This document shows, piece by piece, positions 1 through 64,000 of a stretch of 64,000 bases of DNA. Each line of letters opens with the position of its first letter. Within the stretch, counting starts at the first letter, position 1. Origin of the DNA: Zootoca vivipara (lineage: Eukaryota); assembly GCF_963506605.1 (NCBI RefSeq), contig NC_083286.1, forward strand, positions 33,356,001-33,420,000, in the 5' to 3' direction. Below the pieces are notes generated by a model. It was not told the origin of the DNA. It ran no database searches and saw only the letters and a list, made by a program, of their open reading frames with translations. Both the position numbers and the translations under genes were made by a program.

Positions 1-739
1 TTGAAAATATCTGCTTTAAGGATTTCTTTTTCTGAAACAAAATTGCTCTTCAGTCATACCTGCTCTTCAGTTTCATATAATAAAAAAGCTGCAAGAGCAT
101 TAGCAACATAGCCCTCAAAACAAGTCAATAATTTTAAGAGGTGGTAATGTGTTTCATTTCTGAAGACACTCCATTTCTTTCTCTGCCTGTGTTTCAATTA
201 AACTATCTGACACGGGGTCTTGTATGTAACATTGCAGCAATTGCTTCTCTGATTAGAAAAACAGCATCCTCTTGATTTATTCCTCTCTAATAATTGAAAT
301 AGCATTTTTTCAGTCTTCCAGTCAAATCTCCACAACAGATGTTACACTTACCCACACAAGTTGACCACAGAGGTGAGCAGTGATTTAGGTATGGAGAACA
401 AAAGGTTAATATTTGCACCAGCACACCTGCCCTGCTTGTCATTCTAGCAGGTGCACCCAAGAAGCAACCAACCAAGCATGTGCATGCAAAAAAAGGAGAA
501 AGAGAAACCACAATGCATGGTGGCTGGAAGGAAATCTTCACTCAAAAACATTTATAAGTTTCTATTTCAGCCTTTCCCAATCTGCTGCCCTCCAAATGTT
601 ATTGGACTATAACCCTCAACATCACTTTGGGGAAGTGCCATAGCTCACTGGCAAGTTCCAGGTTCAATCCTGGGAATGTCCTGTCTGAAACCCTAGAGCA
701 CCAGTCAGTAGTACTGGATAGATCAGGTGTCTGACCTTG

Positions 740-930
740 GCTTTATTTATATCCCACCTTTTGTCCAAGGAGCTCAAGGCGACATACATACTTATCCTCC
801 CCATTTTATCAGGCTCAGACAGAGTGGCCCCAAGGTCGCCCAGTGAACTTCAATCGCCCAGTCAGAATTTGAACCCTGATCTCCTGGGTCCTGGCCCAGC
901 GCTCTAACCACTATACCACTCTGTCTCCCC
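740..930 (-). mobile_element. Old tRNA/CORE-type (MIR-like) SINE
   Basis: Similar to copies at about 10540-10700 and 49040-49240; reverse-strand B-box GGTTCAAAT. Confidence 0.6.
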
Positions 931-1329
931 TATATACCTAACTATACCACACTGCCTCCCCTATATACCTATTTTACGTTTGCTGGGCCTAATGGAAATC
1001 TGCGTCCAGAATACCTGCAGGTTAACAAGCAGGAGGAAAGACTGCCCTAGTTCAACCCTCATTACTATGGCTTTTTTCATGTTTCAAAATGGACACCATC
1101 AGCCGTTGCTTCCCTTCTCTCTCAGGGGCTTCATGCTGTTTCTTTTTGTACCGGATGCGAATGCTTTACTTTACTTTGTACATCATGGGTGTGCGGAGGT
1201 CAGACCTTTGGGAATCTCCTTTGGCTTCCCCCCCCCTACTAGAAACCCCCTCAAAATCCGAAATACTTGCACTTCCCACTGAGGACCTTGGGAGTTTTTT
1301 CCATACAGAAATACAGTAAAGGTTTCTGG

Positions 1330-1870
1330 CTACAACGCCCCCTCCCCCTCCCTTCCTCGGCCGCGCTTTCCCCCAGAAAATTTCATCAGTAAAATGGAAA
1401 GGAGGGTGATTTTAGTTGTTATTAAATAATTGGGAGCCAGATGGCAGCCTGCCTGCGCTCAACCGAGCGGAACCAACCCGGCTATGAGGAAGGAAGAAGG
1501 GGCTGGAGCCTCTCTCTCTCCGCCCCCCGCCCCCCACTCAGCTCCAGCGAGCGCGGAAGACTCTCCACGAGGGGCGGCGAACGGACCTTACCCGGCTCGC
1601 GCGCTTCCATGTTCGGCCGAAGCGGGAGAAGGGAAGCTGCCAAGATACTCCCAGGCCTCGAGCGCGCCTACGTCGAGCACGCGCCGTTCGAAGCAGCGCC
1701 AACATATCCTTCCGCCGAGCGGACGGGAGAGAGAGTCCCAGTTTAGGATGCCCTCTGAATCTGCCGCTTTGGGATTAAATCTTTCAATCTCGCGCTCCAC
1801 TGACGCCTCGATACTGCCCCTCTTGGTTTTAATAATGCATTGGAACGGAGGTTGGGCGGTCCATATGTGC
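1330..1870 (-). promoter_or_regulatory. CpG island / promoter of the putative FAM151B
   Basis: Sharp rise in GC and CpG content with GC boxes around the exon at 1592-1610. Confidence 0.7.
1592..1610 (-). CDS. FAM151B: Probable first coding exon of FAM151B (MEAREPG, phase 1); rest of gene lies left of the window
   Basis: ATG GAA GCG CGC GAG CCG G followed by a GTAAGG donor inside a CpG island. Human FAM151B starts with a tiny exon ending in ...PG and lies directly downstream of ZFYVE16 on the same strand. Only 19 nt, so the identity rests on synteny. Confidence 0.6.
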
Positions 1871-2655
1871 AGAGGGGGTAGGGCGCACAAAAGGGGCAAA
1901 GTGTGGTGTCTTTCTAAGTGGGCAAGCTGTGTGCTACGTTAAGATCTCTGGAACAAATATAACACTATATTTGGAGCCCAAAGCACCAAGGGGGAGCAGG
2001 GAGGGGCAGTTGCCCCCCCCAATGAATAAAAATCAATAGCAAACAGGTTACCCCCCCCCTAACAAAATGCATGACCCCCACCCCCAACAAAAATCCTGGC
2101 TACACCCATGCAAGCACCTATGAGTGTGTCCCACAAATACCTTTGGTGCAGCAAATGTATTTAAAGTATATATCCCATGTTTCTCCTTAAAATGCTGCTC
2201 ATAGAGCTGTAAGTAAATTCAAATTTCAAATTTGGGACAAATCGGTTAATATTTAGACCCTGCTCCTACAGATTGAAATTTTGCCTCACTACAAGTGATG
2301 AAAACATAGGAATTTGACTCATTTATTCTCAGTATGTTAAATTGTGAACTAATAAACATAAATTTTAGGTTTTATATAGAGCAATAATAGTTGCATACTG
2401 TTATTTTCCGCAATATTTATTTAAGGTAAAACATGTTGATAATTTACATGAAAAACCAATGGTTTTGAACAAATTATATGGAACAATTAAGCAACCTCAA
2501 AAGTCGCATACGACTTTGAGGTTGTGGCCAAATTTTAGGACAATCGGGTAAGTGCTTTGGGAGAAAAGTGGGGAATAATACACATGCACCTTCACCATAT
2601 ATATATATTGTTTCCCCTTCAGGTCTGTGGCTGGATATTATAATAAAAAGACAAG

Positions 2656-3007
2656 TAAAGGTAAAGGGACCCCTGAGCGTTAGGTCCAGTCGTGGATGAC
2701 TCTGGGGTTGCGGCGCTCATCTCGCTTTACTGGCCGAGGGAGCCGGCATACAGCTTCTAGGTCATGTGGCCAGCATGACTAAGCCGCTTCTGGCGAACCA
2801 GAGCAGCACACGGAAATGCTGTTTACCTTCCCACTGGAGCGGTACCTATTTATCTACTTGCACTTTGACGTGCTTTCAAACTGCTAGGTGGGCAGGAGCA
2901 GGGACCGAGCAATGGGAGCTCACCCCATCACGGGGATTTGAACTGCCAACCTTCTGATTGGCAAGCCCTAGGCTCTGTGGTTTAGACCACAGCGCCATCC
3001 GCGTCCC
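2656..3007 (-). mobile_element. Sauria-type SINE, full length
   Basis: GGGACGCGG... tRNA-like head, (ACCTTT)n tail, flanking aaaagacaag duplication. Confidence 0.9.
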
Positions 3008-5377
3008 ATAAAAGACAAGCAGTTCAACATAAAAGACAAGTAGTTCAACTTAATTTTAGTAAAGTGTCACAACATACATTTTAAAATACTTCTGTGTTTT
3101 ATTCTAGAAATACTGTACAGATAACCCTTAAAGACTAACAGGACCAGAAAACCTCCAGTTTCCTTCTCAATTGACAATTTGTTCAATATGTGAAACACAC
3201 ATATTTTGCGGTTATCTAAAGAACTACTTCGTGCATATCCAAGCACCTGGCATTCTCAGCGGTATTTTTACTTGTCTTTTTTTCAACCCCCACAATTTGC
3301 CTCTAAGCAACTTGCTATGTAGCATGAGAATATTGTCTGAGAAACACATACATAGTAGTAGTTAGGCACACATGAGTTCTTGGAATCCCAGTCTTTATTT
3401 CTCTACTGTGCGTTTAAGAACACTGAAAATCAGGTTTCTTATAGCAGGTTATTTAGCGAGTTGTATCTTAAGTACATGGTCTGTAATACTATAAATAAGA
3501 CCAGAGACAATTTTTATGGCCAGAATGTACCAAAGTCAATAAGCTTAACATGTTCACTTTTAAAACAGAGGCAGAAATCTTCATGGTTACTCTGAGGAAC
3601 CTCAAATAGATTTGGGAACCGATAAAGTTCAATTTAAGTAAGCAACAGAAAGAAGGGGACCTTTAAGCAATGTTTCATGGCTTTTAAAATGTTATTGTGT
3701 CATTTGTTAAGTACTTGTCAGCTTCATTCATGAAGATTTTAATAATATTTATACATTTTATAAGGCCTAATAATATTGTTCTAAAACAAGTGTTTATAAA
3801 ACGCTACTTGTTATCTATAAACTGAAAGGATCGATTTCCAAGAGAACATAAAGCTATTATGACAAAATGGGTTACAATTGCTTTTACACAATACAATGTT
3901 GTACAAGCCATGGTTACATATGATGGGTCAATATTTGAAACACTTAGCATTCTTTGCTGCAGCTGTCTTCCTCTGTTCACCGATACAAGAACCTAGATAT
4001 GGTATTGTAATGAATGTTACTGTAAACTTTAGCTTGTCCACAGAATTTTAATTCTGAATAGAAAGGAGTGCATAGGTCCAATGATAATAGTCTAATGGCC
4101 AGCAATTTCTCAACGTCTCCAAAAATCCTATGCCACCGTAACATAAACTGGCAAACATTTTCGTTTATAAGCTGTATTTTGATAAAACATAAATATACCC
4201 CAGTGAATGTAAGAAGGCATCTAGATACAATTAGAATGCAATAAATTCAGTCTAATACTTTAATCAAACAGACACATAGGCACACACAATTTACTTCTGT
4301 GCATAACAAACAGGAACATTATGCAGGCATTATCAAAATGTATTTAGAGTTCTCAGGTACTAATATCAATTATCCTCATATATAAATGCTTATTTAATGC
4401 AAATACCCCAGTATAAAAATAAGTACTGTATACAGGAAACCGTTCGTGAAAATTCACACTTAATACATTGTTCTCCCTGAAAATAAACAGGGATACCAAG
4501 ATGTCTCAAAAATCAGAGAATGGAGCACAGACAGGCTTCATGCCTGATTTACTGCTACAGGATGACTACTTTAAGGGTCATCTGGCTTCTTACTCATTCT
4601 TGGAAAAACCAAGAAACTGTACATCTGAGCATAGAAGAAAAAATATTAGGTATTTAATATAAAGGGTATTCATCTTTTGTGTTCAATAAATCCATTATAA
4701 ACATATAACAAAGTTAGCCATTCAAAAAGTAATTCCATGAGAGCTGTCAAATTTTGCAAAAGTGCATCATTATACACTTCAAAAACATACCATTAAAAAA
4801 AAATCAAGAGTCTTATAAAATTATCGCAATGGTAAGAAACATGCTGTGTTTCTAGGTAATATTGATCTGTTCAAACATCTCCCAAACACTTTCAGTAATA
4901 GCTTTTTATACTTGAATCTCAACTACTAAGAGCTGGAAACTGTTTTGTTTCACTTACACTTATCTTTTTTAAAACAAACAAACAAAACAAACAAACAAAC
5001 CCAAAACTATTTAAGAATAGCCTATCAGACTTGCATCTAATTTAAAAAACCACCTAAAACATCTGTAAATGATAGATGGATATCCTTCAGTATTTTGCAC
5101 GCACAAGCTAGTTTTAATCCTTTCTTGCCTTTTACTGGGCTGTATTAAGTGTAAACTTTCAGAACGTTAGATAATGGTCAAGTTTTTAAAATGATATTTC
5201 ATGTTGACATTAAGGAGGAACATGCTCACATTTTAAAAAGGTAAAATGTTATTAAAGATATGTTACTAAATCATTGGCTTTTAAAAAAAATAAAACCTGA
5301 ATATTCCATCCATCTAACTGCTTTGGTATTGGTCAGTGCTAGCAATTCAGTCCACTGCAGTATAACATACACGCCTG

Positions 5378-28103
<22,726 letters not shown>

Positions 28104-28947
28104 CTATGTAGAATACACTGAATTAAGCAAGGGCAGGTCTACCGGTAGATCTTGAACAATTTGTAGTAGATTGTAAGAAATTTCTGACTAACAATTCTTT
28201 GAAATAGCAACACTAAAAAGTTGTATGCTTCTATCAAATTAGGCTGCTGAAAAAGAAGAAGTCAAGGCCTGATTAAACCGATGATTAATTAAACTGTGGC
28301 TTAGAGTTGTGCGAGTCCAACAGCTTAACTATGTTTTGGTTTGCTTTTACTGCTAACAAACTATTATCTGAAGCCATAGGGTTTTTTTTGCTTATAAACT
28401 TGTTTTAACTATGGCTTGGCATTATAGGTGAACTGAGCACTCTTCCTTAACCATGGTGTATCTGACTACCCACATTAAAAACTTGCATAAAGTCACAATC
28501 CCAAGCAAAGGTGCCAGCTTGTGCCTAAGACTAGGTGTGTGTCATGTGTGCAACGGCAATGTCACATGATGTTTCATGAGAAGCACTCAGCAGCCTTCTA
28601 CAACAGGAGGAGAATGAGCTGGCCAGGAAAGACACACTTGGCTTCCTGAACCCCGATGCTACAAACATTGAGGGAAGGCCAAAAGAGCTCAGCCTGATAA
28701 CATAATTAGTCAGTATCTAACCCAAAAAAGTCTTTTAAGATGGTTCATTAAGACATGAACAGTAATGAAAAACAAGCTGTGGACCAACACTGTCAATTTG
28801 ATCACTCAAAATCATAAGACAAACCATGACTTGCAAACCAAGTACCTGGTAAGCACTTTGAAATTCTTGATAAGATAGCTAATCCTAAAGCAACCTATGA
28901 CAAAACTGCCAAGTATACAGCACATAAAGATCATTAACATTCTAAAT

Positions 28948-29266
28948 CAGGGGTTCCCAAACTAAGGCCCGGGGGCCAGATGAGGCCCAATCACCTTCTA
29001 AATCCGGCCCGTGGACAGTCCGGGAATCAGCATGTTTTTACATGAGTAGAATGTGTCCTTTTATTTAAAATGCATCCCTGGGTTATTCGTGGGGCCTGCC
29101 TGGTGTTTTTACATGAGTAGAATGTATCCTTTTATTTAAAATGCATCTCTGGGTTATTTGTGGGGCACAGGAATTCGTTCATATTTTTTTTCAAAATATA
29201 GTCCGGCCCCCCACAAGGCCTGAGGGACAGTGGACCGGCCCCCTGCTGAAAAAGTTTGCTGACCCG
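28948..29266. mobile_element. Non-autonomous hAT (OC1-like) with an internal tandem duplication of about 70 bp
   Basis: Same family as 13847-14097; TSD (t/a)tctaaat. Confidence 0.88.
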
Positions 29267-29649
29267 ATCTAAATATTTCTGTCTTGTTGCTGATCTCATG
29301 TCAGCTAAACTTAAAGCATGGGGTAAAAATGCTGCAGCTTGTATAGACTTAGTTGCAAGAAGTCAAATCATTTTTGAACTGGGAAGAAAACGTTCCTAAC
29401 TCTTTAAGTGCACAGACAAGCTAGGGAGACACCCAGGAGCTTCACTTGCTTGTGCTCTGAGAACGTCCCTGCACACGGAAAAACACAGATTTTGGTGCAA
29501 CAAACCCACCCTCGCTCGCTATGGTGTCGTCATATCAGCTTGACTTCTCACATGATTATCTTCCTTCAGATATAGCAGCGGGGAAAGAAACACACACATG
29601 CGAATTCTATTGCATTATATTGGCATTTCAACCTTGAGCCAGTTTCAAC

Positions 29650-30780
29650 CTCCTGCGCCGTTTTGTTTACTACAATGGCTCCACAAACCATAAAAAGCAC
29701 ACCGGGGCGGACAAAACTTCTGGAGATTTATTATAATCGCACGGGATTATTCCAACCAAGACCGGGGCGGGGGAGAAAGCATGGGGGTGGGGTGTTTGAT
29801 GTTGAGGTTTCCGATCTCTCCAGGCGCCAGACGGAAACTGGAGCCTGAAACTCTTTTGAGAGGCAACAAATCGTGAAGATGTCAAGCAAGGAAGGGGGTG
29901 GGAGGTTTGCAGGAGGAGAGAGGAACCAACTCGCTCGCCCCAGGGAAGGCAGGACACCCCGGGGTGCCGGTCCTTCCCTTTATAAGATAGTAGAGCAGGC
30001 GGGTCTTTCCTACCCACCGCTTCAGCCCCCCTCGCTCCTGCCCTCCACCGACCCCTAAACGGGGAGAGGGGGAAATGTGTGGGGTGGCGAGCAGCCAGAG
30101 CATTACTTGAAGAGATGCCTCGTCCACACCGGAACCCAAACAGTGTCCCTCGTCACAGAATACCTGAGAGAAATGGAGGCCTTTACACCACAGGCGCCCC
30201 CACATCTGAGGGACAAAAAAAAAAATTGGGCGCCGGACCCTCTCTTGAGGCCGAAACCCGGAGCAGACACGCCCCCACACCAGGAAGCAACAACACCCCC
30301 CCTACACACACACACCGCTCACCTCATGGGCGCTCCCGCCAGCTTAATACGAGCCCCGCGAAGCGCGGCGGGACTTTTGTGCAGACTTTTTTTTTTTGCC
30401 TTTCCCCGAGAAAGGGGGGTCTCCTCTTTCTTCTTCTTCTTCAGGTCTACGTGCGCATGCGCCGACCTCGCGCTCTGCTTCTCTCTCCCCCTCTCCGCCT
30501 TCCCTCAAGTCTTCGGCTACCAATCTCCGGGATGGAGCCAAGTGCGCTTGCGCAGTTGCTAGGCTGTTTTTCTTCCCTCCTCCTCCTTCGCGCTTCGGAG
30601 GTCAAGTCAAAAGGTTCGGGTGATTCCCCAGACCCGGGCGGCGGATCGGTGCGTCAAAAGTGGTGGTTAGGCATCCCCTCAATCAGGATCATCCTGATTG
30701 AGGGAGTAGCCGCTTGCATTTCCTCTGCTTGGGAGGTAAAGTTGCACCGAAAAAGGAGAAGGGAAGAGGACGCTTGGTTT
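29650..30780 (-). promoter_or_regulatory. ZFYVE16 CpG-island promoter with probable non-coding exon 1 (donor after 30323)
   Basis: CpG-rich; AG|GTGAGC donor at 30322 on the minus strand; NRF1-type TGCGCATGCGC at 30452-30462 and TGCGCTTGCGCA at 30543-30554. Confidence 0.75.
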
Positions 30781-30798
30781 TTACATAACGTTTGAATA

Positions 30799-31148
30799 AA
30801 AAGGTAAAGGGACCCCTGACCATTAGGTCCAGTCGTGACCGACTCTGGGGTTGCGCGCTCATCTCGCATTATTGGCCGAGGGAGCCGGCGTATAGCTTCC
30901 AGGTCATGTGGCCAGCATGACAAAGCCGCTTCTGGCAAACCAGAGCAGCACATGGAAACGCCGTTTACCTTCCCGCTGTAGCGGTTCCTATTTATCTACT
31001 TGCATTTTGACGTGCTTTCGAACTGCTAGGTTGGCAGGAGCTGGGACCAAGCAACGGGAGCTCACCCCGTCACAGGGATTCGAACCGCCAACCTTATGAT
31101 CAGCAAGCCCTAGGCTCAGTGGTTTAACCACAGCGCCACCTGGGTCCC
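30799..31148 (-). mobile_element. Sauria-type SINE, full length
   Basis: TSD ataacgtttgaata at 30785-30798 and 31150-31163. Confidence 0.92.
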
Positions 31149-31860
31149 TATAACGTTTGAATAGGCTTCATTTTTATGTAGAGATGCCAAATTTGGGGAA
31201 CGTTACTATAATTAAAGCAGTAGTACAGGGCGCCTCCGTCTACTGTCCTCCCTTCAAGGTCCTTGCCCTTCCCTGTTGTGATCCTTTTTAATCTTTTAAA
31301 TGGACTTTGGTATCCGGCGGTGAAACGTCGAGCTCTTAAGAGAAGCAGGAGCGATCAGAAAGTGCGGATTTGAAGGTCCTTTGGACGCCCGGGATTGCAT
31401 GGAGCTATTTTAAAGGGGAAAGTTCCTTTGAGAATGTGCAGAGTAGTACTACACGTAGCTGACCACTCAAAAACTCCAGCCGTTCTTGCAAATTAGAGTT
31501 GGACTTTAATTTAAGTGGCTGCTGAGCTATAGACATATATTTGTTTTATAACTACATTTATTAGCTGTCAATCAAAATGCATCATTTCCCTGTGTCCTCT
31601 TAAATATATATAAGCAACATAATCACTATCCTCATATCAGCATAAGCCTGATAGCTAAGGAGTGGACTTTTTCTGAGGCAGCCACTAAACTGAGGAGGTA
31701 AAGTAAGCTTGCAACTTTCGTGGGGCTTGCATGCCACGCCTAAAGCCAAAACCGTGCATAGTCAAAACACATTGGGTTCAATGGTGGGTGAAATTGACAG
31801 TCATTTTTCTTGGAACCCCGCCCCCTTTTTATTTTTGGCTACACACATAAGGCTTAATGT

Positions 31861-32246
31861 TGTTGTTGTTTAGTCATTTAGTCGTGTCCGACTCTTCGTG
31901 ACCCCATGGACCAGGCATCCTCAAACTGCGGCCCTCCATATGTTTTGGCCTACAACTCCCATGTTCCCTAGCTAACAGGACCAGTGGTCGGGGAAGATGG
32001 GAATTGTAGTCCAAAACATCTGGAGGGCCGAAGTTTGGGGAAGCCTGCCATGGACCATAGCACACCAGGCACTCCTGTCTTGCACTGCCTCCCGCAGTTT
32101 GGTCAAACTCATGTTCATAGCTTCGAGAACAGTGTCCAACCATCTCGTCCTCTGTCGTCCCCTTCTCCTAGTGTCCTCAATCTTTCCCAACATCAGGGTC
32201 TTTTCCAAGGATTCTTCTCTTCTCATGAGGTGGCCAAAGTATTGGA
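31861..32246 (-). mobile_element. Bov-B LINE 3' fragment interrupted by a MITE
   Basis: Reverse copy of the 17.2-17.7 kb sequence; TSD gcttaatgt. Confidence 0.9.
31912..32047. mobile_element. 136-bp hAT-type MITE
   Basis: CAGGCATCC..AAACT TIRs, 8-bp TSD ccatggac. Confidence 0.9.
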
Positions 32247-33579
32247 GCTTAATGTGCACAAGTTAAATGCACATAAGTTGCAGGCTTATTATATTTCCTC
32301 CTCACATCGGTATTCCTGGCATCTTTGTTGTATAGGTGTCCTCCTATGCTGAAGACACACCCCATTAATTACCTTGATCACCCATGTTAAGCTGAATGTT
32401 GGAAGATTTGGGACATAGCACTATGGAATTTGCTCCCACAAAAATAGGATTAGAAAAATGCACAGAGAATAAGGTTATCAAGAGCTACTAGCCATGATGA
32501 CTATGTTCTGCATCCACTTTGGGGGGGGGGGAAACTATGTCTCAATACAGTAGTAGCAGGTGATAAGAACCACAAGTAGGCAGAATCCTGTTAAACTTGG
32601 GTCTTTGTGGGTTTCCCATAGGCATATGGTTGGCCACTTTGAGAACAGGATGCTGCACTAGATGGGCCATTGGCCTGATCCAGCAGGCTCTTATGTTCAG
32701 TGCTGCAAAACATAATTATAAATAAATGCATTGTGTTCTGAACAAACTATAGCAAATATTACTTCTTCAACATACCAAAGTGTTACAAAATATTTAGGCA
32801 AACTCTCAGCTTGGGAGTGTAAATATAATTCATTAATATTTGGCTTTAATTGTTTGCACTTCTATGTGACTGAAGTGTTGAAAGGGAGTCATGCCTAATT
32901 ACTTAATCACTTCTCCCAAATAATTGTTTTTGTTTACAGGAGCACATCCTAAGCCTTCAGGCTTGATAATATAATCTAATAGTTAGAATCATGTCAAAGC
33001 TTGTGAAAATATTTATTTGCTTTTAATGGCTTTTGGTAAAATAACATCAGACAATGAAGAAACCATCTGTTTGCAGGTTACACTCATGTGCAATATTTTG
33101 TTTTTAAGATGCACAGTGCAGTATTTCAAGGTCATCATTAGTTTTAATTGCCAGAAAATATATGTTAATATATATGTTAATAATTCAAATTTACTTATTT
33201 ATTTATTTAACAAAAAATATATAGTTTGATTGCCGTAAAGACAATAAATATTAAAATTATAAATAATACATGTAAACAATTTAAAACATTTAAAAATAAT
33301 TAAAATTAACAGTAAAACACATCAACATTTGGATAGGCTTGCCTAAATAAAAATGTTTAAGTGGGTACAGTAGAGTGCAAATCAATACATATTGATAAAC
33401 TGAAGGTGTTAGGCCATGGAGTCTGAAGATTGTAATAAAGTACAGGAGCTGAAAATTAGGGGGTTTAGATTACTAGAGTGCCTATCTAAGGCAACAGGGA
33501 CTGCAGAGCAGGGATTTTTAAACAATTTTTTTATTTTAAAGCCAAATGATTTAGGAGAAAGTGGAATTGCCCCACTTGA

Positions 33580-33773
33580 GAGCTGAAAGAACTTTCTGAC
33601 AGTAAGAGCTGTTTAGCAGTGGAAACAGACTCCCAGAAGAGGTGGTGGACTCTCCTTCCTTGGAGGTTTTTAATAAGACGTTAGATGGCCATCTGTCATT
33701 TAGCTGGCATTCCTGCACTGCAAGGGAGACTAGATGACCCCCAGGGTCCCTTCCAACTCCACGATTCTATGAA
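33580..33773 (+). mobile_element. CR1 3' end
   Basis: ...gactagatgacc...ggtcccttccaactc...gattctatga. Confidence 0.75.
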
Positions 33774-34336
33774 TTTTGAATGGTAACCAAGTCTGCACTT
33801 AAATCCCTTCTGCGAAATACTAATATTCTGGCAGCACCCTGTGCCTCTACAGATGCATATGGCTGATTGTCCCTCCTTAGAAACATTGCAGAACAGTTAA
33901 GTTATTATGGGCCCCTCCCTCCCCCCCCCAGCCTGAAGTGATTAAGTGGAGGAACAGGTTGCTCCTGTTTGTAAGAACGTGGCCTTTGTTTCTGTTGTTG
34001 CATCACAGTTTGCAGCAGATGGGCCCTGAAAGGGAGAGCATCACCATTCGCTTTTCATTATACAAGTAATTTATGCAGACACCTGCTATTTTTTGAGAAA
34101 TCCTCTATAAGTTTTCACACTCGCCAGCAATAAGAAGAGTATTCTCCCCCCCTTTATATCTTCTCAGCACATACAAATAATGAGTGAAGACAAACAAGAC
34201 ATTTTGTTTAGTTCACAACATTTGGCTGCTGCTGAAGAGCTTTCCCTGTGGTTTATTTGTCACAGTTACAGGGACAAATTGGAACCGGTCCTTGCCTTTA
34301 AGATCTACAGCTGCTCTAATTACATCTTAATGTGCT

Positions 34337-34595
34337 TGAAACAAAATAAAAAAAAAAATCCTTCCAGTAGCACCTTAGAGACCCACTAAGTTTGTCATTG
34401 GTATGAGCTTTCATGTGCAAGCACACTTCTTCAGATACACTGAAACAGAAGTCACCAGACCCTTATACTGTACAGTATATAGTGAGAGGGTGGGGAGGGG
34501 TATTACTCAGAAGGGTGGTGGGAATGGGTGATTGGCTGATAGGTGTGGTAAACCTGTTGACGACTGTTAACGACTTCAATTGGTCTTACAGGAAT
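34337..34595 (-). mobile_element. Penelope-like element terminal repeat (pLTR) remnant
   Basis: On the minus strand: CCAAT box, TATA-like stretch, hammerhead core, then ttagtgggtctctaaggtgctactgg shared with the copies at 25037, 46958 and 48392. Confidence 0.75.
34401..34438 (-). ncRNA. Minimal type I hammerhead ribozyme motif
   Basis: GUAU-CUGAAGA-A-GUGUGC UU GCACAU-GAAA-GC-UC-AUAC: helix I GUAU/AUAC, intact CUGANGA and GAAA core, helix II, palindromic AGCU helix III. Confidence 0.7.
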
Positions 34596-35778
34596 CTAGC
34601 TTCAAAATTAAGGGAGCATGCAGCAGCTTTTATGGTGAAAATTGGCTTAAAAAACCTGATTGGTACAACTGCCAAAAGCTGTGGGTTTATCCATTCTGAA
34701 ATGCTAAATGTGTTTTGTTATCTAAATGTGTGGTTGATTTAACATTGTAGCCAATATCTTAAATTAAGGCAACTTTAAAGTCCCTGGCATGCAAAACTGT
34801 TACCCTTCCCCAATTGGGGGAGGGATTTGGTAACCCTAATACATGTGACTATGTCAAAATGAGGGATGTATGAACGCTAAGGAGACTTCCGTCAGCACAG
34901 GATGTATCCTTGTACAACAAAATTTCCCCCCTCCTCTGCCCCCCAATCTGTTCTGAAGGTTCCCCAAGCCTCCAAAGTAAATTTGGGGGGCAGTGGGATG
35001 TACATGAAGGGAGTCGTCTCCTTACACTAGTGCTAATCCTTGCATTTGCATTTTTATTTAGTTGAATACTGCCCATAGTTTTGACACACTGTTAAATTAT
35101 AAATGACATTACTTAATTTTTAAAACAGCAGAGAATCCATTAATTTATGATCAGCAGAGAAAAAAGTTGTACCCAACTTGCTAAATCATACATCAGAACT
35201 GACCCACTGAAATTAATGGACTTAAAAGTCTACTGGTTTTAGAGGATCTAGTCCCTAAATGTGTGGATACACAACTCAGAATCTCTTTATCTTAAAGTTA
35301 ACTATTCCCATAGCATAGACGTTCGTTCATTTGATCGTGAAATAGTGCTTTCAAAAATACATCTGCCCCCAATTCCATCATAGCATAAAATGCACAGGCA
35401 TCACGTACAAGCAAACTATTTACAAATATCTACATTAAGTGTCTAAAAAATAAAACACATTCAGTTGTTTTCTGCAGTTATTTTAATTATTTTAATTAAA
35501 TTGGTGAAAAATGCTTAAAATCACTCTAATAAAAAGGTTCCCTGAAGTATGATGACAGGACTACAGCCCAAACCAGGGGCTCTGTTGGCATGCAATAACT
35601 TCTGCATGTTGACTTCTATGTATCACAGTGATGAAAGACCTGGAAGTCAATAGAAAGCCCACACACGCAAGCACATATGAATCTTAAATCAGTCTCCTTG
35701 AGCATTAAAGAGGTGCATTGCCTCTGTCACCCCCCTCCTTTCTAGGCTCTACCCTCCCCTACAGAGCAGTCAGTATTT

Positions 35779-36123
35779 TCAGTTTTGATCAGCTGTTTCC
35801 TCTGTTGAATGCACATAATTTTCTTCAGGTGTTGGGGAACAAGAACTTTTAGACGTACAGTTCAGCATTCTAGTGGGAGATGTGTGGGAAACAGAGCAGG
35901 CGCAATCTTGAGCACTGCACGTCTGGCAACTCAAACACACAGGAAGAGCTGACTTTGGGGGCTCTGAATCATCTTTGCACTGATTACTGCTAAGAGCAAG
36001 CTCTTCTTCTGAAAATTTGCTTTCCTTATTCTGCTGCAAACTATCTTCTTTCTCTTCCAGGGCACGAGCAAGCATATAACTAACTTTTCTTTGATGGGCC
36101 AAAGCTTCCTCCTTATCATTCAG
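35779..36123 (-). CDS. CCDC125: CCDC125 last coding exon
   Basis: [25 protein letters not shown]...TADQN then TGA. Confidence 0.9.
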   Translation of the reverse strand: MNDKEEALAHQRKVSYMLARALEEKEDSLQQNKESKFSEEELALSSNQCKDDSEPPKSALPVCLSCQTCSAQDCACSVSHTSPTRMLNCTSKSSCSPTPEENYVHSTEETADQN

Positions 36124-39100
36124 CTGTAAAAATCAATAAAAAAATAAAAATAAACAGTGTATATTTATTTTTACAGAGATAAAAGAACACCATTAATATG
36201 CCCTCTATGAAGCCATACAAGTTACCAACCGAGTCTATCAGCATCCTAATGATTTCTTGTGGATTATCCAATTCTTCTATTTTCTTGCTGTCGGCGCCAG
36301 AAACAAGCATGCCCATCAACTTTCGCCCCAAGCTTTTCCTATTCCCTTGAAATGTGAAAGCACCTGAGGGGAAAAAATAACATTCACATTTAAGTCCTGA
36401 TCTTTGAGATATTCTAAACAACAATCACCTTTTTAAAGTCCAAATAAAATTAAGCCTAAAACAAATATACAACTGGAAAACTCAGGCTGTTACCAAATGA
36501 AAATAAACTGCATACATCTAATCCAGCTTCCAAAAGTACACATGCTTTTGGTGGTGACTGCTACACAGACAAAATAATAACCAGCACAGATAGAACAAAA
36601 AGAATAGAGCAAAATGTTCTGCCGTTAAAGTGAATAAAGTGCTAGTAATGGAGGCCAAAATATGCTGATCTTAGATAACGTGTTTTGAATCCTCATTTTA
36701 AAATAAAGTAGTTATTCATAGTCTATTACAGGAATAGCCAATGCAGTGCCCTCCAAACGTTGTTGGGCTCGGACTCCCATCAATTCCAGTTGGTAAAACC
36801 AAAGGCCAAAGGTTGGCTATCCCTGCTCTTCTATTAAGCTCCAATATCCTATCAGCACCAGAAAGGCAATAATACAGGGGTGAGAAAAGAAGAAATGTAT
36901 GCAGGTGCTTGAAAGAGGGAGGAGAAATTGCAATAATTTGGGAGTAAAATTATGTGAACTCCAAAACGGATATGAACTGTTTATTACTTTAGTTCACTCG
37001 CTGGTGGATGAATCCTCTCCCATCATTCCAAATACACATATATTTTTTTAAAAGCAGATTGCAATCACAGGATCACACTTTTATCATATTATCACCCACA
37101 TGCAAATTATACATGTGCCAGAAAAATGCTTCCTATGGTCTTTTAACTTGACATTTATATTATTGGACATAATCCAGCATATATAATGCCACCAGTATGG
37201 AGAGATTATTCCATAATTTCTCATAGCTGTCTCCATGTAAACACCTTTTCCCAGATAATGAATAAGTGAGATTCAGAAGGTTTCAAATAAGATATCCTGA
37301 ACTTTGGCTGTGATGTTTGAACAAGACCATTGTGTTTTGAGGTAATATATAAAAGTTCTCTCTTTGATGATGTTATCTGTGATGGCTCACTGATATACTG
37401 CTCTTCCTGAGATGAGCAGTAATCAAGCAATTAACATGCATGAACCAGCCTTAAATTCTCTTGGTAGGGACTGCTTTGCTACTCTGTTAGCTGCTATGAT
37501 ATTCAGGTCAGCAAATGTATGATGTCAAACAGTAGGTTTTAGGTTTATTCGAATAGGTTTTATACAAAACAAAAACTGCAAATTCTGGGCTACTTTCAGT
37601 ACCACTGAAAATCATGCAGCATGGATAAAATTACCATCGTCTTTTATGTTTTTCCAGTTGAATCGTTTCTTTTCTTTTCTGCAGATCTTATTCATCTGTG
37701 TGAGTCCCAGAGCCTGGTCCTTCCTCCGCATCAGCTGTTGCTCAAATGCAATTCTGAAGGCATCTGCCATAATATATGCTTCTTCTTTACTCTTCTTCAG
37801 AAGCTCAAACTATGTTGTTGTTTTTTAAGATTGAGAGAAGGTTCAGATGACGTTCAAAAAAAGAGTGAATGAATCCACATTTTGGAGCTTTTTTAGTCAT
37901 TCAGTCCCAGTACATTGGTATGGCAACTGCTTCCCCAAATGAAGTAGAGCTATACACACACACAGTCACTAGGTGACCAGGAAATTTAATTCTAACAATT
38001 GACTGGGAAAACCTCTAGTATACTCTGCCACAGGATTGACATTCAACAACAAAAACAATAATAAAAGTGGCTGTCCACACAGGGAGGCACTTTGTTCTTC
38101 GTTTATCATGGAACTGGGCTACGCCTTGTGCTAGGACGCAGAATCAATGGTAAAGAGTGTTAGAGTTGCTACAAAAATAAGTATCACCTACTACTGCTCC
38201 CTATAAAATCATCCTGTTTAGGCAGCAAACACCCCCACATTTTTCTTTGTGTGGAACAGCAACCAAGAAAGCAGAGACAGACAGACTTCTAGAAACAATT
38301 ATTAGCTACCAAACCTAGGAAACTTTTTGGGACTCATCCAGAATCTGCTCTCCTAGTTGCATGAATGGATTTCATCATTTAGCCTAAAGAGGGCTGCACA
38401 AAGATAATGAGATGTGCCTACAAGAAAATGGCATTGATTCAGAAGAAACTTCTTCCATTAGAGCATGGATAGGCAAACTAAGGCCTGCAGGCCAGATCAG
38501 GCCCAATTGCCTTCAGGATCCAGCCCGTGGATGGTCCGGGAATTGCTGCATGGATCGCCAGCGTGCGCCGTTCTTTCACTCTCCTTCCCTCTCCCTCACA
38601 CGGCGCCTCCGCCTCCTCCCTCCCTCCCTCCTCCTGGCTTCTCCCCACCCTGCCTAGAGGAGGAAGGGGGCTGGGCTATGTTGGTGCCACCACCACCACC
38701 AGCAGCAGCAGCAGTTGAGCGGCTGCCATTTTACGCAGTCCCTCTCCAAAGCCCTTTCACATGCCGCTCATCGTCCCTCTGCCGCCGCCGCAAGCCCCTG
38801 CCACTTGCAAGACACAGGTAAGCAGCTACCAGGGCTCGTGGTGTTCTTGCATCATTCCCCCCCTCAAAAAAATGTAGTCTGCGCCCCCACAAGGTCTGAG
38901 GGACAGTGGACCGGCTCCCTGCTGAAAAAGTTTGCTGACCCCTGCATTATAGCAAGAAAGATTCATCTTTGGATCCATCCCAGTTGTTTTCATAGGCTAC
39001 CCTTGTCTAAATATACTCTTATGCATTGGGCTGCTAATATGTATACTGTACATACGGTATATATAATAATATAATATAATATAATATAATAATACAAGTT

Positions 39101-42100
39101 TTAGATATCTGTCATCAGCATTGACATATCAGCTGCCTAAACACTGTATTTTTAAGCTTACATCATTTTGAACAATTTCACACATGGCAAGTGCCTTCTA
39201 CACATCTTCATTAAAAGGGACAACAAGCATTTCAGTCCAAGCATAAATACCTCTTGTTTGAGCTGAAGCAGTTGTTTTCGAGTCACCGCTGACATTTTTG
39301 CACAGGAGCATGGCTCTCCGTCAAGACCACTGCAAGTGCAAGCTCCAAGTACTGCCAGCTTTAAATTCAAATGCACACCATCCATTATTGATTTTTTTGT
39401 TTTGTTTTTTTATTTTTTTTAAAAACCCAGAATAAGGGTGGACTTATACATCTTCATTCAAGTTATATTACTAGTTGGATCCAGAGTGGCCCTTTAGAAC
39501 AGAAGGGCAGCTTCCATTTCCAGAAGTTACTGCAATCTAATAGAAGCTCCCACTCATGAAAGGTAGAGACGACTTTCTCTGATTCCCCTTCTGCCTCATG
39601 CACCTTGTTCCAGAGTACCCTTCAACTCTCATGGGAAGATATTCAAGTAGTGTAGGGGTGATCAACGAAAAATCACCTCTCACCTATCCCCCACCCACCC
39701 CCAACATTCCATTACTGTAACTAGAATCAGTATCAAACTCATTATGAACTCTTGGGCTTTTCTATTTTTAATTTCTCCATTTCACAGCTCAAAAAGAGTT
39801 GTAAAAGATCAACTTGGGGCAGACTGGTCTAGGAAGAAAGAGGGAGCGAGCAATGGTGTTTCATGAACTGGATAAGATCCCAAGTCCCAATGGAGGAGGG
39901 AATATAGTAGCCAAAAGAACTGAAGCTTCTGCCCTTCCACTTCATTCTCAAAGCAACTGGTATCAGCAAAAGACTCAAACAAAGCAATTTTAATATACTC
40001 ACCTCAAGTCCTGTTATCTCTGTAAAACCACTCTTGCTAAGGGACATGTTCTCCTGAACAATCTTCCGCTGTTTGACATCTAGGACAGCGAGAATCTCCA
40101 AGTGCTGTCGTTCCAAAACTGTAAAATTCAATATTGAGCAAGGAAACAGTTTGCGAAATTTCCAATCGGCTTCTGCTGCTTCAAATCCTCGCTTATGTAG
40201 TTTTCAAATTTAATAGGGTTTGATTCTTCATTTACCTTTTTTTGGGGGGTATACACAAAATAAAGGAGCTTAATTTCGCCTACAAGTTTGTGTTGGAAGC
40301 TTCCCTAGTCTCAGATTTTGTGGAATCGGTTGAGATCACACACTTGGGAGGAAAAGGCTCTTTACACAGCACTAGTTTTATTATGTCATATATTATGGAC
40401 TGAAAACTCTGCATCTGAAGCAAGTTTGAAGCTGTGGTTTACTAAACTATGCTGAAATTATGTGTCAATAAGTGTTGCCAGACACTTAAACAAAAGTTTA
40501 AGACTAAGACATTATGCCTAAATGATTTGATGAACTTTACAATTATATGTTTTAACAACTTGCATTTTTGAAAATACCTTTGTTTAACTTACTCTTGGAA
40601 TTAGTTTAACTCACTCTTGTATTGTGACTCTATTCTTGAATTGTGACTCTATATTCTGCATCATAGAAAGTTAAACTGAACACAGTACACTTTTCAAAAA
40701 AGATTAGTCTTTGGTTTTTTGCATCTAAGATGAAGGTGAGAAACACAATTTCTTTAAAAGGCAAAGAACTGAAAAAGGTGGAGCATACTTACATTCATTT
40801 TCAGACTTGAGTGTTTTAACTTCATCAGTTTTCAATTTCAGTGTTTCCTTAAGTGCAGCATTTTCACAATAAATTCTGTTGGCAATGGCAACAAATGACA
40901 TGTTTTTAAATCATACCTCAAACATATGCTTCTATATATTGTAAAACTGAGGTATTACTTTGGTATGTATACCTGTCATATTTTTCTGCCCAAGACTCTT
41001 CTGTATTTTTAAATTTCTCCTGATTAATTTTGATTTCCCACTGTAGAACATTTATTTCCTATAAACAGTAAAATGTTAATATTAGAAGAAAGCGGGACAA
41101 TATTCCATAAGTTGAACATTATACTCTTAGTGTAGTGAAGATGGATCAAATTCCCTCCTCCATCCCATAACCACACTGCTCAGATTTATTCATAAAATTT
41201 TGCCTTAGCTTGGCAAGAAGCAGCCAGTGCACAACTGGCAATGTTTGGAAATAATTTATTACAAGTAATCACCTGGTTCAAAAAGCCAACCACAAGCCAG
41301 CTTGCCTGTTCTGCTGGGCAGTAAGTACATTCTAAACACCTCTGACTGTGCACTTACTGCTCTCCTGTTCACTTTTCCTGTTGAAATCTAGGATTACAGT
41401 CAATTGTTTGCCTAAAAATACTGAGTCAGCAACTTTAGATAACTACTGAAGAAAGACAAAATCTCTAGGAATGTTCTAGGTATCCACACATTCATACAAT
41501 CAGTCTACTGCATTAATTTGAAAATCAATTTTCTAGTTTTCACTATTGTGGAGAAAAACTTGAAAATCTGTGGGCACAGTGTTCGCTAAAAGATAAGAAT
41601 CAAACAGTTCTTCCCATGGAATAAAAACTCTGTGGTCTGAAATCTCCTAATTATCCAGACTCATTTTTTCCAATAAGTATTCCAGCAAACTATTACAACT
41701 GTACTAAATAAAATATTGTAAATAAAAGACAAATCAACAAAGATGTGCAGTGCAGCACCATGAATATTCACTGAGAAGTAAATTGCAGTGTTCAGTGGAT
41801 CTTTTTGCCCAGTAAGGATTGCAGTCTTAAGTATGCTTAGTCTATTGAAATGAATTAGTTGAAGCATGTTTCAGATTTTTGCTTTAGGGCTGCAATCCCA
41901 TACACACCTCAGCTATTTTTGCCCCTCTTCAGAGAAAGAATAAGGTATAGTCTTACCTTTTCCAAAGCTCTCTTCTGCTGCTCTGTTTTTTTAAATACCG
42001 CTTTAGTATGACAAGTGGCTTTATCCAGCACAGCCTGTGAAATAAAAATTTAAAAAGCTGAACTATTATGTCTCGCAGATCATACTAAAAGTGAAAACAT

Positions 42101-45100
42101 ATGCATCAATCAGTGGCAGACTTTGAACTCTCAAATTTCAGAGGCTCCCACCTGCCTCTCACACTGTTCTACAACATTGTTATGGCGCCCCCTGCAGCAT
42201 CTGAACTTGTCGCGCTACCCTAAAACTGCCTCTGCATCAATTAAGGAACTGGTCACCAACATAAGTAATAAAACCATAACAGTGAAGAACAGCTGTCTCA
42301 TTTGCATAACAGTATATGTACAATTTGAAAAATGCTACATTACAAATTTCATGTAAATTCATATGTATTAGTAAGTTACCATGCTCTGCAGAATTTTTAG
42401 TGCTTGCTCTTTGCCTTCAAGTTGTCTTTGAGATGCTTCCAATTCAACTCTTAAAACTTCTATTTCCTGGGTACAAATAAAGTCATGTTGAGTAAACAAA
42501 AATATTGGGCATCACACAGAGACTTCCTGTTATGAGTGGATGGTACACCTGCTTGTGCGATTGGAAGAATTTCTCCCTCAGGCTGCAGCCCCATCTCCAC
42601 ACCATATCCCACACTGTTCTGGAGGGTTCCCTGGCCAGCAGGAGAGGCTCCTGCTTAAACCATCAACCAAGGCAACCAAGTCGTCTTCAGTGCCATAACT
42701 TGGCCTAAAGCCAGACCGAAATGGATCCAGAAAATCCACTTCCTTCAAATATGGGTGAAGCTGGACTTCTACTACTCTCTCAACACCTTGCCCCATATTT
42801 GCTATTGCTTCTGGGTCTAGGTAAAGGGTAAAGGAACCCCTGACCGTTAGGTCCAGTTGCGAATGACTCTGGGGTTGTGGCGCTCATCTCGCTCTATAGG
42901 CCGAGGGAGTCGACATTTGTCCACAGACAACTTCCGGGTCATGTGGCCAGCATGACTAAGCCGCTTCTGGTGAACCAGAGCAGCGCACGGAAACGCCGTT
43001 TACCTTCCCGCCGGAGCGGTACCTATTTATCTACTTGCACTTTGACATACTTTCAAACTGCTAGGTGGGCAGGAGCTGGGACCGAGCAACGGGAGCTCAC
43101 CCCGTCGCAGGGATTCGAACCACCAACCTTCTGCTCGGCAAGCCCTAGGCTCTGTGGTTTAGACCACAGCACCACCTGCGCTTCTGGTTCTAGGGACACC
43201 CTATTAGTGAGAAAAATAAGGTTCCAAATTAAGTCTTACCAAGATAGGCACTTACCTCTTCAGCTTCTTGAAGGTGTTGTATTAATTCTTCATTTGAGGC
43301 CTCCGAGTTAGATTCTGTGTGCATTCATAATAGAAAAAGCGTCCTGGTTTGAAACTAATAGGATGGCACGCATATTTCTAACTTAAAATGCATCAGCTGT
43401 TTCTCAAAACTGTGTTTGATCATTTGCCCTCCCCTCGCACTTTTAAGCATTTAATACACCACTTCTTAAGTTTCAATAAATAGCATCTGATTTTTGGAAA
43501 AGAGGGGGGGGGACACATTGGGCGTATCCCAATGGTGGAGGGGGGGGAGATGCAAAAGATCTTTAGATCAAAAGGTAAAGTTAAATCAACACTAACTTAT
43601 TTAATGGCTAACCACAAATTTGTTTGTCTCCATGCTGAGCTGTCCAGCACATGAGGTCCAGCACCCGACTCAGGCAATGGAGATAAAAGAGATGGCACTC
43701 TGTCCACACTACTGCTTCCAGAACACACACACACCCCGCTGGCAAGAGGGAGGCATTCTGGTGTGCAGAGAATGCTTTGCGGAACGGTCTGGCTCCCACC
43801 AACTTTAGTGAGAGCTGCAGTGTTCTGGCAGCAGAAGTGATGAGTGCTGAGCACAGCGGCAGATGGGGCAGGAGGCAGCAATTCCCGGTTTACCTCAGGT
43901 GGCAAAAAGGAATGGGCCACCCATGTCTCCATGCATGTATGGAGCTATGTCTCAAGAGAAGTATAAATAAAATAAAAACTTGGGACACGTGGAACTCTAC
44001 TGGAGATTCCTTAAAAAGAAAGAAGTAAAACTGAGTTCTCCAAAAGGCAAAGCAAGAAAGTGAAACATCAGAGAGCAGCTGCTCTCTTTTAAAAAGGAAC
44101 AAGGGGGGAGGGATGCAATACTCAAAGAACAAATTTCAAAATAACTGCCTGCAACACTTGCCACAGTCACAATCCATACAGAACTCCAACTTGCGCTGGA
44201 AGCAATAGTTTTCTGCGAGAAGGAAATTGTATTTCCTCAGCAACATCCAGTTATTGTTTTGAATATTTGAAAAATGAGTCGATGTCCCCAAAATGGACTC
44301 TCACTCATGTTACTATACACTGAGACACTACTGTAGGCCTACACTGTGGCCTCAGAGATAAATGAGACTACATTAATCTCTTTCATGCTTGGAATCTACA
44401 AGCTGGGCTACATCATTAGAAGCCTAGCACCCAAATGGCTGAGTCAACAAATAAGGGCTTAGTGTGCTGACTGATATGCCAGTCCCCTGTACAGCATTGT
44501 TTACAACTTATATAAACCCTTAAATACTGCCCCCTCTCCTCTCTTGTGTTCCATTGGAACCTTAATTTTTTACAGGAAAACTTGTAAAACAGTATGTCTT
44601 AACTGATGCAAGGTCTAACATTCTAAATTCAGTTATTATAGCTTCTATTTAAGTCAACATGCTTAAGCACACACCACTGGGTCAACACTATCCATCATAC
44701 ATATATCTTACATTCCTTATTTTTGTTTTGAACACCTACAGGTCACACTCGGAAAATTAGAATATCGTCAAAAAGTGCATTTATTTCAGTAATGCAACTT
44801 ATTATTTTTTTATTTTAATTTTAATTTTTACAAATGCTTTCTTTTGGAAATTCCACAGTAATAGAACAAATAATTACAATAATACAAAAACAAACAAAAA
44901 CAAGCATCGCTATTACATTTCATTAATTACATTCCATTTATAATTGACCCACCTAACAACAAATAATTACAATTACAACAAATAAAGGCTTGACATATCT
45001 TGTTTTGCATGTCATGCATCTATCTCATATATTGGTTTTACCTTTTAAGTTGCGTTACTGAAATAAATGCACTTTTCGACGATATTCTAATTTTCCGAGT

Positions 45101-45998
45101 TTCACCTGCAGAGGTGAAAAGCTCAGTATAACTGAAAATTTGAAGCCAGCATTTTAGGTGGTGCAATAAACTGTTTCACCTGCTGCTCTATATTTGTTGT
45201 TCTGTGGTACTCACATGGCTAAAAAAACTTCTGCTTTTGGAGATGTTTATGAATTAAGTATCTTAATAGCAACATTTACTAGCTGTATGAATAATAATAA
45301 TAATTTATTATTTATACCCCACCCATCTGGCTGGGTTTCCCCAGCCACTCTGGGCAGCTTCCAACTGAATATTAAAAACAATACAGCATCAAACATTAAA
45401 AACTTCCCTAAACAGGGCCGCCTTCAGTTGTCTCTTAAAAGTAAAATAGTTGCTTATTGCCTTGACATCTGCTGGGAGGGCATTCCACAGGGCAGGTGCC
45501 ACTACCAAGAAGGCCCTCTGCTGGTTCCCTGTAACCTGACTTCTCGCAGTGAGGGAACCGCCAGAAGGCCCACGGCACTGGACCTCAGTGTCCGGGCTGG
45601 ATGATGGGGATGGAGACGCTCCTTCAGGTATACAGGTATACAAGGTCCAAAAGTTTGGATTGAACTAAAACCTTACCAGAGCTGTTTTGTCGGTTGCAGC
45701 TACGAAATGCATTGATTCCCATTTTTTTGACCGACGTGTCATTCAAGCTGTTACACCTTGAGCAACGAAAAACTGTTGCATCACATTCTTCTCCTTTTTT
45801 TGGCAGCATAAATGGACTGAAGATTTTCCTTCCTGAACCTCTTCTAGGCATACCTGGGTGTACGCTGAAGCTTTCAGGTTCATACATATCACTTTGTCTT
45901 CTAATGAGTCCATTTCCCAAGTCTCCACATGCCATGTCATCATCTTCACCTTCTGAGGTCATATCCAGTTTGTTCTGCAATGACACTGCTTCACTCAT
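35779..45998 (-). CDS. CCDC125: CCDC125 coiled-coil protein, complete CDS, 11 coding exons, 1593 nt, 530 aa
   Basis: Motifs [66 protein letters not shown] and [23 protein letters not shown] match recalled vertebrate CCDC125; phases are consistent; adjacent to AK6/RAD17 as in mammals. Confidence 0.95.
36230..36363 (-). CDS. CCDC125: CCDC125 coding exon 10
   Basis: [20 protein letters not shown]...[11 protein letters not shown]; the gttggt donor gives phase 0. Confidence 0.88.
37635..37809 (-). CDS. CCDC125: CCDC125 coding exon 9
   Basis: [32 protein letters not shown]...NWKNIKDD. Confidence 0.93.
38464..38944. mobile_element. Non-autonomous hAT (OC1-like ends, GC-rich interior)
   Basis: Ends shared with 13847-14097; TSD cattagag/cattatag. 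Confidence 0.8.
39251..39358 (-). CDS. CCDC125: CCDC125 coding exon 8
   Basis: [36 protein letters not shown]. Confidence 0.93.
40003..40118 (-). CDS. CCDC125: CCDC125 coding exon 7
   Basis: [18 protein letters not shown]...[10 protein letters not shown]. Confidence 0.92.
40793..40875 (-). CDS. CCDC125: CCDC125 coding exon 6
   Basis: [27 protein letters not shown]. Confidence 0.92.
40973..41058 (-). CDS. CCDC125: CCDC125 coding exon 5
   Basis: [29 protein letters not shown]. Confidence 0.93.
41957..42034 (-). CDS. CCDC125: CCDC125 coding exon 4
   Basis: [26 protein letters not shown]. Confidence 0.93.
42380..42466 (-). CDS. CCDC125: CCDC125 coding exon 3
   Basis: [29 protein letters not shown]. 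Confidence 0.93.
42530..42810 (-). mobile_element. Degraded L2 reverse-transcriptase fragment
   Basis: [24 protein letters not shown] resembles the L2 LDPFQSGFR.G.GTETAL motif. Confidence 0.7.
42822..43180 (-). mobile_element. Sauria-type SINE
   Basis: TSD gcttctgg(g/t)tctagg. Confidence 0.9.
43256..43314 (-). CDS. CCDC125: CCDC125 coding exon 2
   Basis: [20 protein letters not shown]. Confidence 0.9.
44739..45108. mobile_element. Tc1/mariner-type MITE with TIRs of about 60 bp
   Basis: TA|CAGGTCACACTCGGAAAATTAGAATATCGTC...GACGATATTCTAATTTTCCGAGTTTCACCTG. Confidence 0.85.
45289..45630 (-). mobile_element. L2 LINE 3' fragment
   Basis: [30 protein letters not shown]; (TAA)n tail. Confidence 0.8.
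45677..45998 (-). CDS. CCDC125: CCDC125 coding exon 1
   Basis: MSEAVSLQ...GDLGNGL...RQNSS then gtaagg. Confidence 0.88.
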
Positions 45999-46957
45999 TG
46001 GCAACACAAATAGCTTCTTATTTCAAGCTAGAGGTGCCTTTGTTCAAATACAAAAGCTTTGTTTAAACACGTCAGGGAAAGTTGTGCTGGAAAATAAATT
46101 AATAAAAACGAATAATTATGTTATAACAAAACTAAAGATGTCTCCGTTTCTTTAACAGGCACTTCTGGCATTTCTAGATGGCAGCAAATATTTTTTTTAC
46201 ACTGTACTAAGATTTTCCTAAATAACCCATGCTTCTTGTCAAAAAGATTATTAATTACAGGAAGCATTTCCTGCAAATTAAACACATGTTTTGTTACTAC
46301 TGATTTCTAAGCACGACTGCAAAATAAGATTCCAAGAACTTAAAAGCATATCAGTGTAATCTTATGCCGTGCTGGCAGGACCATAAACACACCCAGCCAC
46401 TTTGTTTACTTTAAAATGTAATTAAAAAAAGAAAGCATTGTTTAACTTACAATCCAACAACTGCAAAAGTCACATCAAGACCTATGTGGAATAGAGTTAT
46501 TGTATGAGACGTGCATATTACACTATGTTGTTGCTTTCCTAGTTCTCTTTAATAGAATCCACCCATTTATAACATCCTCACAAAGGAACTCTGAATACTT
46601 GGCTGATATTTTTTTAAAGCAGATAATGTTAAGAGGAAGCATTTATAGAAAACCCTCTCTTCATTCAAAATGTCTTCTTATGCTGTTTTTGCACACAGAT
46701 ATTTTAATTTTAGTAAACCATTTTGAATGTGTGCTGCTTGTTTTTAAGAAAATAAAATGGAACTTCTGTTCACCTACCCTTTAGAGACTGATTTAGACCT
46801 AAATACAGTAACGGGAAGAGCTTGTCTTCTGCACGTCCATGTAAATATGAACCAAGGTCATGAGTAACATTGTGTATACATTCTCCCATAATGTTTACAA
46901 TTTAGGCACGCTTAATTGGGGTGCCAGGGGAGGAGGCTGCTTCGTTAACATGTAGTC

Positions 46958-47056
46958 TTAGTTGGTCTCTAAGGTGCTACTGGACATGTTGTTTTTTTAA
47001 AAAAAATTAATTTATTTTGCCTGCCTCAGACCAACACAGCTACCTACCTGAATCTA
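46958..47056 (+). mobile_element. Penelope-like terminal-repeat fragment (part downstream of the hammerhead)
   Basis: ttagttggtctctaaggtgctactgg...cagaccaacacagctacctacctg. Confidence 0.65.
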
Positions 47057-47334
47057 GAAACATAGAACCATAGAGTTGGAAGGGACCTAGAGGATCATCC
47101 AGTCCAACCCCCTGCAGTGCTGGAATATGCAGCTGTCCCATACAGGGATCAAACCTGCAACCTTGGGGTTATCAGCACCACACTTGTATCAACAAGAAGC
47201 ATTACCCACTGCTCATTTCTCATTAGAATGACACACTTTTAGTTTTACAGTATATTTGAAACAACAAGCATTTTATATTTATCAAGTATACAATGAGCAA
47301 AAACATATTTATCTGCAGGTATAGCTAGCAGGTG

Positions 47335-47660
47335 AGTGGCTGTAGCTCAGTGATAGAGCATCTGCTTTCCATGCAAAAGATCCCAGGCTCCATTCCCAGC
47401 ATCTCTACGTAGGGCTGGGAGAGAGGCTTGTTTGAAATCCTGAACTGCTCCCACTCAGTGCAGACAATGTTGAGCTAGATCAGGCACCCCCAAACTGCGC
47501 CCCTCCAGATGTTTTGGCCTACAACTCCCATGATTCCTAGCTAACAGGACCAGTGGTTGGGGAAGATGGGAATTGTAGCCCAAAATATCTGGAGGGCCGA
47601 AGTTTGGGGATGCCTGAGCTAGATGGACCCATGGTCTGACTCACTATAAGGCAGTTTCCT
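47335..47660 (+). mobile_element. tRNA-derived squamate SINE interrupted by a MITE
   Basis: TAGCTCAGTGATAGAGC A-box head; a related reverse copy lies at about 59030-59212. Confidence 0.75.
47481..47616. mobile_element. 136-bp hAT-type MITE (same family as 31912-32047)
   Basis: 8-bp TSD agctagat. Confidence 0.9.
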
Positions 47661-48269
47661 GATGTCTTAACATTCCACGGTGGATCCAGTATTACAAAAC
47701 ATCCCTTATTGCTGCATAACTATACAGCAACAAGCATTTTATATTTATAATGTACACAGTTATAAGATTCTTCATATTTATGTACAGGTGTAGCTGGCAT
47801 AAAAACAAAAAATGCATTGACCCGAGATTACAGAACATACCTTATCGCTGCAGAATCATACAATCGGTCCCTTTTACTTATTTAAGGGCTTCCCAGAATA
47901 AAGAACTTATCCTCTAATTATCTCTTTCATGGGTAGCTCAGCTGACTAGAGTGTGATGCTGACAATGTCAAGGTTGCGGGTCCCAAGGGAAAGCTGCATA
48001 TTTCTGCATTGCAGGGGGTTAGACTAGAACTAGATGATCCTCAGGGTCCCTTGCAACTCTGTGATTCTATCTATCAATTATGACAGCACCTTAAGCAGGG
48101 CTTTCTCTTCTGCCCCCCCCCCAATTTCTTTAAAAAGCTGCATGTCCAACCAACATTCAACAGGTGCAGCTTGGAGCACTACTGGCGTCTCCATACAGGG
48201 CAAAACTGTGGTCTGTCTGCTGAATGTCTCCCTTTGCCACCAATACTGTATTAAAAGGTACAGGAAAGT

Positions 48270-48870
48270 ACGGTACGTACGGCAAGGAAAGCTCCCCGTC
48301 CTCGTTGCACGGGCAACGCAAAATCTCAGAGAGCGTGTGAGCTGAGCGCACGCGAATTCTGGCTAAAAAAGAGAACGCGAAGCAATTTTAGGAAGAAGTG
48401 TGCATGCACACGAAAGCTTATACCCAGAACAAACCTAGTTTATCTCTAAGGAGCTACTGCCTACTGGACAATTTTTTTTAGGTTTTATTTATTTATTTCC
48501 ACTTTCACGAAAGAACGCGCACGAGCCTCCCGGGCTTCCCTCCGCGCCACGTGCACAGAACCCCGACGCCCCACGGCTCGGTCCCTCCTCGGACCCCCTT
48601 TCCCTCTCCCCCCCCCCCAGGGGCCGAGCTTTCCGGAGCTGCGGGTCTCCGCGCGCAAGCCAAGCCCGCCGCAGACCCACCTGGCAGGCGAGGCGAGCAG
48701 GGCTTCCTCCTTCCCTCCAGTCCAGCCGTCCGTCGCCCTTCCCGGTCCGCCCCTCTGTTCCTCCCGGCCTCCGTCCCTCCCTCCAGGGCAGGGCTTCACC
48801 TGCCCGCCTACCCCGAGCCCTCCCTTCCCCGCAGCTAGAGGAGGAACCTGCAGAGTCAAGAGTGGGCACG
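48270..48870 (-). promoter_or_regulatory. CpG island, probable CCDC125 promoter and non-coding first exon
   Basis: CpG-rich segment 2.3-2.9 kb upstream of the CCDC125 ATG, with candidate CAG|GTG donors on the minus strand near 48679 and 48799. Confidence 0.7.
48392..48480 (+). mobile_element. Penelope-like fragment with partial hammerhead
   Basis: gaagaagtgtgcatgcacacgaaagcttatacc...ctctaaggagctact. Confidence 0.7.
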
Positions 48871-49312
48871 GTAATATAAAAAGCTTGTTGCAAATATAAA
48901 TCTAACTGGCCCATTAGTTTCTAAGCTGCCACCCACAAGCCTCTGTGTCGTTGCAGCAGGAAGAAATGGGAAGGTACCTGATACTACCATACCGGTCTGC
49001 TGCAAGGCAGTGGTGTTTTTTTGGGTGTGTGTGTGTGTGGATTATTTATTTCTTTGCATTTATATACTTTTTTCCTACAAGGAGCTCAAGAGGGCATACG
49101 AGGTTCTCCCCATTTTATACTCACAACACCCTGTGAAATAGGTTAGGCTGAGAGACAGCGACTGGCCCAAGGTCAGCCCTAGTGGGCTTCATGGCTGAGT
49201 GGGGATTTGAACCCCAGCCTCCCAGGTCATAGTCCAACAGCAAGTGGTTTACCTGGAAGGCTCTAATGGAATATATTTGGTGTCTATGTTCCTGTCCAAA
49301 TACAGTGCCAAT

Positions 49313-49620
49313 CAGGGTCAAATTTAGGTTTGATGAGGCCCTAAGCTACTGAAGGTAATGGGGTCCTTAATATGTCCCACTGTCCTTTGTCAACAACAAA
49401 TTGTTGCTGTTTTTGTGCTGAATATATGCTATATGGTAATTTATGGACCTACACAACACAAAACACTGTTGCTGTGTGTAGGTTTTAGTTTAGTTTTTTA
49501 TCTTATATTTTGGAAATGTACTGGTACATCCAGGTTTTTTCCTTTAATTTTTTGGGGGCCCCCCAAGAGAGTGGGACCCTAAGCTATAGCTTGTTTAGCT
49601 TATACATAAATCTGGCACTG
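49313..49620. mobile_element. Non-autonomous hAT-type element
   Basis: CAGGGTCAAATTTA / TAAATCTGGCACTG ends, 8-bp TSD gtgccaat. Confidence 0.8.
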
Positions 49621-49629
49621 GTGCCAATA

Positions 49630-50764
49630 CAGTGGTACCTGTGGTTATGAACGCTTTACCTCACCTGGGCTGGTTCTTTTTTTAAAAAAATTTTTTTATT
49701 GGTTTTATATAATAACACAAAAAAACAAAAGCATACAGAACATATCCATCCAGCTTCTCTCCCTCCCTCCACAAGTCCCCTTCTGCCACAAGAGAATCCC
49801 GTGGACGATGAGAGTCGAATGTAGTCCATTTTATAGATGGGTTTGTCCTCACCCCCCCTCCTTTCCCCCAGAGCCTCCCCCTGCCACCAAGAAGCCCTAG
49901 GATGACAAGGAGAGATACGGGTTGGTGTCCCCCCAGCTATTTATATAAAAAAGAAGAAGAAAAAGAAAAAAGAAAAACATAAAACACAAAAAGGAAAAAC
50001 AAACAAGCAATTAAAATATCTCATTTTTCAATCTCTTACATTGTTAAACATTATTTTAATTACTTCCTCAAATCCCTTCTTCCTGGTTTTCATAATTTCC
50101 TAATATTAATCCTAGCGGGTTTCTTACTCTTAAATTCAAATCTTATTCTTTAATCAAATTATCCAACAATTTCCACCTTTTTCGTGCCCCCTCCCCACAG
50201 GCCCCCTCCTGCCACTAGGGATACCCATGAGAGGTGACCATCCAAAGGTGATCCATTTTGTAGTTGAGTTTCCCTCCGCCTCGCCCCCTCCCCCCAGGGC
50301 CCCCCCCTGACACCTGGGCTGGTTCAGTCCAGTGGAGATCCCTCCGTGGGCTGGATTGCAGGTGTGCATGAGTGCGCGCGACTGCAATTTCCAGCGCCTG
50401 CGCAGATGCGATTTCTGGTGCTGCAGAAGCGAGTCCCCACACTGCGTTGCGCCACTTTAGCGCAGCATGCGGGGACTCGCCAAGTGGGCAGCTCAGTTCA
50501 GGGCGGCTCATGGGCCGGTTAAATCACCTTCGTGGGCTGCTTGTGGCCCATGGGCCTTAGGTTGCCTACCCCTGGGTTACAAGTGCTGCTAACCCAGAAA
50601 TAGCTGCCCCTGGTTGCGAACTTTACCCCAGGATGCGAACGGAAATCGTGTACGAGGCGCATACGCAGCGGGAGGCCCCATTAGCGAAAGCGCAAGTTAA
50701 GAACGGTTACAAGTTAAGAATGGACCTCCGGAACGAATTAAGTTCATAACCAGAGGTACCACTG
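49630..50764. mobile_element. Tigger-like MITE carrying nested insertions
   Basis: TA|CAGTGGTACCTGTGGTTATGAAC...GTTCATAACCAGAGGTACCACTG|TA. Confidence 0.8.
49677..50310 (-). mobile_element. Polyadenylated retro-insertion (LINE 3'UTR-like)
   Basis: AATAAA and A-rich tail on the minus strand; perfect 15-bp TSD cacctgggctggttc. Confidence 0.8.
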
Positions 50765-51059
50765 TACAGTGCAATCCTGCAATTCTTAGCATCCCTTACA
50801 GGAAATGCTAGCTGGGGCTGATGGGAGTCAGAGGCTTCAATATCTAGAGTGCACCCCAAGAGCTTTTTATCAGGCATTTTCATCTGCACGTTGTGCGTTG
50901 AACGTGGTTCCGAATAAGCATTTGAAAGGTGCATACAATGCAGTCTCATGCAAAAAAAATTAAGGGAGATTATCTAAATTCAGGCAACTAATCGTATGAA
51001 GCTGCCTTACACTATTAGGTCATTATCTAGATCAGTACATAGTGACAACAGGTCAAGAT

Positions 51060-51430
51060 TTTATAAACGACCTAGAAGATTGGCAGTTGAAACTGAAGGA
51101 ATATAATCAACTAGCAAGCTTAACTAGTAAAATTAGAGATCAAGATGAGTTTTTAAAGGATTGGAACATGTTTGCAGCTTATTAAAATAATTATTGTAAA
51201 CATGTTAAAATGTAAGTAGGTTTGGAGTAATAACAGCAGTAAAATACATATAGGAGAATATTATGGAGGAGATAAGGTATAGAATAATTAGAATATGCAT
51301 CAATATTACAAAACTTGGGAAAACAATGGAGTGGTGGAGGGGAAGTCTAATACCGGTACTACAGTAATTGAATGTTAATTGGAAAATGTTGTACAATTAT
51401 TTTTATTTTCTTAGAAAAAGTATAAATTTA
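51060..51430 (+). mobile_element. L1/Tx1-like LINE 3' remnant
   Basis: DWQLKLKEYNQLASLTSKIRDQDEFLKDWNMF resembles an L1 ORF2 C-terminus, followed by an AT-rich 3'UTR. Confidence 0.55.
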
Positions 51431-51448
51431 TAGATAGATGACCTGCCA

Positions 51449-51799
51449 GGGACCCAGGTGGCGCTGTGGGCTAAACCACTGAGCCTAGGGCTTGCTGATC
51501 AGAAGGTTGGCGGTTCGAATCCCTGTGACGGGGTGAGCTCCCGTTGCTTGGTCCCAGCTCCTGCCAACCTAGCAGTTCGAAAGCACATCAAAATGCAAGT
51601 AGATAAATAGGAACCGCTATAGCGGGAAGGTAAACGGCATTTCCATGTGCTGCTCTGGTTTGCCAGAAGCGGCTTTGTCATGCTGGCCACATGACCTGGA
51701 AGCTATACGCCGGCTCCCTCGGCCAATAATGCGAGATGAGCGCGCAACCCCAGAGTCGGTCACGACTGGACCTAATGGTCAGGGGTCCCTTTACCTTTA
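51449..51799 (+). mobile_element. Sauria-type SINE, full length
   Basis: TSD agatgacctgcca at 51436-51448 and 51800-51812. Confidence 0.92.
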
Positions 51800-53003
51800 A
51801 GATGACCTGCCACCCACAGGGATGCTACAACCGTGGAACCTTTTTATTAAACCTCTGACCTTAAACGAAGTATGAGCTCTACCACTTCATGAAGGGTCTT
51901 CCCACATACATAGGTAGCTACTACCGTACATGTCAAAATCCTCTATTGCACTACAGGATTATTAAGATTTGACAAACAGGAAAGGATGAGTGAGATATAG
52001 ATTTAGCTGCAATACAGGTCTGAAGTTAAATGGTTTTCTTAACTGGTCATCAATACAAGCAAATTTATTGAACACAGCAAGAGCTACTACAAAAGTTGAA
52101 TAGAAACATCGTATTTAAACATTCATTAAAAGAAATTACTAACAGCATATCATAGAAGGCACTTTATTAGACATACTTGTATATAAATGCAAAGCTAAAT
52201 GTTTACCATTAAATGCACTCCTCTTTATTAAGAAACTTACAAAACTATAGACCCATTTCCCCATAAATCAAAATTATATTAAGTACAAAGTCATTTCCAA
52301 TAGTTAATTAGTAAATAATAAAAGTTTCAAAACAAAGTAGCTTAGCTAGGAATATGGCAAACTGGAGGATTTTCATTTTCATATATACAAAACACACACA
52401 CACTGACGTTATAAGAGGCACAAGTCAAATGCTCCATGGATAGGGCAACATCCAACAGTGACAGCCACTTGTGCAATGGGAGTTTTCCCCTGTCCTGTAC
52501 ACTGATGCCCCCCCAAATCTACTTTGGACAATTGGGGAACCCTCTGGAATAGATTTTGCAAGTGTGCAGAGGATGACAATGCCATGACAATGGGTATCCC
52601 CCATAAGAAGTGTTAGTCGTACTATATACACTGAATGACTGTGTAATTTACATTATACCATAGAATGGGCAGCTAGGAGTATCTTAAGTACTGATACTAC
52701 ATTTAAGTTACTATATGCTTAAATTCAGTAGAAGTCTCCTATTCTTAAAGAAGGCGGCTCCTATTCAAGAATACCGTATCTTTAAACCTTCTTAGTTCCA
52801 GAAAAGAAAACATCAGTGCTTGATGTATGCTGAATTTCATTTATCTCCATTTTCATTTTCTCAGAAAAGTAACTGTTACTGTTTCCTCAATGAAAGAAAC
52901 AGCAAGTTTAACTTACTATACAAGAACCAGTCAGCCAGTGCTGCTGAATTAAGTTATTTATATGACTGTTTTGTCTATTAATATTATACTGTATATTAAA
53001 ATG

Positions 53004-54911
<1,908 letters not shown>

Positions 54912-55570
54912 GTTCGCTTGGCTGACGATCCAAGTGCCTTGAAACACGTCACGAAGACACGTGTTCATCCTTCGCAGGGACCTTTCCCAACCCTGCCCGA
55001 GTCAGCGCATAATAACAGCGTCACAGCGGCCCCATTCTTCCGCCCGTCTCCTGGTAGATAGAAAAGGGACGCTGTAAGGTAAGAACCACCTCACATACAT
55101 ACAAACAAACAAACATATAACGGTTTCGGCGAGCGTTTGGCTTTTCCCTGCAGTCTAGGGCCAGAGGGTGACGCCTTAGCGTTTCGCCATCAGCTGGGCG
55201 CCCAGCTGCGTGGGAAGCCCCCAGCCTGAATGGAGGCAGCCTAGGTGCCATGAGGAGAAAGGCGCCTCCGGCGGGTATTACGAGACAGCGGCAGATCTCT
55301 ATGGTGATGGAGAAGAGCGAGTAAGGCGCTGCCTGGGCTACAGAAGCGGCGGAGAAGGGTCAGCGCAACACAGGCGGGCAGAGCCGCTCCGCAAGTCCCT
55401 CGGGCGGGTGGACCCCCGCACGGGCATAACTGAACGAAGCATGTCCGGTCAGAAGTAAGTCCCGCTGAGTTCGGCTGGGCTGCCTTCCCTTCGCCCTGGA
55501 AGATCTGCCTCCCTGCCTTGTTGGCCGATATTTTCCCACCTGGCCTGCGTGGGCGGGTCCCTGACTGATC
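54912..55570. promoter_or_regulatory. Bidirectional CpG-island promoter shared by AK6 and RAD17; includes RAD17 leader exon ending at 55454
   Basis: CpG-rich; AK6 ATG at 54911 (-) and a strong AA|GTAAGT donor at 55455 (+). Confidence 0.8.
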
Positions 55571-56656
55571 CCAGCTACAAAAGTTGCTGAACAGACTCTT
55601 CGGCTGGGGTAGTGTTTGGAGGTTTCTTTGGTTGCTCGTACTGTATAAGTTGAATAAATAATAATAATAATAATACGGATGCTGATTTTTTAATATTTAT
55701 TTCTAGATCATGTTATGATTCATGTGGGAATTGTTTTAATTTGGTTGTGTACATTATTTATGACTTTCGTTATGTTTGTAATTATGCAAATCTTGTCATG
55801 TCATAAGCCGCCTTGAGCATAGTTTTAACTCAAACACCACCGTGCTTATATTTTTGGACAACTGTCTCAGTCTGTGAGTGTACTCTTTATATTGCCTAGC
55901 CTTTGGGGATGGTATGACAACTACTGACATTTGTGACGGGGTGGTATGACAACTTAAATTTGTAACTGAATATCCAGTTCTGAAGTTTTCGCCTGCTGTA
56001 TAGATGAAACCTATAGTTGTCTGTGACAGGTTACTGAATTCTGCCTACTACTGCCTGATGTACTAGTATACAGTATTTAAAAATTATTTCAGGAATATGT
56101 TACACAATCATGCTGCTAAATAGTTTCTGTGGAGGTTTTTCTCCACAACCATGAGTTGGTAGAAACAATCCCAACCCCTTTTGCACCACTATGGAAAGGT
56201 GGTGGATAAAGTGGAAGTCTCTCCACCCTGCCCACTGCCTGCAGAGTGATGCCAACATTACTTCATTGGTATGAACCTCCCTGTTCAGATCACCAAATGG
56301 TGAGTGGGTACGGTATGCCGCCGGTAGGATCTCTGCCAGTGAAATCCAGCTGGAAGACCAAAAAGGCCCTGTGTGAAGCCTGGCATTCCATACAGCCAGG
56401 GTTAGGAATGAACCTTTACTTGGAAAAACAGCACATTTGGAAGAAAATAGCAGCTGGAGTGTGATTTCTCCCTTCCCTGGGGCTATCCCTTCATCTAATT
56501 ATTTGCAAGGCAGGCCTGGTTGGATGTTTTGCCTAGCTGGACGTTTTAAAATTCTATCTGTGCAAAGTTTGTTTACATAAGTATTTTACACTTTTTTAGG
56601 TCATATAATTTAAAGGGCTACTGGTCATATGCTTCGGATGGAAACTACAAAGGTTG

Positions 56657-56701
56657 ATGATGTCAAAAAAACATTCAAAAAGAAAGATTGCTGCAGTCAA
56701 A
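56657..56701 (+). CDS. RAD17: RAD17 first coding exon (exon starts at 56600)
   Basis: MMSKKHSKRKIAAVK then gtgagt; resembles the recalled human MSKTFLRPKVSSTK isoform start. Confidence 0.75.
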
Positions 56702-56909
56702 GTGAGTGATTACAACTTTAAGATATTAAAGACTTTGGATTGTATTATTCTTTAATGCACAGTTGTTATACTCATGTAGAGAAGGATTGCTTCCTTTATT
56801 ATCGCTTTTCACAACATCAGCCAATAGTAGTTTGGAAATCACAGTTAAATGTTCCAGACCAAGTATAATTACTGGAAATAAGAACTGTTGGACACACCGT
56901 GGCTAAATG

Positions 56910-56948
<39 letters not shown>

Positions 56949-59835
56949 TTAAGACATAGTATTTTCATAATTTCATGCTGATTTCAGACTCCCTTTCTTG
57001 TATTAAAACAAAGTTACTGAATGTTCAATTAAGTAGAGCTTAAAAGTTGAAAGGGGGCTTTCCAATAGTATGACAAAGTTGTTGTTATTAAGACCTTTGA
57101 CTATTCTACTGTAAAATAGTAGTTGGTTTAAGAATTAATCATTTCTACCATGCAATAACTTTTGTTTACTTATATTTTGTCAGGTGACTGATTGGGTGGA
57201 GCCATCTTTTAGTGATTTCTGTAAGGATACAATTCTATCATCTGACATTCTTCATAAGAAGCCATCAACAGATACCAAACACAGTCGGAAGAAAAAAGAG
57301 TGTTGCTCTCCGATAGAAAGTTGTAAGACTGAAGGGAAAAAAAGAAAGCCACCTTCTACAGATGAGCAATATAAATATAAACTCTCAAAACAAAACCATA
57401 GCCAAAACAAATCTTGGGTGGATAAATACAAACCGAAAACTCAGGTAAAGTTTAGTTTAAAATTCCTTTAAAAACAACAAATAGCTTTGTGTGTTGTTGA
57501 AGTGGTGTGCCCAAAAGGAAAAGTAGTTACAGTGTTTCATAGATTTATTACGTTGATAGAACATAGGTATACTTGGTTAACAGAAAAGTATAAGATATAT
57601 GTTTTGATTTGAAGTGCATTTGGAAATTTGTTCATTTTAAATATATATTTTTAAATGGTCAGCAAGTGTTTGGAATATTATGCACTAGCAATGGAATATG
57701 TTTGCACTTGTTATTGAGTAATGATATTAACTATGTCCTCTAGATGATCATCTTTCAGCTTAATAAACAAAGATGTGAGGAAGACTTCTGTCCATGTATA
57801 GTCATTTCTAGAAATATGTTGGATGTCCTTTGAATGCCTTGAAAATTAATGCAAATCTAGTCCCTTGGCTCTGGTGTGTGGCATTATGTAATCACATTCC
57901 AGTTCATTAGGACAGAGGTCTTGTGGTAGCTTTCAGACTGTAAATGGAGCCTTCATGCAGATGCCCCTTATTTTAGCTAGTTTAGTACGCTGTGGAACTA
58001 TTTGCAGTCTGAAGGCTGCTGCTGAATCTCAGGCCCTGAACTCTGCTGTGTGTGATGTAATCTCCACACTTTGGGGCTTGGAGATGGATACCAGATAGTT
58101 GGAACCCTAATGGCCTGAATTCTGGCCAAAATGGATCCCAGACGAACTGAGCCAGGCCAGTTACGGAAACACAGTAAAAATAGAACTATTTATATTTTGC
58201 TTACACTAATAATTAACTTGTTACAGGTACCAAGAGAATATGCTACAACAGTGTTCTTTCGCAGTATTTAATTCTACTGTAAAATTATTTGCCTGAACTA
58301 TATATTATTAATTATTTTTCTCATTAGAATGAGCTTGCCATACACAAGAAGAAAATTGAAGAAGTTGAAGCATGGTTAAAAGATCACACATTTCAAAGGC
58401 CACCCAGACAGGTAGCATATATTTACCTAGTAGCTTTACCTGTCACTAAGTTTGTTTTGAAGGCTTTGTGTAACTTAAGACACCTTCTGGGAAATGTTCA
58501 GCAGATTATATTTTCATCAGAAATGAGGTGAGAAAGCAACACAAATCCTGCATGATATTTCATTTTGCAGCAGTATTTGTTACAGTATTTCATGCAGTAA
58601 TCTGCTTTTGACATTTGGCACAGTAATTTTCTAGAAGTTTGTAGCAGCAAAATAAATTCTTAGGAAAAATAATACGGTTCACTTGAAAATAAAGTTAACA
58701 TAAACTGTAGCTTTTTGACACCTGGACTGACATACCATAGGGAAATAGGCATCATTTGATTGCATTTCCCCTTCCTTTTCTGAACTGCTGCCGTGTTTCT
58801 CCGAAAATAAGCCATACTCCGAAAATAAGCCATAGTGATAGGCAGTTTAACCTTGTAGGTTAAACTGTACCATACTTAATAAAAAATAAAAAAAAGACAT
58901 CCCCTGAAAATAAGCCACTGTGGTGTTTTTTTTTTTTTTGGAGGAAAAATAAATATAATATGGTGTCTTATTTTTGGAGAAACACGGTAGATATGCATTT
59001 CACTGTTTGCTTCTTTGCAACCTGGGGAGAGGAACATAGGAAGATCTTTTATACCAATCAGACAATTGGTTTTCCATGTAGCTCAGTACTGTCTGTTGGC
59101 AGCAGTTCTCCTGATTTTGAGGGAGCTGATATTCCCAGCTCTACCTGGAGATGCCGGTTATTGAACCTGGGAGCTGCTTCATGCAAAGCCAATGCTTTAC
59201 CACTGAGCTACAACTTCTTCTGAGAGGAGTAAATGGCAACGAGTAAGCTTGGCTCAGAGCAGGCCCACTGAAAATTTTGGATGTAACTTAGCCATGTTCA
59301 ATAATTTAAATGGGTCTGCTCCAAATGAAAACTAGTTGCATGTCACTCAAAAAAGTTCTTCTGCATGCATGTTAAGTTTTTCCATATTGCCTGGTGAACG
59401 TTGCTGCATTGTGACCCGAGAAATGCTGTGGTATGTTAACAGAGGGGCATACAGGGATGAATTAAAAGGTGCTGATGTTTGCAGTGCTATAAAGGTAAAG
59501 GTAAAGGGACCCTTGACCATTAGGTCCAGTCGTGACCGACTCTGGGGTTGTGGCGCTCATCTCGCTTTATTGGCCGAGGGAGCCGGCGTACAGCTTCTGG
59601 GTCATGTGGCCAGCATGACTAAGTTACTTCTGGCGAACCAGAGCAGCGCACGGAAACGCCGTTTACCTTCCCACTGGAGCAGTACCTATTTATCTACAGT
59701 ACTTGCACTTTGATGTGCTTTCGAACTGCAGTGTTATACTTGGAGCTAAATCATTGCATGAGAAAAGTATGCATATATTCTTCCTCTTGCACAAGTGTTT
59801 TTAGAAGAGCATTGCTGGCAAGTTCTCTTCCACAC

Positions 59836-59880
<45 letters not shown>

Positions 59881-62800
59881 CGGATATGGATGGGAGCTTT
59901 TTTTTGCCATCCTAATTCAAATAATAATTAGTATTAGGGTAGTAACAGAATTTGTCAAATATTTTGTTTTGGCAGCATTTTATTGCTGCTTCATTTTCCA
60001 ATTCCTTGTAATATATATGATTACCTAATAAGCAATTAATTTTACACTTGTATAAGTGTGGTGAAATATTGAATCATTGGGATTGTAATTTGTAATTTAA
60101 CAACAGAAATTGTGCTAACAGAAAGTGTGGGGAGAAGGGGGGGAAATTAATAAAAGTCCATTAAATTTTTATCATGCTCTTTCCTTCTAATATAGCGAGT
60201 TGGTTTATTATATGATGTCTTGTAGGAAGGTTCTATTTTATTATTAACTGGTCCTCCTGGATGTGGCAAGTCTGCAACTGTGGAAATATTAGCCAAAGAT
60301 CTTGGCATTCAAGTGCAAGAATGGATAAATCCTGTATCACTAGACTTCAAGAAAGATGATGTCATAGATTCTTTGAGCTATGGTAAGCATTTAATTGAAG
60401 ACTTTGAGTCAAGCAGTTAGAATATATTTGGTAGGTTTGTGTATTTGTCATAATATCCCAATCTGATGCCCATCAAATTGTTGAAAGTTTCATTGGAATT
60501 AACGAGACTCACTTCTACTTAATAGTGTGATACTTTAGATTCATACTCAGATCTTTACTAGTAGACCCTCTTTTCACCCCATGGTTTCAAACATTTTCAC
60601 ATTTCAAAACTGATATGTTTTGCAGTAATGGGAAGGGAACAGTGAGGCCGGCACCCCCCCCCCAAATAAATTGGTTCTTAAGTATACTGGTTTGTACAAC
60701 AACTAAAGCTCTTAAAATGAAGGTGGATGGGATTTCTAAGTTAAGGCAGATATCTTTATCTGCTGATGGAAAGTAGAAACTATAAAGATAGTATCTGCAT
60801 TCCTTTTCTTCAAAGATGTGATATACTTGTACCACCCATCCAGTTCCCATAATCTACACCTTTGGTGGATTTTAGCCTGTGCTATTTGGCAGCAGGCAAA
60901 AAATGGCTTTTTGCTCTAAAACACCAAATTCAAAGCAGATGGGTCCTAGGATACTGAATCTTCATGTTCATGTTATTGTTATTTATAAGGTATACACTGT
61001 AAAATAAACTCTCCTGTTCAGAGTCTGATTTTCAGATACTTCCTTATCAGAGCCAGACAGCTCTCTTTCAAGAGTTTCTATTAAGAGCAAACAAATATGC
61101 CAGTCTTCAGATGGTTGGACAATCCATGGAAACTGACAAAAGACTTATTCTTGTGGAAGTAAGTAAAAATACAGTAGTTAACTAATTCAAGTTAAAATCT
61201 TATATTCTTTTTTCTTATATTTTAAAGGACACTTTTATGTAAACTGCTTAGGGATTTTGAATGTTAAGCAGTGTATAAATATAATAAATATGTAAATAAT
61301 GCAAGATAGGAGTTACCATAATCGTAAGGGGTGATTCCCGGGATGATTTGAAAATTTTGTCACAGTGAGCCTACTAAGAGCACGGGAACATTTGGGTTTA
61401 TCTAAAGTAGCACTTTGAATCTAAACAGTTTGTTATTATAAATGTCAAGTAAAATAAGCAGATGACTCATATTATAGTCTTAATGGCCATCCACAATATT
61501 AATGCTACAGAGATGCTAAAATAAGAATATTGTGAAGAGCTAATATTAGGCAAGGAGATGATTAACTGCATTTGTCGTGACATAAGACTTCTCTTGACCA
61601 TCTCTTGACAATTTTCTCTGTTTGAACAGTGTAGCTCCAATGATAATGGGAAAAAAGCTGGAATAACAGTATTATATTTGGTTTTTATAGGATATGCCAA
61701 ACTATTTTTACCGTGACCATAGCTGTTTACATGAAATCTTGAGGTGAGTATAAAGCCATGGTTAGCAATTTGTTTTTATCAAAGGGCCACTTTGAGGAAT
61801 ACGGCTGATGTGCTATAAAATTCCATGAATACAAATGGAAACCTTCACATTATTCAATTTATTCTGAATTTTTGGTGTGTGGGGGTGGAATGTAAACATT
61901 TTGAGGTGGGAGGCATTCTTGGGCCAGAGGCTTCTAGTTGCTTATTGCTAGTATAGACTCCTACAGATTGATAACACTTGCCTTTAAACTTGGGACTTTC
62001 TCTCTTCATTTTTCATTTTAGAAGGTTTGTGCGGACAAGCAGATGTCCTCTTGTGTTTATAATATCAGATGCCTTCAGTGGAGCCAGCAACCAAAGGTCT
62101 CTATTTCCAAAGGAGATTCAGGAAGAGCTACATATAGATAATATTAGGTAAAAGGATCATTAAGTGCATTGGTCACAACCGAGGATTCATTATTAAATGT
62201 ATATTGACCATCTGCCTCATTAATTTTCTCAGTTTTAACCCCGTGGCTCCAACGATGATGATGAAAGTTCTAAATCGAATAGCTGGAGCAGAGTTCAAGA
62301 CGGTAGGTCAAATTAAAGCAGCGCTGGGACCGTTGCAATATGGTCATATTGTGAAAGTTAGCTGAATGTATCAATTGAGAGAGTTATTTAGTCTGCTCCT
62401 TCCTAAAAAAATAGAATAATTTTTAACAAGTGGCTTTTATTTGAGAAGTGGCTGCCAAATGACTGAGGTCTGTCAGCATTCGAGGAAGTACAGGTAAAAT
62501 AAAACAAAAAGAGACTCAGAAATGCATGGATGTATACAAATGGCTTCCACACACATAGCACTTGTAATTTATTTCACTATCAGAGGAGCTGTAGGTGTTT
62601 AGCAGTGTATGAATATGTGTTTATGCTCAGTTAATAGGTGACTTGGAAATGTAAATAAAAATATCATATGCAGCATTGTTCCACCATTGAGTAGGGAAAC
62701 CCGTGAATGTGTTCAGAGTATCACTAATACTCTTAGGTACACTCTTAGGTTACTTGATGCTGCAAACATCAGTTCAATAAAATCATATAAAGCTTATGGC

Positions 62801-62995
62801 CAGTGTTTATCTACAAACTAACAGCAGTCTTGTTTTGTTGTGCAGACTAAAGACCTTACAGATACTTTTGCTTTTCTTTGCAGAATGGAGAAAAAACCGA
62901 TGTCCCTGACATATCTTCATTAGACTTGATTTGCAAAGGATGTTCAGGTGATATTAGGAGTGCAATAAATAACCTTCAGTTTTCTTCTTTAAGGG
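56657..62995 (+). CDS. RAD17: RAD17 checkpoint clamp loader, 5' part (9 coding exons in the window; gene continues past 64000)
   Basis: VTDWVEPSF, WVDKYKP, ELAIHKKKIEEV, Walker A GPPGCGKS, Walker B-like LILVED, FNPVAPT, GDIRSAINNLQF; phases are consistent. Confidence 0.97.
56913..56947. repeat. (TA)n microsatellite
   Basis: Read directly. Confidence 0.95.
57184..57444 (+). CDS. RAD17: RAD17 exon
   Basis: VTDWVEPSFSDF...SWVDKYKPKTQ. Confidence 0.94.
58328..58411 (+). CDS. RAD17: RAD17 exon
   Basis: NELAIHKKKIEEVEAWLKDHTFQRPPRQ. Confidence 0.94.
58791..58987. mobile_element. pogo/Tigger-like MITE
   Basis: CCGTGTTTCTCCGAAAATAAG...CTTATTTTTGGAGAAACACGG|TA with repeated GAAAATAAGCCA subterminal motifs. 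Confidence 0.8.
59491..59730 (-). mobile_element. 5'-truncated Sauria-type SINE
   Basis: 3' two-thirds of the consensus with (ACCTTT)n tail. Confidence 0.88.
59840..59879. repeat. (GT)n microsatellite
   Basis: Read directly. Confidence 0.95.
60226..60382 (+). CDS. RAD17: RAD17 exon (Walker A)
   Basis: EGSILLLTGPPGCGKSATVEILAKDLGIQVQEWINP... Confidence 0.95.
61022..61158 (+). CDS. RAD17: RAD17 exon
   Basis: ESDFQILPYQSQTALFQEFLLRANKY...DKRLILVE. Confidence 0.94.
61691..61743 (+). CDS. RAD17: RAD17 exon
   Basis: DMPNYFYRDHSCLHEILR. Confidence 0.93.
62022..62147 (+). CDS. RAD17: RAD17 exon
   Basis: RFVRTSRCPLVFIISDAFSGASNQRSLFPKEIQEELHIDNIS. Confidence 0.93.
62233..62302 (+). CDS. RAD17: RAD17 exon
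   Basis: FNPVAPTMMMKVLNRIAGAEFKT. Confidence 0.93.
62884..62995 (+). CDS. RAD17: RAD17 exon
   Basis: NGEKTDVPDISSLDLICKGCSGDIRSAINNLQFSSLR. Confidence 0.94.
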
Positions 62996-63481
62996 GTAAG
63001 TATGGAACAACTTCTGCTTAAATAAGTTTGTGGTTTTTGAAAATCATTTTTATTTTAACACTCTTGGGGTAGCCTTGCGGAAACTCTTATCAATGCGAGG
63101 CAGGAACTGAATGTCTCTTGGTTGTTAAATGGGACTTTTATACTGTGGCACTGATCCAAAGATGAACAAGCAAAGACAACTCTCCGCTTGTGAAATAGAT
63201 CCTCAGTCCTTTCACAGCTAGCAGTGCCGTTCTTCCCCTCCACAGGACATCAGCATTGCCAGAAAGGACAATAGTGAAATTATTTTCATAGTGTGCACAA
63301 AATGTTGGAGCAAGTCTGTAGCTCTGTGTGTGAAAAACTAGAGTTACCAGGATTATTTGGGGGAAATCATGTGCTTTAAATGTATGATGTGGATCTATTC
63401 CTTGAGTTTGTGCAGTATTGGGGGGTTGAACTAGCCATACTTAGTTCCCATTTAAATTAATGGGACTTAAATTAGTTATTA

Positions 63482-63900
63482 CAGTGGTGCCTCGCTAGAC
63501 AAAATTAATTCGTTCCAGGACTCAATTCGTCCTACGAAAATTTCGTCTAGCGAGGCACCGTTTCCCATAGGAATGCATTAAAAGTCAATTACACAAAGGG
63601 GAACCAGCTGCAGCAGGGAAAGAAGGCAAAGGGAGATCAGCTGAGAGGCGGTGACAGCTGTCAGCGCCTCTCAGCTGAGCTTCCTTTGCCTTCTTCCCTT
63701 GCTACAGATGGTTCCCCTTTCGCTAGATGAATGCCCTTATTTTCTGATCAGAGGTTTTTATGGCCACGCTTCGCAAGACGAAGCAGTGGCCATAGAAAAT
63801 CTCGTCGTACAGTGAGGCAACCTCCGATCAGAAAATCCTTTCGTTAAGCGGAATTTTCGTCTAGCAGGGCATTAGTCTAGACTCTAGCGAGGCACCACTG
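63482..63900. mobile_element. Tigger/pogo-like MITE with internal hairpin
   Basis: TA|CAGTGGTGCCTCGCTAGA...TCTAGCGAGGCACCACTG|TA; inner inverted repeat at about 63596-63720. Confidence 0.88.
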
Positions 63901-64000
63901 TACTAACTTTTCATGTTCATTTCAATCAGATCTAACTTTGTCTGGATCCAACCAAGTGTATTTATAACATATTTTACTGATACTAGATGAGTATTTAGAG

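Follow-up and report, generated by a model that had tools for sequence, protein, structure and literature searches.

A minimal hammerhead motif downstream of CCDC125 in Zootoca vivipara is likely an inert passenger in a solo Penelope-like pLTR fragment

Between two genes on the same strand of a Zootoca vivipara chromosome lies a sequence that reads as a hammerhead ribozyme, and its position raises the question of whether it acts on the RNA of its neighbours or is simply what a retroelement left behind. An earlier note on this DNA had read it as a type I hammerhead of minimal form, carried by the pLTR of a Penelope-like element (PLE), and had proposed that it could cut CCDC125 read-through RNA before the ZFYVE16 promoter. 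We analysed the 64,000-nt stretch that contains it (contig NC_083286.1, positions 33,356,001 to 33,420,000; hereafter the window) together with the rest of the genome. On inspection, the minus strand from 34438 to 34401 agrees letter for letter with that description, including helix I, both catalytic cores, helix II, the extra A and the predicted cut after UC at 34405. The parts of the motif are as follows.

34401 to 34438, minus strand: the minimal type I hammerhead as a whole, its cut predicted to fall between 34405 and 34404
34438-34435 and 34404-34401, minus strand: strands of helix I (4 bp by complementarity)
34434-34428, minus strand: core CUGAAGA (sequence)
34427, minus strand: extra unpaired A between positions 9 and 10.1 (sequence)
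34426-34413, minus strand: helix II stretch (5-6 bp by complementarity)
34412-34409, minus strand: core GAAA (sequence)
34406 to 34409, minus strand: self-complementary AGCU, the 15.2-16.2 palindrome, able to form helix III only between two molecules, as had been claimed (two-molecule fold modelled)

The motif is real and not a chance arrangement of letters. A strict hammerhead descriptor, requiring both cores, 4-bp helices I and II and UH, matched once in the 64 kb, at 34438-34401, and any match at all arose in 3 of 300 dinucleotide shuffles. Rfam, searched at the gathering threshold and at E<=10, placed no hammerhead model here, a result that is uninformative for minimal motifs. The locus has the features of minimal hammerheads (min-HHRs): CUGANGA, GAAA and UH cores in type I order, a helix I of 4-5 bp and a helix II of more than 4 bp (5 bp with a 4-nt loop by ViennaRNA), an unpaired base between 9 and 10.1, a palindromic 15.2-16.2 with no helix III in the monomer, and a place inside the pLTR of a PLE. 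It departs from the type at the 10.1-11.1 pair, which is G-U instead of G-C; the available text of PMC4209133 terms G10.1-C11.1 highly conserved and leaves it outside that paper's descriptor, and our literature search found no number for the rate effect of G10.1-U11.1.

The sequence around the motif identifies its carrier and the changes that it has undergone.

34338 to 34594, minus strand: solo, 5'-truncated, tail-less pLTR fragment (257 bp) of an older Neptune-type Penelope-like subfamily
34531 to 34535, minus strand: CCAAT box of the pLTR (sequence and family alignment)
34462 to 34481, minus strand: TATA box split by a 10-bp insertion at 34468-34477 (family alignment)
34439 to 34443, minus strand: initiator-like site and predicted family transcription start, with its A at 34441, 37 nt before the cut and ~30 nt after the family TATA
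34420, minus strand: A-to-U in loop II, which breaks the family's 14-nt helix II palindrome (loop found in 46 of 19,213 exact motif matches)
34413, minus strand: C11.1-to-U, a CpG-type transition that turns the conserved G10.1-C11.1 into G-U (U in 1,479 of the 19,213 exact matches)

A 261-nt region covering the fragment had 2,551 candidate matches in the genome, and the 40 that were scored ranged from 91 to 100% identity, with the window fragment 91-94% identical to the 39 other full-length matches among them. Most related copies run 5' into reverse transcriptase (RT) and GIY-YIG coding sequence at the point where the window copy ends (34594); the window copy keeps no coding sequence and is 76% identical to the pLTR of intact copies. 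No clean target-site duplication was seen around 34338-34594, where a 7/8 match is possible. Set against the majority letter in each column of 25 aligned old-subfamily copies, its 244 positions contain five substitutions; its T run is also longer, and it has the 10-bp TATA insertion. At 11.1, C is present in 17,734 of the 19,213 exact matches, and the UU loop occurs together with U11.1 in 7 of the 46 loop-sharing matches (7/19,213), which are scattered. The UU loop may, we presume, form a stable CUUG tetraloop.

Both promoter boxes that the earlier note had placed upstream are present: the CCAAT box occupies 34535-34531, and the TATA-like stretch, which is interrupted, 34481-34462. We take 34439-34443 to be an initiator-like site, and the family TATA to be such, from consensus motifs. 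The 10-bp interruption reads as two Tc1/Sleeping Beauty-type excision footprints, an origin inferred by comparison with footprint sequences taken from the available part of PMC6943129. Insertions of 5 bp of the same footprint type are found in the pLTR TATA run of several independent copies (L002, L004, L005, L008), and in the window copy the insertion is doubled.

Nothing else in the window completes the ribozyme. There is no repeat unit in 29000-38000, and the locus therefore holds a single copy in place of the at least two consecutive hammerhead units of an active retrozyme. Three further family pieces lie on the plus strand at 25038-25124, 46957-47067 and 48392-48459, antisense to both genes and without the CUGA core; since these pieces are on the opposite strand and lack that core, the motif has no same-strand partner in the same RNA. 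The first piece is flanked on both sides by a clear duplication of ~12 bp, and the last sits within a CpG island upstream of the CCDC125 coding exons. Elsewhere in the window, 47336-47407 (plus strand) gave a weak Rfam tRNA match (31.2 bits, several broken pairs) and is probably the head of a tRNA-derived SINE.

The family to which the fragment belongs is very large. A 33-nt motif pattern had 19,213 exact matches in the genome, or one per 75 kb, and its control had none; a 28-nt pattern from the 3' flank had 31,292. A protein search recovered many open frames of 925 residues (901 from the ATG), with intact frames at loci L071-L082, several of them in 3,030-bp tandems. The frame at L071 has RVT_1 (5e-12) and GIY-YIG (6e-5) domains, that is, RT together with a C-terminal GIY-YIG endonuclease in one reading frame, whose start codon lies 103 nt after the predicted cut. 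A CX4CxxC linker stands at residue 761 of 901, before the endonuclease, which itself has two cysteines between GIY and YIG, and downstream histidines. The layout is that of Neptune elements, with tandem pLTRs, copies in inverted pairs and 3' ends that fall near +60 and +97, and a CX2-5CxxC linker marks Neptune or Nematis and not Penelope or Poseidon in the available text of PMC8557442. By these sequence features the parent is probably a Neptune-type PLE; the linker is one that Nematis also has. These family copies and RT/GIY-YIG parents bear out what the locus had been taken for, a Penelope-like pLTR with a minimal type I hammerhead.

The family looks to have been active recently, judging from intact frames that are nearly identical across chromosomes. 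At L071, L073-L075 and L082 (for example G000:C2:103027500-103037499), the 925-residue frames form tandems of 3,030 bp as well as inverted pairs. In most family copies the helix II stretch is a perfect 14-nt palindrome (for example L071:3575-3588), and the joint of some inverted pairs falls exactly across this palindrome (L119), a pattern suggestive of second-strand synthesis primed by fold-back at that point. At L051:1950-4300 (G000:C1:2777400-2779800), four nearly identical 598-bp units stand head to tail, each containing an intact hammerhead, a pLTR and both the last part of the coding frame and its opening codons; this array is retrozyme-like and could form dimers in cis.

To learn whether the ribozyme is maintained, we compared differences inside and outside the motif at two levels. 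The young and old subfamilies differ at 0 of 38 positions within the motif and at 46 of 185 surrounding positions (p=1e-4, with gaps counted). In 25 inserted old copies, 21 of 950 motif cells differ against 85 of 4,625 flank cells (p=0.43), these copies being the best matches to the window copy, a choice that biases all rates downward. The motif is therefore selected in transposing lineages and drifts after insertion and, by these rates, the ribozyme is under purifying selection between subfamilies. The window copy itself has 2 changes in 38 motif positions and 3 in 206 other aligned positions (p=0.17; small numbers), and so lacks the better conservation of motif than flanks expected of a domesticated type.

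The places at which short family copies begin bear on which RNA is used as the insertion template. We sampled 100 places among the 31,292 3'-flank matches, chosen by the 3' flank alone and all from the first 2.9 Mb of C1 (L051-L152). In this sample 35 copies extend beyond -150 relative to the cut and 65 begin within -150 to +13. Fourteen of the 100, all among the 65 short copies, start at -37 to -33, where 2.0 would be expected if starts were uniform (p=3e-8 for the bin, ~1e-6 over 33 bins), and two start at the cut (-2 to +2). Position -37 is the A of the initiator-like site, ~30 nt after the family TATA box. From starts at -37 to -33 and not at the cut, we infer that the RNA used as insertion template had not been cut and that short copies arose by run-off at its 5' end. 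Several copies starting there have stuttered or inverted sequence at the junction. The same starts would place the ribozyme at +4 of the message, and are silent on the cutting of other RNA molecules.

Genome-wide counts point the same way. Exact matches numbered 15,444, 15,291, 14,899, 14,597, 14,332 and 13,967 for patterns starting at +4, +3, 0, -1, -3 and -6, and the C before the cut is kept in 14,597 of 14,899 young-type matches (98%), so that the stepwise loss is 2.0% at this base against ~0.9% per base elsewhere. Copies made from cut RNA were considered as the source of that excess and rejected: of the 302 copies concerned 30 were inspected, and in 21 of these position 17 is substituted while the motif upstream of it is intact. 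Four of them (L185, L187, L194, L202) share U17 and a common upstream sequence and form a small sub-lineage; U at position 17 is permitted by the NUH rule. A spliceosomal intron ending at helix I was not supported, the AG being present in the old subfamily and not the young, and copies starting there sharing no upstream exon. The motif is selected, yet the retention of the base 5' of the cut in 98% of young-type matches, and starts at the transcription start site, argue against cut RNA as the insertion template and point to another job for the ribozyme, such as decapping the message of the element itself or cutting transcripts of tandems down to single units.

We then placed the motif relative to its neighbouring genes and their transcripts.

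35471 to 36123, minus strand: last exon of CCDC125, with the stop at 35781-35779, the splice joint 36123/36230, and ATTAAA at 35496 and 35487
33198 to 34257, minus strand: ordinary AATAAA signals downstream of the motif, at 34257, 33535, 33207 and 33203 (sequence)
30322 to 30426, minus strand: probable first exon of a FYVE/SARA_C gene (putative ZFYVE16), from an RNA contig and a CpG island, ~4 kb past the motif

CCDC125 was confirmed by a first coding exon 95% identical to the Podarcis muralis protein and by ten exon matches, and the motif is indeed sense to it and downstream of its stop, at a distance of 1,341 nt. For the downstream same-strand gene, whose CpG island lies near 30,000-30,800, the FYVE and SARA_C domains hold and the name ZFYVE16 is putative, a paralogue being possible. 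RNA evidence came from three raw runs that bear the same species label (~6% of each) and one contig set, compared with 30200-36500 at 97% likeness. CCDC125 was clearly expressed in one of the three raw runs, X22, where depth was 31.8 at 35686-35896, 3.1 at 35475-35685 and then 0.3-1.1 down to 34631, and a contig from X13 ends at 35471, just after ATTAAA 35496/35487. By this drop and this contig end, the motif lies ~1 kb beyond the point, near 35,470, at which most CCDC125 RNA ends. Read-through amounts to ~1-3% of the last-exon peak in X22, the sole expressing run. The minus-strand transcription into the motif region that the cutting proposal presupposed was found, faintly (X22, 0.3-1.1x between 34631 and 35474), and faint minus-strand RNA at low coverage lies on both sides of the motif. 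RNA ends at 34404/34405, a sign of cutting that had been suggested, are not listed in these data, a comparison of low power in libraries that show such ends poorly. Reads on the element mostly carry other copies' letters (58/58 and 80/81 at 34384, for example). The RNA test is weak because ~6% of each run was read, one of three runs clearly expresses CCDC125 and the element reads come mostly from other copies.

Beyond the motif, minus-strand reads recur at 33365-33575 in two of the three raw runs (X22, 2.1; X23, 2.2), with a contig at 33337-33666 near AATAAA 33535/33207; this RNA, ~2 kb past the main 3' end, is possibly a distal poly(A) isoform or the result of internal priming at an A run. 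Bins 33998-34208, 32732-33153 and 31255-31676 had no reads in any of the four data sets. The first of these, just past the motif, fits cutting, poly(A) addition at 34257 or sampling alike (~0.7 reads expected per bin). The other two are free of repeats and empty in all four, so nothing is shown to reach the promoter. Most of the RNA reads fall on two high-copy repeats, at 30800-31150 and 31858-32250, which separate the motif from the downstream promoter; the second contains an open frame resembling repeat fragments elsewhere in the window (17157-17703).

Whether a single copy could fold into an active form was addressed with nearest-neighbour models, which omit tertiary contacts. The best fold of the 38-mer is not a hammerhead (z -0.15), and in a 350-nt context helix I has a pair probability of 0.00 and helix II of at most 0.06. 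In RNA folded from the predicted start, helix II reaches 0.21 in the window copy vs 0.88 in a young copy, and the active dimer with swapped helix III is worth -6.7 kcal/mol vs -11.1. In both copies an inactive helix II duplex is much more stable (for the window copy, duplex -17.7 and best cofold -22.7). In the available text of the relevant papers, min-HHRs failed to cut as single units and cut weakly as dimers (PMC4209133); cleavage of the anole PAc motif occurred only when its protein was present, was unneeded for insertion and left no RNA-seq reads ending at the cut (PMC11167929); and one of nine Xenopus dimers cut (bioRxiv 2026.07.22.740005).

Taken together, these results make it likely, and we hold this with considerable confidence, that the locus is a lone 5'-truncated Neptune-type pLTR and an inert, neutrally decaying passenger. 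Reverse transcription of an uncut element RNA would have started ~66 nt 3' of the cut and ended after ~250 nt, and the insert would have drifted since. In the active element each 3,030-nt tandem unit would carry the motif once, at +4 of the transcript made from the pLTR and 103 nt ahead of the start codon, and there a second copy or the protein of the element would let it fold and cut. Rare CCDC125 read-through RNA, by comparison, would carry one weakened copy and end at ordinary poly(A) signals. We propose that the window copy seldom cuts because a single weakened copy cannot close helix III. What counts against an inert reading is that both catalytic cores, helix I and the UC site are intact; so do the faint minus-strand RNA that reaches the region, with an empty bin just past the motif, and the possible CUUG tetraloop.

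Those intact cores leave room for an unselected copy that incidentally cuts a small share of CCDC125 read-through, through AGCU pairing in trans or with the element's protein. Trans partners exist because the family is abundant and transcribed: it is intact elsewhere, and reads from other copies occur in all three raw RNA runs. Cleavage of PAc is protein-assisted in the available text of PMC11167929, and the modelled active dimer of the window copy is still favourable. However, the inactive helix II duplex is far more stable than that dimer, read-through is scarce and shows no ends at the cut, and the window copy is tail-less, the tail of PAc being the segment between two reverse-transcription start sites (PMC11167929, as far as available). 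We regard such cutting as unlikely. Its most far-reaching form, in which ~19,000 dimer-dependent hammerheads include solo copies activated in trans by element protein or other RNA, which cut host read-through and here shield the ZFYVE16 promoter, seems to us very unlikely; if it were true, transposon activity would be linked to host transcription termination, and the genome would have a transposon-controlled layer of RNA termination throughout.

Still less probable is retention of the copy for its effect on the host, whether through protection of the ZFYVE16 promoter by cutting or through an influence on a long 3' UTR of CCDC125. The sense orientation between two same-strand genes is suggestive, as is the antisense, core-less state of the window's three remaining family pieces, and a precedent has been suggested for the Clec2 3'-UTR hammerhead (PMC6155905, in the part available). 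Yet a sense copy falls in a 5-kb gap by chance in ~3% of gaps, so many gene pairs will look like CCDC125 and putative ZFYVE16; the motif is not conserved over its flanks and has lost the conserved 10.1-11.1 pair; poly(A) signals stand before and after it; and the repeat-free bins ahead of the promoter are empty. With 19,213 exact matches in the genome, placement expected by chance, no same-strand partner in the window, 2/38 against 3/206 changes and a position past the main 3' end with poly(A) signals following, the proposal that the motif cuts CCDC125 read-through before the ZFYVE16 promoter is unsupported. We give scarcely more than nominal credence to a promoter in the solo copy, with CCAAT, TATA and initiator driving a short capped RNA from 34441 that begins with the hammerhead and serves as a non-autonomous template: the CCAAT box and initiator-like site are retained and short family copies pile up at the predicted start, but the TATA is split, the tail is absent, UU loop and U11.1 coincide in only seven scattered matches, no daughter lineage with the insertion in both halves appears among 25 aligned copies, and 33998-34208 has no reads.

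The passenger reading makes this locus an ordinary one, a gene-adjacent hammerhead being expected by chance in this genome. Its interest lies in the family, a large natural data set whose intact tandems make the role of the ribozyme testable; why PLEs keep a hammerhead is an open question in the available text of PMC4209133 and PMC11167929. The lacertid family is a further instance of the known pLTR min-HHR kind, and our literature search, partial in coverage and with supplements that may list lizard families, found no paper on lacertid Penelope hammerheads or their 5' ends.

The comparisons that follow refer to the portions of the cited sources that were available. The PLE min-HHRs of Cervera and de la Pena (2014, PMC4209133) resemble the motif here in their short helix I, longer helix II, extra 9/10.1 base, palindromic 15.2-16.2 without helix III, pLTR location and thousands of mostly single copies, with reptiles named among their hosts; the window copy differs in its G-U at 10.1-11.1. 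Relative to the ~9,000 Xenopus copies in that work, the lacertid family has 19,213 exact matches, is very uniform and builds helix II from a perfect palindrome of 14 nt. PAc (Poseidon_Ac) of Anolis carolinensis (Frangieh et al. 2024, PMC11167929) shares tandems, a pLTR hammerhead, a lizard host, a pair of 3' end points separated by a tail and an uncut RNA template, whereas the parent element has the CX4CxxC linker that is absent from Penelope and Poseidon, and a start codon 103 nt past the cut where that of PAc is inside stem II. With the Neptune clade (Craig et al. [quoted passage not shown] Clec2 3' UTR and RECK-type intronic hammerheads (PMC6155905) are likewise sense to the host gene and near its 3' end, but those are conserved across species at their sites, whereas the window copy belongs to a high-copy repeat, shows nothing to suggest conservation at its locus and is placed beyond the main 3' end. 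Finally, the non-LTR retrozymes of Li, Clavereau and Pollet (2026, bioRxiv 10.64898/2026.07.22.740005) are, like the window copy, non-coding, pLTR-derived, hammerhead-bearing and mostly intergenic monomers; active ones need at least two consecutive units, where the window copy has one, and the four-unit 598-bp array at L051 would qualify.
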